Shown here: positions 1-64,000 of the stretch, piece by piece
How positions within the stretch are numbered: position 1 is the stretch's first letter
Layout: each line of letters begins with the position of its first letter
Origin: Coraliomargarita sp.
GTDB taxonomy: Bacteria; Verrucomicrobiota; Verrucomicrobiia; Opitutales; Coraliomargaritaceae
Direction: 5' to 3'
Length of the DNA: 64,000 bases
Assembly: GCA_965216325.1 (NCBI GenBank)
Contig: OZ244160.1
Span: forward strand, 2,016,001 to 2,080,000
Position numbers and translations under genes: made by a program
The notes under the pieces: generated by a model
What the model was told of the DNA's origin: nothing
Database searches by the model: none
The model's input: only the letters and a program-made list of their open reading frames with translations

Positions 1-6
1 CAACGT

Positions 7-36
7 GGTGCGCCGCGAGACGCGGCTGCGCTACCT
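7..36 (-). repeat. GTAG-family REP (family A) upstream of RAYT
   Basis: Minus strand AGGTAGCGCAGCCGCGTCTCGCGGCGCACC: GTAG followed by a palindrome; identical copies at 561-590 and 25961-25990. Confidence 0.9.
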
Positions 37-46
37 CTGAATTTAC

Positions 47-505
47 ATGAGTGAATTTATTCGGAAGCGTTTAAAGCATGGAATGCCATCGTGGGTGAGC
101 GATGGGCAGATTTATTTCATTACGATCAATGCAAGCGAGCGCGGACAGAATCATTTCGCGAAACCTGACATTGCTGGGGCGATCAAATCGGCGGTTCTTA
201 ATTACTCGGAATTGAATAAGTGGTATCCGAAGTTGGTGGTCGTCATGCCGGATCATCTGCATGCACTGTTTTCGTTGAATACAGCTCACTACAGCATCTC
301 ACAGATTATTTCACCTTGGAAAAGCTTTCTGTGCAAAACGCAGGGAATTCAGTGGCAGGAGGGCTTCTTTGAGCACCGGATTCGTGATCCGAATTCTCTA
401 CAGGAAAAGGAAGTGTATCTGCGGATGAACCCGGTTCGGGCTGGCTTAGTGGAGGAGCCTGAAGACTGGGAATACACTTGGAGTTCTGCCGATTTTCAGA
501 GGTAG
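47..505 (+). CDS. REP-associated tyrosine transposase (RAYT/TnpAREP, Y1 HUH)
   Basis: YFITI N-terminus, HUH motif MPDHLH, [25 protein letters not shown]; flanked by GTAG REPs. Confidence 0.92.
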
Positions 506-590
506 CGCAGGCGCGTCCCGCGCCGCAGGAGCTGCCGATGAATCTGGCTTACAACACGGTGGTGCGCCGCGAGACGCGGCTGCGCTACCT
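500..590. repeat. REPIN (inverted pair of family A REPs) downstream of RAYT
   Basis: AGGTAGCGCAG... (500-527) and ...CTGCGCTACCT (561-590) in inverted orientation. Confidence 0.9.
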
Positions 591-602
591 TTATTCACGC
601 TT

Positions 603-1205
603 CTACCGCACGCGCATCTTCTCTGCGCGGTAGATCGAGCGGAGGCTGTCGAAATCTTCATCCATCGTGCCACTGCGCAGTACGTAGTCGTAGTGGGGCG
701 CTTGTTCGATCTCTTCGAGGGCGACTTGCATGCGGCGTTGCACTTCGTCGTCGGCGTCAGTGGCGCGTCCACGCAGGCGACGCTCGAGCTCTTCGATGCT
801 GGGTGGCATGATGAACACGGTGGCGACGCGCCCCTTGAGCAGTTCGTCGTGGCGGGCGGTCTCACGCATTTGCGCGGCGCCTTGCACGTCGATGTTCAGC
901 AAGAGGTCAATGCCGGCAGCGAGTTTGTCCTGCACCTCGCTTTTCAGGGTGCCGTAGATATTGCTGTGCACATTGGCGAATTCATAGAAGTCGCCGGCGG
1001 CGATCTTCGCTTCAAAGGTGGCCTTGTCGAAGAAGTAGTAGTCGATAGTGTCCTGCTCGTTGCCACGTGGTGCACGCGTCGTAGAGGTGACCACTCGCTG
1101 GATGGCGGCTTCTTCGTGGAGCACGCGGTCGCAGACGGTTGTTTTTCCGCTGCCGGCTGGGCCGGAGACGATCAAAAGGAGGCCGGTTTGGGCGTTGTCC
1201 TGCAT
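603..1205 (-). CDS. gmk: guanylate kinase
   Basis: P-loop [35 protein letters not shown] at 1205 preferred over TTG 1211. Confidence 0.95.
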
Positions 1206-1211
1206 AATCAA

Positions 1212-1748
1212 TTAGTAGGTGAATGCGACGCCTGTGAGTAGCAGTCCGTAGGCGGCAAAGAGGCCGCCCAGAATGCGTGGGCGTGACTCGCTCTGGTAAA
1301 GCCAGTCGAGGAAGTCGCGCATTTTGTAGGGGCTGGTGCCAATGATCAGTGCGGCGATCACTGCCAGAAAGACGAAGCTGACCAAGAATAGGCGGGCTAC
1401 CGGGTCTTGCATGTAGGCAGTCATCAGTAGCTCCCAGCCGATGAGGAGGATGAGTCCTGCTAGCCCGCGCACTGCGAGGAAGTCCGGCACGTAGATGTAG
1501 GAACCAACCGCGGTCACCGCAAAGAGTGCAAAGAGCGCCTTGCGGTATTGGCCAAAGTCGGCCGGGCCGAGGTTCCAGACGTGGTAAAGGAACCATGCTG
1601 CTGCCGCGCCGAACAATACGTAGGCGGCCGTTTGCGAACGCGGAAAAGCCTTGGCGCGCTTCTCGGTCTTGATGCCATGCCAAGCATAGTGGCCACCGAA
1701 TAGGACCAAAAAGATTCCGGTAAAAAGTGTAGCTTGGAAGAGTGTCAT
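1212..1748 (-). CDS. hypothetical integral membrane protein
   Basis: 178 aa, about 6 hydrophobic segments, directly upstream of gmk. Confidence 0.8.
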
Positions 1749-1844
1749 ATCTGCGAGAAGCTCAAACGAAGTGAGCAGTTGTTAATGAAGCTTTCTTTCG
1801 GTGAATCAACCTATAATCGGGAGTCGGTTGGTTTAGGGGAGATT

Positions 1845-1971
1845 TTGAACCGTTAATTGACGTGAATTGACGTTAATTTTTCTTGTGTACGTGTGCTGCA
1901 TTGAAATGCGTGCTGTCCTCTGTCCTCTGTCCTCTGTCCTCTGTCCTCTGTCCTCTGTCCTCTGTCCTCTG
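1845..1971. repeat. composite repeat: 41-bp AATTGACG unit + (CTGTCCT)8, copy 1
   Basis: TTGAACCGTTAATTGACGTGAATTGACGTTAATTTTTCTTG (1845-1885), then 8 heptamers from 1913; second copy at 21675-21783. Confidence 0.9.
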
Positions 1972-2033
1972 AATCAGGCGAAGTTTCGCAGAAGACATTT
2001 GTCAGGCAGAGCGGAGACTGTCATCCCGCAGAG

Positions 2034-2693
2034 ATGCATTTACGACTGGGTGGAAAAAATTGTCCGATAGACTTGGTGGTCTTTGACTGCGATGGCGTGT
2101 TGCTCGACACGATGGCCGCGAAGATTGAGGCCTTTCGCGTATGGGTGCCTGAGGTGCATGCGGATCTGAGCGAGGCCTTTATGGAGAGGGTCATGCGTGG
2201 TTTTGGTCGCAGCCGGCGGGTGCACATTGAGCGCTTTTACCGTGAACTCGTGCGAATCGAGCCCGATCCCGTGTTTCTAGATGCCGAGATTGCCCGTTTC
2301 TCGGCGATTTGTGAGCCGATGTGCGCGCATTCGCCATGGCGCGAAGGTTCACGCGAGTTTGTCGAGGCGGTCGCAGAGGCGGGTGTGCCGCGTTACGTTT
2401 TGTCGGGTATGCCGCAACAACCACTGGAGGAGACGCTGGACTCCGCGGGTGGAACGGAGCTGTTCGATGTGATCATTGGTTCGCCGCCAGCGAAGCCCGA
2501 GAGTATGGATCGCATTCTGGCGGAGACTGGAGTTTCAGCGGAGCGCACGGTCTTTATCGGGGACGCGAATGCGGATCAGGTGGCCGCACTGCATGCCGGC
2601 ACCCACTTCGTGTATTTCCCCTCTGAGGCGGCTCGCCCAGAGGCGGAGATTGAGACCGAAGTTAGTGATCTGCGTCAGTTGTTATTGGCTTGA
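2034..2693 (+). CDS. HAD-superfamily hydrolase (phosphoglycolate phosphatase-like)
   Basis: Motif [10 protein letters not shown], conserved KP, IGDxxxD. Confidence 0.88.
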
Positions 2694-3498
2694 ACGGTAT
2701 AAATTGGATCATCTGTTTGATTTTCAGCTCCAATTGCTCTGGGTTGCTGGGGATGAACCATTGTTCCTCGCCACGCATCTGGAGTCTGCCGCGATAGATC
2801 TGGCCCCAAGTGCCGAGCGTGATGTTGCCCGCGTGGTCGCAGCGTAGCACGGTGACGGCATGGTCTTGGTTTTCTGGGACGATGAATTTGCCGTTACCCT
2901 TCGGTTTGACCACCAGATAGCCAGCCCGGAATTGCTTGTTAATTTCAAGGAAGTCCGTGGTTTTTAGGGGTGGCTTCACAAAGTCGGTATGAATGCGCAG
3001 CTCTTGCTTCGAACCGGCTTGGACCAGCTGATCGAGTGCCATGCCTATCTCGGCACTGTTGGTGCCTTGGGTGAATTCACGGCTTTCTTGGGCGATGCCG
3101 AGGATGTAGGAGTCGATCGCTCTGAATAGCTCCTGCTTATAGGCACGCGGGTCCGCATTGCGGTTGTTGGCTTCAACGAGGCCGTATTTCTCATACCAAA
3201 TGAGAATGTTCAATAAGGCCGTCGGACCGCAGCCGCTCTCGGGAAGGGGGTAGTCCAGCTGATTCTCAGAGCGCAGTCCCGAGCGATTGAGTCCGCTATT
3301 GGTCCGTTCCATGCCTGATATCAGTTCATGGTAATAGCGATTTTCGCCGTCGATCTGACGTTTGACCACGACTTTGAAGTCCTCGATGCCTTGTGCACTG
3401 CAACAGGCTGAAAGCGCGCAGAGTAAGATGTAAAGACTGGTTCGGGCAGTGCGTGACATTCGCTGCACGCTAGCCGTCAGCGCGGCTGAGTAAAGCAT
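2662..3498 (-). CDS. exported hypothetical protein, possible papain/C39-like peptidase fold
   Basis: Signal-like N-terminus (start may be at MSRT), SGCGPTA Cys motif and DHAVTV His motif. Confidence 0.6.
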
Positions 3499-3641
3499 GG
3501 AGCACGCGTCCGCTCAGTCGACCGTGGTGTTAGCAATGCTTATTGATTGTATTAAATACAAAACTTTCCCTAATAAGTCTAACTTTTCGGTTTGCGAGAT
3601 TGGATAAGAATATCTTATCTCTAATGCCTAGTCTTATTACT

Positions 3642-4520
3642 ATGAATACATACAAACTCACTACTCTCGCTGCACTTACCCTTGCAGCCACCACACTTAA
3701 CGCAGCCGAAGGCTTTGTGCTCTTCGGCGACAACGTGGAGAAACCCGCATCCGAGCAAAAGTTCGTGCGTCCGGTGACGGCGCCATACTTCCACGAGGAC
3801 TCCTTTGTGACCACCGACCTACGTGCTTGGGTGGTCGATCACCACTTCTATGGGGATACGATTGGCGGTGACGTGAATGTCTATGCGCTCCAAGTGCGTG
3901 TTGCGCTGACAGAGCAACTTCAGTTCGTTGCGTATAAGGACGGCTATGTCGATTTCGACGACGATACCGCATTGCTTGGCGGCAACGATGGTTGGAATGA
4001 TATCGGTGCCGGACTCAAATGGGCCTTCCTTCAAGACCACGAGAACCAAGTCTATATGGCAGTCGGTCTTGGTTATGAATTCGGTGTGGGCGATGAGGAC
4101 GTCTTGCAGGACACCGATGAGTATCGTGTCTGGGTTTCTTGGAACAAGGGTTACGACAAGCTGCACCTCGGTGCCACTGCCAACGTGATCATTGCCGACG
4201 ACGAAGATGAAGGTCTGCTGGGCAATGCCGACATGGTGACGGTCCACTTCCATGCTGATTACTATTTGACCGATTGGTTCAGCCCTGTGGTCGAAGTGAA
4301 CGGTTATATGAGCAACGGCGATGCCGTGCCATTCTCCGGCGTAGATGCCGTGAGCATCAACGGTGGCGACGGCGAAGACACATGGACCGGCGCGGTCGGT
4401 GCAGAATTCCGTCCAATTGGCGACGACCTAGGCCTGCGTATAGCTTACGAAACTCAGTTGAACAACGACACCAGTCTGTTTGGGCACCGTTGGACAGCAT
4501 CCGCAGTCTACGAGTTTTAA
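3642..4520 (+). CDS. outer-membrane beta-barrel protein
   Basis: Signal peptide from ATG 3642, alternating beta-strand pattern, C-terminal YEF. Confidence 0.75.
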   Translation: MNTYKLTTLAALTLAATTLNAAEGFVLFGDNVEKPASEQKFVRPVTAPYFHEDSFVTTDLRAWVVDHHFYGDTIGGDVNVYALQVRVALTEQLQFVAYKDGYVDFDDDTALLGGNDGWNDIGAGLKWAFLQDHENQVYMAVGLGYEFGVGDEDVLQDTDEYRVWVSWNKGYDKLHLGATANVIIADDEDEGLLGNADMVTVHFHADYYLTDWFSPVVEVNGYMSNGDAVPFSGVDAVSINGGDGEDTWTGAVGAEFRPIGDDLGLRIAYETQLNNDTSLFGHRWTASAVYEF

Positions 4521-4566
4521 TCGCACGATTTTGTTAGTTAGTAGTTAGTGTTAGTTAGTGCAACTT

Positions 4567-4600
4567 AGGGCGGCTCTCCATGCAGGGTCGCCCTTTCTAT
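4567..4600 (+). terminator. intrinsic terminator
   Basis: AGGGCGGC...GTCGCCCT stem followed by a T-rich tract. Confidence 0.6.
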
Positions 4601-4671
4601 TTTAGATTCATTACAACTTGTCGGGAAGATTGTTACTCAATGCTGCGAGCGCGCGTATCTCGTTGTGATGG

Positions 4672-4766
4672 CGTAGCGTGCAGCTTTAGCAAACGCTTCT
4701 TCCTGTTTAACGTAACCAAGCTGTAGGCTTACCGAAGAAGAGCGTTTGCTGAAGCTGCACGCTACG
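4672..4766. repeat. GTAG REPIN (family B)
   Basis: CGTAGCGTGCAGCTTTAGCAAACGCT...AGCGTTTGCTGAAGCTGCACGCTACG; related copy at 59175-59313. Confidence 0.85.
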
Positions 4767-4827
4767 AAGAACAGTTATTGTGCAGAATACGTTTGCCGTT
4801 TGGGAGCCATCCGACTGGATCGTGTCT

Positions 4828-5253
4828 ATGTCTACCAAAGTTACTCTACTACTGCTCGCGTTGCTGCCATTCCTTGCATTTGGGCATGATGATCATGGTG
4901 ACGTCAAAGTCGAAGTGCTCGTCCAGTCCGACAAATCCTGGAATGGGCAACAGTTGCCCGCCTATCCCACGGAGCAGCCACAGGTCAGTGTGGTAAAGGT
5001 CACGATTCCGCCGAAGTCTAAGTTGAAGTGGCACGCTCACCCAGTGATCAATGCCGGCTATTTGATTCGCGGTGAGGTCACAGTGACGACTGAAGATGGC
5101 ACCGAGCGCGTGGTGAAGACAGGCGAAGGCTTGATCGAGTTGGTGGATACCTTGCACTACGGGCGCAACGACGGCGATGTGCCGGCTGAGATCATTGTTG
5201 TGTATGTGGGCGTGAAGGGTGTGCCGTTGGCGATTATCAAGGAGGATGAATAG
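4828..5253 (+). CDS. exported cupin-domain protein
   Basis: Signal peptide from ATG 4828, cupin motifs WHAHP and E....LHYGRN. Confidence 0.85.
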   Translation: MSTKVTLLLLALLPFLAFGHDDHGDVKVEVLVQSDKSWNGQQLPAYPTEQPQVSVVKVTIPPKSKLKWHAHPVINAGYLIRGEVTVTTEDGTERVVKTGEGLIELVDTLHYGRNDGDVPAEIIVVYVGVKGVPLAIIKEDE

Positions 5254-5310
5254 TATCACTTCTTGGTAGCATCCGGCCTCAGTCTTCTGATCTCTGACTT
5301 CTGATCACTG

Positions 5311-6207
5311 GTGAACCGCATCTTTTTACCCTTAGCTCTTGCTGTCTCGGCGCTGGCGCTGTGGCAACCGGGGCTGTTTATCCCGACTAGGCCAGCGATC
5401 CCGTGGCTGCTGGGCTTGATCATGTTTGGCATGGGACTGACCTTGAGCCCGAAGGATTTTCTCGGCGTGTTGCAGCGTTGGCGTCTGGTGGGGATGGGGT
5501 TGATCGCGCAGTATACGATCATGCCGCTGTTGGCCTTGGGGATTTGTTTCTGCCTCGGCTTGCCGGCCGAGCTGATGGCTGGCTTTGTGCTGTTGGGTGC
5601 CTGTCCGGGCGGAACGGCATCCAATGTGGTGACTTATCTTGCGCGGGGCAATGTGGCGCTGTCGGTTTCGATGACTTTGGCTTCAACCTTAGCCGCTCCT
5701 GTGTTGACGCCGTGGATCACTTGGTTGCTGGCGGGGCATAAAGTCGGCATCGATGCCGCTTCGATGATGCAGACCATTCTATGGATTGTGGCCGTGCCGT
5801 TAGGCTTGGGCTTGGTCGTGCGTCTCGTGGCACGTCGTTGGGTGACCTCAGTGGTGAAAGGCCTACCTCTATTCTCCATGCTGGTGATTGCTTGGGTGAT
5901 CGGCATTGTGATGGCGCTGAATCAGCAGCGTATCCTCGACTTCCCAGGGCTCATCATTGCGGGTGTGATCTTGCACAATCTCCTTGGGCTGGGTGTCGGC
6001 TATGCTTTGGCGCGCCGTTTCACCAGCAGTCTGTCGGACTGTCGAACGGTTGCCATCGAAGTCGGTATGCAAAACTCTGGTTTGGCAGTGGCGCTCGCAT
6101 CACAATACCTACCTGCCGTGGCCGCCTTGCCTGCGGCTTTGTTTAGCCTGTGGCACAACCTCTCGGGCGCAGCGTTTGCCTCGCTCTTTGGGGGGCGCCG
6201 TGGTTAG
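5311..6207 (+). CDS. bile acid:sodium symporter family transporter (PanS-like)
   Basis: MFGMGLTL, CPGGTASNV, EVGMQNSGLA motifs. Confidence 0.92.
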   Translation: MNRIFLPLALAVSALALWQPGLFIPTRPAIPWLLGLIMFGMGLTLSPKDFLGVLQRWRLVGMGLIAQYTIMPLLALGICFCLGLPAELMAGFVLLGACPGGTASNVVTYLARGNVALSVSMTLASTLAAPVLTPWITWLLAGHKVGIDAASMMQTILWIVAVPLGLGLVVRLVARRWVTSVVKGLPLFSMLVIAWVIGIVMALNQQRILDFPGLIIAGVILHNLLGLGVGYALARRFTSSLSDCRTVAIEVGMQNSGLAVALASQYLPAVAALPAALFSLWHNLSGAAFASLFGGRRG

Positions 6208-6246
6208 TCGCGGGGAGCAGGCTTATGTGGAGCGACGCTAAGTGCC

Positions 6247-6927
6247 TCACTTAATCGTTGGCGGTGTGGACTTTGGCTGTTTCGCCCAGAAGAGCACACC
6301 GCAGCCGTGGACCTCGGTGTGCCAGTCCAGATAGCGCGACGCGAGGGCTTGCTGCAGGCTCTCGAGGCTATCGGCTTCGTTGCTGAAGATCCCTTTGCGA
6401 TTATAGAAGGCCATCAACTTGCGGGCGACTGCATTGCGTGAGACACCGCCCTGCAGCAGGGTGCTGCCGAAGATCACGCCGTCTGCGTTGAGCAGCGGAT
6501 TGAGGTGATCGAAGGTGATGGCTTTTTGCTCCATTGTCCCGGGTAGACAGTGGAGTAGATAATTGAGCCCGATGGAGTCGAAGGGCTCGGACTTAAGCTG
6601 CAGACGCTCCAGCACATTGGCACGATGTGTCTGCGGCTGGTAGCGAGCGATACGCTCGGCGGTGCTGGCGAGGCTGTCGCCGTTCAGGTCCAACAATTCG
6701 ACCCGTGGCTCAGTGCTTGGAAAAGTGCAGCGATCGAGGAAGTAGCCCGTCCCCACGCCGACATCGAGGTGGTTGCCGCTGATGTGCTGATTGTAGAATT
6801 CGAGCAGTTGGGGCGTGGGGCACTTCCAGATCCAGCGGTTGGAGATCCCGAGCACCACGAGGTCGTAGAGTTTGAGGGTGTGGCGGGTGTAAACGGCTTG
6901 GCCGGCGTGAGGGCTTGGACTAGGCAT
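6247..6927 (-). CDS. class I SAM-dependent methyltransferase
   Basis: HLDVGVGTG motif I, FDSIGLNYLLHCLPG. Confidence 0.88.
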   Translation of the reverse strand: MPSPSPHAGQAVYTRHTLKLYDLVVLGISNRWIWKCPTPQLLEFYNQHISGNHLDVGVGTGYFLDRCTFPSTEPRVELLDLNGDSLASTAERIARYQPQTHRANVLERLQLKSEPFDSIGLNYLLHCLPGTMEQKAITFDHLNPLLNADGVIFGSTLLQGGVSRNAVARKLMAFYNRKGIFSNEADSLESLQQALASRYLDWHTEVHGCGVLFWAKQPKSTPPTIK

Positions 6928-7059
6928 CTGCAGGAACCCATTGAGACGGTGGATTCATTGCAAGTCTGATCCTATCAAAGGGATCTGAAATTTCCCTGTT
7001 TTCGTCTCGCATGGTGGCCGCCGAGCTGTATTTTGCTCCGTTTTCCCAAATTTGAGATT

Positions 7060-8484
<1,425 letters not shown>

Positions 8485-8554
8485 AGGTTGCTTTCAGTAA
8501 CGCCCAAATTACACAAACACGCACACTTTTAAATCTAACACTAAGCACAACATT

Positions 8555-9820
8555 ATGTCCGAAGAACTTGTAGGTAATTGCCTGATCGCCCAATCCGGCG
8601 GCCCAACATCCGTCATCAATGCGAGCCTCGCTGGCGCAATTAACGAAGCGCTCAACCAAGAGGATCACATTGAAGAGATTTACGGTGGGCTCAACGGTGT
8701 GCTTGGCATCCTCAACGAGCAGCTCGTTGACCTTGCCGCAGAGTCTCAGCAAACCATCCGTGCCCTCCGCCACACTCCGGGTGCTGCCCTTGGCACTTGC
8801 CGCTTCAAGCTGAAGCGTCAGGAAGACTACGACCGCGTGCTTCAAGTGTTCGAAGCGCACAATATCCGCTACTTCTTCTACGCGGGCGGTAATGACTCTC
8901 AGGACACTGCGGACAAGATCTCCAAGCTCGCACAAGAGCGCGGCTACGCACTTCGCGTGATCGGTATTCCAAAGACCATCGACAACGACTTGGTCACTAC
9001 CGACCACACGCCTGGCTACGGTTCTGTGATCAAGTATATCGCGACGACCGTTAAGGAAATCGAAGCCGACAACGCGGCGATGGGCCAGCACGACCTCGTG
9101 CAGATCGTTGAAGTCATGGGCCGTAGTGCGGGATGGATCGCAGCGGGTGCCGCGCTTGCGAAGCGCCGCGACGACCCATCTGCAGCGCCACACCTGATCT
9201 ATCTTCCAGAAGTTGCGTTCACTCCGGAGAAGTTCATCGCTGACGTGCAGCACGTGCTCCAGAAGGAGAAATACTGCGTCGTCGTCGTGGGTGAAGGTCT
9301 GGTTGATCCGGACGGCAACTACGTCTCCACGGATTCCGCGGGTGCAGACGCCTTCGGTCACTCTCAACTTGGTGGTGCCGGTGAATACCTCCGAGGCCTT
9401 GTTGAAGACACGCTGCAAATCAAGGCACGCTCCGTAAAGCTTGGTATGGCGCAACGCGCAGCCGTTCACTGCTCTTCACAAGCGGACAACGACGAAGCTT
9501 TCATGGCAGGTGAAGCTGCAGTTCGAGCAGCGGTTGCAGGTGAGACCGACAAGATGGTCACACTCCTTCGCGGTGAAGGCGATAGCTACACATGCGAAAC
9601 GGGCCTCGCACCACTTTCTGAAATCGCCAACGGCGTGAAAGCACTTCCAGAAAACTGGATCAATGAAGATGGCGTAACGATGAGCTATCAGTTCTACAAG
9701 TATGCGCTGCCACTCATCCAAGGTGAAGTGCAGGTGCCATACGAAAATGGCGTGCCGGTGCTTGCGAAGCTCAAGAACGAAAAGGTTCAGCGTCAGCTGC
9801 CACCGCACAACTTCGAGTAA
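8555..9820 (+). CDS. 6-phosphofructokinase, probably PPi-dependent
   Basis: QSGGPT, GGNDS (Asp typical of PPi-type enzymes), PKTIDND, EVMGR. Confidence 0.9.
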   Translation: MSEELVGNCLIAQSGGPTSVINASLAGAINEALNQEDHIEEIYGGLNGVLGILNEQLVDLAAESQQTIRALRHTPGAALGTCRFKLKRQEDYDRVLQVFEAHNIRYFFYAGGNDSQDTADKISKLAQERGYALRVIGIPKTIDNDLVTTDHTPGYGSVIKYIATTVKEIEADNAAMGQHDLVQIVEVMGRSAGWIAAGAALAKRRDDPSAAPHLIYLPEVAFTPEKFIADVQHVLQKEKYCVVVVGEGLVDPDGNYVSTDSAGADAFGHSQLGGAGEYLRGLVEDTLQIKARSVKLGMAQRAAVHCSSQADNDEAFMAGEAAVRAAVAGETDKMVTLLRGEGDSYTCETGLAPLSEIANGVKALPENWINEDGVTMSYQFYKYALPLIQGEVQVPYENGVPVLAKLKNEKVQRQLPPHNFE

Positions 9821-9844
9821 GCCTCAGGCTGAAACGCATTTATC

Positions 9845-9880
9845 AAAAATCCGGACTGTTTGCGCGGTCCGGATTTTTTT
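9845..9880. terminator. bidirectional intrinsic terminator
   Basis: AAAAATCCGGAC...GTCCGGATTTTTTT between convergent genes. Confidence 0.8.
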
Positions 9881-9896
9881 GTGCCTGTCATTCGTA

Positions 9897-9969
9897 GTAG
9901 GGCTCGTGCTTGCACGATGCCGCTCTAGGACGGGCGTGGTTTGTGGCATTCTGCGAGCAGAAGCCCTAC
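9897..9969. repeat. GTAG REPIN (family C variant)
   Basis: GTAGGGCTCGTGCTTGCACGATGCC...GAAGCCCTAC; related copy at 22834-22883. Confidence 0.8.
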
Positions 9970-9997
9970 ATGGTAGAACCTTTGCATTTGCTTTCGC

Positions 9998-10468
9998 TCA
10001 ATCTTCCAGCAGCCAATCAAGCGTCCAGTGCTCGATGTCTTTCATGTCGGATTTGTGGCCGAAATAGGCTCCGCCAAAGCCGCTGCCGCTCTCGCAGGGG
10101 TAAAAGCTGACGTGTAGGTAGCCTTTGTGTCTGAGTTGAATGACGAGTTCGAACTCACCTTGGCCCTTGTCAACTTGCTGGCGCTGGCCAGGGAGCACGC
10201 GGCTCTTGCCGTCGCCTTCGGTTTGCGTGACATAGACGCTGATGTTGGCGCAGTCGTGACTACTCAGCTTGTAGCGGCCTTTGACAGTGACGGTGTCGCC
10301 GACTTGGTAGGATTCTGACGTGGCTTTGACTGCCTCGATTTGAATGCGGTCGCCGCTGCGGAATTTGGACGGCCCCAGTGTGAAGTCGACCGGTTGTAGG
10401 CCACTGTTGGTCGCGAACGAGGTGAGTGTGCTGAAGAGAAATAGGCTGACGACCTTGAATGTGTTCAC
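9998..10468 (-). CDS. exported hypothetical protein
   Basis: GTG 10468 gives a signal peptide; the longer ORF runs through a REPIN. Confidence 0.65.
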   Translation of the reverse strand: MNTFKVVSLFLFSTLTSFATNSGLQPVDFTLGPSKFRSGDRIQIEAVKATSESYQVGDTVTVKGRYKLSSHDCANISVYVTQTEGDGKSRVLPGQRQQVDKGQGEFELVIQLRHKGYLHVSFYPCESGSGFGGAYFGHKSDMKDIEHWTLDWLLED

Positions 10469-10514
10469 GGCATGAAGATTGGACAAGTATGGGGCGGCAT
10501 GGCAAGTTCTCTTC

Positions 10515-10594
10515 GTAGGGGCGTTGCTTGCAACGCCCGCAGTGTGGAGAGAATGCTTTGATGCTGTGGCGGGCTTCGCAAGCAAAGCCCCTAC
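10515..10594. repeat. GTAG REPIN (family C), intact copy matching the IS110 target
   Basis: GTAGGGGCGTTGCTTGCAACGCCCGC...GCGGGCTTCGCAAGCAAAGCCCCTAC. Confidence 0.88.
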
Positions 10595-10656
10595 GGTATG
10601 TTTGCGGATCACGAAAAGCGGTGGACAGCGCTACGTCTCTGTGTTCAGTAGCTCAA

Positions 10657-11415
10657 ATGACTACTCCTGACAGAAAAATTTTACTTGGTGTGAATGTGGA
10701 CCACTGCGCGACGCTGCGTCAGGCGCGCTACCGTGAGCACGCGCTCGATCATGGCGATGAGGTGGAGCCGGATTGTGTCGAGTTTGCCTTGCTGTGTGAG
10801 CAGGCTGGTGCGGATGGCATTACCATGCACTTGCGTGAGGATCGTCGCCATGTGCAGGACTCCGACGTCGAACGTGCGCGTGCGCAAATCGGCACACGTC
10901 TCAATCTGGAGATGGCCTGCACGCAGGAGATGATCGATTACGCGCTCAAGTTGAAGCCGGACTCGGTGTGCTTGGTGCCAGAGAGCCGCGAGGAGGTGAC
11001 GACTGAAGGTGGTCTAGACATCGTCGGTCAAAAGGCGCGCGTGGGCGAAGTGGTGGCTGCCATGACTGAAGCCGGCATCATTACCAGTTTGTTTATTGAT
11101 CCGGATCCGGCTCAGATCGAAATGTCCGCAGAATTGAAGAGCCCTTGGATTGAGCTGCACACGGGTGCGTATGCGAATGCCTACTACCATGAGGGCCGAC
11201 AGCGTGAATTGGAAACGCTGATCAACGGCGCTGAATTTGCGAATGGCCTCGGCCTGACCGTGAATGCGGGCCACGGCATTAATTACACCAATATCACTGA
11301 AGTGCTGACGATTCCGCATCTGCATGAGTTGAACATTGGCCATACGATTGTCAGCCGCGCACTGTTTGTTGGCGTGGAGCAGGCGGTGCGTGAAATGAAG
11401 GCCTTCTTAGGGTAG
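10657..11415 (+). CDS. pdxJ: pyridoxine 5'-phosphate synthase
   Basis: LGVNVDHCATLRQAR, HLREDRRH, TTEGGLD, ELNIGH. Confidence 0.97.
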   Translation: MTTPDRKILLGVNVDHCATLRQARYREHALDHGDEVEPDCVEFALLCEQAGADGITMHLREDRRHVQDSDVERARAQIGTRLNLEMACTQEMIDYALKLKPDSVCLVPESREEVTTEGGLDIVGQKARVGEVVAAMTEAGIITSLFIDPDPAQIEMSAELKSPWIELHTGAYANAYYHEGRQRELETLINGAEFANGLGLTVNAGHGINYTNITEVLTIPHLHELNIGHTIVSRALFVGVEQAVREMKAFLG

Positions 11416-11526
11416 TAGGAAACCCTAGGATGTGGAGGGACTGTTACCTGTGCGTCATGTAATTGACGTGGATTTGCGCTATTTTGATAGGCTTCGCGTT
11501 ACCTGTTAATTGGTTGTCATTCCGCT

Positions 11527-13176
11527 ATGCCTTCTGCTACAAAATCTCCTTTCTCGCCAACGACTGTTCCGTGGCCTGAATTGATTGAAAAACCTCCTAT
11601 GAATTTGCTCGCCAATAGCCCAAGTGCGCTTAGCTGCCAGAAGGCCGCTGAATTTGAATCTCAAGTCCTGAGTAATGAGGCGGCCGCATGGACGGCGATG
11701 AAGCAGGCGGGGCGAGGCATCGCGAGTGCGGTGCAGTTGGACTTCCAAGAACTTCGGGAAGTGCCGCAATACATGCAGATTCTGGTGTTGGTCGGCAAGG
11801 GGAACAACGGTGGCGACGCTTTGATCGCCTGTGGCGAGTTGCTGGCTGACTACCCGCGTGCCAGTGCGACGCTCTTGTTGTTGGAGTCGCCGGATGAGAT
11901 GTCACCGTTGGCGCAGCGCGCGCTGAATCAACTTGAAGGACGTGTGCGCACACATCAGCCGGATTTGTCGAATGGAGCTGAGTCCATCCATCGTTTGCTG
12001 GACAAGATCAGTGATGGCAAGGGCTTTGAAATTTGCATTGATGGTTTGCTGGGGATGGCCTTCAAGGCGCCGCTGCGCGACCATGCTCGTGTGTTGATCA
12101 CGGCCATCAATAGTTATGCCGCGATCGAGCTCCGTGCTGCAGTGGACTTGCCCTCGGGTAAGGGCGATGTCTCGGATGAGATTTACTTTCAAGCAGACTT
12201 CACCTACGCGACTGGTATTCCAAAGTTGCCGATCTTCGATGGTGCGTCGAGTTCGGGGCGGATTCGCACCATTGATCTGGGATTTTATCAGGCAGGTGTG
12301 GATGTGCCCGAGGCGGTTGAGCATGTGCTGAGTGATGATATCCTGCAGCCGCTGCGTCGTCTACGTCATGCGGCGTCGGATAAGCGTGTGTTTGGGCATC
12401 TATTTATTGTAGGTGGTTCGGCGCATATGCCGGGTGCCTTGTTGATGGCGGTGCAAGCTGCCGTGCGCTCCGGGGTGGGGCGGGTGACTGCGTTTGCGCC
12501 TGCTTCAGTTGTGAGTTCCTTGGCGGGGCAGGTGCCTGAAGCGATGTGGGTGCCATGGCCGGAGACCCCGGCTGGCACATTGAATCCACGTGCTATGTCC
12601 TTACTGCTGGATCGCGTTGAGTATGCCGATGCAATTGTTGTGGGTCCTGGTATGGGCCGTGATCGCAATACGGAGCTGGTTGCTCAGGAAATCGTTAAGC
12701 TGGTCGATTGTCCGGTGGTGTTGGATGCCGACGCCCTGCGTGAAAAGGTAATCGATTTTTCCCGGAAACGTCGTGCCCATCAGGGGCCGGTGGTCGTGAC
12801 CCCGCACATGGGTGAGTATATGCGTATGGCCAAGCTGTCGGAGCCGGATTGGTCGAGCAGAGGGCTTATTGCCTTCTGCAAGTCTTACAATTGCCATGCG
12901 GTGTTGAAGGGCCCGCTCACGCAGGTTTGCGATGGCAAGAAGATTTACATCAATACATTTGGTGGTCCGGTGCTCTCGCGTGGAGGCAGTGGTGATCTAC
13001 TTGTCGGCCTAATTGGCGGTATGATCGCGCAGGATTTCGAACAGGTTGCCGACGCAATTGGGCGAGGCTTGGTGTTACACGGATCGGCTGCGGAGCGACT
13101 CGCACGTGAGTTTGGGCAGGTCGCGGTGCATACCACGCGCTTGCTGGAATTCCTGCCCGCAGTTTTGCGAGGCTAG
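11527..13176 (+). CDS. nnr: bifunctional NAD(P)H-hydrate epimerase/dehydratase (YjeF)
   Basis: GKGNNGGDA, AVDLPSG, GPGMG, VLDADAL, TPHMGE, GGSGDLL. Confidence 0.93.
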   Translation: MPSATKSPFSPTTVPWPELIEKPPMNLLANSPSALSCQKAAEFESQVLSNEAAAWTAMKQAGRGIASAVQLDFQELREVPQYMQILVLVGKGNNGGDALIACGELLADYPRASATLLLLESPDEMSPLAQRALNQLEGRVRTHQPDLSNGAESIHRLLDKISDGKGFEICIDGLLGMAFKAPLRDHARVLITAINSYAAIELRAAVDLPSGKGDVSDEIYFQADFTYATGIPKLPIFDGASSSGRIRTIDLGFYQAGVDVPEAVEHVLSDDILQPLRRLRHAASDKRVFGHLFIVGGSAHMPGALLMAVQAAVRSGVGRVTAFAPASVVSSLAGQVPEAMWVPWPETPAGTLNPRAMSLLLDRVEYADAIVVGPGMGRDRNTELVAQEIVKLVDCPVVLDADALREKVIDFSRKRRAHQGPVVVTPHMGEYMRMAKLSEPDWSSRGLIAFCKSYNCHAVLKGPLTQVCDGKKIYINTFGGPVLSRGGSGDLLVGLIGGMIAQDFEQVADAIGRGLVLHGSAAERLAREFGQVAVHTTRLLEFLPAVLRG

Positions 13177-13183
13177 GTAAAGG

Positions 13184-13254
13184 GTAGGGCTCGTTATCCT
13201 TAACGAGCCGTTTACAGTTAAATGGGGCGGTTCGATAGGGATATCGAACCCTAC
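13184..13254. repeat. GTAG REPIN (family D)
   Basis: GTAGGGCTCGTTATCCTTAACGAGCCG...CGGTTCGATAGGGATATCGAACCCTAC; first arm repeated at 20851-20877. Confidence 0.82.
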
Positions 13255-13331
13255 CCTTTAATTTGCTGTTAAAGTTTTGAAAATAATCAACTTTAAGTTG
13301 CGTTAGCTATTTTTGTGGAGATCGTGGTGGT

Positions 13332-14456
13332 ATGTCTACTGGTCTCAGTCAGGCGCAGGCGCTTATGGTTCTCAATGCATTGCCGCATGTCGGTCCGGTG
13401 TTGTTGCGGCGACTGATGGATGCGTATGCGGGTGATGCGGTGGCGGTCTTGAATAGCAGTGCGACTAAGTTGACCTCAGTCAAGGGAGTCGGCGACAAGG
13501 CAGCTGAGACTTTAATGGCGTGGTCGGGACGCTTTGATCTCGCGAAGGAGGAGTCGGCTCTGGCGGCTAAAGGAACACGTTTCATAACGCAGCATTGCGC
13601 GGACTTTCCGGAGATGCTGCGCGAGACTTACGATCCGCCGATTGGATTGTATTGGCAGGGTGAATACACCGTGGATCGGCCATGTGTGGCGATTGTAGGT
13701 ACGCGTAAGGCGACACTCTATGGCTTGAGTGTGGCGCGGAAGTTTGGCGCGGAGTTGGCCAAGCTTGGTTTCTGCATCGTCAGTGGTATGGCGCGGGGCA
13801 CGGATACCGCTGCGCATGAAGGTGCACTCAGTGTTGGCGGAAAAACAGTCGCAGTATTCGGATGTGGCTTGGATATCATTTATCCGCCCGAGAATTTAGA
13901 GCTCTACCGTGAAATTGTTGCCAGCGGTGCGGTGGCGAGTGAGTTTCCTTTCGGTCGTCGCGCGGATCGACAGACCTTCCCCATGCGCAATCGCGTGGTT
14001 GCGGGCATGTCCGAAGCTGTGATCGTGATCGAAAGTGATAAGGCGGGCGGCAGTATGATTACGGCGCGCTTTGCCGGGGAGCAGGGGCGGCAGCTGCTTG
14101 CAGTTCCGGGGCGCATTGACCAAGCGAGCAGTGCAGGCTGTCATCAGCTGATTCGTGATGGCGCCACCATGGTCACCTCAGTGGACGACATTCTAGAGGA
14201 GTTGCGTTACCGCCGAGTGGAGCCCCAGGAGCAGGAGTTGGATTTGGGTGAGGTTTCTCAGTCAGCACCTCCTGCAAATCTGAGTGCGGACGAACAGCAG
14301 GTGTTGGAGATGTTCCGTGGTGGCTCGCTCTTCTCGCCGGATGCATTGGCTGAGCAACTCGGCAAGCCGATCCCAATGGTCTCAGCGGCACTGATGGGCT
14401 TGGAGTTGAAGCGACGCATCGTGAAACGTGCGGATGGTCGTTTTGAGGCGAGATAA
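13332..14456 (+). CDS. dprA: DNA-processing protein DprA
   Basis: VAIVGTR, IVSGMARGTD, FPMRNRVV, C-terminal winged helix. Confidence 0.95.
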   Translation: MSTGLSQAQALMVLNALPHVGPVLLRRLMDAYAGDAVAVLNSSATKLTSVKGVGDKAAETLMAWSGRFDLAKEESALAAKGTRFITQHCADFPEMLRETYDPPIGLYWQGEYTVDRPCVAIVGTRKATLYGLSVARKFGAELAKLGFCIVSGMARGTDTAAHEGALSVGGKTVAVFGCGLDIIYPPENLELYREIVASGAVASEFPFGRRADRQTFPMRNRVVAGMSEAVIVIESDKAGGSMITARFAGEQGRQLLAVPGRIDQASSAGCHQLIRDGATMVTSVDDILEELRYRRVEPQEQELDLGEVSQSAPPANLSADEQQVLEMFRGGSLFSPDALAEQLGKPIPMVSAALMGLELKRRIVKRADGRFEAR

Positions 14457-14478
14457 GTGGAGGGTGATTTTAATTGTG

Positions 14479-14570
14479 GCCCGCGAAGTCACGCTAAGAA
14501 ACGCGAAGCTTGCAGTGGACTTAACAATGGATGGGAAACTTTAGCGTATTCTTCGCGAACCTTCGCGGGC
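14479..14570. repeat. degenerate ACGCGAA-type inverted repeat
   Basis: GCCCGCGAAG..ACGCTAAG..ACGCGAAG / TTTAGCGT..TTCGCGAA..CTTCGCGGGC. Confidence 0.6.
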
Positions 14571-14618
14571 AATTTTTACGCAGTTGCGTGTTGAGTTGTT
14601 TACTGCTGAATCGTCTCT

Positions 14619-15365
14619 GTGAATTTAATCCTCTTTAATGAGCCCTTTGAGCAAACCCGCTTGGAAGCGGACGACCCGCGTGCGAAGCACATCCGAAAAG
14701 TGCTGCGTGCCCAGGTCGGGACCAAAGTTTTTCTTGGCTTTGTGAATGGTCTGCGTGCTCGCGCAGAGGTGGCAGCACTGCCGGAGGATGGATCGGTCTT
14801 TCTTGAAGTGGTGGGCACCGAGGCGGCACCGAAACCACTGCCGATTACTTTGCTGATTGGCCTACCTCGACCCCACACCGCAAAACGAATTCTCTTCGAG
14901 GCGGCGAGTCTTGGGGTGCAGAAGATGTTCTTCTTCGAAGCGGAGCGAGGTGAGCCTTCGTATGCGCAGAGTAGTCTATGGACCAGCAATGAGTGGCAGG
15001 AGCGCCTGCACTTGGGGGTGGAGCAATCGTTTGGCACGCATATTCCGGAGGTGGCGATGTTTCCCGATCTACAGACTGCCCTCAGCATGCTTTACGAGGT
15101 GCCAGTTCGTGTCGCTTTGGACAATTACGAAGCTGCTGGATCGCTGAATGCGACTTTGCCGGAATCCGCCGATTCGCTGGTGCTGGCTTTTGGGCCGGAG
15201 CGTGGCTGGTCGCCGAACGAGCGTGATTCCCTCCGTAACAATGGCTGGAAACTCGCGCACCTTGGCCCACATGTCTTGCGTGCCGAGACCGCGACGGTTG
15301 CTGCAGTGAGCGCTGCTGCCGCACCGCTTGGCTATTGGCAGGAGCAGACCGCCACCGAGCTCTAA
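14619..15365 (+). CDS. rsmE: 16S rRNA m3U1498 methyltransferase
   Basis: HIRKVLR, FGPERGWS, LGPHVLRAETA. Confidence 0.9.
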   Translation: MNLILFNEPFEQTRLEADDPRAKHIRKVLRAQVGTKVFLGFVNGLRARAEVAALPEDGSVFLEVVGTEAAPKPLPITLLIGLPRPHTAKRILFEAASLGVQKMFFFEAERGEPSYAQSSLWTSNEWQERLHLGVEQSFGTHIPEVAMFPDLQTALSMLYEVPVRVALDNYEAAGSLNATLPESADSLVLAFGPERGWSPNERDSLRNNGWKLAHLGPHVLRAETATVAAVSAAAAPLGYWQEQTATEL

Positions 15366-16315
15366 GACTGCTGAATCAGCTTTAGGTCAGGGCGGAGCTT
15401 GAGCACAGCATACAGTTGTTGCTCATTGGCAAATGAAAGCCCAGTTGACAGTGCATCCGCTTCAGTCGCGGTTGGCGCGATCACACTTAGGCTGCTCCAT
15501 TGGGTTGTCGGGCGCCCGGTCTTGGGATGAATCAGGTGATGGAAACGTCCATCGTTGGAGAAGGTGCTGCCATAGCCACCGCTGGTGGCAAGGGCTTGGT
15601 TATCGAGCTCGGCGACATCGAAGAATTGGGTTGAGTTCGTGGCTTTTTGGATGCCGATATTCCAGGGGCGCTGTTCTGGGTGTGGCCCGATGGCGCGAGT
15701 TTCGCCGAGTTCAACAAGCACATTGCGATAGCCTGTTTCGTGGAGGATTTCGGTTACGCGGTCGGTGATGTAGCCTTGTGCAATGCCATTAAGGCTGAGT
15801 TGCACACCTGCTTGTGCGAAGCGGACCTGCTTGGTGTCGAACTCGACATGATGCCAGCCAACTCGTGCAAGCGGCGCTTCAAGGCCTTGGTTGTTTGGCC
15901 CGGTTGTTCGCTCAGGTGCTTGCTTGAAGTGTTTGGCGTAGGCCTCCCAAAGGGGCTGAATGGTTGGATCGAACAGCCCATCTGTTAGGCGATTCGCGGA
16001 CTCGACCGACTGAAGGATGGCATGCCAGTCGTTGGACGCATTGAGGAGGATTCCGTTGTGGTTGAGTCGGCGTATCTCGGAGTCTTCCTGATAGAGACTG
16101 AATACGGACTCGAGGCGATGGATCTCAGCGGTGCAGCGATCAAGCACGGCCTGTGCTTTGGCTGGCTGATCGGTGTAGAGTGTGAAACTGCCTTCGGCGC
16201 CCATCGTATAGCCCGACCATGTGACGGGTTGCAGCGTGCTCGCTTGTGCCGCACGGCTGAGGCTTAGGCCAGCAGAACTGGTCGCGAGAATCTGAATGAA
16301 GCGTCGGCGGTTCAT
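15362..16315 (-). CDS. apbE: FAD:protein FMN transferase (ApbE) with Tat signal
   Basis: RRRF Tat motif, FDPTIQPL, LNGIAQGY, ATSGGYG, HHLIHPKTG, ADALST. Confidence 0.93.
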   Translation of the reverse strand: MNRRRFIQILATSSAGLSLSRAAQASTLQPVTWSGYTMGAEGSFTLYTDQPAKAQAVLDRCTAEIHRLESVFSLYQEDSEIRRLNHNGILLNASNDWHAILQSVESANRLTDGLFDPTIQPLWEAYAKHFKQAPERTTGPNNQGLEAPLARVGWHHVEFDTKQVRFAQAGVQLSLNGIAQGYITDRVTEILHETGYRNVLVELGETRAIGPHPEQRPWNIGIQKATNSTQFFDVAELDNQALATSGGYGSTFSNDGRFHHLIHPKTGRPTTQWSSLSVIAPTATEADALSTGLSFANEQQLYAVLKLRPDLKLIQQS

Positions 16316-16317
16316 AC

Positions 16318-17084
16318 TTATTGGGCGGCTCCGTAACGTGGTTTGCGACGAGACTTACGGAGCCAGCCGCCGATGCCAGAGGCAACTAGGAGCAAGATCG
16401 CAATCGCGGTGAGGTCCATGAGGGTGCGGCCACCCCAGCCGAAGAGTCGTCCTGCGTGTAAATCGAGGAGGACGCGATACAGTGTGACGCCTTCGCCTTG
16501 GAAGCTTTTGAGTAGTTGTGCGCGTGCCTCGTCGCTAAGCTTAATCTTGGGGAGTGCGGCGACTTGGTAGCTGCCGGAATAGGGCGTGAAGTCGAGCCAG
16601 TTGCTGTCGGTGCTGTAGCTGCCCTCTGAGCTTGCTAGGATCGCATGTCCTTCCGGGGCAGTGCCGAGCGCAGTTAGATCCGGAAAGGGGAGCTGCTCGA
16701 TGGAGATGCTTTCGATTAGTTCGCCAGTCGGAGTGATATAAATGAGGCGTTTGGGACAGGCGATGACGGTGATCGGCTCACCTTCCAGAATGCCAATGGG
16801 TTGCTCGCCTGTGGAGAGGGGCTTGGAGTTGTAGAAAAGCTGCCCTGCAATAGATGACAGTGTATTGGAACCGTGGATACGGTAGCTCTGAATGCTGGAT
16901 TCGCTCTCCATCCCGTAGCGTTTCAGAATCAATCCATTGCGTACTTGAATTTGGTTCAGTCCGAGGCGCTCAGTGTGATTGAGGATGAGGCCCGTCACCG
17001 AGAGCACGACGAGAAAGAATGCTGCGGCGAGGCCCATCCAGCGGTGCCAGGCAAGGATGGTGCGCTTGCGTGGGAGTTGGAAGT

Positions 17085-17088
<4 letters not shown>
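16318..17088 (-). CDS. PepSY-associated TM-helix protein
   Basis: WHRWMG...TGLILNH at the N-terminus and DLHAGRLFG at the C-terminus (conserved His). Confidence 0.85.
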
Positions 17089-17672
<584 letters not shown>

Positions 17673-17686
17673 GAAGGATTCTTACC

Positions 17687-17724
17687 AAAAAAGCCGGTGC
17701 TCACACTGACTGCAAGCACCGGCT
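17687..17724 (-). terminator. intrinsic terminator after the porin gene
   Basis: AGCCGGTGCT/AGCACCGGCT stem followed by T6 on the minus strand. Confidence 0.75.
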
Positions 17725-17746
17725 CGGATAAACACACTATGAAAGT

Positions 17747-19057
17747 TTAGAATTGGTAGCCGAAACCAAGGTTCCAAGCGTAGTCACCTTTGGTGCCGAG
17801 CTTGTCGGATTCGGAGATGTCTTGGATGTCGAGCTTGAAGACGACGTTCTCAACAGGCCAGTAGTTGATGCCGGCTTCGATGATGTCGTTTTCAACTAAG
17901 CCGCCGTCTTTTTCGCGGAAGTAATCGAACTGACTGTAGCGGGCATAGATGCCTAGTTCGCCATACTTCTCGCTAAAGCGCCAGCGGTAGGATGGTTCGA
18001 TGAAGAAGCCTTCTTGCTCTTCCGCGTCGGAGTCGATGTCGCCGCTTAGGTCCCAGCGTGCATAGAGCGCCTTGATCTGGAAGTTGTCCCAGCCATAGAT
18101 GACGTGCGCAGTGCTGAGCAGGCCGGAGTAGTCCTCGTCTGTGCTTTGGTCGAGGTCGTCTTGGTAGAAGAGGGAACCTGCGAGCTCAAGACCAGCGATA
18201 CCTGTGTATTTTACGCGGCCAGTGATTGCAGCTTCTTCGAGAGGTGCTTGAGAGACCTTTTGGCGGCCGCCACGGATGTAACCGGTGTCGCCGTCGGTAT
18301 CCAGACCTGATGTAATCGCGCCGTCGACAGCAACTCCGTTTGAGAATGCGTAGCTAGCCTTTGCGCCACCTTCCCACCATGTGGTCGGGATGATGTATTT
18401 TTCGACGTTGTTACGCTCAACACCATAGAAGGTGTTTGGCTCGTGGGTTTCGTTGGTAATGCCAATTGGCAGAATGAAGAGGCCGGTGTCGGTGCTGAAC
18501 TGATCGGTCCAGTCCATGCGGACGAAGGCTTGTTCAAGCTCAACCTCACCGTTCTTGTCGTCGCCGGAGAGGCTGTGCTCAAGCTCAAGCTCGGTGTAAA
18601 GCGTGATCCAGTCGTTGTATTCGTGGTTTACGAAGAGCACGAAGCGGTGGAAGTCGATTTCGTTGTCAGCATCTTCGTAGAAATTCGCGTGGAGTTCACC
18701 GTAACCACCGACAGAAGTCTTTTCCCACCAGCCGCCTGCGAAGGCAGAGCCAGCTTCTTCGACGGCGAGTGTGGTTGCTTCAAGCTGCTGTTGTGTGGAC
18801 TTGAGCTCTTCGCGAGCTGCGCTGGCTTCAGCCTTGGCTGCGCTGGCTTCGGCCTTCGCGGCTGCGATCTCGGTGCTAGAGGCGGTGACTGCCTGCTGGT
18901 TGTTTTTGATCAGCGCAGTCAGCTCTTCGATTTGCTTCTGTTGCATCTGGATGATCTTCCACATCTCTGCTTGAGAGGGCATTTCATCCGCAGGGAGCGG
19001 TAATGCGCAGGTCACGCCAAGAATGGCGGTGATCAGGAGAGTTTTGAGTTTATTCAT
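17747..19057 (-). CDS. outer-membrane porin with N-terminal coiled coil
   Basis: Signal peptide, coiled coil, GGYGELH, ELELEH, VELEQAF, HEPNTFYGVERN, terminal GYQF. Confidence 0.85.
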   Translation of the reverse strand: MNKLKTLLITAILGVTCALPLPADEMPSQAEMWKIIQMQQKQIEELTALIKNNQQAVTASSTEIAAAKAEASAAKAEASAAREELKSTQQQLEATTLAVEEAGSAFAGGWWEKTSVGGYGELHANFYEDADNEIDFHRFVLFVNHEYNDWITLYTELELEHSLSGDDKNGEVELEQAFVRMDWTDQFSTDTGLFILPIGITNETHEPNTFYGVERNNVEKYIIPTTWWEGGAKASYAFSNGVAVDGAITSGLDTDGDTGYIRGGRQKVSQAPLEEAAITGRVKYTGIAGLELAGSLFYQDDLDQSTDEDYSGLLSTAHVIYGWDNFQIKALYARWDLSGDIDSDAEEQEGFFIEPSYRWRFSEKYGELGIYARYSQFDYFREKDGGLVENDIIEAGINYWPVENVVFKLDIQDISESDKLGTKGDYAWNLGFGYQF

Positions 19058-19091
19058 GAGATTGTTGTCTAGTTTGTAAAATTAGACGAAC

Positions 19092-19149
19092 AAACTACCA
19101 GAAGGTGGCTTGGTATTTCTGCCCCATTTGGGAGCAAAAATACCCGAAA
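19092..19149 (-). promoter_or_regulatory. conserved activator-type promoter P1 (porin operon)
   Basis: TTTCGGGTATTTTTGCTCCCAAATGGGGCAGAAAT-N17-TAGTTT; shared with 28343-28401 and 30386-30444. Confidence 0.7.
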
Positions 19150-19232
19150 ACGTGAAAATACCCCGAACGGGGGCATTGGGAGACAGAGTATTCTCTCGGT
19201 TATCTGATACCGAATGGAATAAGATTTGGAAT

Positions 19233-19381
19233 GGTAGCGCAGCCGCGTCCTCGCGGCGCACCGTAAGGTTGGGGGGGGCGGTAGGCTAGGGGCTACGGCC
19301 GTTTGGGCAGGTTCAAGGTCCTGCGTGTGTCGAATGGCTGGGCAGTGTCCTGATGCGGAGCCGGAGGCTCCTGCGCTACCT
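19233..19381. repeat. GTAG REPIN (family A)
   Basis: GGTAGCGCAGCCGCGTCCTCGCGGCGCACC...GGAGCCGGAGGCTCCTGCGCTACCT. Confidence 0.85.
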
Positions 19382-19478
19382 TTTTGAGAGCGCCAGCGCT
19401 ATCAAAACTGCAATCTAACAAAGTCAGACCTTTCTTGAAGTGGTATAGGCGGCAACGACGGAGCGTTGCCCTCCATTT

Positions 19479-20831
19479 TTACTGAGCAGCGACCACCTTT
19501 TCGATGCTGGCCATGAATTGGGCGACATCGGGGCGTTTCTTGATGCGCTGGCTTTTCTGTAAGTGCTTCAAGGCTTCTTTGAATTTGGCCTGTGCGACGT
19601 CGGTGCGAGCGAGGCCGATAAGGGCGTTGATCTGTGCTTCGGGTACGGAGGTGGCGCGCTCAAAATAGAAGGTGGCTTCTTCGTAGGCGTCGCGGTTGAG
19701 CTGCACTTCGGCCATGAGCAGGAGGGCATCGCCATGTAGCGGTTGTTCCTTGAGGATGCCTTCCAGTTGAGCGAGGCCCTGTTCCGCGTCGCCTGTAGCG
19801 ATTTGTAGTTGTGCATCGAATACACGTTTTTCGGCCATTTGCTCTGGGCTAAGTGTCGATGTTAGCTTGCGTTCGATTAGGTCGAGATACTCGCGAGCTT
19901 CGGCATAGAGACTGAGTTGCATCAAGCGGCGCAGTGGCTTGAGTGCTTGTTCCGGTTTCGCGTTGGGATCCTGTTGGAGAGCCGATTTGTAATTATTCAG
20001 TGCGAGATTGTAGGCATCCACGCTGAGATAGAGGTCGCCGAGCAGGCTGAGGCTGGAGGCGGCTGGTGGTTGAACGCTATGTGCTATCTCCAGATTGGCG
20101 ATGGCATCGCTGAGCTGCTCTTGCGAGAGGTAGCCGTTGGCTTGGAAGAGCCAGAAGTCTTGTTCGTTCGGGTTTTCCGCGATCAATTCGTCGAACAGTG
20201 CAATGGCGGGGCCGATTTGCTCGGTCATCAGTAAGCACTGGGCTTCACCGCGGCGCACGTCGAGGCTGTCGGGAAGAAACATGCGGGCGAGTTGGTAGGC
20301 ACTGAGTGCGGACTGATACTTTTCCTGAGTGAGGTAGGCGTAGGCGAGCATGCTGTAGCTCTGGCCGTCGCCGCCACCGAGTTCGATCACACGCAGCAGG
20401 TGCTTGATGGCATCGTTGCTGCGGTCTTGTTGAATGTAGATTAGCGAGAGGTTGCGGTGTGCGCGGCGGAAGTCCGGGAACTTCTTGAGCGCGGCTTTCA
20501 AGTAGGTGGCTGCGCTGCTGTAGTTGCCTTGGGTGTAGTAGAGGCTGCCGACCAAGTAATCGAAGGCGGCATTGCTGTCGGCGGTGATGCCTTGCTTCGC
20601 CAGCTCGATGGCCTTGCTGGCGTTGTTCTTTAAATACGGCTCAATCGATTCGTAGAGTGGGCGGTCCTCCTGAGAGAGTTTGGGCTCGATCGCGGAGTTG
20701 ATGCCGAAGCTGCCGTAGAAGCGCTGCTTGAATTCAGGGCTGCCGGGATTGGTGTCGACCAAGTCAAAGGTAGGCGATGCATGGAGCGAAACTACGAGCG
20801 TGCTGGTGATAATGAGGATGTTGCGGATCAT
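19479..20831 (-). CDS. periplasmic tetratricopeptide-repeat protein of the TonB system
   Basis: Signal peptide, multiple TPR-like helical repeats, last gene of the tonB cluster. Confidence 0.88.
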   Translation of the reverse strand: MIRNILIITSTLVVSLHASPTFDLVDTNPGSPEFKQRFYGSFGINSAIEPKLSQEDRPLYESIEPYLKNNASKAIELAKQGITADSNAAFDYLVGSLYYTQGNYSSAATYLKAALKKFPDFRRAHRNLSLIYIQQDRSNDAIKHLLRVIELGGGDGQSYSMLAYAYLTQEKYQSALSAYQLARMFLPDSLDVRRGEAQCLLMTEQIGPAIALFDELIAENPNEQDFWLFQANGYLSQEQLSDAIANLEIAHSVQPPAASSLSLLGDLYLSVDAYNLALNNYKSALQQDPNAKPEQALKPLRRLMQLSLYAEAREYLDLIERKLTSTLSPEQMAEKRVFDAQLQIATGDAEQGLAQLEGILKEQPLHGDALLLMAEVQLNRDAYEEATFYFERATSVPEAQINALIGLARTDVAQAKFKEALKHLQKSQRIKKRPDVAQFMASIEKVVAAQ

Positions 20832-20892
20832 TTTGAAACGTGGTCAGAAGGTAGGGCTCGTTATCCTTAACGAGCCGTTGTGCTGTGGGCGG

Positions 20893-20949
20893 AGACCCCT
20901 CCCATCTGGCAAGCAGATGACCTCCCCTTGGCAGGGGAGCAGCTTTCTT
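20893..20949. repeat. ACCCC..CTCCCC..GGGGAG-type hairpin repeat, copy 1
   Basis: Near-identical to 34754-34810. Confidence 0.8.
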
Positions 20950-21002
20950 GGAAACTGTAATGAGTGGTGCCTGTGGACATGATAAACGTATTCGAAAATT
21001 AA

Positions 21003-21668
21003 CTACGGTGCGCGGAGCACGATGGGCCACTCGCCGCGCACGGGCTTGGGTTCACCATTGACGGTGGGGGGTGTGAAGCGGGCCTGACGGATGACGTCTT
21101 TGGCGGCGGGAATGAGTCCGGGGTCAGTTGCTGAAATGACCTCGAGCACTCTGGCGCGGCCTTTCGGGTCAATGAGAATTTTGACGACGACACGGCCTTC
21201 GCGGACGCCCTTGCGGATCAGGTCTCGCGGGTAGCTGATACGTGGGCGATTAATGATGCGCGGAGCGCTTTGCAGGTCAGCGAAAGTAAACAGCTTTTGA
21301 ATGTCGCCGACGGCGTTGACCTCGGTGCTGAAGCCACCGTTGCTGACACCCATTCTAATGGCGTCGCCGATGCTTGGGTTGAGTGAGAGCTCAAGCTGAC
21401 TGAGGCTGAAATCTTGAAATTGCTCTTCGAATTCAGGCTTCGGTTCGGGCTCGCTTTGCAGAACTTCTTCGGGTGCAGGCGGCGTGACGACCGGTGCGGG
21501 CGGTGTAATGGTAACCGCTTCGCGGAAATCCAACATCTGGCTGCGCTGGCTATCCAGATGTTGCGTGATCGGGATGAGCAGAAAGACCAACAGCGCGAGC
21601 ACGATGGAGCCACCGAGTGCAATGGGCACACGGGCTTTGGTCTCTGCTGCTGGTAATGTGCTGCTCAT
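21003..21668 (-). CDS. tonB: energy transducer TonB
   Basis: N-terminal TM, Pro-rich linker, C-terminal YP...EGRVVVKILID..G...FTP. Confidence 0.9.
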   Translation of the reverse strand: MSSTLPAAETKARVPIALGGSIVLALLVFLLIPITQHLDSQRSQMLDFREAVTITPPAPVVTPPAPEEVLQSEPEPKPEFEEQFQDFSLSQLELSLNPSIGDAIRMGVSNGGFSTEVNAVGDIQKLFTFADLQSAPRIINRPRISYPRDLIRKGVREGRVVVKILIDPKGRARVLEVISATDPGLIPAAKDVIRQARFTPPTVNGEPKPVRGEWPIVLRAP

Positions 21669-21674
21669 GGATTG

Positions 21675-21783
21675 TTGAACCGTTAATTGACGCTAATTGA
21701 CGTTAATTTTTCTTGCTGGATCGTGATGCTAGAAATTCGTGCTGTCCTCTGTCCTCTGTCCTCTGTCCTCTGTCCTCTGTCCT
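21675..21783. repeat. composite repeat: 41-bp AATTGACG unit + (CTGTCCT)6, copy 2
   Basis: 39/41 identical to 1845-1885, followed by 6 heptamers at 21742-21783. Confidence 0.9.
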
Positions 21784-22190
21784 TATCGAGTGGTCGCTAG
21801 ATGAATACTGTCGGCTCCTGCCAGTGCCGCTTCGTCGTGCACTTTGGTGTAGAGTTCTACAGAGGCAGACTTGTCTGCTTGAATGATGACGGGCATGTCG
21901 GGCTCGCGTTGGAGGAGGCGCTTTACGGTGCCGCGCACGCCGTTGCTGCCGATCTCGTTGCCGCCGTAGACAACTTTGCCGTCTTCAGTGATCGCGATCA
22001 GGATGGAGTTCTTTTCCAGATCGGTGGCGGATGCGGCTTCGGGGCGCTGGACATCGACACCGGTTTCTTCGACGAAGACGGTGGTGACGATGAAGAAGAT
22101 TAATAGGATGAAGACGATATCGATCAAGGGCGAGACGTTGATTTCGTCGGCCTTCTGCGATTGGGAGAAAATGAGTCTGCGTGATTTCAT
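21783..22190 (-). CDS. exbD: biopolymer transporter ExbD
   Basis: [26 protein letters not shown]. Confidence 0.93.
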
Positions 22191-22783
22191 CTGGAGGCGA
22201 GGGTCACGTTGTAATATTCGAGGCGCGCGATGCAGCGTTCGAGCTGGTTGCGGCGTTGGATGATAAAGGACAGCACGACGAGTGCTGGAATCGAGACCAG
22301 TAAGCCTGTCTGTGTGGTGATCAGGGCTTCGGAGATGCCTTCGATCATGTTGTCAAATTTGGTGCCGCTTTCGGCGACCATGCCGCTGAAGGTTGCAAGC
22401 ATTCCGGTGACCGTGCCGAGCAGGCCGACGAGTGGACCGGCGGTGATCACAATCGCAAGAAAGCGAATACGGCGGTTGATGGTCGGCAGGTATTCCTGGC
22501 GCACTTCCTGAAAGTGGCGGCGCACTTCGATGGTGGATTGCGGGTCGGGTAGAATCAGGCCGCGTAAGATGCTGTGCTGGATGTTGACCTCTTTGCTAAT
22601 GTCCTCGTCGGAGAGTCGGTAGACTTTACTGCGCAGCAGGAAATGCAGGCGTAGGCGCAGGTAAAGATCCAGTGCGGTGTAATACATGAAGACCGCGAGC
22701 ACGAATAGGGGCAGCATCAACCAGCCACCGTCGGTCCAGACGGTGAGGGCTTCTTGGTATAGACTGCTTGGGCTGTCGAGCAT
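22187..22783 (-). CDS. exbB: MotA/TolQ/ExbB proton channel
   Basis: [25 protein letters not shown]. Confidence 0.9.
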
Positions 22784-22790
22784 TGTATGG

Positions 22791-22883
22791 GTGCGGAGCG
22801 GGACGCTCCTGCGCTACCTTTGATTTGTTTCTTGTAGGGCTCGTGCTTGCACGATGCCGGCGCTTTGCAAGCAAAGGCCCTAC
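22791..22883. repeat. adjacent family A REP arm and family C REPIN
   Basis: GCGGAGCGGGACGCTCCTGCGCTACCT (22793-22819); GTAGGGCTCGTGCTTGC...GCAAGCAAAGGCCCTAC (22834-22883). Confidence 0.8.
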
Positions 22884-22901
22884 GGTTGAGTTTTAATGAG
22901 A

Positions 22902-24281
22902 TTACTTATTGCGTGAGAGGCTGTTGATCAGTGCGACTGAGAGCTTCTCGATGTGGGCCATGACACCGGCTACTTTACGTGCGAGCAGGGCGTGGATGAC
23001 CAGCGCTGGAATCGCGAGGACCAGGCCAAGCTCGGTGGTGATCAGCGCTTCGGAGATGCCGGATATCAACGGCTTTGGGTCGCCTGCGCCAAAGACGCGC
23101 ATGAGGTTGAAGGTCTTGATGATGCCGGTCACGGTTCCGAGCAGGCCGAGTAGTGGTGCTACCGATGCGGTGACCGCGATGACGTTGAGGTAGCGCTCAA
23201 GCTTGGGCTGCGTGCTGAGCATTGACTCATACATTGCTTCTTCAACCAATGCGACGGACTCTTCGCTGTGTTCGACGGCCTGCACCAGCATGTCGCGCGC
23301 TGGGTTTGGCTGGGCTTGAGCGAGCTTCAATGCTTCGGCTTGTTTGCCCTCACGTAGCAGCTTCACGATATCGTGCACGGTGTTGGGCGCTGGCTGGCGA
23401 ATTGTCATAATCTGAGCGAACTTCAGTAGTGCAACGATGGTCGCCACCAGTGCAAAGGCGATGATTGGATAGACCCAGATGCCGCCCTTTTTGAGGTGGT
23501 CGAGCAAGCTGTCCTTGGTTGCTTGGATCGCCAAGGCGTTGCCGAGGCTGAGGTCCATCGGCAGCTCGCCGCTGCCGGCTTGCGCGATGCTCGCAATCTG
23601 TGAATCGGACTTTGTATCGATGGGATGGATACGTGCCTGAAAGGCTTTGGTTTCTTCAATGATGCCGGATTCGTCGCCGCTGAAGTAAAGCAGTGGTCCA
23701 AGTTGGAGGAACTGTCCTTGAGTGATGCGACCCTCGGAGTTGAGTGCTTCGCCTGCGTAGCGTTTGCCGCCGAGCACACCACTGAGACGGTCGATGGAGC
23801 CGTTGATTAATGCGAGTGAGGCGTCGAGTCGCTCAATGCGAGTGGATTCCGGATTTTCGAGCAGCAGATTGAGTTCACGAATCTCTTGGCCGTAGCTTGG
23901 TAATTCACCGACTGAGAGGCTACTTTCGTAGCTGGCGTTGAATTCGCTCAGCAGGGAGCGGGTGACGTAGCCGTATTCCTGGCGCAGGGCTTCGACGTTG
24001 GTGCGCAGGCTTTCGAGGTCGAGGCTGCGGCTGTCGTCGGCTTTGCGGGCTTCGTCGAGTTCGCCGCGCAGTTCCTTGGCCTCAGTTTCCAGCTCGCGCA
24101 GTTCCTTGGCCATCGGGATCTGCTCGTTCTTGATTTGCTCGCGTTGCGCGGTGAGGCGGCGCACGGCGTCGTCCAGTTTGGCTTGCTGCTCGGCCTGCAG
24201 TTGAGCGAGGTCTTGGGCTGCGAGTTGGCTGCAGCTTGCGATGGCACTGAGGCCGAAAAGAATGAATGCGTTCAGTTTCAT
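22902..24281 (-). CDS. large ExbB-family protein with periplasmic coiled coil (TtpC-like)
   Basis: Signal peptide, coiled coil, [27 protein letters not shown]. Confidence 0.88.
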   Translation of the reverse strand: MKLNAFILFGLSAIASCSQLAAQDLAQLQAEQQAKLDDAVRRLTAQREQIKNEQIPMAKELRELETEAKELRGELDEARKADDSRSLDLESLRTNVEALRQEYGYVTRSLLSEFNASYESSLSVGELPSYGQEIRELNLLLENPESTRIERLDASLALINGSIDRLSGVLGGKRYAGEALNSEGRITQGQFLQLGPLLYFSGDESGIIEETKAFQARIHPIDTKSDSQIASIAQAGSGELPMDLSLGNALAIQATKDSLLDHLKKGGIWVYPIIAFALVATIVALLKFAQIMTIRQPAPNTVHDIVKLLREGKQAEALKLAQAQPNPARDMLVQAVEHSEESVALVEEAMYESMLSTQPKLERYLNVIAVTASVAPLLGLLGTVTGIIKTFNLMRVFGAGDPKPLISGISEALITTELGLVLAIPALVIHALLARKVAGVMAHIEKLSVALINSLSRNK

Positions 24282-24287
24282 CGCGGC

Positions 24288-25058
24288 TTAGTTTTGAAAT
24301 TCGACAGGCAGGGCAATGAAACGCGCTTCCTGTGTTTGGTTGTTCGCGATGGCGATCACTTCGGCTATGCTTGTAGAGAGTTCGGGTTGTGACTCCCACT
24401 GCCAACCATCGGCTGCGGGCTGGCCGATGCCGGCATCGTCGCCTGAACGGGTGCGGTAGTACGCTGTGCCAAGCCCGATATAGACAGTCTCGACTTCGCC
24501 GGTGCTGCCGTCACCGAGGGTCCGGAGCTCCTCGTGAACGGTGATCGTGCGGTCAAATTTGTTAATGGTGGAGAGCAGGCCGATGACTGTCTGCATGCGC
24601 TCGGCAATGCCGAGGCTAGTGGTGGTTGGGTCTTGCGGGATACGCTGGTAGAGCGGTGTCAGCTTATCCTGCAGCGGGGTGGGAAGCGCCGGCTTGAGTG
24701 CTTGAAGCTTGGGCTCAATCCCGTCGAGGAACGAGGCGATGCGCTGACGGCCCTGGTTCAGTTCTTCCTGTTCGGTGACCAACTCGGCGCGCACGGCGTC
24801 TGCTTCGGTCTGGGTGGCTTCGATGGTTTCGAGGGATTTATTGAGCGTATCGATCTCAGCCTGAGTCACAGCAATCAAATCGGTGAGTAGCGCTTGCTTC
24901 TCTTCCCATTGGATGGCTTCGCTGGAAATTGCTTTCTCGGTGGCGACCCATTCTTTGACGACAGTGCGGGTCGAGTTGAGTGCCTCCGAGGCCGTCGCAG
25001 GGATGAGCAGGCTCAGGCTGGCGAAGGCGTTGATGAAGATGTGTTTGTGTATGGCCAT
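24288..25058 (-). CDS. DUF3450-like periplasmic coiled-coil protein
   Basis: Signal peptide, coiled coil, ERMQ..., YIGLG..YY, GWQW; usual position upstream of TtpC-like genes. Confidence 0.78.
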   Translation of the reverse strand: MAIHKHIFINAFASLSLLIPATASEALNSTRTVVKEWVATEKAISSEAIQWEEKQALLTDLIAVTQAEIDTLNKSLETIEATQTEADAVRAELVTEQEELNQGRQRIASFLDGIEPKLQALKPALPTPLQDKLTPLYQRIPQDPTTTSLGIAERMQTVIGLLSTINKFDRTITVHEELRTLGDGSTGEVETVYIGLGTAYYRTRSGDDAGIGQPAADGWQWESQPELSTSIAEVIAIANNQTQEARFIALPVEFQN

Positions 25059-25354
25059 AGCGGGCGGTGTAAATGGATGCGCGATCTCATAGATGGATCC
25101 GTTAGGAATCAAGCCTATGGAGCGGTGCTTCGCGTAAAGTCGTTAAGTGTAAGTGTGTTCTGAGCTAGCTTAGCACAACGTGAGCCTCATTTCTGGCCAC
25201 AGGCGGAGAAAAATAGACGGATTGGAAATTTGGACCAGAGGTTGGTAGGTGCTTCACTTGTGGATGCACTTTTGATTTGTTGTGACGCACAAGTGCGCAC
25301 GCTACTCTTAATCCCTCGTCGATGGATAGATTAGGAGTATGATTAAGAGTAAGA

Positions 25355-25894
25355 TTAAGAAGAGCCTTCCGGTTCAAGATGGGCGATTGCCGCTTGCAGC
25401 ACCTCGTCGGCTGGTCCGGTTGCTGTGATGGCTGTGAGGCTGTTATCTTTGAGTTGGAAGGCTTGAAATTGTGGGATTCCGCCTTCGACTTTGATTTGCC
25501 ATGCGGCTTTTTCGGCTGCGGCCGGGCCGATTGCTGGCCAAGGATAGTCCGTTTTGCGCAAGTGTTCGGCACGACCGCTGACACCTTGATTCATGCTGTA
25601 GGTGACGAACTCGATCTCAGGATGGTCTTTGCGAAGGCTGGGATAAGCCTTTTTTAGTGGTTTGGCGATCTGTTTGCAGTAGACGCACCAGGATGCGGAA
25701 TAGAAGAAGATGACGATCTGGGTCTCCTCGCTGAAACTGCTTTGGCTTAACTGGTAACCGTTCACGGTGTAGAGTTGCTTCTCGTTGTCTGGACGTGGCA
25801 GTTCGAGTTGCACGTCGGCTTGTTTGGCAACAAGGCTGCTCGTTGTGAGTGCGAGGATGCTGACGAGCTGGAGGACTGCTTTGAGGGAGAGCAT
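25355..25894 (-). CDS. exported thioredoxin-like protein
   Basis: SASWCVYC, GIP cis-Pro loop; ATG 25894 lies after the REPIN. Confidence 0.85.
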   Translation of the reverse strand: MLSLKAVLQLVSILALTTSSLVAKQADVQLELPRPDNEKQLYTVNGYQLSQSSFSEETQIVIFFYSASWCVYCKQIAKPLKKAYPSLRKDHPEIEFVTYSMNQGVSGRAEHLRKTDYPWPAIGPAAAEKAAWQIKVEGGIPQFQAFQLKDNSLTAITATGPADEVLQAAIAHLEPEGSS

Positions 25895-25910
25895 TGTTGG
25901 TGCTGGTGAT

Positions 25911-25990
25911 GGTAGCGCAGGTCCGTCCTTGGACCGCATCCGGCATTAGACAATAGGGGAGGTGCGCCGCGAGACGCGGCTGCGCTACCT
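25911..25990. repeat. GTAG REPIN (family A)
   Basis: GGTAGCGCAGGTCCGTCCTTGGACC...GGTGCGCCGCGAGACGCGGCTGCGCTACCT. Confidence 0.87.
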
Positions 25991-25995
25991 TTGTT

Positions 25996-28137
25996 TTAAA
26001 AATCCACCTTTGCGCCGAGTGTATAGGTGCGCGGCATGCGTGGGCCGTAGACGTAAGTGACATCACGATCGGCACCGGTGTCAAAGTCGTCTTGGTATTC
26101 GTCAAAGACATTGTTGATCCCTGCGCGCAAGGTGAGGGCGATGTCGTTTTTAAACACGAAGGTCTTGCTCACGCCGATATCGAGCACGAAGAAGTCCTCG
26201 GAGTCGCGCAGCTCGCCTTCTTCGGCGTCGGCATCGGTGAAGCGCTGCACTTCCATCTCGCCGGTCCATTTCATTGCGGCGTAGAGGTCGATGAAGTCGG
26301 GGTTGGTGTAGTTGAGCGCGATGAGCCCCGACCAGTCCGGTGTCTTGTTATACTTGTCGGAGAACACGCCATTGCCGGCGAAGACTTCGACGTCCTCATC
26401 GAATCGGGCGCGGCTATACGCTAGGCCGGCGTTGAGGCTCCAGTCCGGGTGAAATTGCCAGGCAAGGTCCCATTCGGCGCCATACACAGTCGAGCCATCG
26501 GTATTGTAGCGCTCAAAGATATCGCGACCGCTGGAGTCGGTGGTGCCGGTGTCGCGGGTGTCGAAGGAGTCTTCGAGTATGGTGTAGTAGACCTGAAGCG
26601 AGGTGATCAGCTTACGCTCGAGCGCTGCAGGCGTGAAGTCGGAACCGAAGGCCACCGTGTAGGAGCGCTCCTCTTCCAGGTTGTCGGCGTTGACGATGGT
26701 CTGGCGCTCGCCGTTGGCGACGGTGATGTGGAGGTCTTCGTCAAATACACGTGGTGCAAGGAAGCCACTGGAGAGGTTGCCACGCAGGGTCCACTCATCG
26801 GTCGCGGTGTAGCGAGCCGCGATGCGTGGGGAGAAGACTGGATCGTCGAGCGTGCTGGCTTTGTCGTAGCGGAGACCGGGCACGATCTCGAGCTTTTCGG
26901 TGAGCATCCACTGGTCCTGCACGTAGAGGCCGAAGTTATCGAACTGGCTGTCGTTGATCTCGGTGATGAAGTCGCCTTCAAAGTTCACGTTATCCTCCTC
27001 GATGTCTTCGTCTTCGTATTGCAGGCCCCAGGTCAGCACATGTGTGCCGGCCCAAGCTTCGCCGAGGTCGTAGTTGAACTGCGCATCGATGTAGTAGGTG
27101 AAGCTTTCCAGCTCACCGTAAAAATTGCGCGGGTCGTCAGGGTTGCTTGGATCGTAGACGGGCGGGAGTGGATCGCCGAAGTTGCCCCCGTAGTAACTGT
27201 CACGCTCGAAGGTGACCAGCGAGGTGGAGAGCGCGAAGTCGAACTCCTCCGTGATGCGTTGCTCCAGACGGATCGTGGACCAGTGGTAGTCGGTATCGAG
27301 GGATTCGGCCAGTTGCGCCTCGTATTCGGGCTTGTTGAGCTGGTCACCGCCGCGGCGCTCTTCGTCGATGAATTGATAGTTGAAGCGCAGGCGGGTGTGC
27401 TCACTGAGATCATACCAGAGGTAAGTGCCGACCACGAAGTTCTCGCGCTCGACCAGTTCGCTAAAGCCATCGCCATCCGCATCGTAGGCATCCTGATCGG
27501 CGTATTGCCCGTAGACGCTGAACTTCAGTTTGCTGTCCTCGGGCACCACATAGCCAGCAAACTGTGCGGTGTAGGCATCGCTGCCATCGATATCGAAATA
27601 GTCGAAGGTGCTGTGTGCGTGCGTTTCAAAAGGCTCTTCGGGGATCAAGTTGATCACTCCGGCAACGGCGCCCGGGCCATAGAGTGCGGAGCTGCCGCCT
27701 TTGACGACCTCGATACGATCAACGAAGATGGTGGGCACTTGATCAATGCCATAGACCGCGGCTGCGCCAGTGAAGAGCGGCTGGCCATCGATGAGGATCT
27801 GGTTGTATTTGCCGGGGAGGCCCAAGAGTTGGATCTCAGCGGTGCCACAGTTTTGGCAGTTGTTTTCCGATCGTGCGCCGTTCAGTAGTTCGATGGCTTG
27901 GCCCAAGTCATACTTGGCTGCCACCTCGAAGTCGTCCCCGCCCAGAAGCTCGGTCTTGATCGGCACATCAGTGATCAAGCGCTCGGTGCGGGTGGCAGTG
28001 GACACTACAGTGAATTCCTCGAGTTGGTAGACTGATTCGTTGTCGGTGCTTGCTCCTGGAATGTGGTCGGCAGTCTGCGCGGCTAAAGTTGAGCAGATCA
28101 GCAGTGCAGTCCAGTGGTAGTTGTGAGAGAGAGTCAT
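25996..28137 (-). CDS. TonB-dependent receptor
   Basis: TonB box region TVVSTATRT, plug RIEVVKGGSSALYG..AVAGVIN, terminal F; NCQNC motif in the plug. Confidence 0.95.
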   Translation of the reverse strand: MTLSHNYHWTALLICSTLAAQTADHIPGASTDNESVYQLEEFTVVSTATRTERLITDVPIKTELLGGDDFEVAAKYDLGQAIELLNGARSENNCQNCGTAEIQLLGLPGKYNQILIDGQPLFTGAAAVYGIDQVPTIFVDRIEVVKGGSSALYGPGAVAGVINLIPEEPFETHAHSTFDYFDIDGSDAYTAQFAGYVVPEDSKLKFSVYGQYADQDAYDADGDGFSELVERENFVVGTYLWYDLSEHTRLRFNYQFIDEERRGGDQLNKPEYEAQLAESLDTDYHWSTIRLEQRITEEFDFALSTSLVTFERDSYYGGNFGDPLPPVYDPSNPDDPRNFYGELESFTYYIDAQFNYDLGEAWAGTHVLTWGLQYEDEDIEEDNVNFEGDFITEINDSQFDNFGLYVQDQWMLTEKLEIVPGLRYDKASTLDDPVFSPRIAARYTATDEWTLRGNLSSGFLAPRVFDEDLHITVANGERQTIVNADNLEEERSYTVAFGSDFTPAALERKLITSLQVYYTILEDSFDTRDTGTTDSSGRDIFERYNTDGSTVYGAEWDLAWQFHPDWSLNAGLAYSRARFDEDVEVFAGNGVFSDKYNKTPDWSGLIALNYTNPDFIDLYAAMKWTGEMEVQRFTDADAEEGELRDSEDFFVLDIGVSKTFVFKNDIALTLRAGINNVFDEYQDDFDTGADRDVTYVYGPRMPRTYTLGAKVDF

Positions 28138-28238
28138 CGGATAATTTAGCTATTTGAAATTTATAACTTTGAATGCTCAAAATCATAAATTTGAGGCTAG
28201 GCAAGTGTTTTTCTAGCTAAGATCTGCACTGCAGATAC

Positions 28239-28279
28239 AAAAACACCTGAGCAGGCGAACCCACTCAGGCTATTTTTTT
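28239..28279. terminator. terminator-like hairpin in the receptor upstream region
   Basis: CCTGAG...CTCAGG stem flanked by A5 and T7 tracts. Confidence 0.55.
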
Positions 28280-28342
28280 GATTGAACACACTTTGTAAGA
28301 ACAATTGCGATCAGTGGTCGCACCGTTGAGCTTACGATGGAT

Positions 28343-28401
28343 ATACTAGCAAAATGGGCGCTCGAATTTCTACTCAATGCGGGAGAAAAAATAACCCGAT
28401 T
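28343..28401 (-). promoter_or_regulatory. conserved activator-type promoter P2
   Basis: AATCGGGTTATTTTTTCTCCCGCATTGAGTAGAAAT-N17-TAGTAT. Confidence 0.68.
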
Positions 28402-28543
28402 TGGAAATCGGGGTGCGGTCCAGCGTTGTCCTGAGATGAATGGGCACTAAGGTGCCATATTTAGGAGATTATTCTTAATCTGACTCCTAATCTTATACCA
28501 ACTTCGTAAAGGTTTGGCATCGTTGACTCGATTCAGGGATTTA

Positions 28544-28613
28544 GCAGGACAGGAATGTCCTGCCTCCTGTATCAAACATTTCTTTTAACGGGGGACGGAC
28601 ATTCCTGTCCGTC
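28544..28613. repeat. REP-like palindrome pair (GGACAGGAATGTCC)
   Basis: GCAGGACAGGAATGTCCTGC and GACGGACATTCCTGTCCGTC. Confidence 0.65.
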
Positions 28614-28695
28614 TTTCAGGTCATGCTATATTCAAACTATTATTAATCCTTTTCCGTTGGCTCTGGAGGATTAAGATTAAGAGTAAGAGCTGAAA

Positions 28696-28720
28696 CCGCC
28701 TGAAGGCGGGACCCCAACCT
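28696..28720. repeat. REP-like palindrome CCGCCTG(A/C)AGGCGGGACCCCAACCT
   Basis: Second copy at 40709-40733. Confidence 0.7.
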
Positions 28721-29693
28721 ACCCCAGGCGCTGAATGCACTGATACGCCTTCGGGAGTAGTCCGTGGCGATCTTTGAAGGCGCGGGCAAAGTGGCTGGCA
28801 TTGGAATAGCCGACTTCGTTGGCGACTTGAATGACACTGAGGCGGTCTTCTTTCAAAAGGCTGGCGGCGTGGTCCATGCGCACTTCTCGTAGGTAACTGA
28901 AGGCGGTTTTGCCGTGGATACTTTTGAAGGCGGACTTGAGTTTATGCTCATTGATGCCACCCAGCACGCAGAGGTCGTCGATTGAGTATTCCTGACCCGG
29001 TTCGCGGTGGATCTGCTGGGTAATTGTGTCGATTGCGTCGTGGTCGTCGGCGTTGAGTGCACGCTTATTCGAGTTGGCACTGCCTTTTGACTGAATCAGC
29101 ACTTCGGCCATCCATGACAGCACGTTTGCTTCGAGTTGCAGGCGGTGACGAATGCCATCGATTTCTGAATCCGCGATCCGTTTAGAGGCATTGAATGCGG
29201 TGGAATTCATTTGCCCGCTGCTGAATGGGATCGGCTCGCCGCTACTGGCGAATTGTTCGAGACTCGCATGCGCATTATCGGGATCGAGGTTTAGCAAAAA
29301 TCCGGTGAGTGCGGGCGAGCAGAGGAAGATGTCGATTTGGGCACCCTCATCAGCTGTGCGGTCGAGGCAGAATTGTTCGGCTGAGGCGCGAAACCATTGG
29401 CCGGGCTCTAACTTTTCGACGTTGTCCGCTCCGAGTTCGGATTTTGCCCAACCACTATTGATATAGCCCAGCATCAGGCGCGGTTCGCCGAATTGAATGG
29501 CAATCGGGATGGGGCTGTTGATGGACAAGCTGATGCGCAGGTAATCGAGGCCGTCTTTAATGGGCACGCACTTAGCCTGAAAGCGACCATGGTCATCTTT
29601 CCATTCGAGTGTGCGAGCTGGGTGGAAGGGGCAGGCTGGATCCCAGTTGCCCGCGCCCTTGTGCAGCTCAATGCCTGTTGCTGTGCGCTTCAA
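28719..29693 (-). CDS. AraC-family transcriptional regulator (PchR/YbtA-like)
   Basis: C-terminal double HTH: INEHKLKSAFK..., VANEVGYSNASHFARAFK..HG..P. Confidence 0.93.
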   Translation of the reverse strand: MKRTATGIELHKGAGNWDPACPFHPARTLEWKDDHGRFQAKCVPIKDGLDYLRISLSINSPIPIAIQFGEPRLMLGYINSGWAKSELGADNVEKLEPGQWFRASAEQFCLDRTADEGAQIDIFLCSPALTGFLLNLDPDNAHASLEQFASSGEPIPFSSGQMNSTAFNASKRIADSEIDGIRHRLQLEANVLSWMAEVLIQSKGSANSNKRALNADDHDAIDTITQQIHREPGQEYSIDDLCVLGGINEHKLKSAFKSIHGKTAFSYLREVRMDHAASLLKEDRLSVIQVANEVGYSNASHFARAFKDRHGLLPKAYQCIQRLG

Positions 29694-29698
29694 TCTTG

Positions 29699-29715
29699 TT
29701 GAGACTCAGTATCAA
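29699..29715. promoter_or_regulatory. 8-1-8 palindrome, Fur-like box candidate
   Basis: TTGAGACT-C-AGTATCAA (one mismatch), 5 bp upstream of the araC start. Confidence 0.55.
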
Positions 29716-29885
29716 AAGTTGCAATTGGCAAGCTTATTTGGTGGCGATGTGGGCTGTGGGATCAAGGCCAGTGCTCATAATCCACTCCGGTAGGCATTCA
29801 TATCATTGCTGAGATGATGATTAAGATTAGGAGTAGGATTAAGATTGGAAGTTGCTGTGGTGAGTAGTTCCACTACCAACAAGTG

Positions 29886-30281
29886 ATGCAAAAACAACAA
29901 GCCATCGTTTCGTGGATCATCTGGTTCGGGATGCTGCAGTCCGCGTTTATCATCCACTTTGTGTTGGGTGGTGGTTTTCCGTCTGGTGAGAACGTCGCGG
30001 AGCCGATGGCTAGTTGGCTGTGGGTGTTGTGCTTCGCGCCGATTGTGGTGGCGACGGTGATTCGTTGGATCGTTATTCCGAAGATCCGTGAGCCGAAGAA
30101 GTTATTGGTCACCATGATCATCGGTTTGGCTTTATCTGAGAATCCAATTCTGTTCTCGCTGATACTGATTGGTAGCGACTATCCACAGAATCAAATCGCG
30201 GTGCTGATTGTTGCAGTGCTGAGCCTGATTCAGTTTGCGCCGAGCTACCTGACGCCAGGCTATGACTATGACAAAGGCTGA
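29886..30281 (+). CDS. hypothetical membrane protein (4 TM)
   Basis: Four hydrophobic segments. Confidence 0.75.
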   Translation: MQKQQAIVSWIIWFGMLQSAFIIHFVLGGGFPSGENVAEPMASWLWVLCFAPIVVATVIRWIVIPKIREPKKLLVTMIIGLALSENPILFSLILIGSDYPQNQIAVLIVAVLSLIQFAPSYLTPGYDYDKG

Positions 30282-30385
30282 AGCTAGAGACACCCCAAAA
30301 TGATACCGTATGAATCGTTCATTAACGTAAAATGACGTTAATGAACGGGGTTTAAAGGATACGTCCTTGTCGGTCTTTTTTCCTC

Positions 30386-30444
30386 TTTCGGGTTAAAAAT
30401 GCTCCGAAACAGGGCAGAAATTCAGAGGCCGATTTTGGCAGACT
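30386..30444 (+). promoter_or_regulatory. conserved activator-type promoter P3
   Basis: TTTCGGGTTAAAAATGCTCCGAAACAGGGCAGAAAT-N17-CAGACT. Confidence 0.7.
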
Positions 30445-30460
30445 GTGTGCGAACACTTTA

Positions 30461-31087
30461 ATGAGCACACTGATACAGGATTTTGCTGAGGCGAAATGGG
30501 CCCCTTTCCGTGAATGGAAGGCGGATCTTGATGCGCAGGCGACCGAAGCTCAGCGCTTCGAGCAGTGGGTTTTCCTGAACGCTTCGAGTGTGCTCTTGAG
30601 TGAAAAGACGGGTGAACTGCTCGCGCTGAATCTGGCGGAATTGGACATGACGCTTGAGTCGCTTGAGCCCGCACTCGAACGATTGGCGGGGCAGTGGGGT
30701 TTTCACTATCGTTTGCTGATCGAGAGCAATGGCATCCTGAAGTTCATTATTTATCAAGAGGACCGTCTCCAAGAGGTATTGGACTCGGCGCCGTATTGTG
30801 TGATGGGCGCTCAGCTACGCTACCGTTATCCATTGCAGCCGGGCTCGTTTATTGACGAGGTCAAGGAGCGCTGGGTCGGCAGTGGCTCGATCCCTCACGA
30901 AATCGGAGTCGCGCTTGGGTATCCATTGGACGATGTGTTTGGCTACATGGGCTTACTGCCGCTCTCCTGCAAGGGTGCCTGCGGATGGCAGGTGTATGGT
31001 TGCATGAAGGAGTCGCAGCGTCGTAGTTGCGCCTTCAATAATGCGCGTTGCCAGGCTTTGATGTTTTTGGCGGGCAGCGGCGTGTAG
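30461..31087 (+). CDS. DUF3793-like protein
   Basis: [18 protein letters not shown]...G.WQVYG motif recognised as DUF3793-type. Confidence 0.8.
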
Positions 31088-31247
31088 CTTAGGCGTCTCG
31101 CCTGAGCCCCTTTGTCAGTTATGGAAGAACACAGGCGGGACGCCTGTGCTACCTCATGTGGTAACGTCAGAGCGTTGCCCTCCACACAAAAAATGCCGCG
31201 CTCCATAGAGGCGCAACGGCATGTAATTGGTATGAGCGTTGAGCGTG

Positions 31248-31439
31248 CTATTTCTGCACGATTGCATCTACTGGGCATTGTGGCACGCAGCGCACGGCAC
31301 CCATATTGGAGCAGCTGTTGCAGGCATCGTCGTCGATGATGTAGGTCTTTTCAGTTGCGTGAGCGCTCACGGCATTGCGTGGGCATACTGGGCGGCAGGC
31401 GTCGCACATGACGCAGAGGTCTGGTTTGATTGTAAACAT
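31248..31439 (-). CDS. 2[4Fe-4S] ferredoxin
   Basis: [12 protein letters not shown] and CNSC......CVPQCP. Confidence 0.92.
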
Positions 31440-31718
31440 AGTCGTGATTTTTAAGTGTGTTCTCAAGAAGCTCGTTTAAAGGAGCTGACTCATACCAAGT
31501 CTCAGTAAGCGCATTTCGCAAGCGGGAGTCGCAGGTATTTGTAGTGTAAGTGGCATTTTATCAGTGTTTTATGCTCGATTAAGGTTATTGAGACTCATTA
31601 GCGCTCACGCGCGTGCGACTGAGGCTTCAAAGTGCCTTGAATGAGGTTCAGTCTCAATAAGAGGGGGGAAGGGTGAAGGCTGATGTTTGAGACCTGAAAC
31701 ATGAAAAGTTCTTTGAAG

Positions 31719-31872
31719 GTAGGGTCGCCTCGCCGAGGCGACCGTTCGGTAGTGGAATGAAATAGCCAGTCCACAATGCTTTATAAAACGCGGTCTGATC
31801 CTGCGAACGGCAGCCTCGGCTCTTCGATGGGCTCAGGGCGGTGAGCTTGTCGAATCCGCGAGGCTGCCCTAC
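31719..31872. repeat. GTAG REPIN (family F) with a nested 37-bp hairpin insertion
   Basis: GTAGGGTCGCCTCGCCGAGGCGACCGTTCG...CGAACGGCAGCCTCGGC[insert 31821-31857]GCGAGGCTGCCCTAC. Confidence 0.82.
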
Positions 31873-31882
31873 CTGATCATTA

Positions 31883-34717
31883 CTACTCGTCTGCTGCTAG
31901 GACTTCCTCTGGGCGGAGGGTAATTGTTGCGAAGGCTTCGGTCAGTGTGGCTTTCGCCAATGCGTTGACTTCCTCCAGGGTGATCGACGCGTAGTCTGCG
32001 TCGCGTTCGCGGGCCCAATCGAGCTTGTAGGGCTTCTCTTGCGAGGCGGATAGAACGGATCCGAGCCAGTGGGCATTTTGTCGCCAATGGACTGGAAGCT
32101 CAGAGAGGATGGGTTGTAGTGCGCGGTCTAGCTCGTCGGCACTGGCCCCCGTGGCGGCGAAGTCTTGCGAAATCTCAAGCATGCGCTTTTGGAGCATGGC
32201 CGTTTCGGCTGAGGTGCAGACCGATGTGGTGGTTAGGCTGGCGGTGTTGAACACCTGGCTGGCGCCAAAGCCAGCTCTTGGGCTGTAGGTAGAGCCTAGT
32301 TCCTCGCGCAGCGTTTTACGCAGCCGGTCACTGAGAATGCTGGCCACTAGGTTCATCCGGCGTGATTCGCGGATATCTTCACGCACCGGGTTTGCCTGCC
32401 AGTTGAGGAGGGCCACTGCTTTGTCGATCTTGGAGGTGTAGGTGTAGGTCTTGGTTGCCGGGAGCTCCGGGAGGTTCAAGCTGCGGGCAGCTTTCAGATC
32501 TGGCTTAGTGCTTGCGCGCTCTGGAAGTGCCCCGAAGGTCTTCAGAATGAGTGGAATCGCAGTTTCGAGCTCGAAGTCGCCGACGATGCTCAGTTCCAGG
32601 TAGCTATTAGCCAACTCCTCGTCGAGCCAAGCACGCGCATCTTCCTTGGTATAGGTGGCGAGTTGCTGTGGATCGACCTTTGCGAAGCGTGAGTCATTGC
32701 CGTGTGACCATTGTTGCATTTTAGCTCCGGGCCCCGCCAAGGTATACTGTAGTTGGGATTCAATGCTCGGTAGCTGTTTGTGGAATTGGCGCAGTGCCTC
32801 GTCGCGGTAGCCTGGATCGGTGATGCCTGCGCAGAGCAACTGTAGTTGTAGTTCAAGGTCTTCGGGGGTGGTGCTGCCAGTGAAGATAAAGGCATCGTCA
32901 CCGACGCTGAAACCGTAGCCGACGTTGCGGCCGGCGAGAATGCGGCGCTGTTCATCGTTGCTGTGGGCTCCGAGGCCGCCACCATTGATGACGGCGCTCG
33001 CAACTAGGTCCAGCCCCGTGGTGCCCTCTGGTTGGCTGAGGGTGCCGTGTCCTGTGCGCAGGCTCATTACAATCGAGTTCTTCTGAAAGTCGGTGGACTT
33101 CAGGTTGACGCGGATATTGTTCGATAGCCTGAGTTGGGTGAACTCGAGGTCTTCGACCTCCGTGCGTTCGATCACCTCACCTGCGGGACCAAAGTCGGTA
33201 TAAGCGAAGCTTAGGTCCTTGGTTTCCTCGGGTGCGGCGACTGCGACGGCTTGGCTTTCCTGATAGAGCGTAGCGAGCTGTTTCTGGATTGCGGGGTCGT
33301 CTTTCTTGGTGGTTAAGATCAAACTGCGGTCCTCATTCGTCCATGCTTCGCGAAGGGCGCTGTGGCAGCTCTCTGGGCTTACGGTGTCTAGGCCAATGAG
33401 CCCGACGCGTCGTGTTTCGGTTGGGTGATCAAAGACATAATCCTCGTTGATGCTGTCGAGCAGGCCGGATGCGAGAGCGGGTGACTTGCGAGTGCTGGCA
33501 CGTTTGACCGCTTCATCGTAGTTGTTGCGCCAGTTCGCGGTGATTTCATCGACCTCTGCCTGGGTGAACCCGTGCTCGAGGGCACGGCGGAGTTCTTGTT
33601 CGAGAATGCCAACGGCTTCAGGCCATTTGCCCTCTTCGGGGGCGACGCCGATGTCGTGGAAGCGGATGGCATTCAACCAAAAGCTTGAGCCTGCACTGCC
33701 TCCTTTGATCGGCGACCCGGCTTCCTTGGCGAGGATCTGGAAGCGTCGGTTGAGAATCGCATTGGCCACTTGCAAGGGGTGATACTGAATGCGATTGGCG
33801 AGCGTGTCGGGTTCAAACGCATAGGGCTCGAGAATCGTTAAGCTGAGACTGTCGTGGTTGACCTCCTCGTCGCTAAAGACGCCGGTGCGAAAGCCGGTGT
33901 CCGTCGGCAGGGTGCCGAGGGCGGGCTCATTAAAGGGCTCGGTTGGAGCTGTCATGGACTCGAATTGCGTGCGTATACGCGCTTCAAATACATCGGGATC
34001 GATGTCGCCGACGGCGACGAAACTAAGATTATCGGCACGGTAGTTGTCGGTGTAGTAGTCGACAAATAATTCGCGTGCTGCGGACTCGATGACTTCGAGT
34101 CGGCCGATCGGCAGGCGATTTGCAGCGAGGAAGTCTGGCATCAGGAATTCGAGGCGCTGCTCCATGAGCCGCATCTGCACGGAGTCGCGGGCAATCAGTT
34201 CGGCACGGACGACGCCGCGCTCGTTATCGATCTCCTCAGCTTCGAGTAGTGCCCCATCGGCGAAGTCGCGCATCACGGTGAAGGCAAGATCGAGGGTGTC
34301 GTCTTCCAAGTTTGGCAGGTCGAGCATGTAGACGGTTTCGTCGAAGGAGGTGTAGGCATTGGCGTGTGCGCCGAACGCGATACCGAGGCGCTGCATTTGT
34401 GGGATGAGTTCTTCGACATTTGGAAAGTTGCGGCTGCCGTTGAACACCATGTGCTCTAGGAAGTGGGCGAGCCCGCGCTGTGCTTCGGATTCGTTCAGTG
34501 AGCCGGCATTGACGTGTAGGCGAAGCGAGACACGGCCGGGGGGCTCGGCGTTGGCTAGGATGGCGTAGCGCATGCCGTTGTCCAAGTGCCCGTAGCGCAC
34601 CGCAGGGTCCGGGCTGAGGTCGCTGTTCTCATGTGCCCACGGCTTTGGTGTGGCGGCGTTTAAGCAGGTAACAGCTGCGATGTTGAGGAGGGTGAGGAGA
34701 CGGATGGCGGTGTGCAT
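31883..34717 (-). CDS. M16 (insulinase) zinc metallopeptidase, PqqL-like
   Basis: Inverted zinc motif HFLEH, NAYTSFDETVY, ERGVV, signal peptide. Confidence 0.93.
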   Translation of the reverse strand: MHTAIRLLTLLNIAAVTCLNAATPKPWAHENSDLSPDPAVRYGHLDNGMRYAILANAEPPGRVSLRLHVNAGSLNESEAQRGLAHFLEHMVFNGSRNFPNVEELIPQMQRLGIAFGAHANAYTSFDETVYMLDLPNLEDDTLDLAFTVMRDFADGALLEAEEIDNERGVVRAELIARDSVQMRLMEQRLEFLMPDFLAANRLPIGRLEVIESAARELFVDYYTDNYRADNLSFVAVGDIDPDVFEARIRTQFESMTAPTEPFNEPALGTLPTDTGFRTGVFSDEEVNHDSLSLTILEPYAFEPDTLANRIQYHPLQVANAILNRRFQILAKEAGSPIKGGSAGSSFWLNAIRFHDIGVAPEEGKWPEAVGILEQELRRALEHGFTQAEVDEITANWRNNYDEAVKRASTRKSPALASGLLDSINEDYVFDHPTETRRVGLIGLDTVSPESCHSALREAWTNEDRSLILTTKKDDPAIQKQLATLYQESQAVAVAAPEETKDLSFAYTDFGPAGEVIERTEVEDLEFTQLRLSNNIRVNLKSTDFQKNSIVMSLRTGHGTLSQPEGTTGLDLVASAVINGGGLGAHSNDEQRRILAGRNVGYGFSVGDDAFIFTGSTTPEDLELQLQLLCAGITDPGYRDEALRQFHKQLPSIESQLQYTLAGPGAKMQQWSHGNDSRFAKVDPQQLATYTKEDARAWLDEELANSYLELSIVGDFELETAIPLILKTFGALPERASTKPDLKAARSLNLPELPATKTYTYTSKIDKAVALLNWQANPVREDIRESRRMNLVASILSDRLRKTLREELGSTYSPRAGFGASQVFNTASLTTTSVCTSAETAMLQKRMLEISQDFAATGASADELDRALQPILSELPVHWRQNAHWLGSVLSASQEKPYKLDWARERDADYASITLEEVNALAKATLTEAFATITLRPEEVLAADE

Positions 34718-34753
34718 CAATTTAAGTTTGGGTGATTGGATAATGATCCTAAC

Positions 34754-34810
34754 AGACCCCCCCCATCCGGCAAGCGGATGACCTCCCCTTGGCTGGGGAG
34801 GAGCTTTCTT
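34754..34810. repeat. ACCCC..CTCCCC..GGGGAG-type hairpin repeat, copy 2
   Basis: Near-identical to 20893-20949. Confidence 0.8.
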
Positions 34811-34849
34811 TTTGACGGGGTGCTAGGATTGCAACTTGGAGTTGAATAC

Positions 34850-34884
34850 AAAAAAGCCCTGCGGTCGAGGACGGCAGGGCTTTT
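34850..34884 (-). terminator. intrinsic terminator after glyA
   Basis: AAAAGCCCTGC...GCAGGGCTTTT. Confidence 0.8.
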
Positions 34885-34901
34885 GTGAAATGAGCTATGC
34901 T

Positions 34902-36179
34902 TTACGCGTAGGGCAGTGGGTAGGCTGCGCAGAGTTCGGTGGCGATTGCTTTCGCCTTGGCGATGGCTGCGTCGTCTTCCGGAGCGGAGAGCACGGTGTC
35001 GATGGCTTCGGCGATCTTCTCCATGTCCGCTTCCTTGAGGCCGCGGCTAGTCACCGCTGGTGTGCCAAGGCGGATACCACTGGTTTGGAATGGGCTGCGT
35101 GTTTCGCCAGGAACGGTGTTCTTGTTCGTGGTGATGTTTGCCTTGTCGAGAGCGATTTGAGCAACCTTACCGGTGAGTTCCGGATCCTTCTTACGCAGGT
35201 CGATCATCATGAGGTGGTTGTCGGTGCCGCCAGAGATGATGTGGTGGCCGCGCTCGATGAGTGCGTTGGCAAGTGCCTTCGCGTTGGCAGCGACTTGCTG
35301 TTGGTATTCCTTGAAGCTATCGGAAGCGGCTTCCTTGAAGCAAACTGCCTTGCCGGCGATGACGTGCATGAGTGGGCCACCTTGGATACCTGGGAAGACT
35401 GCGGAGTTGATCTTCTTCGCGTGCTCTTCCTTGCAGAGGATCAAACCACCACGTGGGCCACGGAGGGTCTTGTGGGTGGTGGTCGTGACGAAGTCTGCGT
35501 GTGGCACTGGAGATGGGTGCACGCCGGTTGCGACAAGACCTGCGATATGTGCGATGTCCGCTAGGAGGTAAGCGCCGACTTCACGAGCGATCTCGCCCAT
35601 GCGAGCGAAGTCGATGACGCGGGAGTAAGCCGATGCACCAACGGTGATCATCTTTGGCTTTTCCTTGCGTGCCGTTTCGGCGATGCCGTCGTAGTCGATG
35701 AGGCCGTCTTCAACGCCGACGCCGTAGTTGACGACTTCGTAGGTCATACCACTGAAGTTCATTGGGTGGCCGTGTGTGAGGTGGCCGCCGTCGGACAGGC
35801 TCATGGTGAGGATCTTGTCACCTGGCTTAAGCACGGAAAGGTAAACGGCTGCGTTTGCCTGACTGCCGGAGTGCGGCTGCACGTTGGCGTGGTCTGCACC
35901 GAAGAGTACCTTGGCGCGCTCGATTGCGATTTCTTCAACTACGTCGACGTGCTCGCAGCCACCGTAGTAGCGCTTGCCGGGGTAGCCCTCGGCATACTTG
36001 TTGGTGAGCACGCTACCCTGTGCTTCGATGACGGATGGGTAGGTGAAGTTTTCAGACGCGATGAGCTCGATGTGCGACTCTTGGCGTTTGCGCTCAGCAG
36101 CGATAGCGTTGGCGATCTCGGGATCGACGCTGGCGAGCGGGTTTGGATTGAGCGCGGAGGATGCGTTTTCTGTTGTCAT
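34902..36179 (-). CDS. glyA: serine hydroxymethyltransferase
   Basis: [35 protein letters not shown]. Confidence 0.98.
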
Positions 36180-36217
36180 GATCTGTCTATGAAATTGAAG
36201 CGCAGTTTATTTCAACC

Positions 36218-37855
36218 TTAGAAGGGCCAGAGCCAGTCCTTTTTCTGCTTTTTTGACTTTTTCGCGGTTGGAGCTGGCTCTTCGGCGCTGTCCTCAGCTG
36301 TGTCAGTAGCTGACTCTGTAAGTTCCTCTTCGGCTGGGATTTCAACCATGGCTTCCGCCTTCGCCGAGGCTTCGGCGGACAGGTCGGTTGCCGGCTCAGT
36401 GACCACTTCAACTGGCGCAGCCTCATCGGCCATTGTTTCAGTGGCCTCGTCCTCGCTGAGCTCTTCCTCAGCTTCCGCTTCAAGCTCCTCTGGGCGCTTT
36501 TCGCTCCAGAAGGGCCACCACCATGGATCGGAGGAGCCAGGTTGGTCTTCGTAGCCTTCTTCTAGGAGCGCTTCGGAAGTGGTGCTTTCGTCATCACCAA
36601 ATGGCCAGGCCCAGCGTGAGAAGGTGCGGCCCCAGTCACCTTTGCTGGCTTCAGCCGGATCGATGCCTGCGGATTCAGCCAGTTCGTGCATCTGGATGGC
36701 AACTTCGCTGCGATCGGCAATGTGCTCAGCAAGCTTAGCCTTGTCAGCCGGAGTTGCCGGGTAGATGCGAGTCGGGACGCCGTCGAGTGGGCGGGCTGGC
36801 TTGTATTCGTAGAGGAGAAAGCCGTTGGCGACCGGGCTGAGGATTTTACGCATGCCGTTGTCCCAGCGCATGAAGATGTCCTGACCGCTCATGCTCCATT
36901 GGCCTTCTAGGGTACGATTGCGTGTGGTGGTGAGTCCTCCGAAGCGGCCGATCTCAATTTGCTCATAAGCTTCGGGGCTGAGGCGGACGAGCCATGCGCC
37001 GCGGTAGAACTGGCGGGCAATCTTGCGGCTGGAGAAGGCGATGCCACCAGTGTGCACTTCGCGCTCGGTGTGATAGTTGTTGAGCCATGCGCTCGGCACG
37101 GTTTCTTGGTCTATACGGCTGGCGGGCACCAGCTCGGTTTCGTCTTCCTCAATGATGACACCTGGCCCGATACGCTTGTAGGCGTGGCCGCGCTCGTTTT
37201 CACGAATGATGGAGTAATGGCCTGAGTTCCACGCGATGTGAAGTTCGCTACCTTGCTTTGCCCAGGAGCCGCGCAAGCCCGTTGGCATCGTGCCGTTAGC
37301 ATCCCATGTGCTGGCAGCAGAGCGATCCGACTCGACAAAGACGTAGTTGGTGCCGCTTTCGGTTGCAATTTCCCACACGCCGAAGAAGCCCTTGGCCTTG
37401 TCGCGGTCGGAAATCAGCTCTTCAGATTGTGTTGGAGGCTCTGCCCATTGGCCGAGGATCTCCTTGGGCACTTGTTGTGCGATGGCTTTGTAAACTTCTG
37501 CGCCGGAGGCATTACGGTAGATTGCGCCAAAGCCGAGTGATTCGCGCTTGATGGTGTGGCTGCCGCCGTCGGCCCAGGTGAGGGTTGCTGCGTCGGAGTC
37601 ACTGGTCCAGTTGCCCTGATAGACGTTACGGTCGGCATTGTCGCCCCAGAAGTAGGAGGCGCGACCGTGGCGCTTAACGATTACAATCAGTGAGCCCTCG
37701 TCGGGGGTGTCGATCTGCCAGGTGCCGCGGTAGAGGTCTTCGCTATCCTGTGCGGAAGCGAGTGGCGCGGCCAAAAAACTGAGAACGGTAAGCAAAAGAG
37801 CGGCGACGCCGGACTGCGTTAGGCGACGGCCACTCAGAGGGAAAAATAACTTCAT
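36218..37855 (-). CDS. exported hypothetical protein with three beta-rich repeats and an acidic Trp-motif tail
   Basis: Signal peptide; three (Y/F)xGxW...GxW...W.(D/N/S)G units; WxWPF three times. Confidence 0.8.
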   Translation of the reverse strand: MKLFFPLSGRRLTQSGVAALLLTVLSFLAAPLASAQDSEDLYRGTWQIDTPDEGSLIVIVKRHGRASYFWGDNADRNVYQGNWTSDSDAATLTWADGGSHTIKRESLGFGAIYRNASGAEVYKAIAQQVPKEILGQWAEPPTQSEELISDRDKAKGFFGVWEIATESGTNYVFVESDRSAASTWDANGTMPTGLRGSWAKQGSELHIAWNSGHYSIIRENERGHAYKRIGPGVIIEEDETELVPASRIDQETVPSAWLNNYHTEREVHTGGIAFSSRKIARQFYRGAWLVRLSPEAYEQIEIGRFGGLTTTRNRTLEGQWSMSGQDIFMRWDNGMRKILSPVANGFLLYEYKPARPLDGVPTRIYPATPADKAKLAEHIADRSEVAIQMHELAESAGIDPAEASKGDWGRTFSRWAWPFGDDESTTSEALLEEGYEDQPGSSDPWWWPFWSEKRPEELEAEAEEELSEDEATETMADEAAPVEVVTEPATDLSAEASAKAEAMVEIPAEEELTESATDTAEDSAEEPAPTAKKSKKQKKDWLWPF

Positions 37856-38022
37856 GTGAGGTGCATATTTTTCGTATCTGCCTCACGCAAGTTTAAAGGA
37901 GGGATGAGACTTGAAACGTGAGACTTGAGGGGAGGCAGAGGTCTGAGCGCTGAGACTTGAAACCTGAAATTGGATTGAAAAGACTAGAATGTTACGGAGC
38001 TAGTGCATTCAAGTTTCAGGTT

Positions 38023-38814
38023 TCAGCCCTCTAAAATATCCCGCTGACCGATTCTGGAGAAGTCGAGCACACTGCGGCTGATGTTGCCGCGATCCAGTGC
38101 GGCGCGGTCGCTTTGTGGTGCGCTATCAAGCACGATGCCATCCGAGTAGTGGAAGCTGTATTTGCCCGGACTGACTTCGCGGTAGAAGCTGCCCAGTTTG
38201 AGTTTGGCTGGGAAGGTTCCCTCAATCGTGGCGTCGGCAGTCGTCTCCGCGGGGAAGTTGACGTTGACGACGTTGCCAGTGGCTTCGGGCTGAGCCAGTA
38301 GTTCCAAGCTCATGCGGCGAGCGTGCTCGGCTGCGGTTTGGAGAGAATCCGAGAAGGCGCCCTCGGTTCGGCCGTTGGCATCGCGGATGCCTTCAAACAG
38401 ATGGTTGGGCACGCATTTGCTAAAGGCGATTGCCGGCAAGCCCCAATTCGCAGCTTCAATTGCTCCCGCGACCGTGCCTGAGCAAAGAATCAGTGTTTCG
38501 GTGGTGTTGAAACCGATGTTGATGCCGGACACGACGATGTCTGGCTGGCGGTTCAGGAGGTTGCCGAGTGCGATATTGACGCAGTCGGTCGGGGTGCCGC
38601 TTACGGCCCAGGCCTGCACGCCGTCCGGAAAATGTGCCGGACTGGAGATGACCTCAACTTCGCGACGACGGCTGATCGCGCGTCCGATCCAGCTCTGTTC
38701 GAAGGCGGGCGCGGCAACCGCGACGTCAAAGTCGGGGACGAGCGCTTCGACCAGACGGTGTAGAAAGGCGGAATCGATTCCGTCGTCGTTGGTGACCAGT
38801 GCGAGAGGTTTCAT
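38023..38814 (-). CDS. surE: 5'/3'-nucleotidase SurE
   Basis: [31 protein letters not shown]. Confidence 0.93.
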
Positions 38815-38895
38815 GGGAGGGAGTTGTTCGTTGAAAGTTGTTAGTTGTTAGGAAGGCTGTTCTTTAGCGAACAACGCTCTACTCACAGCGTGCAA

Positions 38896-39351
38896 CTACT
38901 CTGCGCGCTTCAGCACTTCTGCTGGTGCTTCGGTGATTCGCTCACGCACGTGGGCAGGCAAGGTGAGGGATTCGAGTTCCCCGCTTGTGGATAGCTGGGT
39001 GAATACAGTCGTCATGTGGCCCTTGGCGCAGTGGGTGCGGTTCCCGTCAGCGTTGCGACGATAGAGTCGGAATTGAAAATCGATTGCACGGTCTTTGACG
39101 GCTTTCACTGCAAGGTGAATGTCGATGGTGTCGCCAAAGCGGACGGGGGCGGAGAACTTGCACTCGACACGCGCTCGCGGCCAGCCCACCAGCTCGCCGG
39201 GGACGGTTTTGATCAGGTCAACGCCAGCAGCCTCAAAGAAGTCCCGCTCGGCGGTCTCCATATATTTGAAGAAATTGGTGAAGTGCACGAGCCCGGCCAT
39301 ATCGGTTTCGGAAAACTCGATGCGACGTGTTGAAGTGTGTTCGTAAGCCAT
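38896..39351 (-). CDS. acyl-CoA thioesterase (4HBT/YbgC hotdog fold)
   Basis: [20 protein letters not shown]. Confidence 0.9.
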
Positions 39352-39436
39352 TGGTTCAGGGGTCAGAGATCAGATGTCAGAGGACAGATTGCTGGTGTGC
39401 GTGGTTGCCTTACGCAATTCCTTGCAGATCGGGAAA

Positions 39437-39913
39437 TTAGCGCACTTGGCCTTCGGCTTCGACGCGCACCTGTTCCATCAGCTTGCGATATTCACTGCGG
39501 CCGTTGCGTTTGATGCGGTAGGGCGAGGGGTTGGTGCCACTGCCAGAGGAGGTGTGCTCTTGAATGAAGACCTCGCAGCTCATGGTGTAGCTACCGTGGC
39601 CGTTTTGCTTGATATTGACCTTCGGCTCAATCGTCATGCGCTCGGTCCTCCAAGTTTTTCCGTAGAGCAAGGCCGTGCTCTTGCCGCCATCTTTGGAGAA
39701 GGCGTAGCGGTCTGGCCACTCGGTAACGAGGTGGAAGCCTGCGTTGGTAAAGACTTCTTTGACCGCACGGTCGACTGCTTCACGTGAGCTTTGATACACT
39801 GTTACGGAGGCAAAGTCGTTGCTTTCCTTGTCGATGCCGACTGCTGAGGAACAGCCGGAAAGTAGCCAGAGGCAAAGCGCGGTGACGAGCGAAGGAATGA
39901 GTTTATGTACCAT
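39437..39913 (-). CDS. hypothetical lipoprotein
   Basis: Lipobox LLSGC from ATG 39913; the longer ORF runs through a REPIN. Confidence 0.75.
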   Translation of the reverse strand: MVHKLIPSLVTALCLWLLSGCSSAVGIDKESNDFASVTVYQSSREAVDRAVKEVFTNAGFHLVTEWPDRYAFSKDGGKSTALLYGKTWRTERMTIEPKVNIKQNGHGSYTMSCEVFIQEHTSSGSGTNPSPYRIKRNGRSEYRKLMEQVRVEAEGQVR

Positions 39914-39920
39914 TACAATT

Positions 39921-40020
39921 GGTGGGGCGTTGCTTGCGGTGCCCTCGGTTGGTAAGGTTTTGGTTCTGCGGGCTTCGCCATTCGGCCTGAGCTCATGGTC
40001 GAAGGCAAGCAAAGCCACTA
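39921..40020. repeat. degenerate family C REPIN with a nested 26-bp hairpin
   Basis: GGGGCGTTGCTTGC...GCGGGCTTCGC[39979-40004]GCAAGCAAAGCCACTA. Confidence 0.8.
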
Positions 40021-40620
40021 TTAAAATCGATCAGAGACCACCACGTCTTCGTAGGAGAGCTGTCCGCCGCGAGCGTTGGCTGGTTTGATCGCTTTGCCGA
40101 CGGTGAGCATCATGCCGATAATGTGGTTTTCGGGGAGGTTGATGAGTTCGCCAACTTTTTTCGGGTCAAAGCCGATCATGGGGCAAGTGTCGTAGCCCAT
40201 TGCCTTGGCGGCAAGCATGAGGGTTTGTCCGGCAATGCCGATTGAGCGCATCGCTTCATCGCGTTGGAGGCCTTCGTTGTCTTTGTAGAAGGGCTCGATC
40301 ATGGGGACGAGCACATCCTGCACGGGTTGTGGAGCGTTGACCCAGTAGCGTGCGCCGTTCTCATAGCTGTGAAGGTCGGCGCAAAGCAGGATGGTGATCG
40401 AGGCTTCGCTGACTTGCGCTTGATTCCAAGAGGCTGCGCGGAGGGCATCCTTTTGCGCTTGGTCGCTGACGACGACGAAGCGCCAGTTTTGCATATTGAA
40501 CGAGGTGGGCGAGAGTAGCGCCGCCTCGAGCAGTTGCTTGATCTCTGCGTCGCTCATTGTGTGAGCTGGATCGTAGTGCTTGACTGAGCGGCGTTCGGAA
40601 ATCGCAGTAAATGTATCCAT
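40021..40620 (-). CDS. nitroreductase family protein
   Basis: RRSVKHY, SPTSFNMQNWRF, LMLAAKAMGYDTCPMIGFD. Confidence 0.93.
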   Translation of the reverse strand: MDTFTAISERRSVKHYDPAHTMSDAEIKQLLEAALLSPTSFNMQNWRFVVVSDQAQKDALRAASWNQAQVSEASITILLCADLHSYENGARYWVNAPQPVQDVLVPMIEPFYKDNEGLQRDEAMRSIGIAGQTLMLAAKAMGYDTCPMIGFDPKKVGELINLPENHIIGMMLTVGKAIKPANARGGQLSYEDVVVSDRF

Positions 40621-40738
40621 GGCGCTGAGATTGAGGCCTTTTAAGGGCGAGGCAAATCTGCTTTGCAATTTTTGTGGCGTGGCTACGCGATTGGAACTTG
40701 GCTTAAAGCCGCCTGCAGGCGGGACCCCAACCTGCTCA

Positions 40739-41731
40739 CTAGATCCGTGGCTTGAGGATTAGCACGCCCTCGTGGGCTTCGGCGGTCTCGCGCATGATAT
40801 TGGCGAAGCGCGTGTTGCCTTGGGGGGCGCCAATCTGGAACGGGTTCACGAGTGTGGGGAAGCCGATAGCGCTAATCGATACGGGGCGCTTGCCAGTGTT
40901 CGGATTGCGTGGGTTGAGGCGATCGAGCTGGATCAGGAAGTTTTGTGTGTTGCCGCGGAAGTCGTCGCCGACGACATACAGGCTCATGTGCTCATCTGGT
41001 CCGACTCCTTGGCGCAGATCGCGGAAGGCTCGGCGGATGCCTGGCTCCGGATCGCTGACACTGAGGATTGGGTAGTTGAGGATTTGGTTGAGTGCTTGGC
41101 TGCGGAGTCCGGCTGTGTCGGGCAGCCAGTAGCGAGATTGTGTGCGCAGCATGTAGTTGCCGCTAGTATCCAAAAATTGAATACTTTTGACTTCCGGTAA
41201 GCTGTCGAGGATCTCGCGGATTTGCTGAACGACACCATGGTGCAACTGCTTGGTGATCTGGTTGCGCATGCTGCCCGAGGTGTCGATGATGAAGGCGACG
41301 TGGGTTGCGTCGGAGGGGAGGCCGATCGGTGGGAGGTCTTCGTATTTGAAACTCTCCAGTAATCGCGTTGCTTCTGCGGCGGCTTGTTGGCTTTTGGTGA
41401 GTCCGGCGCTGCGGGTGTCGAACTCTTGTTGCAGGTCGGCGAGTGTGGATTCGAGTTCTTGGATCTGCGATAGAATGCGCTCGCGTTCTTGGCTGGTTTG
41501 TTCGCTGTTCAGCGCAGCTTCGAGTATGGATACTTTATTGGCGATGTCTGCTTCGAGTGCAGCGAGTTGGTCTTGCAGGCGTTCGATGGTCGGCGCATCG
41601 ACTTCGCTTTTTACGCCCGCTTCGCCGGAGCCGATGGAGAGGATGAACAGCAGCAAGATTGCGCCAAAGCCGCAGCAAAGACAGTCGAGAAAAGAGAGGC
41701 TGAAGACCTCGATATTTCGTCTTTTTATCAT
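40739..41731 (-). CDS. membrane-anchored vWA-domain protein 2 (ExbD/MotB-like Asp TM)
   Basis: SFLDCLCCGFGAILLLFIL TM, coiled coil, MIDAS IDTSGS, VVGDD. Confidence 0.8.
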   Translation of the reverse strand: MIKRRNIEVFSLSFLDCLCCGFGAILLLFILSIGSGEAGVKSEVDAPTIERLQDQLAALEADIANKVSILEAALNSEQTSQERERILSQIQELESTLADLQQEFDTRSAGLTKSQQAAAEATRLLESFKYEDLPPIGLPSDATHVAFIIDTSGSMRNQITKQLHHGVVQQIREILDSLPEVKSIQFLDTSGNYMLRTQSRYWLPDTAGLRSQALNQILNYPILSVSDPEPGIRRAFRDLRQGVGPDEHMSLYVVGDDFRGNTQNFLIQLDRLNPRNPNTGKRPVSISAIGFPTLVNPFQIGAPQGNTRFANIMRETAEAHEGVLILKPRI

Positions 41732-41748
41732 GGCTAAAAAGACGAAAT

Positions 41749-41880
41749 ATCGAACGTCGAACGCTGGACGTTGAACGTTGAATGTTGAATCGGCCTATTT
41801 GTTGAAACGAATTTCTCGAACCGAATACGCTGGAATCGCATTCGATGTTGAAAGTTCGATGTTCGATGTTCGACGTTCAT
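41749..41880. repeat. inverted arrays of degenerate heptamers (TYGAACG / CGATGTT)
   Basis: TCGAACGTCGAACGCTGGACGTTGAACGTTGAATGTTGAAT ... ATTCGATGTTGAAAGTTCGATGTTCGATGTTCGACGTTCA. Confidence 0.8.
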
Positions 41881-42884
41881 AGCGCTGGCCAGTCTTTGTC
41901 CGGGATGAGTGTCACGCCGTTGGTGCGGGTGGAGAGTTTCCAATAGAGGCCCGCTGCGGAGGGATCGCCCTCGAAGGGAAAGAGGATGACGTTGATTGGG
42001 TAAGTGAAGCGTTTATTGATAGCAGCGTTGAAGAGCACCACGCGATCGGCTTCGCTGAGTGAGCTGCGGGAAGTGGGCGCGGTTGGTAGGCCGTCGCTCA
42101 TCAGGAGCATGCTGTTCGGGCGCTCCTTTTGAGCGAGTATGGTGTTGATGCCTTTTTGTAGATTAGCTCCGCCGCTGGCTTCGAGCTTATCGAGTCGTTC
42201 GAGCGTTGCGAGGAGTGCGGCGTTGTCGTAAGGATCAATATAAGGGTTTTGAGGACTTCCGGTGAGTGGGGTCGTCTCGGTGTTCATTTGAAAAATCGCG
42301 ACGCGAGTGCCTTTGGGGATGGCGGCAAGCACGGCACGCACTGCGGCTTTGGCGCGCAGCCATTTTTCAGACTTTTTGCCGGTGCCTTGTTGGAGCATGT
42401 CGACCGCTTCGCGCGCATTGGTTGCCAGCATACTGCCGGAGTTTTCGAGTAGAATCACGGTGCGGGGTCCACGCAGTTTGAGGCCGGATAGATAACTGCG
42501 GTCTGCTGAGGGGCGGTCCAGTGATGCGGGGTCGGCTTCGGGCTGAGGCGTTTCGAGTGAAGCGAGTTTCTGCATCTCGGCTTCGACCTCTTTAGCCAGT
42601 CGTTCCTGTTCTGCAGCCAGTTCGGCGAGGCTGGTGGCGTTGGTATCCGGTTGTGGATCGAGTGCGGAGATGTCCTTATCCAAGGATTTCTGTTTGGCTT
42701 CGGCTTCTTCGATGGCAGCCTGGAGAGTTTCAGCTGCTTGCACCGATTGGCTGGCATCCTCTTCGCTGATAATAATCTGCCGCTTCGCAGTCAGTATGAA
42801 GAGTAGGAGCACGGCACCGAAGCCACAGCAGATACAGTCCATGAAGGATAGTGCGGAGCTTTGGGCTTCTCGGCGTTTGGCCAT
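41877..42884 (-). CDS. membrane-anchored vWA-domain protein 1 (ExbD/MotB-like Asp TM)
   Basis: SFMDCICCGFGAVLLLFIL TM, coiled coil, LENSGS, MSDGLP. Confidence 0.8.
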   Translation of the reverse strand: MAKRREAQSSALSFMDCICCGFGAVLLLFILTAKRQIIISEEDASQSVQAAETLQAAIEEAEAKQKSLDKDISALDPQPDTNATSLAELAAEQERLAKEVEAEMQKLASLETPQPEADPASLDRPSADRSYLSGLKLRGPRTVILLENSGSMLATNAREAVDMLQQGTGKKSEKWLRAKAAVRAVLAAIPKGTRVAIFQMNTETTPLTGSPQNPYIDPYDNAALLATLERLDKLEASGGANLQKGINTILAQKERPNSMLLMSDGLPTAPTSRSSLSEADRVVLFNAAINKRFTYPINVILFPFEGDPSAAGLYWKLSTRTNGVTLIPDKDWPAL

Positions 42885-42897
42885 GCTTTTTAGGAAT

Positions 42898-42980
42898 TCT
42901 TAATCTTACTCTTAATCGTGATCCTAATCTTCCTGTATGCTCGGTCGGGATTAAGATTAAGAGTAGGATTATGATTAAGA
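42898..42980. repeat. inverted arrays of GA(T/G)TA(A/G) hexamers
   Basis: TCTTAATCTTACTCTTAATC... / ...GATTAAGATTAAGAGTAGGATTATGATTAAGA; similar arrays near 25330, 28670 and 29820. Confidence 0.75.
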
Positions 42981-43919
42981 TTCAGGCTCGTTGTTCTGGT
43001 CTTTACTTGCTGAGGAAGCGGCGGGCTCTGCTGAGGGGTCGTCTCCTTCGGTAGTCGCTTCGTCGACAGGCTCGGTCTTGTCATAGAGCTTATCAATGAT
43101 CTGCTCGCGGCAGTAAGTTTGGAGGCGGAGGATCAGGCCTTCTTGGTTGCTTTGAAGAAGATGGATCAAAAGCATTAGAATGATACTGATGAACAGTGCG
43201 ACGAGGGTGGAGTTGAACGCGACACCCAGTGCGGTGGTCACGCCGGAAATGTCACCCTGCAGGGCTTCATCGGCACGGCGCAGCGCGACACCGATACCGC
43301 GGACAGTGCCAATGAATCCAATCGATGGAATGGCCCAGACTAAGTAACGCAGCATGGAGAGTTCACTCTCTTGTTGTTCCGCGGCGACTTCAAGTCGGCC
43401 CATCATGGTGTCGGTGGCTTCGGGAACGCTGCCGGTCATGTGGTAGCGCTCCAGCCCGCGCGCGATGACATAGGGCAGGATCTTGTTCTTCTGCTCGGGT
43501 TCCGCGCTGAGCTGGTCGACTTGCTTGGAGAGTTCGCTTGCGCGCTGGCGGGAGATGTTGTTTGCCCCGGCTACCAGATCGATCTCCGGACGACTGTCTT
43601 CATCGCTGGGTTCGTAGCGATCCAGCACGCTCGCTTCACCCGTCACTAGGATGAATTTATACACCAAAATCATGACGCCCCAGACCAGCAGGGAAAAGCA
43701 GATCTGTTGTTCGTAGTCCTTGAGTATAACAAAGATATTGGACCATGCGCCTCCGCCACCTTCGACGCCGAGTTCGCTGGCGAGTGCTGTCTTGTTGGCG
43801 GTGGGGCGTATGACCCCTCCATACAGGACGCCTACGAAAATAAATGAGGCAATGAGACCGAGGCTGGAGATGAGGCCTTTGACTGTAAATAGGCCGCGTT
43901 CAGGATTGCGTAAGCTCAT
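42975..43919 (-). CDS. MotA/TolQ/ExbB proton-channel family protein
   Basis: WAIPSIGFIGTVRGI, LGVAFNSTLVAL; about 4 TM segments. Confidence 0.87.
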   Translation of the reverse strand: MSLRNPERGLFTVKGLISSLGLIASFIFVGVLYGGVIRPTANKTALASELGVEGGGGAWSNIFVILKDYEQQICFSLLVWGVMILVYKFILVTGEASVLDRYEPSDEDSRPEIDLVAGANNISRQRASELSKQVDQLSAEPEQKNKILPYVIARGLERYHMTGSVPEATDTMMGRLEVAAEQQESELSMLRYLVWAIPSIGFIGTVRGIGVALRRADEALQGDISGVTTALGVAFNSTLVALFISIILMLLIHLLQSNQEGLILRLQTYCREQIIDKLYDKTEPVDEATTEGDDPSAEPAASSASKDQNNEPES

Positions 43920-44090
43920 GGGTGTGTGGGTCGGTGATTTGCAGAAAACTATCGTTACTTTTCAGAAATAATAAAACAAAATCCCCATTCTGTTGACTCA
44001 TTACAATTGAAACCGGTCCATTGCTTTTTGATTAAATTGACCTGATTCAATACATTGCATTTTCGATCAATTAACTTAGCGTTCCCTACC

Positions 44091-44639
44091 ATGACCAAAA
44101 CTTCCCTCTTCGCGATTTTCTCGGCTTTAGCGCTCCTTGTCTCTGGTTGTAATACTACCTCTAGTGGCACTGGACAGACGACGGGCGCTGTGGGTGGTGC
44201 CATTCTTGGTGGCATTGCGGGCGCACAGATGGGCGATGGTGGAGACGCCAACATTGTTGCGGGTGCGATCATTGGCGGTATTCTCGGTGGTATGGCGGGC
44301 AATCAATACGACAAACGACGTGAGCAACTCGAAGCGGAAGAAGCCCAGCGCCAATACGAGTATGAGCAAGAAGTTGCTGCTCAGGAGAAGCTGGAGCGTG
44401 AGATTGAGGCCTTGGAGAAGAAGCAAGTGCAGGAGGAAATCGCCCGCACGGCGACCGATGCAGATGTCACCGCTGCTGAGCGCGAAGCAGCTCGTTTAGA
44501 GGCGGAGCTGGCCGCCAAGAAGAAGGCTTACGAGGATTCCATTGAACGTGCCGAGCGTATTCAAGATGCCCAGGAGCGCATTGCTCAAGCGCAGAAGGAA
44601 CTCGATGAAATGGAAGCGCGGGAGAACGCAGCGAATTAG
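44091..44639 (+). CDS. glycine-zipper lipoprotein with long coiled coil
   Basis: Lipobox LVSGC, GAVGGAILGGIAG / GAIIGGILGG, E/A/K-rich heptads. Confidence 0.85.
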   Translation: MTKTSLFAIFSALALLVSGCNTTSSGTGQTTGAVGGAILGGIAGAQMGDGGDANIVAGAIIGGILGGMAGNQYDKRREQLEAEEAQRQYEYEQEVAAQEKLEREIEALEKKQVQEEIARTATDADVTAAEREAARLEAELAAKKKAYEDSIERAERIQDAQERIAQAQKELDEMEARENAAN

Positions 44640-44645
44640 ATTTCG

Positions 44646-44759
44646 GTAGGGCAGCCTCACCAAGGCTCCCGCTTGGCATGACTGCTGTTCGCTGATCCAC
44701 AAGTTTTAGTTGCCGTCTTAATATTTAGGCGAACGGCTGTCTCGGTGAGACAGCCCTAC
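44646..44759. repeat. GTAG REPIN (family F), no insert
   Basis: GTAGGGCAGCCTCACCAAGGCT...CGAACGGCTGTCTCGGTGAGACAGCCCTAC. Confidence 0.82.
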
Positions 44760-44763
44760 CAAC

Positions 44764-44798
44764 AAAATAGGCGCCCGGGGTTAACTCGGGCGCCTATT
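44764..44798 (-). terminator. intrinsic terminator
   Basis: AATAGGCGCCCG...CGGGCGCCTATT between convergent genes. Confidence 0.75.
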
Positions 44799-44822
44799 GT
44801 CTGCTAAAGCGAGTGCTCTAGA

Positions 44823-44966
44823 TTACTCGGCTGCTTCTTTCACTGCATCTGCAGCGTCTTCGATAGCGTCCTTGGCTTTGTCTTCATCGCTTTTCGCGCA
44901 GCCGGTTGCAAAACCGCCGAGCATTGCGAGAGAGAGCAGGAGGAGGGCGAGTTGTTTCATTTTCAT
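44823..44966 (-). CDS. small lipoprotein (47 aa)
   Basis: MKMKQ...FATGC lipobox, AAGGGA RBS, acidic Ala-rich helix. Confidence 0.75.
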   Translation of the reverse strand: MKMKQLALLLLSLAMLGGFATGCAKSDEDKAKDAIEDAADAVKEAAE

Positions 44967-45169
44967 GATAGTCCCTTGGTTATGATATACTCCCAGAATT
45001 GAGAGAGCTGTATTCTGCTCAAGAATAAGGGGGAATCCAAGGCTATTCTTGCTATGCATTACGCGGTAAAAGTTAGAGAAATAGCTGTGATTAAGCTCAG
45101 TTGCGCTCAGCCGCTCTTTACGGAAACGATTGACGCGGACCAACTTGGCATCCATCTCAGCACGGCATT

Positions 45170-46237
45170 ATGACGACCACACTTGAAGGCTTGCGCTTTG
45201 GCGCGATTGAAGAGCGACTTACCGCGGCGGGGGTGAACCCTGTGCATGCGAAGCCGTTGTTCAATGCGGTGCACCGTAAGCTGTTGCGTGATGGCTTGGA
45301 TACTCAGGAGTCGATTTTGCCGCCCTTGCAGCGTTGGCTCGCGGCTGAGGGTGCCCCGGCCTTTTGCTCGATCGAACAGGTAGACGAGACGCCCAGCAGT
45401 GATGGCTATACCCATAAGTATCTACTGAAGCTTGGTGATGGCCGCGAAGTGGAGTCCGTGCAGATGGGCTTTCCCGGGCGTTTTACTGCCTGCCTGAGCA
45501 CGCAGGTGGGCTGTGCAATGGGCTGTGTCTTTTGCGCCACGGGCAAAATGGGCTTTTCGCGGAATTTGACTGCCGGCGAGATTGTGGCTCAGGCACTGCA
45601 CGTTGAGCGGCAGCTCCGCGCCAATCATGGCGATCGCCTGCGTAATCTGGTGATGATGGGCATGGGCGAGCCCTTGCATAACTATGAGCCAATGATGGAG
45701 GCTTTGGATATCCTGACGGATACCCGTGGGCTGAATATTGGCCCTGCGCGTGTGGCGATCAGCACGGTGGGCTATCTACCTGGCATCAAGAAATTGATGC
45801 ACCATCCCAAGCGCTATTCACTAGCGGTGAGTTTGCATGGCGCGAGTGATGAGGAGCGTGGAAAGTTGATTCCGATCAATAAGCGTTGGCCGCTTGCTGA
45901 GCTGTTGGAGACTTGCCGAGAGTATTCCGCGACCAAGCGTGCGCGCGTGTTCTTTGCCTGGACCTTGATCAAGAATGTTAATGACAGTGATGACCATGCG
46001 CATCGACTTGCCAATTTGTTAAAGGGCATGGATGCACACGTGAATCTGATTCCGCTCAATCCGACTGAGGACTTCGACGGGCAGGCGCCTGACGAAGCGC
46101 GTGTGCGGGCTTTCCAGCAGATCATTCAGGATGCCGGACTGCCAAGCACGGTGCGCCAGCGTCGCGGTATCGACGTCGCTGCTGGTTGCGGTCAGCTCAA
46201 GGCGAAGAAGGTGGCTCGGCCAGCGACTCGCTGCTAA
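45170..46237 (+). CDS. rlmN: 23S rRNA A2503 radical-SAM methyltransferase RlmN family
   Basis: CxxxCxxC (CAMGCVFC), MGMGEPL, SLH, AGCGQL. Confidence 0.92.
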   Translation: MTTTLEGLRFGAIEERLTAAGVNPVHAKPLFNAVHRKLLRDGLDTQESILPPLQRWLAAEGAPAFCSIEQVDETPSSDGYTHKYLLKLGDGREVESVQMGFPGRFTACLSTQVGCAMGCVFCATGKMGFSRNLTAGEIVAQALHVERQLRANHGDRLRNLVMMGMGEPLHNYEPMMEALDILTDTRGLNIGPARVAISTVGYLPGIKKLMHHPKRYSLAVSLHGASDEERGKLIPINKRWPLAELLETCREYSATKRARVFFAWTLIKNVNDSDDHAHRLANLLKGMDAHVNLIPLNPTEDFDGQAPDEARVRAFQQIIQDAGLPSTVRQRRGIDVAAGCGQLKAKKVARPATRC

Positions 46238-46550
46238 TCGTGTAGGGCTGGTCGGTTCATCTGTAGAGTAGACTTGGTGATCGAGTATGATGAGTGATCT
46301 CATGGGCTGTGGGCCCTCCGAGCCAAAATTGCTGCCGGGTCTTCGGTGCTCTAGATTGCCGGCTTGGTGGTAGTGAATACTTCCTTGGATCACGACCGCA
46401 CGGAAGTGCGAGCCAAGTTGAGTGGTTGGCACTCGCCATCGGAGGCGAGGATGATCTCAACCGGTTTCATTGTTAGCTGCAGCTAACTGGTCAGGGAGCG
46501 CGAATGCTACCGTGAGGATTGCGGTCTTGGTCATTGCTTGGAGTCGCTTG

Positions 46551-47564
46551 TTAAAATCCGCTGAGCACATTCTTGCCAATGACTCGGCCGCTCTCCTGTT
46601 GGGTGTGTGCTTCTTTCAATGTTTCAACGCTGAGGCTGCCGAGCTTGCTGGTGACGGTTGATTGCAGTGTGCCATCGTCGAGTAGCACCGAAATGCGGTT
46701 GAGTAGCTCGTGTTGCTTTGTGATGTCGCTGGTTTGGAACATCGAGCGGGCGAACATGAACTCCCAGCGCAGGCTGAGTGATTTGAGCTTCAGGGCATTG
46801 GCATCCAGAGTCTCGGGGTCATCGATTAGCGCGATTTGGCCGCGTGGTTGGATGAGTTGGATGATTGCAGGAAAATGGCCTTCGGTGCCGTTGAGTGAGG
46901 CGACATATTTGGGTTGGATCTTGAGTGCGGCTATTTGCTCGACGAGTGACTCGCGATGATTGATCACGTGGTCGGCTCCCATTTTCGTGACCCAGTCGAT
47001 GGTGTCTGGGCGTGAGGCAGTCGCAATGACGGTCAGTTGAGTGAGTTTTTTCGCGAGTTGGATGAGGATCGATCCGACCCCGCCAGCACCGCCGATGATG
47101 AGGAGGGCCTCGCCCTTGCCTCCGCCTTCTGAGAGATCCAGTGACTCGAACAGTAGTTCCCACGCGGTAATCGAGGTGAGTGGCATCCCTGCAGCCTCGG
47201 CAAAGTTCAATGATGCGGGCTTCTTGCCGACGATGCGCTCATCAACTGCGTGAAGCTCTGAATTGGTGCCGGGGCGCGTAATGTCACCCGCGTAGAAGAC
47301 TTCGTCACCGACCTTGAAGAGGCGGACCTCGCTGCCCACTTCGCGGACGATTCCAGCGGCATCGTAGCCGATGATTTTGGTTTGGCCGGGCTCCGGGCCC
47401 ATTTTCGGACGAGTGCGGACTTTGACGTCTACAGGGTTGACCGAGATGCCCCTTACTTCCACCAGCAGGTCGCGAGGCCCGAATTCCGGTGTTTGGGCAT
47501 CAAATTCGATGAGAGAATCAGGGGCCGTGATTGGGCCGGTTTGTTTGTATCCAATCGCTTTCAT
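46551..47564 (-). CDS. zinc-type alcohol dehydrogenase-like / quinone oxidoreductase
   Basis: [39 protein letters not shown]. Confidence 0.92.
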
Positions 47565-47692
47565 TGTGCTATGCATATGCAGTTTTGTGAAATACGCATC
47601 CATGGAGTTCACATTTGGGCCTTTTTTGTTTGCGCTTGGTTCAGCAGCTTCGATGCTCCGCAGATGCTAATAGGCCTGTTTTTTTTGGGCGC

Positions 47693-47730
47693 AAAAAAAG
47701 CCCGCAAGTGTCTGACTTGCAGGCTTTTTT
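47693..47730. terminator. terminator downstream of tRNA-Lys
   Basis: AAAAAAGCCCGCAAGT...ACTTGCAGGCTTTTTT. Confidence 0.75.
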
Positions 47731-47735
47731 AGAAC

Positions 47736-47811
<76 letters not shown>

Positions 47812-47904
47812 CCGTTCTTGTGAGAAGCGAAGGACCAAAGGCCTCTGCTCGGGCTTTGTCAAGGATAGGAAATCAAGATTTTTTCATTTTGAACGTCTTT
47901 TGCT

Positions 47905-47933
47905 GGAACAAATCTAAGGTTTCAACGATCTAG
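47905..47933 (+). promoter_or_regulatory. ECF (RpoE-like) promoter candidate
   Basis: GGAACAA-N17-TCTAG just upstream of the ECF sigma gene. Confidence 0.45.
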
Positions 47934-47953
47934 TTTATCGAGAACCTTTCACC

Positions 47954-48556
47954 ATGACTACAAAATCAGAATCCGCACTACGCGACGAGCTCCTCATCCA
48001 GCGCATCAAGCAGGGGGAAGCCGCCGCATACAATGATATGGTCGATTGCTATTGGGACCGTATTTTCGCGCGCGTGCATAGTCTGCTAAAGAATAAGCAG
48101 GATGCTGAGGAGGTGACTCAGGACGCTTTTATCCGTGCACACCGTGGTCTCGAAAATTTCCGTGGCGACGCATCGTTTTCCACATGGCTGTATCAAATCG
48201 CAACCAATCTGGCTCACAATCGCTACTGGTATTGGTTCCGCCGCAAGCGTGATCAGTCGATTTCTCTGGATCAGCCTCTGTCCGATGACGGCGCATTGAC
48301 CCTTGAGAATGTGATGCCGGCTGCCGGGGAATCACCTGCTGAAGCTGCCGTGACGCAAGAGTTCGTGGATCGTGTTTCGGACTGTATGTCCGGGCTCAAC
48401 GAGAAGCACCGTGAGGTCTTGCTGTTGCGCAACGTGCACAATTTGTCCTATGAGGACATTGCCAATGAGTTGGATATCAGTGTCGGCACCGTGAAGAGCC
48501 GTATTGCCCGTGCGCGTGAAAGTCTGCGCGAGTTGATGGGCCGTGAGTTTGCATGA
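47954..48556 (+). CDS. ECF RNA polymerase sigma factor
   Basis: DAEEVTQDAF, FSTWLYQIATN, SYEDIA...GTVKSRIARAR. Confidence 0.95.
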   Translation: MTTKSESALRDELLIQRIKQGEAAAYNDMVDCYWDRIFARVHSLLKNKQDAEEVTQDAFIRAHRGLENFRGDASFSTWLYQIATNLAHNRYWYWFRRKRDQSISLDQPLSDDGALTLENVMPAAGESPAEAAVTQEFVDRVSDCMSGLNEKHREVLLLRNVHNLSYEDIANELDISVGTVKSRIARARESLRELMGREFA

Positions 48557-49245
48557 CAGATGAGAAGTTCAGAGAACTTGTAAACCTTTATCTCGACAAG
48601 GAGATTGACTCCGCAGAGATGGAGTTGTTGCAGGCCACGATCAGCTCCGACGCTGCACGCCAGCGGGAGTTTGATACGTCGTGTCGTTTGCATTATGCAA
48701 TGCGCTCTGCGCTGGAGACCGAAGTCGCAAGCAATGAAAAAGCCTGTTCGCTCAGTCGGAATCGCACTTGCTGGATTGTGGGGCTCGGTATGGCGGCGAG
48801 TTTTGTGCTGGGGGGCGTGCTGTTGAAGCCTCTGCTCACTGATCCGAGTGGTTTAAGTGAGGCGGAGGTGCAGGACGCGCTACACTCGGCTGAGTTGTTG
48901 CAGCAGCGCCGGGGGCACTTTGATCGTTATATGGCGGTTCAGCGTGAGCAGGCACAGCAGGCCTGCGGGCTGGCGGCCAAGCTGCGGTTATTGGGGCTTG
49001 GGCCTGAGTCGGTGCCTAGTGATTATCAAATGCAGCCTGTGGATCTGACAGTTAATCGGGTTCACCTTGAGTGGGTCGGTAATGAGCCGCATTGGACGAT
49101 TGAGCGTATCCATCGCGTTGGTATTGATGCGATTCATCCTCATGCTGTCATTCGCATCGAGCGTAGCTCAGTGCCGGCACCACTGATGCCGGACTTTTTC
49201 GTTGCCGACGATTATGCGGGCGGCTTCGGGGATATTGGTCAGTAG
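48553..49245 (+). CDS. putative anti-sigma factor
   Basis: Overlaps the sigma stop (ATGA), LVNLYLD.E N-terminal domain, single TM. Confidence 0.7.
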   Translation: MTDEKFRELVNLYLDKEIDSAEMELLQATISSDAARQREFDTSCRLHYAMRSALETEVASNEKACSLSRNRTCWIVGLGMAASFVLGGVLLKPLLTDPSGLSEAEVQDALHSAELLQQRRGHFDRYMAVQREQAQQACGLAAKLRLLGLGPESVPSDYQMQPVDLTVNRVHLEWVGNEPHWTIERIHRVGIDAIHPHAVIRIERSSVPAPLMPDFFVADDYAGGFGDIGQ

Positions 49246-49324
49246 GTGCGGGGCGGCTTAGCTTAGTCCTTTGGGTGGCAATTGTCGTAGGGGCGCGGAT
49301 CGTAGAGTCGTCGATGCCCAGCTT

Positions 49325-49930
49325 TTAGGACAGGGCTAAGCGAATCAGGTCTTCGACGCTGGCATCTGCAGCAGCTTTGCTACTTGCTTTGCGCACCAGT
49401 TTATCGGCATCGGCGGGTTTGTAGCCGAGTGTAATTAAGCTGGCTACCGCGTCTTGGAAACTGCTTGGTGTCGCTGAGCTGTTCGTTTTCGGCGACTCAT
49501 TGCTTTCAACCGGTGTGCTGCCTTCCGCGAAGACTTTGTCCTTCAATTCGATGACTAGGCGTTCGGCGGTCTTCTTGCCAATTCCCGGGCATTTTGAAAG
49601 TAGGGCGATGTCGGAACTGGCGATCGCACTGCGCAGCACGTCTACCGACATCCTACTGAGGATGCTGATGCCGATCTTGGGCCCAATTCCGGAGACGCGC
49701 TCAACCAGTAGGCGGAAGAAGTCACGATCGGTGCGGCTGGCAAAGCCGTAGAGTGTGGCACTGTCTTCCCGGTAGACTGAGTGCACAAATAGGCTGCACT
49801 CCTGGCCTATGGCAGGGACACGTTCGGCAGTGGTTACGGGAATGTGAACTTCGTAGCCCAAACCGCCGGCTTCCAGCACGACGAGTAGTGGTGTCGATTC
49901 AAGAACGGTGCCTTTGATGCGAGCGATCAA
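49325..49930 (-). CDS. ruvA: Holliday junction branch migration protein RuvA
   Basis: GLGYEV, REDSATLYGF, VSGIGPK, PGIGKKTAERL. Confidence 0.96.
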   Translation of the reverse strand: MIARIKGTVLESTPLLVVLEAGGLGYEVHIPVTTAERVPAIGQECSLFVHSVYREDSATLYGFASRTDRDFFRLLVERVSGIGPKIGISILSRMSVDVLRSAIASSDIALLSKCPGIGKKTAERLVIELKDKVFAEGSTPVESNESPKTNSSATPSSFQDAVASLITLGYKPADADKLVRKASSKAAADASVEDLIRLALS

Positions 49931-50027
49931 TTCTTAAGTGGAAAGGTGTGAAGGTGGGAAAGTGGAAAGGTGCTGACTTTTTACTTTTTATACTTTGCGA
50001 CATTCAAACATTCGCCGAAGGCGGACG

Positions 50028-50765
50028 CTAGTCTGTCAGTCCGAGCACGTCTTCCATGTTGTAGATGCCTGGCGCTTTGCCGACTGCCCAATGTGCTGCC
50101 CGCACGGAGCCTTGAGCAAAGATCTTGCGATCGGTCGCACGGTGGGTGAGCTCGATGCGCTCGCCGTCGCCACAGAAGTAAACGGTGTGCTCGCCGACGA
50201 TGTCGCCACCGCGGATGGCGTGGACGCCAATTTCTTTACGTGGGCGTGCGCCGACAAGGCCTTCGCGGCCGTGCACAACTTGGTCTTTGCCGAGTTCGTA
50301 AGCGTCGCGCAGGATTTCAATTAGACGCTCAGCGGTGCCGCTTGGTGCGTCCTTCTTGTGGTGGTGGTGCATCTCGAGCACTTCCGGCTCGTATTGCTCG
50401 CCCAAGATGGTCGCAGCCTTGCGGGTCAAGTAGTTGAGTGTGTTGACGCCGACGGAGTAGTTGCCGGCCCAAACGACAGGGATTTTGCCTTCAACCGCTT
50501 GAAGAATCTCGGCGCGCTCTTCGTCGGTGTGGCCGGTCGTACCGATAACCAGCGGTAGCTTGTGCTCCGCTGCAAGTTTGGCGATGCCTGCAGTCACTTC
50601 ATGGAAGCTGAAGTCGATGATGGCGTCACACTCGGCGACGGTAAGAGATGGGTCGTCACCAGCATCACATGCAGAGTGGATGACTGCGTCGTTGGCTTCG
50701 GCGACATTGATGATGGCCACGCCCATGCGGCCACGTGAACCATTGAGAAGAATCTTAAGAGGCAT
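50028..50765 (-). CDS. dapB: 4-hydroxy-tetrahydrodipicolinate reductase
   Basis: GSRGRMG, GTTG, EMHHHHKKDAPSGTA, RGGDIVGEH. Confidence 0.97.
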   Translation of the reverse strand: MPLKILLNGSRGRMGVAIINVAEANDAVIHSACDAGDDPSLTVAECDAIIDFSFHEVTAGIAKLAAEHKLPLVIGTTGHTDEERAEILQAVEGKIPVVWAGNYSVGVNTLNYLTRKAATILGEQYEPEVLEMHHHHKKDAPSGTAERLIEILRDAYELGKDQVVHGREGLVGARPRKEIGVHAIRGGDIVGEHTVYFCGDGERIELTHRATDRKIFAQGSVRAAHWAVGKAPGIYNMEDVLGLTD

Positions 50766-50803
50766 TCGAAAGTGATGGTGAAGGTGAGAGTTGGGAAGGC
50801 GTG

Positions 50804-51697
50804 TTACTTTACAAGGCCCAGCTCGGCGAGGAGTGGATCCAGCACTGCCTTGGTCGGCTCGGTGATCGGGCTCAATGGCAGGCGGACTTCGTCAGATCCG
50901 ATGATATCCGCTTGCTTGAGTGCATACTTGATCGGTACCGGGTTTGGCTCGAGGAAGATCGCCTTGAAGAGCGGGTAATACTTCAGGAACGTTTCGCGTG
51001 CGGCGCTGTAGTTGCCGGCGTTGGCATCGGCGACCATTTTAACGAGTGGTGCGACGACGAGGTTGGACGCAACGCTGATCACACCAGTTGCGCCAGCAGA
51101 CATGAATGGTAGAGTGAGGCCATCGTCGCCGCTCATTACGGCGTAGTCGGGGCCAAGTGTGCGCACGTAGTCGATGACCTTCTCGCAGGAGCCTTCTGCA
51201 GCCTTCATGCAGCACACGTGCGGATACTTTTCGTAAAGTCGTGCGGTGACGTCGACGGAAATTTCGATGCCACAGCGGCCTGGGATCGAATAAAGAATGA
51301 TCGGCTTTTCGGTGACTTCAGCGATTTGGCTGAAGTGGAGGAAGAGGCCTTCTTGGCTAGGCTTGTTGTAGTAGGGCGCCACTACCAGGAAGCCGTCTGC
51401 CCCAGCAGCCTCGGCTTCGCGTGTCAGTTCGACCGCTTCAGCAGTCGAGTTGGAGCCGGTTCCGGCATAGACGGGCACCTTACCGGATGCGGCGCTGACA
51501 GTCGCGCGGATGACGTCGAGGTGCTCCTGGGTGTCGAGTGTCGGGGATTCGCCCGTGGTGCCGACGGATACTAGGCCATCAATGCCGCCTGCGAGTTGGT
51601 GCGCGATGAGTGCGTTCAGATCATCGTAAGCAACTGCGCCGTCGCGCATGGGTGTCGCCAGTGCGGTGAAAACGCCTGAGAATTGATTTGTGTTCAT
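50804..51697 (-). CDS. dapA: 4-hydroxy-tetrahydrodipicolinate synthase
   Basis: GTTGESPTL, PYYNKP, LYSIPGR, SGDD, NPVPIK. Confidence 0.96.
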   Translation of the reverse strand: MNTNQFSGVFTALATPMRDGAVAYDDLNALIAHQLAGGIDGLVSVGTTGESPTLDTQEHLDVIRATVSAASGKVPVYAGTGSNSTAEAVELTREAEAAGADGFLVVAPYYNKPSQEGLFLHFSQIAEVTEKPIILYSIPGRCGIEISVDVTARLYEKYPHVCCMKAAEGSCEKVIDYVRTLGPDYAVMSGDDGLTLPFMSAGATGVISVASNLVVAPLVKMVADANAGNYSAARETFLKYYPLFKAIFLEPNPVPIKYALKQADIIGSDEVRLPLSPITEPTKAVLDPLLAELGLVK

Positions 51698-51817
51698 GGT
51701 CACTGCTGAAAAGATTGTGGCCAGTAGAGGATGCTGGCCAGTTAAGTTCTAACAAGGTCGATATCGTTCTGCTTGTTCAACAGTAAATTTTGCCCTGAAC
51801 CTTCAAACTTCTTACCG

Positions 51818-52918
51818 ATGGCTATTCTTGACACCATTCAAGGTCTTCTGGCGCTCGCAGTTGAAAACGGCGCGAGTGATATTCACATCAAATCGAACAA
51901 GCCAGCTTGTCTACGGATGAGTGGCCACTTGGAGCCGGTTGAAATGGATGCGGTTTCTCCGGACGATGTCCGTGAGTTTATTGAACAAACTGTCCCGGAG
52001 CAGTTCTACGATGACTGGGTGAAGAATCGCCAAGTCGACTATTCCTACTCGATCGAGAATATCGGGCGCTTTCGTGTGAACGGTTTCCTGCAGCGTGGCA
52101 GTCCGGGTGTGGTACTGCGCCATGTGAATGATAACCCACCTACGTTCGAACAGCTCAACATCGATGGCCCGATTCTGTCCAAGCTTTGCCAGCAGAAAGA
52201 TGGTATCGTTCTACTCTGTGGTGCGACTGGTTCGGGTAAGAGTTCTACGTTGGCAGCGATGATCAACTTTATCAACCAGACGGCGGACAAGCATATCGTC
52301 ACACTGGAAGATCCGATCGAGTATACCTATACGGATATCAAATCGATTATCAATCAGCGTGAGGTCGGTATTGACTGCCCGAGTTTTGCGCACGGCATGA
52401 AGGCGGTGCTGCGTCAGGATCCAGATGTGATTCTGGTCGGTGAGATGCGTGACCAGGCCACCTTTGAGACTGCGCTACAGGCATCGGAGACTGGTCACTT
52501 GGTGTTTGGCACCTTACACGCATCCAGTGCGCAGCAAGCGGTGCAGCGCCTCTTTGAATTCTTTCCGCCAGAGCGTAAGGTTGCCTTGCAGCGTCAGGTT
52601 GCGGGGGCTTTGCGGGCGACGATTACTCAACAGCTTTTGCCGGCGCTTGAGGGTGGCGGCCGTATCCCTATTTCTGAGGCCTTCATTCTGGATTCTTTGG
52701 GCCGTAAGACGATCCAAGAGGGCACTTTTGATAAGATTGAAGCGGTCATCGAAGCAGGCGAAGACAATGGGTCAAAGACTTTTAATAAGGACCTCTTCAA
52801 CCGTGTTAAAGCGGGGCAGATTTCTAAGGATGTCGCTCTGAAGGCGTCGCCTAATCCACGTCAGTTGGAGATGAACCTGAAGGGGATCTTCCTCAGCTCG
52901 GGCGGTATTGTGCAGTAG
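51818..52918 (+). CDS. PilT/PilU-family type IV pilus ATPase
   Basis: ASDIHI, GATGSGKS, TLEDPIE, LRQDPDVILVGEMRD, GHLVFGTLH. Confidence 0.93.
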   Translation: MAILDTIQGLLALAVENGASDIHIKSNKPACLRMSGHLEPVEMDAVSPDDVREFIEQTVPEQFYDDWVKNRQVDYSYSIENIGRFRVNGFLQRGSPGVVLRHVNDNPPTFEQLNIDGPILSKLCQQKDGIVLLCGATGSGKSSTLAAMINFINQTADKHIVTLEDPIEYTYTDIKSIINQREVGIDCPSFAHGMKAVLRQDPDVILVGEMRDQATFETALQASETGHLVFGTLHASSAQQAVQRLFEFFPPERKVALQRQVAGALRATITQQLLPALEGGGRIPISEAFILDSLGRKTIQEGTFDKIEAVIEAGEDNGSKTFNKDLFNRVKAGQISKDVALKASPNPRQLEMNLKGIFLSSGGIVQ

Positions 52919-52926
52919 TTGACGAC

Positions 52927-54132
52927 GTGCACTGCCTCATTCTAGGCAAGCTCTGGCCTGAGCCCTCTTCGACGGCGGCTGGGCGCCGCACTTTGGATAT
53001 TATCCGCACGCTGCGTGTTGCTGGCTGGGATGTTAGTTTTGCATCCGCAGCAACAGCGACGGAGCATACTATTGATCTCGGTCGATTAGGGGTCGAGGTG
53101 CGCGCAGTTGAGGTGAATGACTCCGTATTTGATTCATGGATACAAGAGCTGAATCCTGATGTTGTCGTGTTTGATCGATTTATGGTCGAGGAGCAATTCG
53201 GATGGCGTGTTGAGAAAGCCTGTCCTCAAACCTTGCGCGTCCTTGATACCAGCGATCTGCATTGTTTGCGCCATGCGCGCCAGCAGCAAGTGCTCAAGGG
53301 GGAAGCCTTTGATCTCTATAACGAGGTGGCTTTGCGCGAAATTGCATCGATTCATCGTTGTGATCTGTCATTGATGATTTCGGAGTATGAGGTGGATATA
53401 CTGCATCGCGAGTTTGCGATCCCGCAGGGGCAAGTGGCCTATTGGCCGTTTAGTGTAGAATTGTCCGATGCCCCGCAGCCTGCTTTTGATGCACGCCAAC
53501 ACTTTGTGATGATTGGTAGCTTCATGCATCCGCCGAATTTGGATGCAGCTCGTTGGTGTAAGCAGGCAATCTGGCCCTTAATTCGTGAGCAGCTTCCGGG
53601 GGCTGAGCTGCATTGTTATGGATCTTATGGCGAAAAGTATGCAGGCGAGCTGCATGCGCCAAAGGACGGTTTTTATTTTAAAGGCCGTGCTAAGGATGCG
53701 TTGGAAACCTTAGGGCAGTATCGCGTGAACCTTGCCCCCTTACGATTTGGTGCGGGGCTCAAGGGGAAGGTCTTCGATGGCTTCGAGGCTGGCACGCCGA
53801 CGGTGACAACGCAAGTCGGTGCGGAGGGAATTGCTCGTGAGGATGTTTGGGGATGTGTGCTGTCTGATGAGCCTGAGCAATTCTCTGCTGCAGCGGTAAG
53901 GCTCTATCGGGAGGTCGATTTTTGGCAGCAGGTTCAACAAAACGGGCGTTCGATTCTTAAGGAGCGCTTTGGCGCTGCTACGTGGCTGACGGAATTGCCT
54001 GCAATTCTAGAGGTTGGATTGTCCAGCCGTGCGGTGAATCGTCGACAGCATTTTGTGGGTCGAATGTTACGCCACCATCATCATCGCAGCACTGAGTTTA
54101 TGAGTCGTTGGATTGAGGCAAAGAATCGTTGA
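52927..54132 (+). CDS. glycosyltransferase (GT4-like)
   Basis: WPEPSSTAAG, FDRFMVEEQFGW, APLRFGAGLKGK. Confidence 0.88.
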   Translation: MHCLILGKLWPEPSSTAAGRRTLDIIRTLRVAGWDVSFASAATATEHTIDLGRLGVEVRAVEVNDSVFDSWIQELNPDVVVFDRFMVEEQFGWRVEKACPQTLRVLDTSDLHCLRHARQQQVLKGEAFDLYNEVALREIASIHRCDLSLMISEYEVDILHREFAIPQGQVAYWPFSVELSDAPQPAFDARQHFVMIGSFMHPPNLDAARWCKQAIWPLIREQLPGAELHCYGSYGEKYAGELHAPKDGFYFKGRAKDALETLGQYRVNLAPLRFGAGLKGKVFDGFEAGTPTVTTQVGAEGIAREDVWGCVLSDEPEQFSAAAVRLYREVDFWQQVQQNGRSILKERFGAATWLTELPAILEVGLSSRAVNRRQHFVGRMLRHHHHRSTEFMSRWIEAKNR

Positions 54133-54134
54133 TT

Positions 54135-54237
54135 GTAGGGGCGTTGCTTGCGACGCCCGCCGCGTTGGAGCAGCTTTACTGTCTGCGGGCTTCGCCATTC
54201 GGCCATAAGCTCATGGTCGAAGGCAAGCAAAGCCCCT
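54135..54237. repeat. family C REPIN with a nested 27-bp hairpin, interrupted at its terminal CT|AC by IS110
   Basis: GTAGGGGCGTTGCTTGCGACGCCCGC...GCAAGCAAAGCCCCT|; the missing AC resumes at 55680-55681. Confidence 0.87.
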
Positions 54238-54359
54238 GCTATGTTCGTTTCTGTCAAGAGTGTAGAAGCGTGTGAGTGTTTTTACATAAGATAAGTGGTT
54301 TGTTTTGATTGCAATCGTCTTTGAGCGTCCACCGCGCATGGCCTCGGAGTTTCGATGAT

Positions 54360-54515
54360 CCGGGATAACCTGCTATCCGTTTTTCTGAGTGTTTCTCAGA
54401 AGAGCACACTATGACCTATCCATTGGGTCATTCAAAAGCTTGGTGGCGAAGTGGCCTATTCTACAAAATCGTTGTGTTGGCAACAGGGGCTTGGTCAGAC
54501 TCACTCCGCACAAAG
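54360..54515 (-). ncRNA. putative bridge/seek RNA core (target- and donor-binding loops); RNA ends unknown
   Basis: Two stem-internal loop-stem modules whose loops match the REP target (AAGCCCCU, GUAG) and the circle junction (UCAUAG, AUAGC). Confidence 0.72.
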
Positions 54516-54573
54516 GAAAACTGCAAAAGAACGTTAAAATCAGAGGGTGAAGGCCTTTAGCGTTGGTTCGGAC

Positions 54574-55662
54574 TTATGGGTTTTGTCTGCTTATCAGTCC
54601 GAAGTCTTCGAGACTGCATTGGCCAGTGCGTATGCGCCACCAGTCCACGGCGAACTGCCGGGCGATGGCCACGGCAATTTTCTTGCGGGTCGCCTTACTG
54701 GTGGTCTCGTCGCTGAGCTTGGCCTGCCATTTACGCACCCCACTGTAGCCGGGATTCCACCGGATCAATAACCAGGCGCACTCTTGTAGCATATGCCGCA
54801 GGCGGGGACTGCCGTGTTTGTTGATCGAGCCCTGGAAACGCCGATTTGCACTAGTGTCTTCGCTTGGGCACAGTCCGGTAAAGGAACTGACCGCCTTGCG
54901 GTTGTTGAATCGCTTCCAGTTGCAGACCTCACGTTCGATCTGTTCATAGAGGACCACCCCCATGCCTTTAGGCAGCACCCGTTCCGGCTCGAGCGCTTCG
55001 ATACGTTCTTCGATGTTGCTGATTAGCTCGCTAAAGTGCAGGCAGTTTAACCGCAGTGGCTCCAGCAGGCTGATCAAAAAATCGTCGAGCTGTTCGAGTA
55101 GCTGCATCCATTTGCGCGGCTTCCACCAGCCGCTGGGTAAGGGTTGATCGTAATACAGTCCCAGACTCTTACCACGCTTGGCCGCACGGCCACGTTCTTT
55201 GACGAAGCTTTCACGCTGCCGGGTTAGGCTGCGGTGACGCTCTTCTTGCTCGCTGGGCACACGCACGACACTGAAGCTGCGGTCATTGCCCCGCAGATAG
55301 CCGTCCAGACTCAAGACCATTTGCAACGCATCACGCGCGTCGGTCTTTACCTTCTTACCATGAGTGTCCCAGTTGATCGGGCGGATTACGTGGTTGTTCA
55401 CGCCCATCGCCTTGAGCTTGCGGTGCAGGCTGTAACCAAAAGGACCGGCCTCGTAGCAACTTTGCAACTGCTCGCACTGAGTGCTCAGCTGCTTAATCCA
55501 TCGAAGGAAGATATCAGGCTTCATGCGCTTCGCGCGTGAAGGGGCGCTGCTATCGATCTTCATGACCACCACGTAGGTGCTCGCATGCACGTCAATGCCA
55601 AGCTTGATTACTGTGCCCAGTGCGTTCTTAGTTGTCCGTGTAGATGATGTGGGGTTTTGCAT
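54574..55662 (-). CDS. IS110-family DEDD recombinase/transposase
   Basis: LGIDVH, CYEAGPFG, KTDARDA (DEDD), FTGLCPSEDTSA (Tnp-domain Ser), INKHGSPRLR. Confidence 0.95.
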   Translation of the reverse strand: MQNPTSSTRTTKNALGTVIKLGIDVHASTYVVVMKIDSSAPSRAKRMKPDIFLRWIKQLSTQCEQLQSCYEAGPFGYSLHRKLKAMGVNNHVIRPINWDTHGKKVKTDARDALQMVLSLDGYLRGNDRSFSVVRVPSEQEERHRSLTRQRESFVKERGRAAKRGKSLGLYYDQPLPSGWWKPRKWMQLLEQLDDFLISLLEPLRLNCLHFSELISNIEERIEALEPERVLPKGMGVVLYEQIEREVCNWKRFNNRKAVSSFTGLCPSEDTSANRRFQGSINKHGSPRLRHMLQECAWLLIRWNPGYSGVRKWQAKLSDETTSKATRKKIAVAIARQFAVDWWRIRTGQCSLEDFGLISRQNP

Positions 55663-55721
55663 AAGTTTATCATCATAGCACTTCCGTGCTCCTGATAAAC
55701 GCCCATGTCATCTTCGTTTTA

Positions 55722-56603
55722 TTAGCCTAGCACTTGCTGCAGGCGTTCGATGAGCTCGGCGCGGATGGGGCGGGCGGCTTCGGAGAGTTTGCGTTGGCGA
55801 CGCTCGTAGGTGGCGCGGCCTGTGGCGGTTTCGACGGGTATGGCGTCGTAGCCGAGCGAGCTGCAGTCGTAAGCGCTCGCTTGCATGTCGAGTTCGCGTG
55901 CGCGAATGGCCAATTCGAAACTCTTCCACAATAGTTCCGAACCGACCCAAGGCATGCATTGGGCGGCCAGTTTGTAGAGGTCCATGTTGGTGTGTAGGCA
56001 GCCGCACTGTTCGTTGTCGAGGCGGTCGTCTTTGCCGGGCTGGATGCGATTGAAGCGCTTGGCGGATGGTGTAAAGAAGCGGAAGGCGTCGAAGTGGCTG
56101 CAGTTGATCGGGCGGCTTTCGACGAAGGCATTCACTTCTGCTTGGCTGAGGCGCAGGGGCAGCTTTTCGCCGTGACGGATTTCACCGTCGTTATCGCCGC
56201 GATACACCATGGCCCACTCATGCATGCCGAAACATCCGAACTGTGGCGGGCGGGCGTGCACGGCCTTAGAGAGCTTGAGGGCGAAACTCAAACGACGCCG
56301 GTTGCCTGCATCCAGCTTGGATGGATCCAAGACGAGTCGGCCATCCTGGGCCGTATAGAACTTCTCGTTAAACGCGTGTGGCTGGTTACCGAGCTCCAGT
56401 GCGACCCCCAGCCCGGGATGCCATGCCTCCAGTTGGGCGGGTGCGTTGCGGTAGTAAATGAAGAGAAAGTCGTAGATCGGGTGCATCTTGCCCGAGGCGC
56501 GCCGCTTGCGGTAGGGCGCCGTCCATGCTTCTGCTCGTGCCCGATGGGTGTTTGCCCTGTGGCGCCATGCTTCGAGACTTTGGTGTATGTGTGTCGTTGG
56601 CAT
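55722..56603 (-). CDS. conserved hypothetical protein (family often labelled 3-methyladenine DNA glycosylase; function not supported here)
   Basis: HPIYDFLF.YY, CFGMHEWAMVY, CSHFDAFRFF, GCLHTNMDLYK, RELDMQAS.YD. Confidence 0.75.
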   Translation of the reverse strand: MPTTHIHQSLEAWRHRANTHRARAEAWTAPYRKRRASGKMHPIYDFLFIYYRNAPAQLEAWHPGLGVALELGNQPHAFNEKFYTAQDGRLVLDPSKLDAGNRRRLSFALKLSKAVHARPPQFGCFGMHEWAMVYRGDNDGEIRHGEKLPLRLSQAEVNAFVESRPINCSHFDAFRFFTPSAKRFNRIQPGKDDRLDNEQCGCLHTNMDLYKLAAQCMPWVGSELLWKSFELAIRARELDMQASAYDCSSLGYDAIPVETATGRATYERRQRKLSEAARPIRAELIERLQQVLG

Positions 56604-56726
56604 GGGTGATTTGGAGCGCCGGAGCCGGATAAATTTGGTGAGTCAGTTGCACTTGCTCGGAAAGGCGATAACTTTACAGCTTACGTTAGATTGAAATATG
56701 AATCTTTGTATTGAGGGTGGTGAATT

Positions 56727-57965
56727 ATGAGTGTGATAGATGCACCGGATCGGCTAAAAATTTTGAAGCAAACTCAGTTGCTGGACAGTGCTCCAGAGGA
56801 GGCGTTTGATCGCTGGACCCGTCTGGCGGCTCGCATTCTAAATGCTCCCGTATCCTTGGTGTCAATTGTGGATGATGAGCGGCAATTTTTCAAAAGTTGC
56901 ACGGGGGAAATAGCGGAACCTTGGGGCAGTCAGCGGGGCACGCCCTTGTCGCATTCCTTTTGTAAATATGTGGTGGGAGCGGATGCGAATTTGGTGGTGG
57001 GGAATGCGCCGAAGGATCCGAAGTTGCAGGATCATCCTGCGGTGGCAGCGCTCGGTGTGGTTGCTTATTTGGGGATCCCGTTAACCATTTCTGGAGGCTA
57101 TACTATTGGCTCGATGTGCATGATTGATTCGAAGCCGCGGGAGTGGACGCAGGAGCAGATCGAGACCTTGCAGGATCTCGCGGCATCGGTGGTGGCTGAA
57201 ATTGAATTGAGGCTGATGGTGCGTGAGTTGCAAAAAAGTCATTTGCAGTTGCGTGAGTTCGAGTTGCAGAGCGAAGAGTTGGCGGATCTGATGATCAAGG
57301 ATTTGCAGGGCCCGTTGGGTTCCGTTCAATCGAGTATTGAGTTGGCCCTGGGTCGTTGTGGTGCGAGTGAGATGCAGCGTCGATTTTTGGATGCTGCTTT
57401 GGAAAATACGCGCACGCTGGCACGGATGGTAGATACGATTGTGGATCAGGGAGCCGACGATCGCGGGAGATTGGAGTTCCAGTTGGAGCCGGTGGATCTG
57501 CAGGCTTTGCTTCAGGAGGAGATGGGACATTTACAGGCGTCGGCCAATCGAAAGTCTGTGCGCATGCAGCTGATTGCGCCGTCGCACTTGCCGAAGGTGC
57601 GCGCGGATAAGCAGCGGATTGCTCGTGTGATTGCGAACATGATGGCGAATGCCTTGCGGCACACTCCGATTCACGGCTGCGTCCGTTGTTCAATTACGCA
57701 GCTGTGTAAAGGCGATGTGGAGCTGTTGCAGCTAAGTATTCGAGATGAGGCGAGTTCGATCCCGCAAAAGTTTCGCAAGCTGGTCTTTGATCGCTGTGGT
57801 CAATTGAAGGCCAAGCGTTATAATCTGAGGACCGTGGCGTATGGAATGCCATTGAGTCGCGTGGTGATTGAAGGCTGTGGGGGTGAGGTTTGGATTGAGA
57901 GTAAGTTGACTGAGGGTACGACGTATTGCCTGTCGTTGCCCTTGGTGTCGGCCGTAGCGGATTGA
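56727..57965 (+). CDS. GAF-domain sensor with degenerate histidine-kinase core
   Basis: GAF (LLDSAPEEAFDR, SFCKYVV, YLGIPL, GSMCMID); H-box reads IKDLQGPL; N-box NMMANALRHTP. Confidence 0.85.
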   Translation: MSVIDAPDRLKILKQTQLLDSAPEEAFDRWTRLAARILNAPVSLVSIVDDERQFFKSCTGEIAEPWGSQRGTPLSHSFCKYVVGADANLVVGNAPKDPKLQDHPAVAALGVVAYLGIPLTISGGYTIGSMCMIDSKPREWTQEQIETLQDLAASVVAEIELRLMVRELQKSHLQLREFELQSEELADLMIKDLQGPLGSVQSSIELALGRCGASEMQRRFLDAALENTRTLARMVDTIVDQGADDRGRLEFQLEPVDLQALLQEEMGHLQASANRKSVRMQLIAPSHLPKVRADKQRIARVIANMMANALRHTPIHGCVRCSITQLCKGDVELLQLSIRDEASSIPQKFRKLVFDRCGQLKAKRYNLRTVAYGMPLSRVVIEGCGGEVWIESKLTEGTTYCLSLPLVSAVAD

Positions 57966-58048
57966 GTGGGGTGACCACTGCGCGGTGCAGCGATCTTGCG
58001 ATTTGTTTTGCTCGTCATCGGTGGTGGTGGCTGCCATGACATCGAACT

Positions 58049-59167
58049 ATGGCACAATCTTTTCAACAACTTGGTGTTCCTGCCGACCTGATCAAGGGGC
58101 TGGATGAGCTCGGTATTCACGAGCCAACGCCGATTCAGCGTCGCGCGATTCCGTTTCTCATGGATGATGGGGGCGATCTCATTGCGCAGGCGCAAACGGG
58201 CACGGGTAAAACGGCTGCTTTTGGTTTGCCGCTGTTGGCAAAGATTGATCCGACGCTCGATCAGATTCAGGGGCTGGTCATCGCGCCCACACGAGAGTTG
58301 GCCAAGCAGATTGGCAAGCAGCTGTTTAAATACACCAAGTATTGTAAGCAGAAGATCTTCGTGGAAGTCGCGGCAGGTGGTGACAAAATCGCGATTCAAG
58401 CGGAGCGTCTACAGCGTCCAACCCATATTGTCGTGGCGACTCCGGGGCGCTTGATGGATCTGTTAGAGCTCGACGCGTTGAGCCTCGAGTCGGTTAATCA
58501 TCTGATTTTGGACGAGGCCGACGAGATGTTGAGCATGGGCTTCAAGGAAGAGCTCGCGAAGATCATCAAGTTGACTGAGTGGCGTCGTAGCCTCTGGTTG
58601 TTCTCCGCGACTTTCCAAGCGAAGATTCGTCAATTGATCGAAGGCTCTATGTCGCCACAGGCGCACCGCATCAAGGTCGAGAAGGCGGATGTGGTGAACC
58701 CGAACATCGATCACCGCTTTGTGATCTGTGAGCGCGACGAGAAGGACGAGTTTATCGTCCAATACTTAAGCCGTCTGGATGATGAGCGCGGTTTAATCTT
58801 TTGCCGCACTAAGCAAGGCGCGATTCGGATGGGGCAGGTGCTCACGGAGGCTGGCTTTGCGGTCGGGGTGATTCAGGGCGACCTGAGCCAGAAAGATCGC
58901 GATAAGGTGATGCGTGCATTTCAGAAAGAGCGCATTCAGCATTTGATCGCGACTGATGTGGCGGCGCGCGGTATTGATGTCGAGGGCTTGGCCTTTGTGA
59001 TTCATCACCAGCTGCCAGATCAGATGCAGTATTACACCCACCGCAGTGGCCGCACCGCGCGCGCGGGTAAAACCGGCGAGTCCATCTGCTTGATTGAGCC
59101 TCAGCAGCGCCGCGACATCAATCGCATGGAAAGTGAGCTCGGCATTCGCTTTAGCATGGTGGATTGA
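58049..59167 (+). CDS. DEAD-box RNA helicase
   Basis: AQTGTGKT, PTRELA, TPGRL, DEAD, SAT, ARGID, HRSGRTARAG. Confidence 0.96.
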   Translation: MAQSFQQLGVPADLIKGLDELGIHEPTPIQRRAIPFLMDDGGDLIAQAQTGTGKTAAFGLPLLAKIDPTLDQIQGLVIAPTRELAKQIGKQLFKYTKYCKQKIFVEVAAGGDKIAIQAERLQRPTHIVVATPGRLMDLLELDALSLESVNHLILDEADEMLSMGFKEELAKIIKLTEWRRSLWLFSATFQAKIRQLIEGSMSPQAHRIKVEKADVVNPNIDHRFVICERDEKDEFIVQYLSRLDDERGLIFCRTKQGAIRMGQVLTEAGFAVGVIQGDLSQKDRDKVMRAFQKERIQHLIATDVAARGIDVEGLAFVIHHQLPDQMQYYTHRSGRTARAGKTGESICLIEPQQRRDINRMESELGIRFSMVD

Positions 59168-59174
59168 GCGCACG

Positions 59175-59313
59175 CGTAGCGCGAAGCTTTAGCGAGCGCT
59201 TCTTCTCTCGTGCTTTAGTCTAGGTCTGCTGGAAAGCGGCAATATGCCGCTTCTACTCTGGTGTTCTGTTTGCTTGTGGCTCGGATGAGCGCTTGCTGAA
59301 GCGGCGCGCTACG
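59175..59313. repeat. GTAG REPIN (family B)
   Basis: CGTAGCGCGAAGCTTTAGCGAGCGCT...AGCGCTTGCTGAAGCGGCGCGCTACG. Confidence 0.83.
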
Positions 59314-62300
59314 GCACGATGCGCTCCACGCGGATGCGCATGAATTTGGCGTCGCCGCTGACGGTAATGGTTGCGGTGACGGTTTGGAGGCCGTCGGTTG
59401 TGCTGCCGCGCTCAATCGTTACGCCTGCTTCCGTCCAGTTGTCGGCGCCGAGTTCGGAGATGGTTTCGACGATGTAATTGATGTCGGGAAGCTCGGTATC
59501 TTCGACGTAGGTGAGCTGCAGTTGCCTGCTGCCGTCCTCCAGTAGCTCGGTGCTAATTGGCAGGCTTGTGGGCTGAGTCGGGTCGAGGCGGAACGCGTAT
59601 TCGAGTAGATTGGCGATGCCGTCGAAGTCGAAGTCTTCGTCGTCGGCGGTATTCTCAACGGTAGTGCCGAAGTTCTCTGCCCGGTAGTTATCGAAGGGGA
59701 GGTCTTCGATGGTGACCTTGGCTTGGCTGGTGCCCAGAGCGTATTGAAGGGAGCTGTCGAGAGTGAGGATGACTTCTTCGTCGCCTTCGCTCTCACTATC
59801 GCTGAGCGCGGTTAGTATGATGGAAACCATATCCTCCTTGGCGGGCAGGGTAATGGTGCCTGCGAGGGGGGTGAAATCGTCACCGCTGGTGGCCGTGCCG
59901 GAAATGCTGTAGCTAATTTCAAGATCTACGCCGATTGCCTGACTGGAGGTGATTACAAATTCGCCGGTGTCGCCGGTATCAAATTCCATGGCTACCGGGT
60001 CGATGGCGGTGATCGAGAGTGTCGGCAGTGTTTGTTCGCAGCATACGAAACCGGAGATGGTGATGTTGTCGACCGCCCAACCGTCGCTGTCGACGCTTTC
60101 ATCACTGGCCATGTGCCAGCGGATGCGGACGTTTTGATCGGCTGCGCTGGGTGGGAATTGTGCAATGGTGGTGATGAAGCCATTTGAGATACCGGTCCAT
60201 GCGGATTGCCCGCCAATGGGGCTACTGTAGTTGGTCGCGATCAGATTGTCGTAGCCGTTTTGGGTAAAGTTGCCGCCTGCTGCGGTCCACTCCTGCCAAC
60301 TGCCTCCGTTAATGGAGATTTCGAGAACGCCACCGTCGAAGCGATTTTCGATGTCGTAGTTGTGGTCGAAGCGGAGTTCGGAGTCGGCTTGGATGGTTGG
60401 TAGTGTTTCGGCGACGAGGAATGCCGAATTGGTGGAGGTGCTTGCGTTCGTGTGTGCGGCGTTTGGGGCTGATGCGGATATGCTACTGCTGGTGCTCCAG
60501 TTGGCGGCACTGTCTCCGGAGTTTTGGCTGAAGGAGGTGGGGAGTTGGCCGATTGCTGTGCTGTCGAAGTTCTCTGCGAAGAGGTTGGTCTCGACGCCCA
60601 AGCTTAGGTTCTGACTTAGTTGATTGGAACCAATGCTGCTATTGACGAGGAAGTGGATGGTTTCTGTGTCGCCGCAGCTACCGGAAAGTGAGAATTGCAC
60701 GCTGATTGTAGTGGACTCGCCAGGGGCTAGATCGGGCACGGGCTGGGTGGCTTCGCCGTCGATGCTGAGGTTGCTGCTGCCGCTAAGGGAGAGGCTACCG
60801 TTGGTCGCGGTGCTGCTGCCAGAGTTGGTGATGGTGACTTCGGCTTGTACGGTTTCGTCGGGGTCCGGGCTGCCGTTGGTCGGGATGCAGCTTTCTGCAG
60901 TGATGGTGAAGTTGCTGACTTGGATGGGGCTGGCGTTGCTTAGGTTTAGCTGAATGTCATACATCTGTGCGTTATTGACGGAGCCGCTGTTTTCGCCGCC
61001 GCCGGTAATTTCGATGTAATAGTTCTGATTGGCTTGGGTGAGTTGTACGCCGGAGAGCTGCTCAGGTTGGCCGATCCCGGCACTGTCGGAACTGGCGAGC
61101 ACGGTGCTTCCGTCAGGTGCCAATACGCGCACAATCAGATTTTGCCTCGATCCCGGATCAAAGTTCGTGCCTGCACTGCAGGAGCCGTTGTTGCGCTGCT
61201 CGCCCTCAAGGTAGGCGGCTTGGGTCGTGGGTGCTATGGTGAGGCTTAATTCACGGGGGCCGCTCAGTTGAAAGCGGAACAGGTCGACATCGGAGGCGTT
61301 GGCGATGGAGAGGTCGTTGATGCTCCAGCTATTGCTCAGTTGGCCGAGGTTATGGGCGGTTGAGATGGTGTCGTTGTTTTTGTTGTTACCCTGGCGCTCG
61401 AAGGGGTCGCCATAGAGCTCCTGTGCGGTGAGTATGTCGTCGAATTGGGGCCCTAGGAAGCTGGTGGTCGCGTAGGGTTCCATGAGTTTGGTGCGGTCTA
61501 TGGGGCAGACGTGACTGATCCCGAGGCCGTGGCCGTGCTCGTGAGCGATGACGTTGGTGAAGAAGTTCTCTCTGCCGGCACCGAGGTTGGCGGAGTCGGC
61601 GCTGTCGATGACCATGTCGCCCACATCCGGAAAGTAGTTAAAGGCGAGCACGTTGCTGTCGCCATCGATGCGGGTGCCGCCGATTCGCACGTCGCCCCGA
61701 ACGCCCACTTCCCCTCGGGGAGAGGTCGAGTTGGTAAAGTTGATCATGTCTGCACCATCGTCGTTTGGCTCGTAGATGTAGACGTTGCCGGTGGCTTCGG
61801 CCCAGAAGTTGAAGGCGTTATTGAATAATTCGAACCAAGGCGCTTGCGTGAGGTCGCTTGGCACGGGGGAGCTTCCGTAGGCTGCATTCAGTTTGGCGAT
61901 CAGATCACTCGGGGCGGTGGCGTCGTTGCCGTCGGGAATGATGGTGCCGTCGGGCACGAAGCTCCAGTAAATGGTGACGGGAGTGCCTTCGCCGCCGGTT
62001 GAACCGTCGGGGCCTGTGCGCCCCCAGCGATCGTCACCTTGCAGTGCCGGCATGGCGGTTGGGAGTTGCCCCTGTTTGGTGTAGGCCAGTGAGCGCACAT
62101 CCTCGAACGCGCTGCGTTCGGCTGGGCTGACTTTGGCTGACCAGCATAACTGAGGCGAGAGTGCTAGTGGGCGACTGAGGACGCCTTCGCTGTAGCGGAT
62201 CAGGCGTTCTGCGGCATCGGAAGAGAGGGCGGCATAGTTGTCAAAACTAGTGGCCTCGCGAATGTGCTGGATCGCTGCAGACTTTTTGGGGTGCCGCTTG

Positions 62301-62548
62301 AGTAGTGTTGCAACGACGGAATCGGGCCATGGTGTTGGGGTGTCCAGCGCAGTGGGGGCTTGGTGGTGCTTGGCTGAATGCTGCGCGCAGGAAGGGGAGT
62401 CGCGGTGGTGCTCGATGGTTTTCGCTGCGCCCGACTTGTGTGTGTGCTCCGTTTGCTTGTGGACCTGGTCTCTATGCGAGTGCTCAGTGGTGAAAATGCT
62501 CGCGCAGGCGAGGCAGAGCGCGAGGGGAAGTAGAGCGCGTGGGTTCAT
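59309..62548 (-). CDS. secreted multidomain metzincin (matrixin/M10-like) with Ig/CARDB-like, jelly-roll and Calx-beta domains
   Basis: HEHGHGLGISH plus Met-turn LMEP; GTATSGDDF Calx-beta; C-terminal DFDFDGIANLLEYAF..DP...KFMRIRV. Confidence 0.88.
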   Translation of the reverse strand: MNPRALLPLALCLACASIFTTEHSHRDQVHKQTEHTHKSGAAKTIEHHRDSPSCAQHSAKHHQAPTALDTPTPWPDSVVATLLKRHPKKSAAIQHIREATSFDNYAALSSDAAERLIRYSEGVLSRPLALSPQLCWSAKVSPAERSAFEDVRSLAYTKQGQLPTAMPALQGDDRWGRTGPDGSTGGEGTPVTIYWSFVPDGTIIPDGNDATAPSDLIAKLNAAYGSSPVPSDLTQAPWFELFNNAFNFWAEATGNVYIYEPNDDGADMINFTNSTSPRGEVGVRGDVRIGGTRIDGDSNVLAFNYFPDVGDMVIDSADSANLGAGRENFFTNVIAHEHGHGLGISHVCPIDRTKLMEPYATTSFLGPQFDDILTAQELYGDPFERQGNNKNNDTISTAHNLGQLSNSWSINDLSIANASDVDLFRFQLSGPRELSLTIAPTTQAAYLEGEQRNNGSCSAGTNFDPGSRQNLIVRVLAPDGSTVLASSDSAGIGQPEQLSGVQLTQANQNYYIEITGGGENSGSVNNAQMYDIQLNLSNASPIQVSNFTITAESCIPTNGSPDPDETVQAEVTITNSGSSTATNGSLSLSGSSNLSIDGEATQPVPDLAPGESTTISVQFSLSGSCGDTETIHFLVNSSIGSNQLSQNLSLGVETNLFAENFDSTAIGQLPTSFSQNSGDSAANWSTSSSISASAPNAAHTNASTSTNSAFLVAETLPTIQADSELRFDHNYDIENRFDGGVLEISINGGSWQEWTAAGGNFTQNGYDNLIATNYSSPIGGQSAWTGISNGFITTIAQFPPSAADQNVRIRWHMASDESVDSDGWAVDNITISGFVCCEQTLPTLSITAIDPVAMEFDTGDTGEFVITSSQAIGVDLEISYSISGTATSGDDFTPLAGTITLPAKEDMVSIILTALSDSESEGDEEVILTLDSSLQYALGTSQAKVTIEDLPFDNYRAENFGTTVENTADDEDFDFDGIANLLEYAFRLDPTQPTSLPISTELLEDGSRQLQLTYVEDTELPDINYIVETISELGADNWTEAGVTIERGSTTDGLQTVTATITVSGDAKFMRIRVERIVP

Positions 62549-62832
62549 TAGTGGGGGATGCTTGAAGGTGGCCCGCAGTTTAGGCGTTGCGTGGGGGCGC
62601 ATTCGGTAAGTTTAGGTTGAATTTCATGGATTGCAAATGTACTCATTGCGAACAAGTTGCGTAAGTTTTAGGTGCTTTCATTGGCCCTTTACGCGAGGTG
62701 GAGTTTACCCGACTTTGTTGTGGGGGGATGTGCCTAGCTCGATGGCTGAAGGGTTCCACGCTAGATGCTGCAGATAGCCCTCAGTGATTTTCATGCTTCC
62801 TGTTTTGGCTCAAATCGGCAGAGCTTAAGTGG

Positions 62833-63189
62833 ATGAAAATTTACACCTACAAGAATTGCGGCACCTGCAAGAAGGCGATCAAGTGGCTCGGAGAGCAGGG
62901 CATTGCCTTCGAGGAATTGCCAATCCGTGACACGCCTCCATCGGTGGAGGAACTGAAGCAGATGCTGGGGTATCAGAATGGCGAACTGAAGAAGCTCTTT
63001 AACACGGCAGGTGGTGATTACCGTGAGCTGAATATGAAGGAGGTGTTGCCGACGCTCGATGAGGCCGCGGCGTTGGAGCTGCTTGCGGGCCGTGGGAATT
63101 TGGTCAAGCGCCCCTTTGTGCTGGGCGATGGCTTTGGTTTGGTCGGTTTTAAGGAGCCGGATTGGGCGGCCGCGATTTTATGGGCTTAG
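62833..63189 (+). CDS. ArsC/Spx-family (YffB-like) protein
   Basis: YKNCGTCKKA, LFNT.G..YR, LVKRP. Confidence 0.92.
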   Translation: MKIYTYKNCGTCKKAIKWLGEQGIAFEELPIRDTPPSVEELKQMLGYQNGELKKLFNTAGGDYRELNMKEVLPTLDEAAALELLAGRGNLVKRPFVLGDGFGLVGFKEPDWAAAILWA

Positions 63190-63283
63190 ATTCGTGCGTC
63201 GGGTTGCGCTGCGGTTTGGATGTGTTTTGTTCGAACTACTGCGCCTTTTGGGCGCTCATTCTTAACATAAACCTAAACTAACT

Positions 63284-64000
63284 ATGCCTGAAGAAACTGT
63301 AACCGCGGCGACGGAGACTGTCGTGGCAACTGTAACTGAGCCTGCGAGCTCCGGACCTGCGACGATTGATGTCGATGCGATCCTGCAAAAGCTTTCTGAG
63401 ATCATTTCGACCTATGGAATCGCGGTGATTGCTGCGATTCTGATTTTTGTCATTGGTCGAGTTGTCACTAATCTCGTCACCAAGGCCCTGCGTAAGACGA
63501 TGGAGCGTCACAAGGTGGAGCCTTCGCTGGTCGGCTTTGCGTGTTCGATGACGCATGTGGGCCTGATGGCTTTTGTGATCGTTGCGGCCTTGAGCCGTCT
63601 CGGCATTCAGACGACCTCCTTTGTGGCAATTCTTGGTGCTGCGGGTCTGGCGATTGGTTTGGCCTTGCAGGGCTCGCTGTCGAATTTTGCCGCCGGTGTG
63701 CTGATTCTTATCTTCAAGCCCTACCGTGTGGGCGACTATGTCGTCGCGGGCGGTGGTGAGGGTGTGATTGAGGAAATTGGCATCTTCACGACCACCATGT
63801 TGACTTTGGACAACCGCACGCAGATCTTGCCGAATGCGGTGGCCACGAGCGGCCTGATTGAGAACTATAGTAAGCAGGGCACGCGTCGCCTGGATTTGGT
63901 CGCAGGTGTCAGCTACGGTGACGATATTAAGAAGGTGAAGGCGATCCTTAAGGAGATTCTCGATAATGAGCCACGTATCCTGCCCGAGCCCGAGCCAACC
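63284..64000 (+). CDS. mscS: small-conductance mechanosensitive channel MscS (runs off the window end)
   Basis: Own translation from ATG 63284: ...LGIQTTSFVAILGAAGLAIGLALQGSLSNFAAGVLILIFKPYRVGD. Confidence 0.93.
   Translation, partial: MPEETVTAATETVVATVTEPASSGPATIDVDAILQKLSEIISTYGIAVIAAILIFVIGRVVTNLVTKALRKTMERHKVEPSLVGFACSMTHVGLMAFVIVAALSRLGIQTTSFVAILGAAGLAIGLALQGSLSNFAAGVLILIFKPYRVGDYVVAGGGEGVIEEIGIFTTTMLTLDNRTQILPNAVATSGLIENYSKQGTRRLDLVAGVSYGDDIKKVKAILKEILDNEPRILPEPEPT

Follow-up and report, generated by a model that had tools for sequence, protein, structure and literature searches.

In the current analysis, the segment 54238-55713 of a 64,000-nucleotide stretch of Coraliomargarita sp. 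DNA (contig OZ244160.1; the whole stretch is referred to as the window) has been recognised as an insertion sequence which is, with high confidence, a member of the IS110 family with IS1111-type architecture, in which a bridge (seek) RNA encoded in the 3' region guides recombination at a CT dinucleotide into REPs. Nine copies are present in the genome, eight of them identical and the window copy differing by one SNP. They show the site-specific insertion, the shared core dinucleotide and the lack of a classical target-site duplication that characterise the IS110 family. A preliminary description of the locus had proposed an IS110-family element targeting multi-copy REPs, which agrees with the two family domains of the transposase and with the sequence AAGCCCCT that precedes all nine copies. 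The features considered are collected in Table 1.

Table 1. Positions of the features of the insertion sequence and its target repeats, numbered from the first nucleotide of the window (a slash in a sequence marks the point of insertion)
Feature	Position	Strand	Details
Insertion sequence	54238..55713	- (transposase sense)	1476 bp with one CT counted; from copy ends and empty-allele joint
Transposase/recombinase, DEDD/Ser	54574..55662	-	362 aa; PF02371 and PF01548
Element left end, 5' of transposase	55663..55713	-	51 nt; starts AG-ATGAC, followed by subterminal inverted repeat
Predicted bridge/seekRNA, two internal-loop domains	54325..54509	-	about 185 nt; alignment A1 of 8 elements
Target loop 5' strand (LTG-like), AAGCCCCU	54485..54492	-	equals target left side and core
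Target loop 3' strand (RTG-like), GUAG	54461..54464	-	complement of CT/AC
Donor loop 3' strand (RDG-like), AUAGCAG	54370..54376	-	equals element right end and core
Candidate donor loop 5' strand (LDG-like), GUCAU	54411..54415	-	complements left-end ATGAC; tentative
TTGACA, -35-like hexamer	54252..54257	-	14 nt from right end; CTTGAC conserved in relatives
Single difference of window copy	54381		T here, G in the 8 other copies
First REP-doublet (REPIN) arm	54135..54159	+	begins GTAG; arm type as in 10516-10540
Second, inverted REP arm	54186..54237	+	ends in AAGCCCCT; core CT at 54236-54237
Palindromic insert in second REP arm	about 54196-54224		about 27-29 nt
First right-flank base	55714		T here; C in 3 empty-allele contigs; A in the other 8 copies
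Vacant perfect target, AAGCCCCTAC	10585..10594	+	end of REP doublet 10516-10596; sole such site in the window

The transposase matches PF02371 (E 4.9e-14, 52.9 bits) and PF01548 (E 9.4e-7, 29.2 bits, just above the cut-off of 29), and it scores 137.8 bits, slightly below the cut-off of 140, with the NCBIfam model NF033542, IS110 family RNA-guided transposase. Its organisation is that of the family, a DEDD (RuvC-like) N-terminal domain followed by a C-terminal Transposase_20 domain that bears a conserved Ser, and the residues D24, E71, D108, D111 and Ser271 are invariant across 20 homologues. A profile search of the PDB gave weak matches to the recombinases of ISCro4 (E 4.9e-4) and IS621 (E 4.5e-3), and the single-sequence search of the same database with phmmer gave no match.

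The placement within the family is based on the layout of the element, which carries 336 nt of non-coding sequence 3' of the transposase gene as against 51 nt 5' of it, the long downstream region being a trait of the IS1111 subgroup. That the element lies outside the strict IS1111 group, as a separate IS110-family lineage that has a downstream non-coding region by happenstance, is considered rather unlikely. The length of 362 aa and the finger motif GLCPSEDTSA speak for such a lineage, as IS1111 transposases are described with 330-350 aa and the motif GL-P----S(T)G, with TA as an occasional variant, and a downstream position of the non-coding region is also described for some IS110-type groups (PMC11187229). 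The subterminal inverted repeat, reported to be of 7-17 bp in IS1111 elements (PMC11187229), is also weak here, its score in this element alone being reached by 189/1000 shuffles and by 78/300 in a second test, which is not significant. Against this, the non-coding region lies 3' of the gene and the order of the guides is of IS1111 type; in 25 of 32 relatives the best inverted repeat is found in one common subterminal register (base 8 from the left end, base 4 from the right end), and in 21 of the 32 its score is reached by no more than 5 of 300 shuffles.

The 3' region of the element encodes a predicted two-loop bridge/seekRNA, whose expression and processing are likewise predicted from sequence. 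RNAalifold applied to the alignment A1 gave 38 consensus pairs, with 91.4% of the cells paired as against 35.5-47.3% with slid partners and with 17 pairs changed on both sides as against 3-7; the score of the fold was reached by none of 500 shuffles. Rfam release 15, searched with the region 53800-56000, contained no match at E <= 1. The predicted RNA resembles bridge RNAs and seekRNAs in being structured and in having loop strands that match both strands of the target and overlap at the core.

The target-loop strands co-vary with the insertion flanks across relatives, which were drawn from Opitutales genomes and metagenomes. At least 7 nt ending at the core are shared between the left guide and the flank in 32 of 46 non-redundant cognate RNA/flank pairs, as against 128 of 1466 non-cognate ones. 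The left guides differ together with their flanks, reading AAGCCCCU in the element itself, UGAAGCCCCU in L042, AACACCCCU in L064, CGAGCCCU in L091, UGACUCCU in L047 and CUCCCCUCCU in L041. The right guide matches by at least 4 nt in 31/40 cognate pairs as against 132/1146 non-cognate pairs and follows the flank among the relatives, with GUAG facing GT/AG, GAAG facing GA/AG and AAAG facing AA/AG; the guides CGCCAAG and AAUCAAG match their flanks over 7 nt.

On the donor side, the AUAGCAG strand matches the right end and the core in nearly all the elements. Little co-variation is to be seen there because this strand and the right end are both almost invariant: ACGGATAGCAGG is near-invariant among the elements and so is the right end, CATAGC followed by AG. 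Comparison of the left-donor guide with the variant left ends of L079, L080, L090, L103 and L104 gave no clear co-variation, and the right ends of L079, L090, L103 and L104 were not located. The assignment of GUCAU as LDG is therefore based on its position and a 5-nt match only.

The repeats into which the element is inserted are GTAG-tagged, multi-copy palindromes arranged in inverted doublets, and the family includes a Y1 (HUH) gene flanked by the repeats, as is expected for REPs or REPINs with a RAYT. This RAYT-like gene (G000:C1:1680061-1680609) has on both sides REP doublets with the targeted arm type, of which AAGCCCCT is characteristic. The genome contains 16 matches to PF01797; among 12 places checked for adjacent repeat ends, one was positive within 1.5 kb. 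In eight of the nine copies the insertion parts GT from AG of the REP tag GTAG, which reads CT/AC on the + strand of the window, and its orientation relative to the REP is fixed. Since AC follows eight of the nine copies, the insertion point is the CT of ...CCCCT/AC, with CT on both sides. The genome has 193 intact GCCCCTAC repeat ends, only 34 of which are of the AAGCCCCTAC type and are unoccupied. With nine of nine insertions after AAGCCCCT, as against 34 of 193 intact ends of that type, the preference is beyond chance. The unoccupied target that had been pointed out at 10585-10594 is indeed intact and perfect.

A mechanism may be proposed in which the loop with AAGCCCCU and GUAG would pair with both strands of the REP end ...AAGCC(CT)AC, the two strands overlapping at the core CT. 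The second loop, through AUAGCAG and probably GUCAU, would correspond to the sequence formed when the ends of the excised element are joined (...CATAGC-AG-ATGAC...). The complex of recombinase and RNA would then recombine a presumed circular form of the element with the REP at the common CT, so that CT stands on either side of the insertion and nothing else is duplicated. Landing sites, multi-copy and mostly intergenic, would be provided by the AAGCCCCTAC-type REPs, 34 of which are still empty. The choice of target, for which the preliminary description gave no mechanism, would thus be explained by the guide RNA in the 3' region of the element. According to this model, insertion is expected into AAGCCCCTAC, with little or none into the other arm type ACGCCCCTAC and with reduced frequency into AAGCCCCTCC and AAGCCCCTTC.

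Every target is a REP with a stem-loop, and the possibility has to be considered that the hairpin of the REP or its GTAG tag is recognised by the protein, in the manner of REP-specific IS3-family elements and RAYTs, the 3' region being merely a UTR or terminator. The genome has 131 AAGCCCCT sites; the 84 that are found outside a REP-like context are all unoccupied, and for ISPpu10 the stem-loop of the target is reported to add specificity (10.64898/2026.03.19.712850). The figure of 0/84 alone proves no extra specificity, because selection against insertions in genes could enrich REPs. Recognition by the protein in place of the RNA is very unlikely, given that the loop strands co-vary with the flanks across elements with different targets and that compensatory changes preserve the fold of the RNA. 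The REP hairpin may well make a real structural contribution in addition to the RNA pairing.

The ends of the element are identical in all nine copies. The left junction given in the preliminary description, AAGCCCCT/GCTATG at 54237/54238, is the same throughout and coincides with the empty-allele joint's left side. The right junction, which had been placed at CATAGC/ACTTCC (55679/55680), lies inside the element: the following 34 bases (55680-55713, ending in ...CATCT) are identical in 9/9 copies and the flanks diverge only beyond them. As none of the 9 genomes of the same family has a relative at E <= 1e-60, the empty allele was sought in metagenome contigs. The empty allele that had been called for was found in contigs of three of four metagenome runs (X6, X7 and X8, from three studies), in which one C alone separates 54237 from 55715. 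CT is present on both sides of the element, at 54236-54237 and at 55712-55713, and the earlier statement that the target is not duplicated is correct as the term is normally used for this family.

It is hardly credible that the element is 54238-55679 with 6-bp terminal inverted repeats GCTATG/CATAGC, as had been described, for which the quoted strings do exist in the sequence and deletion of 54238-55679 yields the canonical REP end ...CCCCTAC on paper; the identity of the next 34 bases in the nine copies, the empty-allele joint and the conserved left-end stretch AGATGACAT, which is kept in related elements and falls beyond 55679, all stand against it. The apparent restoration of the end at 10578-10594 arose because the AC used for it lies inside the element. 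Removal of the true element instead gives AAGCCCCT followed by CC in the empty alleles, or by TC in the window strain. Equally remote is the view that the REP-like flanks belong to the mobile unit and the element brings its own REP arms, since the same 8 bases do lie left of all the copies but farther left the copies differ as independent REPs do, 34 solo AAGCCCCTAC sites exist and the empty allele keeps the entire REP doublet.

The restored site at the window locus is therefore CT/CC (empty alleles) or CT/TC (occupied strain) and not CT/AC, and the right flank of the window copy mismatches the GUAG guide. Insertion into the motif GTAG, as previously stated for this locus, applies to the eight other copies, where it falls between GT and AG, but at the window locus the tag was not GTAG beforehand. 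Similarly, the expectation that other copies would all be flanked by the REP end and AC is borne out on the left in all nine and on the right in eight. The claimed destruction of the tag is not a simple loss: GT and AG come together again at the 5' end of the element, and the hairpin now has GCAG before it. The T at 54381 turns the conserved CACGG of the RNA into AACGG and disrupts a conserved pair (alignment columns 124-148, 'GA:1'); a contig of the metagenome run X5 has G at this position. The window copy is thus atypical, residing in a REP with a degenerate tag (one mismatch to GUAG) and carrying a change in a conserved stem of its RNA gene.

The second REP arm contains extra bases that had been noted as a nested hairpin and interpreted as a second element in this REP. 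The bases are present, but they are not unique to this REP: a genome census by plain regular expression showed that at least 7 REPs carry the insert, and a longer variant occurs in at least 5 further ones (4 by regular expression and 1 flanking an IS copy). The insert is also present in the empty allele, the X6 contig showing 0 differences over 53941-54237. It is a recurrent REP variant that is older than the insertion. The first REP arm starts 3 bases past the stop codon of a glycosyltransferase ORF (52927-54132).

Both the targeting of REPs by IS110-family elements, published since at least 2006 (PMC1525189), and RNA guidance are already known. IS621 of E. coli, of the IS110 group, resembles the window element in its DEDD/Ser recombinase and its CT core; its natural target is described as the REP end ATCAGGC-CT-AC, with the same CT/AC position in the GTAG tag, and its left guide corresponds to the top strand and core with a right guide of 4 nt, in the same polarity and with overlap at the core (PMC11208160). 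Unlike IS621, in which the RNA lies 5' of the gene, the window element has its RNA on the 3' side, and the reading direction of both RNA and transposase is opposite to the CT strand. The proteins are distant (no phmmer match; profile E 4.5e-3), and the hosts are Enterobacteria for IS621 and Opitutales for the window element.

The seekRNA elements of the IS1111 group (ISEc11, ISPa11, ISKpn4 and ISPst6) are described as having a downstream non-coding region and a short guide RNA, in which the match to the top strand is 5' of that to the bottom strand, with an overlap of both in the target, as well as subterminal inverted repeats with short terminal extensions, a feature weak in the window copy (PMC11187229). 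ISPa11 is reported at a fixed insertion position in REPs (PMC1525189). The longer transposase of the window element and the SA in place of S/T-G in its finger motif set it apart from these elements. For ISPpu9 and ISPpu10 of Pseudomonas putida, likened here by their descriptions, all copies are reported in REPs in the same position and orientation, and circles form by AG-AG recombination; they differ in belonging to the IS110 group with the RNA upstream, and ISPpu9 in having the extra sRNAs Asr9 and Ssr9 (PMC1525189, PMC12288879).

It is quite possible, and is put forward tentatively, that a marine Opitutales clade of IS1111-like elements has tracked the REP/RAYT systems of its hosts with a fixed right guide and a rewritten left guide. 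The right guide would have stayed constant on the GTAG tag common to RAYT-type repeats, and the left guide would have been rewritten repeatedly to the REP stem of the host, as in AAGCCCCU, UGAAGCCCCU, AACACCCCU and CGGCCCU and further in CGAGCCCU, GCCCCUCCU, UUUGCUCCU and ACCUCCU. If so, the element would live as a parasite on another mobile system, and since insertion parts the REP hairpin from its tag it may disable the mobility of that REPIN; the insertion at the degenerate tag of the window locus would then illustrate the natural tolerance of the right guide to mismatch.

To the mechanism itself this element adds nothing new. Its value is that of a clean natural case in which the ends are exact, 9 sites are occupied and 34 empty, and the empty allele is known from the environment; its bridge RNA can be read directly against the target in Verrucomicrobiota, where such elements are unstudied in the cited literature. 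The natural guide/target pairs could be used for testing the rules of 3'-encoded bridge RNAs. For annotation, the case cautions that a single copy cannot place the ends of an element and that a repeat which seems perfectly restored may be so by accident.

Outside the taxonomic family, 9 of 200 genomes of the order carry a relative at E <= 1e-60, as against 0 of 9 within it. The hexamer TTGACA close to the right end could provide a junction promoter in the circular form; a sigma-70 promoter scan of 54100-55800 gave no site in the linear element, and the 3 terminator-like sites in the same region are no excess over shuffles (mean 2.3).

To check the suggestion that REPs are safe sites, the nine restored landing sites were also surveyed for mechanical ORFs of at least 80 aa running across them. 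No such ORF crosses five of the nine sites. At one site a 732-aa frame begins 21 codons before the site and has its next start 59 nt after it, and the insertion is probably just upstream of the gene. At another, a 239-aa frame runs across the REP doublet and is probably spurious.

In the current analysis we have identified a new, unnamed, REP-targeting member of the RNA-guided IS110 family of insertion sequences. It is situated in a doublet of inverted REP arms, short palindromic repeats with a GTAG tag, that follows a glycosyltransferase ORF stopping at 54132. The transposase has matches to two Pfam families (see table) that bear out the IS110 assignment of the preliminary description, and scores 137.8 bits with the NCBIfam 'IS110 family RNA-guided transposase' model, just under the cut-off of 140. 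Read in transposase sense, the 5' end of the element measures 51 nt and the 3' non-coding region 336 nt. A 293-aa ORF without Pfam match (55722-56603, minus strand) ends 9 bases from the right end, and the element thus sits between two convergent genes.

Features of the element, its predicted RNA and the targeted repeats (window positions unless marked G000:C1, the contig of the same genome)
Feature	Position	Strand	Remark
REP doublet, first arm	from 54135		starts with GTAG
REP doublet, inverted second arm	54186-54237		ends ...AAGCCCCT
Donor loop, AUAGCAG	54370-54376		equals right end plus core
Donor loop, candidate GUCAU	54411-54415		complementary to ATGAC that begins left end
Target loop, 3' strand	54461-54464		contains GUAG; domain closed by 8-bp stem
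Target loop, 5' strand AAGCCCCU	54485-54492		short hairpin next
Transposase ORF, 362 aa	54574-55662	minus	PF02371 (E 4.9e-14), PF01548 (E 9.4e-7)
RAYT-like HUH/Y1 ORF, 182 aa	G000:C1:1680061-1680609		doublets with targeted arm type on both sides

The genome, assembled as one contig of 3,064,510 bases, encodes nine full copies of 54238-55679, the interval first taken as the element. The left junction proposed at 54237/54238, AAGCCCCT|GCTATG, is identical in the flank alignment of all nine copies and forms the left side of the empty-allele joint. The right junction had been placed 34 bp short, at 55679: bases 55680-55713, ending in CATCT, are also the same in 9/9 copies and the right flanks diverge only beyond 55713. 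The element thus spans 54238-55713 (1476 bp), with CT at both sides. A search for the empty allele had been suggested, and three runs of seawater or marine metagenomes (X6, X7 and X8), belonging to three studies, provide it; their contigs join 54237 to 55715 via a single C, read ...AAGCCCCT-C-CGTTTT... and constitute independent proof of the ends. The exact restoration of ...CCCCTAC claimed earlier arose by accident from an AC that belongs to the element. The REP tag at this locus was already non-canonical: the empty alleles have CT|CC and the occupied strain has CT|TC. At position 55714 the occupied allele has T where the three empty-allele contigs all have C, a difference that may be either polymorphism among strains or linked to the insertion. 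The flanks AAGCCCCT|AC expected of all copies hold on the left side in 9/9, but the right side is AC in eight copies and TC in the window copy. The preliminary observation is thus confirmed in part, being right on left junction, family and REP target and wrong on right junction and restored site, and its interpretation is partly supported.

The nested hairpin described in the second REP arm is present as some 27-29 additional palindromic bases at about 54196-54224. At least 7 REPs share this insert, with small differences, and at least 5 others carry a longer version of about 38 nt. Three of the nine IS copies sit in such REPs; the hairpin variant is a recurrent REP subtype. It predates the insertion, since the X6 empty-allele contig covers 53941-54237 without difference. 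As to the destruction of the GTAG tag proposed before, the hairpin in the REP sense now has GCAG before it instead of GTAG, and GT together with the AG of the element makes up GTAG again at the other end, 1.5 kb from the hairpin. Another hairpin-variant REP (G000:C1:1266361-1266371) ends ...AAGCCCCT-GCT-AC. The three additional bases, GCT, are those with which the + strand end of the element begins; they contain CT and might, speculatively, be a footprint of excision at the inner CT. This 11-mer has just one further occurrence in the genome, which appears to be coding.

The genome has 193 GCCCCTAC ends, which fall by the two bases before them into GC (55), AC (37), AA (34) and smaller classes. 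All nine insertions follow AA-type ends, in agreement with the REP as target, and 34 intact AA-type copies are left, including 10585-10594, rightly pointed out as unoccupied. A compensated pair in the REP stem sets the two main arm types of a doublet apart; with insertions at the AA type only, the element therefore tells one arm from the other. Of the 131 AAGCCCCT sites, 84 lie outside any REP-like context and all 84 are unoccupied, an emptiness in which selection against insertions in genes could have a share.

The targeted repeats are a genuine REP/RAYT system, RAYT being the REP-associated transposase. The genome has 16 PF01797 matches, of which twelve were checked for repeat ends nearby, and only one of the twelve has these ends within 1.5 kb. 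The RAYT-like gene stops at a TAG that forms part of the GTAG of the REP downstream. GTAG-tagged REPs have been reported before in Verrucomicrobia (PMC3733652). Directly right of IS copy 6 lies a tandem array (G000:C1:1553952-1555560) of about 5.5 units of about 292 bp, each with two REP doublets (BIME-like); several units end ...AAAGCCCTAC, one C fewer than the target.

Two internal-loop domains are predicted in the 3' non-coding region from the minimum-free-energy fold and alignment with relatives. In the target loop, AAGCCCCU is the + strand of the target through the core CT, core included, and GUAG is the complement of CT|AC. The insertion site would be chosen by these strands matching the REP end and overlapping at the core. 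In the donor loop, AUAGCAG and the right end CATAGC+AG agree but cannot co-vary because both are nearly invariant among relatives; GUCAU is tentatively assigned as the left-donor strand.

Relatives were collected from same-order genomes (E <= 1e-60; 10 of 201, this genome included, and none of nine other genomes of the same family), species-representative genomes (20 loci) and metagenomes (55 loci). In the consensus fold of eight diverse elements (38 pairs), 91.4% of cells are paired, against 35.5-47.3% with partners slid by 1-3 columns; 17 pairs have changed on both sides, against 3-7, and the co-variation score is reached by 0/500 shuffles. Loop strands and flanks were read for all elements whose ends conserved end motifs could locate. 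At least 7 bases ending at the core are shared in 32/46 non-redundant pairs of RNA and left target (non-cognate 128/1466), and the right guide matches at least 4 bases in 31/40 pairs (non-cognate 132/1146). The right-guide classes are distinct, GUAG going with GT|AG, GAAG with GA|AG and AAAG with AA|AG; in two elements the match, to CAAG-type flanks, extends over 7 nt. Among the misses are copies whose gene is frameshifted and flanks off by a single base or indel. The closest relatives (loci L042, L062, L064 and L091; transposases 72-74% identical) and also L068, L112 and L020 are at GTAG-type REP-like palindromes, and each left guide fits its own repeat.

A second, single-copy IS110-family element of this genome (L041, G000:C1:2769548-2770597; transposase 46% identical) has the same 3' RNA architecture and a left guide, CUCCCCUCCU, with a 10-nt match to the element's own flank. 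Related copies are also recorded in Candidatus Synoicihabitans (L043-L045, L050, L051, L055-L058); in one MAG many have frameshifted transposase genes, seen as split tblastn matches, and a nearly intact RNA region.

Guide polarity, core overlap and the 4-nt right guide are all as described for IS621, which has ATCAGGC-CT-AC as its natural REP target (PMC11208160). RNA guidance of the family was shown in 2024 (PMC11208160; PMC11187229). REP targeting with every copy at the same REP position is described for ISPa11, ISPpu9, ISPpu10, ISRm19 and, earlier, IS621 (PMC1525189); ISPpu9 recombines at an AG found at both ends (PMC12288879), and a preprint on ISPpu10 gives the target stem-loop a role also (10.64898/2026.03.19.712850). 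The element shows no departure from these descriptions, and the supplements of the papers may list related elements.

In the element alone, the highest-scoring inverted repeat between the two ends does not reach significance. Among 32 related elements, 25 share one register for it, starting 5 bases in from the left end, counted after the core, and 3 bases in from the right end, and in 21 its score is reached by at most 5/300 shuffles. This register appears to be the subterminal arrangement of IS1111-type elements, bracketing a short donor sequence. The short 5' end with a long 3' non-coding region and the top-strand match lying 5' of the bottom-strand match also agree with that type as laid out in PMC11187229. 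In contrast, the protein has 362 aa and its finger motif ends in SA, where IS1111 has S/T-G; since these count against strict membership, the element is filed as IS110 family with IS1111-like architecture.

The atypical copy among the nine is the one in the window. In its right flank the base adjoining the core does not match GUAG, and the single base separating the copies, 54381, is T in this copy and G in the remaining eight, as well as in a 1332-nt contig of the element itself from metagenome run X5. This private change converts CACGG, conserved in the donor-loop stem, to AACGG and breaks a pair kept in the other seven aligned sequences. The other eight copies could supply RNA in trans to the window copy; trans action has been shown for IS621 (PMC11208160).

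Follow-up and report, generated by a model that had tools for sequence, protein, structure and literature searches.

A probable REP-programmed bridge RNA at the downstream end of an IS1111-type insertion sequence in Coraliomargarita

The DNA analysed here, referred to as the window, is a stretch of 64,000 nt from Coraliomargarita sp. (GCA_965216325.1, contig OZ244160.1, positions 2,016,001 to 2,080,000, forward strand). On its minus strand it carries an insertion sequence (IS) of 1474 bp with a single transposase gene, a short non-coding end of 49 nt upstream of that gene (55711-55663) and a longer one of 336 nt downstream of it (54573-54238). The ends were placed by aligning the nine copies of the element found in the same genome together with their flanks, which gives in gene sense the layout AG, ATGACATGG ... 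GAACATAGC, AG. The features of the locus, in window positions, are as follows.

54238..55711, minus strand: IS body, 1474 bp, from the alignment of the nine copies and their flanks
at 55711, minus strand: left end of the IS, beginning ATGACATGG, from the same alignment
at 54238, minus strand: right end of the IS, finishing in GAACATAGC, from the same alignment
55712..55713, minus strand: left-junction core AG (CT on the plus strand), AG preceding the left end in 9/9 copies
54236..54237, minus strand: right-junction core AG, from the copy alignment and from vacant-site contigs, whose loose ends diverge exactly at 54237
54184..54235, no strand assigned: REP element, long-loop variant, which forms the long side of the target, from the copy alignment and a genome-wide REP list
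55689..55706, minus strand: left subterminal inverted repeat ATGGGCGTTTATCAGGAG, which begins past a 5-nt extension
54241..54260, minus strand: right subterminal inverted repeat CTCTTGACAGAAACGAACAT, which stops before the 3-nt extension AGC
54574..55662, minus strand: transposase/recombinase gene, 362 aa, from the open reading frame and Pfam matches to PF01548 and PF02371
54357..54513, minus strand: predicted bridge/seek RNA with a target and a donor loop, the span of a covariance model of 154 positions

Beyond the left end, a 293-aa open reading frame without a Pfam match (55722-56603, minus strand) stops 8 nt short of the left core.

A DNA search of the 3.06-Mb genome recovered nine full, near-identical copies of the element, which differ from one another at a single position within it. 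The copy number agrees with independent Logan contigs from four DNA runs, in which the IS is collapsed to one contig (54229..55713) at about nine times the depth of its flanks (3515.7 against 371.9 and 402.1 in X2; 277.6 against 28.3 and 35.1 in X3). Neither a circle junction nor an excised site was seen in the contigs of these four runs, a form of data that drops rare forms. One of the four runs has a contig with a joint inside the REP region, from 54160 to 54208. Among the listed public runs that contain this stretch none is recorded as RNA, which has no bearing on expression.

All nine copies are inserted at the foot of a REP hairpin (...AAAGCCC-CT-AC). The right flank starts GGGCTT... in 9/9 copies and core plus right flank read AGGGGCTT in 9/9, while the left flank ends in GT before the AG core in eight copies and in GA in the window copy. 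Vacant sites throughout the genome read GCGGGCTTCGCAAGCAAAGCCC-CT-AC. The presence of AG at both junctions, taken with these vacant CCC-CT-AC sites, shows insertion at the CT/AG core without target duplication. An earlier note on this DNA, made from the sequence alone, had named AAAGCCCCTAC as the target; this holds as the consensus, being found for 8/9 copies and at 34 vacant AAGCCCCTAC sites, nearly all of them at the foot of this REP hairpin, although the window copy itself deviates by one mismatch. Two forms of this REP family occur across the genome, the shorter hairpin being GCGGGCTTCGCAAGCAAAGCCC and the longer one carrying ...GAGCTCATGGTCGAAGGCAAGCAAAGCCC; the target end is common to both, and the long form is occupied by the window copy and one other. 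A second REP, which reads GCGGGCGTCGCAAGCAACGCCCCTAC on the minus strand, lies at 54135-54160 in the opposite orientation to the occupied one and some 25-75 bp away from it, in the manner of a REP pair; its foot, ACGCCCCTAC, is vacant and has one mismatch to the long target guide described below.

The protein matches both Pfam domains of the IS110 family, PF01548 (DEDD_Tnp_IS110) narrowly with 29.2 bits against a cut-off of 29 (E 9.4e-07) and PF02371 (Transposase_20) with 52.9 bits against a cut-off of 21.3 (E 4.9e-14). Candidate residues of the DEDD motif are D24, E71, D108 and D111 and the candidate serine is S271 in GLCPSEDTSA, all five being invariant in 28 homologues. The catalytic residues of IS621 are D11/E60/D102/D105/S241 (PMC11208158). 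S271 aligns to the serine within ...YESG... of the IS621 chain; at the N-terminus the two proteins align weakly. A single-sequence search of solved structures gave nothing at E 0.01 and a profile search gave weak matches to chains of IS621 (E 0.015) and ISCro4 (E 0.0016). The relatives of the protein come from Verrucomicrobiota, the closest named ones being Coraliomargarita proteins annotated as 'IS110 family transposase' at 70-72% identity, and no named IS found in the plasmid collection reaches 32% identity.

The two ends of the element share an imperfect subterminal inverted repeat, set in by 5 nt on the left and by 3 nt on the right. Within the window IS alone its score is weak, being reached by 162/2000 shuffles; the offset is the same in the six relatives examined. 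CTTGAC is kept in the right ends of relatives. The right repeat contains TTGACA (54257-54252), which by eye would be set 17 nt ahead of TGACAT (55710-55705) in a circle junction and could be the -35 box of a junction promoter. We give this idea low weight because the candidate -10 box matches at just 3/6 positions in this element (some relatives have TAACAT there); a sigma-70 promoter scan of 54150-55800 returned 0 sites. At the upstream end a hairpin stands just before the start codon (55670-55695, minus strand), with one in the same place in L022, L025 and L030 and compensatory changes among relatives (AGCAC/GTGCT, AGCGT/ACGCT, GCGAC/GTCGC, GTGA/TCAC). It may control translation or bind the protein.

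We gathered 79 loci from public genomes, in the nearest of which the downstream non-coding end could be aligned by nhmmer, and built a covariance model (R1) of 154 positions from nine sequences. R1 gave 63 matches in the 79 relatives' loci, all but one on the transposase strand and downstream of the gene. The remaining match is a second, oppositely oriented one in L069, where the two hits (2939-3081, plus; 3398-3540, minus) lie about 320 bp apart as two related elements tail to tail. Matches are full-length in 62/63 cases and the other, in L028, is cut off by the end of the contig. Two departures in architecture were seen in the same set. In L024 (2776-2950) a short ACCACCTTCAACTCAATCCACT-like unit stands three times between donor loop and right end and once in its siblings, and the elements of the L065 family (L065-L072) are about 1.93 kb long with about 250 nt from the left end to the conserved transposase start, against 49 nt here.

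The predicted RNA comprises two internal loops, each with its guides.

54446..54509, minus strand: target-binding loop module, recovered in the minimum free energy (MFE) fold
54485..54492, minus strand: long target guide AAGCCCCU, which pairs with the IS-sense strand of core and right flank AGGGGCTT, 8/8 in 9/9 copies
54461..54464, minus strand: short target guide GUAG, identical to left flank and core, GTAG in 8/9 copies and GAAG in the window copy
54363..54421, minus strand: donor-binding loop module with outer stem GGAUAG (54421-54416) / UUAUCC (54368-54363)
54411..54415, minus strand: 5' donor guide GUCAU, complementary to the left-end extension ATGAC (55711-55707)
54370..54376, minus strand: 3' donor guide AUAGCAG, identical to the right end ATAGC and the core AG
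54381, minus strand: position private to the window copy, A here and C in the other eight copies and all aligned relatives

The target loop is closed by an outer stem, GCGGAGUG (54509-54502) with CACUUCGC (54453-54446), extended by GUCU (54500-54497) with AGGC (54457-54454), and contains an inner stem, GUUG (54484-54481) with CAAC (54474-54471), so that the inner hairpin spans 54484-54471. Outer stem, inner stem and both guides lie where the earlier note had drawn them by eye and the MFE fold recovers the loop. Among 43 distinct RNAs the helices of this loop are paired in 86-99% of cells with compensatory changes, 25 of 28 pairs having changes on both sides, and in the helix test the observed values of pairing and compensation were reached by 0/500 shuffles. 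Folding the 191-nt stretch, a check the earlier note had asked for, gave a divided answer: the target loop is in the MFE structure but the donor outer stem is absent, UUAUCC there pairing with a nearer GGAUA, and GGAUAG/UUAUCC and the inner stems form when the donor segment is folded alone. The stability of folding is not above that of shuffles (z of -0.24 for the 191 nt, -0.95 and -1.96 for its two halves) and an Rfam scan of 53800-56200 with E up to 10 found no matching family.

The two target guides span 8 nt and 4 nt and overlap at CT. A pattern of AAGCCCCU followed by GUAG is found twice in the window, in the RNA itself and at the real junction, against 0.04 in shuffles. In relatives the reverse complement of the long guide stands directly after ...CATAGC and changes with the guide, with the following combinations.

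AAGCCCCU with flank AGGGGCTT: window and L022
UGACCCCU with flank AGGGGTCA: many loci
UGACUCCU with flank AGGAGTCA: L033, a clear switch
CUCCUCCU with flank AGGAGGAG: L062, a clear switch
CGACCCCU with flank AGGGGTCG: L063
UGGCCCCU with flank AGGGGCCA: L064, a clear switch
ACACCGCU with flank AGCGGTGT: L099, a clear switch

Guide and core plus right flank match at 8/8 positions in 30 of 55 loci, at 7/8 in five and at fewer in 20; some of the poorer loci reflect register shifts of the model or one-base homopolymer differences and others are true mismatches. Taking one representative for each of 17 guide classes, 95 of 136 positions match compared with 63.2 when permuted, a value reached in 0/20000 permutations. 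The short guide equals the last two flank nucleotides and the core exactly in 40/49 loci, a count made without L094 because its left end was mis-detected. Counted by distinct RNA, 44/48 non-core nucleotides match (0/20000 permutations). In some loci (L035, L074, L088) the match extends to 6-8 nt, and L032 and L035 differ in step, with AUAG/ATAG in the one and AAAG/AAAG in the other for guide and flank. Covariation between guides and flanks, a check that the earlier note had proposed for homologues, was found for both target guides, and the target half of a bridge/seek RNA is strongly supported by this pattern of sequence change. In one metagenome-assembled genome, L049 (1250-1500) and the flanks of L043 and L039 contain tandem runs of AAAGGGTCA / AAAGGGGTCA, which are the elements' own target motif.

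Directly after GUAG stands a handshake-like A (54460). Across relatives the nucleotide following the short guide equals the first nucleotide of the IS in 49/49 loci (A in 32 and T in 17, from 21 and three distinct RNAs respectively). Such handshake guides have been described (PMC11208158), and the agreement links the target loop to the donor as handshake pairing would predict.

For the donor half, the ends of the nine copies place the true junction at ...CATAGC-AG-ATGACAT... The earlier note had taken TCATAGCGC as the donor junction and UCAUAGUGU as the 5' donor guide. The alignment of the nine copies rejects that junction, which does not exist, and the guide is wrong in that UCAUAGUGU and AUAGC had both been matched to the same right-end segment. 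Its stems GGAUAG/UUAUCC and UUCUGAG/CUCAGAA are present as drawn, as is AUAGC (54376-54372), for which the true match is longer, AUAGCAG at 54376-54370. The inner stems are GUG (54407-54405) with CAC (54381-54379) and UUCUGAG (54401-54395) with CUCAGAA (54389-54383). The nucleotide directly after AUAGCAG, G at 54369, equals the first nucleotide of the flank. Searching upstream regions by 6-mers for the 5' donor guide yielded little, and left ends were then defined from multi-copy families.

With these assignments the donor half is supported in its corrected form, less firmly than the target half, and the evidence has to be weighed against the alternative that the RNA is a guide to the target only. 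According to this explanation a short seekRNA picks the REP and the protein reads its own ends mainly via the subterminal inverted repeats, so that the donor loop would be a scaffold for protein binding and its matches to the ends conserved sequence, not functional pairing. Several observations lean that way. Conservation of the donor outer stem is poor, with pairing in 62.8% of cells in the 43 distinct RNAs, which also agrees with a published remark (PMC11208160, section 12) placing the donor-binding nucleotides of many IS1111 elements within a multi-loop. At 5 nt the 5' donor guide is short, and the two nucleotides after it are AG (54410-54409) in the window's clade where a core match would need CU; among 51 loci, those of relatives and the window together, it matches the left end at 5/5 positions in 10, at 4/5 in 32 and at 3/5 or fewer in nine (thus at most 4/5 in 41/51), and the core match CU follows it in 10/51. 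The 3' donor guide matches the right end at 7/7 in 54/59 loci with uncompensated end mismatches in 4/59, and as guide and end are both almost invariant there is little covariation to judge, what there is resting on one or two lineages. A pattern of GUCAU followed by AUAGCAG occurs once in the window with 0.15 expected and at least once in 14/100 window shuffles. The subterminal repeats keep their fixed offset in 7/7 elements examined, and for IS1111-type elements the shorter RNA of 82-96 nt with the target matches is described as the predominant transposase-bound species (PMC11187229).

Against this, L099 has a compensatory change with an AUAGGAG guide and an ATAGGAG right end, and by eye L098 likewise pairs AUAGGAG with an ATAGG right end. 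Changes in the left end are partly tracked by the 5' guide (ATGAC/GUCAU, TTGAC/GUCAA, ATAAC/GAUAU, TTAAC/GAUAA), the inner GUG/CAC stem is paired in 100% of the 43 distinct RNAs with compensatory changes and two alternative sets of pairs, and the nucleotide after the short target guide ties the target loop to the donor in every locus counted. On balance we consider a target-only guide unlikely. Very unlikely is that there is no functional RNA, the region being an untranslated 3' tail with terminal recombination sites that matches REP by chance or as a captured REP fragment: the unremarkable folding energy, the empty Rfam result and the empty promoter scan would suit this, but both target guides covary with their flanks, the stems carry compensatory changes, chance would supply the guide pair only 0.04 times per window, a REP picked up by the element would not be expected to vary together with the targets used elsewhere, and relatives with different flanks do not carry the same loop sequence.

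The window copy differs from its eight siblings in two respects. Its A at 54381 disrupts a G-C pair in the donor loop, within the conserved stem GUG/CAC, and makes the isolated fold 1.4 kcal/mol weaker, the collapsed contigs carrying the majority base at this position. It also sits in the target ...CCCCT-TC, not CT-AC, which is one mismatch to GUAG; AAGCCCCTTC is found six times in the genome. With this substitution and the target mismatch the window copy departs from the consensus and may be slightly defective.

The reading we prefer, and hold with high confidence, is that the locus encodes an RNA-guided DEDD recombinase of the IS110 family and IS1111 type, active or recently active, with a bispecific bridge RNA programmed for REP. 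The inference of the earlier note, an IS110-family element with a bispecific, REP-programmed guide RNA in its downstream end as in the IS1111 group, is supported by the two IS110 Pfam domains, REP-specific insertion in 9/9 copies and the covarying target guides. The 3' non-coding end would form a bridge RNA (long seekRNA) of about 154 nt, probably cut from the transposase transcript. In its first internal loop AAGCCCCU would pair with one strand of the REP foot and core and GUAG with the other strand of the core and two further nucleotides, so that both guides together would specify AAGCCC-CT-AC. The second loop would recognise the 5-nt extension of the left end with GUCAU and the extension of the right end, together with the core, with AUAGCAG, and these guides would hold the circularised element. 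Recombination at the common CT/AG core would then yield insertion without target duplication, and the nucleotide after each 3' guide would match the other partner, as in handshake pairing. Whereas the element boundaries, copy number, target, conserved fold and covariation of guides with flanks are shown by the sequences, we infer transcription, processing, protein binding, circle formation and the order of strand exchange from what holds in the family.

Elements of the IS1111 type have a long non-coding region downstream, subterminal inverted repeats of 7-17 bp with terminal extensions, a match to the top strand 5' of that to the bottom strand and transposases of 330-350 aa, and the long RNA of ISEc11 has 154 nt (PMC11187229). 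The element described here resembles the seekRNA elements of this group (ISEc11, ISPa11, ISKpn4; PMC11187229) in its downstream non-coding end and its subterminal repeats with short extensions. It is like the group also in having the guide that pairs with the top strand 5' of the one for the bottom strand, in the length of about 154 nt for its long RNA, and in that GLCPSEDTSA fits the GL-P----S motif, and like ISPa11 it targets a REP (PMC11187229). Unlike the group as described there, its protein has 362 aa rather than 330-350 aa and its motif ends SA, not SG/TG (PMC11187229). It differs from the named IS1111 members further in its Verrucomicrobiota host and in the identity of less than 32% to named IS of the plasmid collection. 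The assignment to the IS1111 type fits by downstream RNA, subterminal repeats and guide order, a likeness judged against published descriptions of the group.

Parallels with IS621, whose target guides are of 9 nt and 4 nt including the CT core (PMC11208160), are two internal loops, a long 5' target guide with a CU core and the 4-nt 3' guide GUAG (PMC11208160, PMC11208158), a REP target ending ...CC-CT-AC (ATCAGGC-CT-AC in IS621 and AAAGCCC-CT-AC here; PMC11208160), and the CT core, handshake-like nucleotides after the 3' guides and an active site of DEDD and serine (PMC11208158). In contrast to IS621 the RNA here lies downstream and not upstream, so that the gene is inverted relative to RNA and target, and the 5' donor guide has 5 nt (at most 7 in relatives) without core pairing where that of IS621 has 7 nt and core (PMC11208160). 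The subterminal repeats are also longer here and similarity to the IS621 protein is detectable by profile alone (E 0.015). As with ISPpu9 and ISPpu10 of Pseudomonas putida the target adjoins a GC-rich stem-loop (PMC12288879; bioRxiv 10.64898/2026.03.19.712850), but those belong to the IS110 group with the RNA upstream of the gene and ISPpu9 has, unlike the element here, the extra small RNAs Asr9 and Ssr9 (PMC12288879). For ISPpu10 the REP hairpin has been reported as a structural layer of recognition (bioRxiv 10.64898/2026.03.19.712850).

Sequence comparison identifies the RNA as a genuine homologue of bridge/seek RNAs, carried by an IS1111-type element naturally programmed for REP. RNAs of this class became known in 2024 and are predicted in 93% of catalogued IS1111 elements (PMC11208160), which makes the locus an expected further example, and targeting of REP is already known from IS621 (PMC11208160), ISPa11 (PMC11187229) and ISPpu9/ISPpu10 (PMC12288879; bioRxiv 10.64898/2026.03.19.712850). 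Our literature search found no paper joining bridge RNA with Verrucomicrobi* and none for this clade; the supplementary tables of the two 2024 papers may list related elements. It is conceivable, although we would put the chance low, that the relatives form an undescribed IS1111-like subfamily spread across Verrucomicrobiota, with enzymes of about 360 aa at less than 32% identity to named IS, a near-constant donor loop and ends and at least 17 target-guide variants, and that in the subclade of the window the 5' donor guide gave up core pairing. If so, the left end would be held by just 5 nt of RNA, the handshake nucleotide and contacts between the protein and the subterminal repeat. Donor recognition would then follow a variant mechanism, and strand exchange might differ in order or direction too.

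Bridge/seek RNAs, described recently, allow DNA insertion to be programmed with a compact enzyme. Because target guides vary among the 43 distinct RNAs while the donor loop stays fixed, the family is in effect one scaffold reprogrammed naturally many times, from which the positions that tolerate change can be learned. The absence of a core match in the 5' donor guide offers a concrete point for testing. The locus leaves the current picture of the mechanism unchanged. For the genome itself the element explains nine identical repeats, with the REP family as their landing site.
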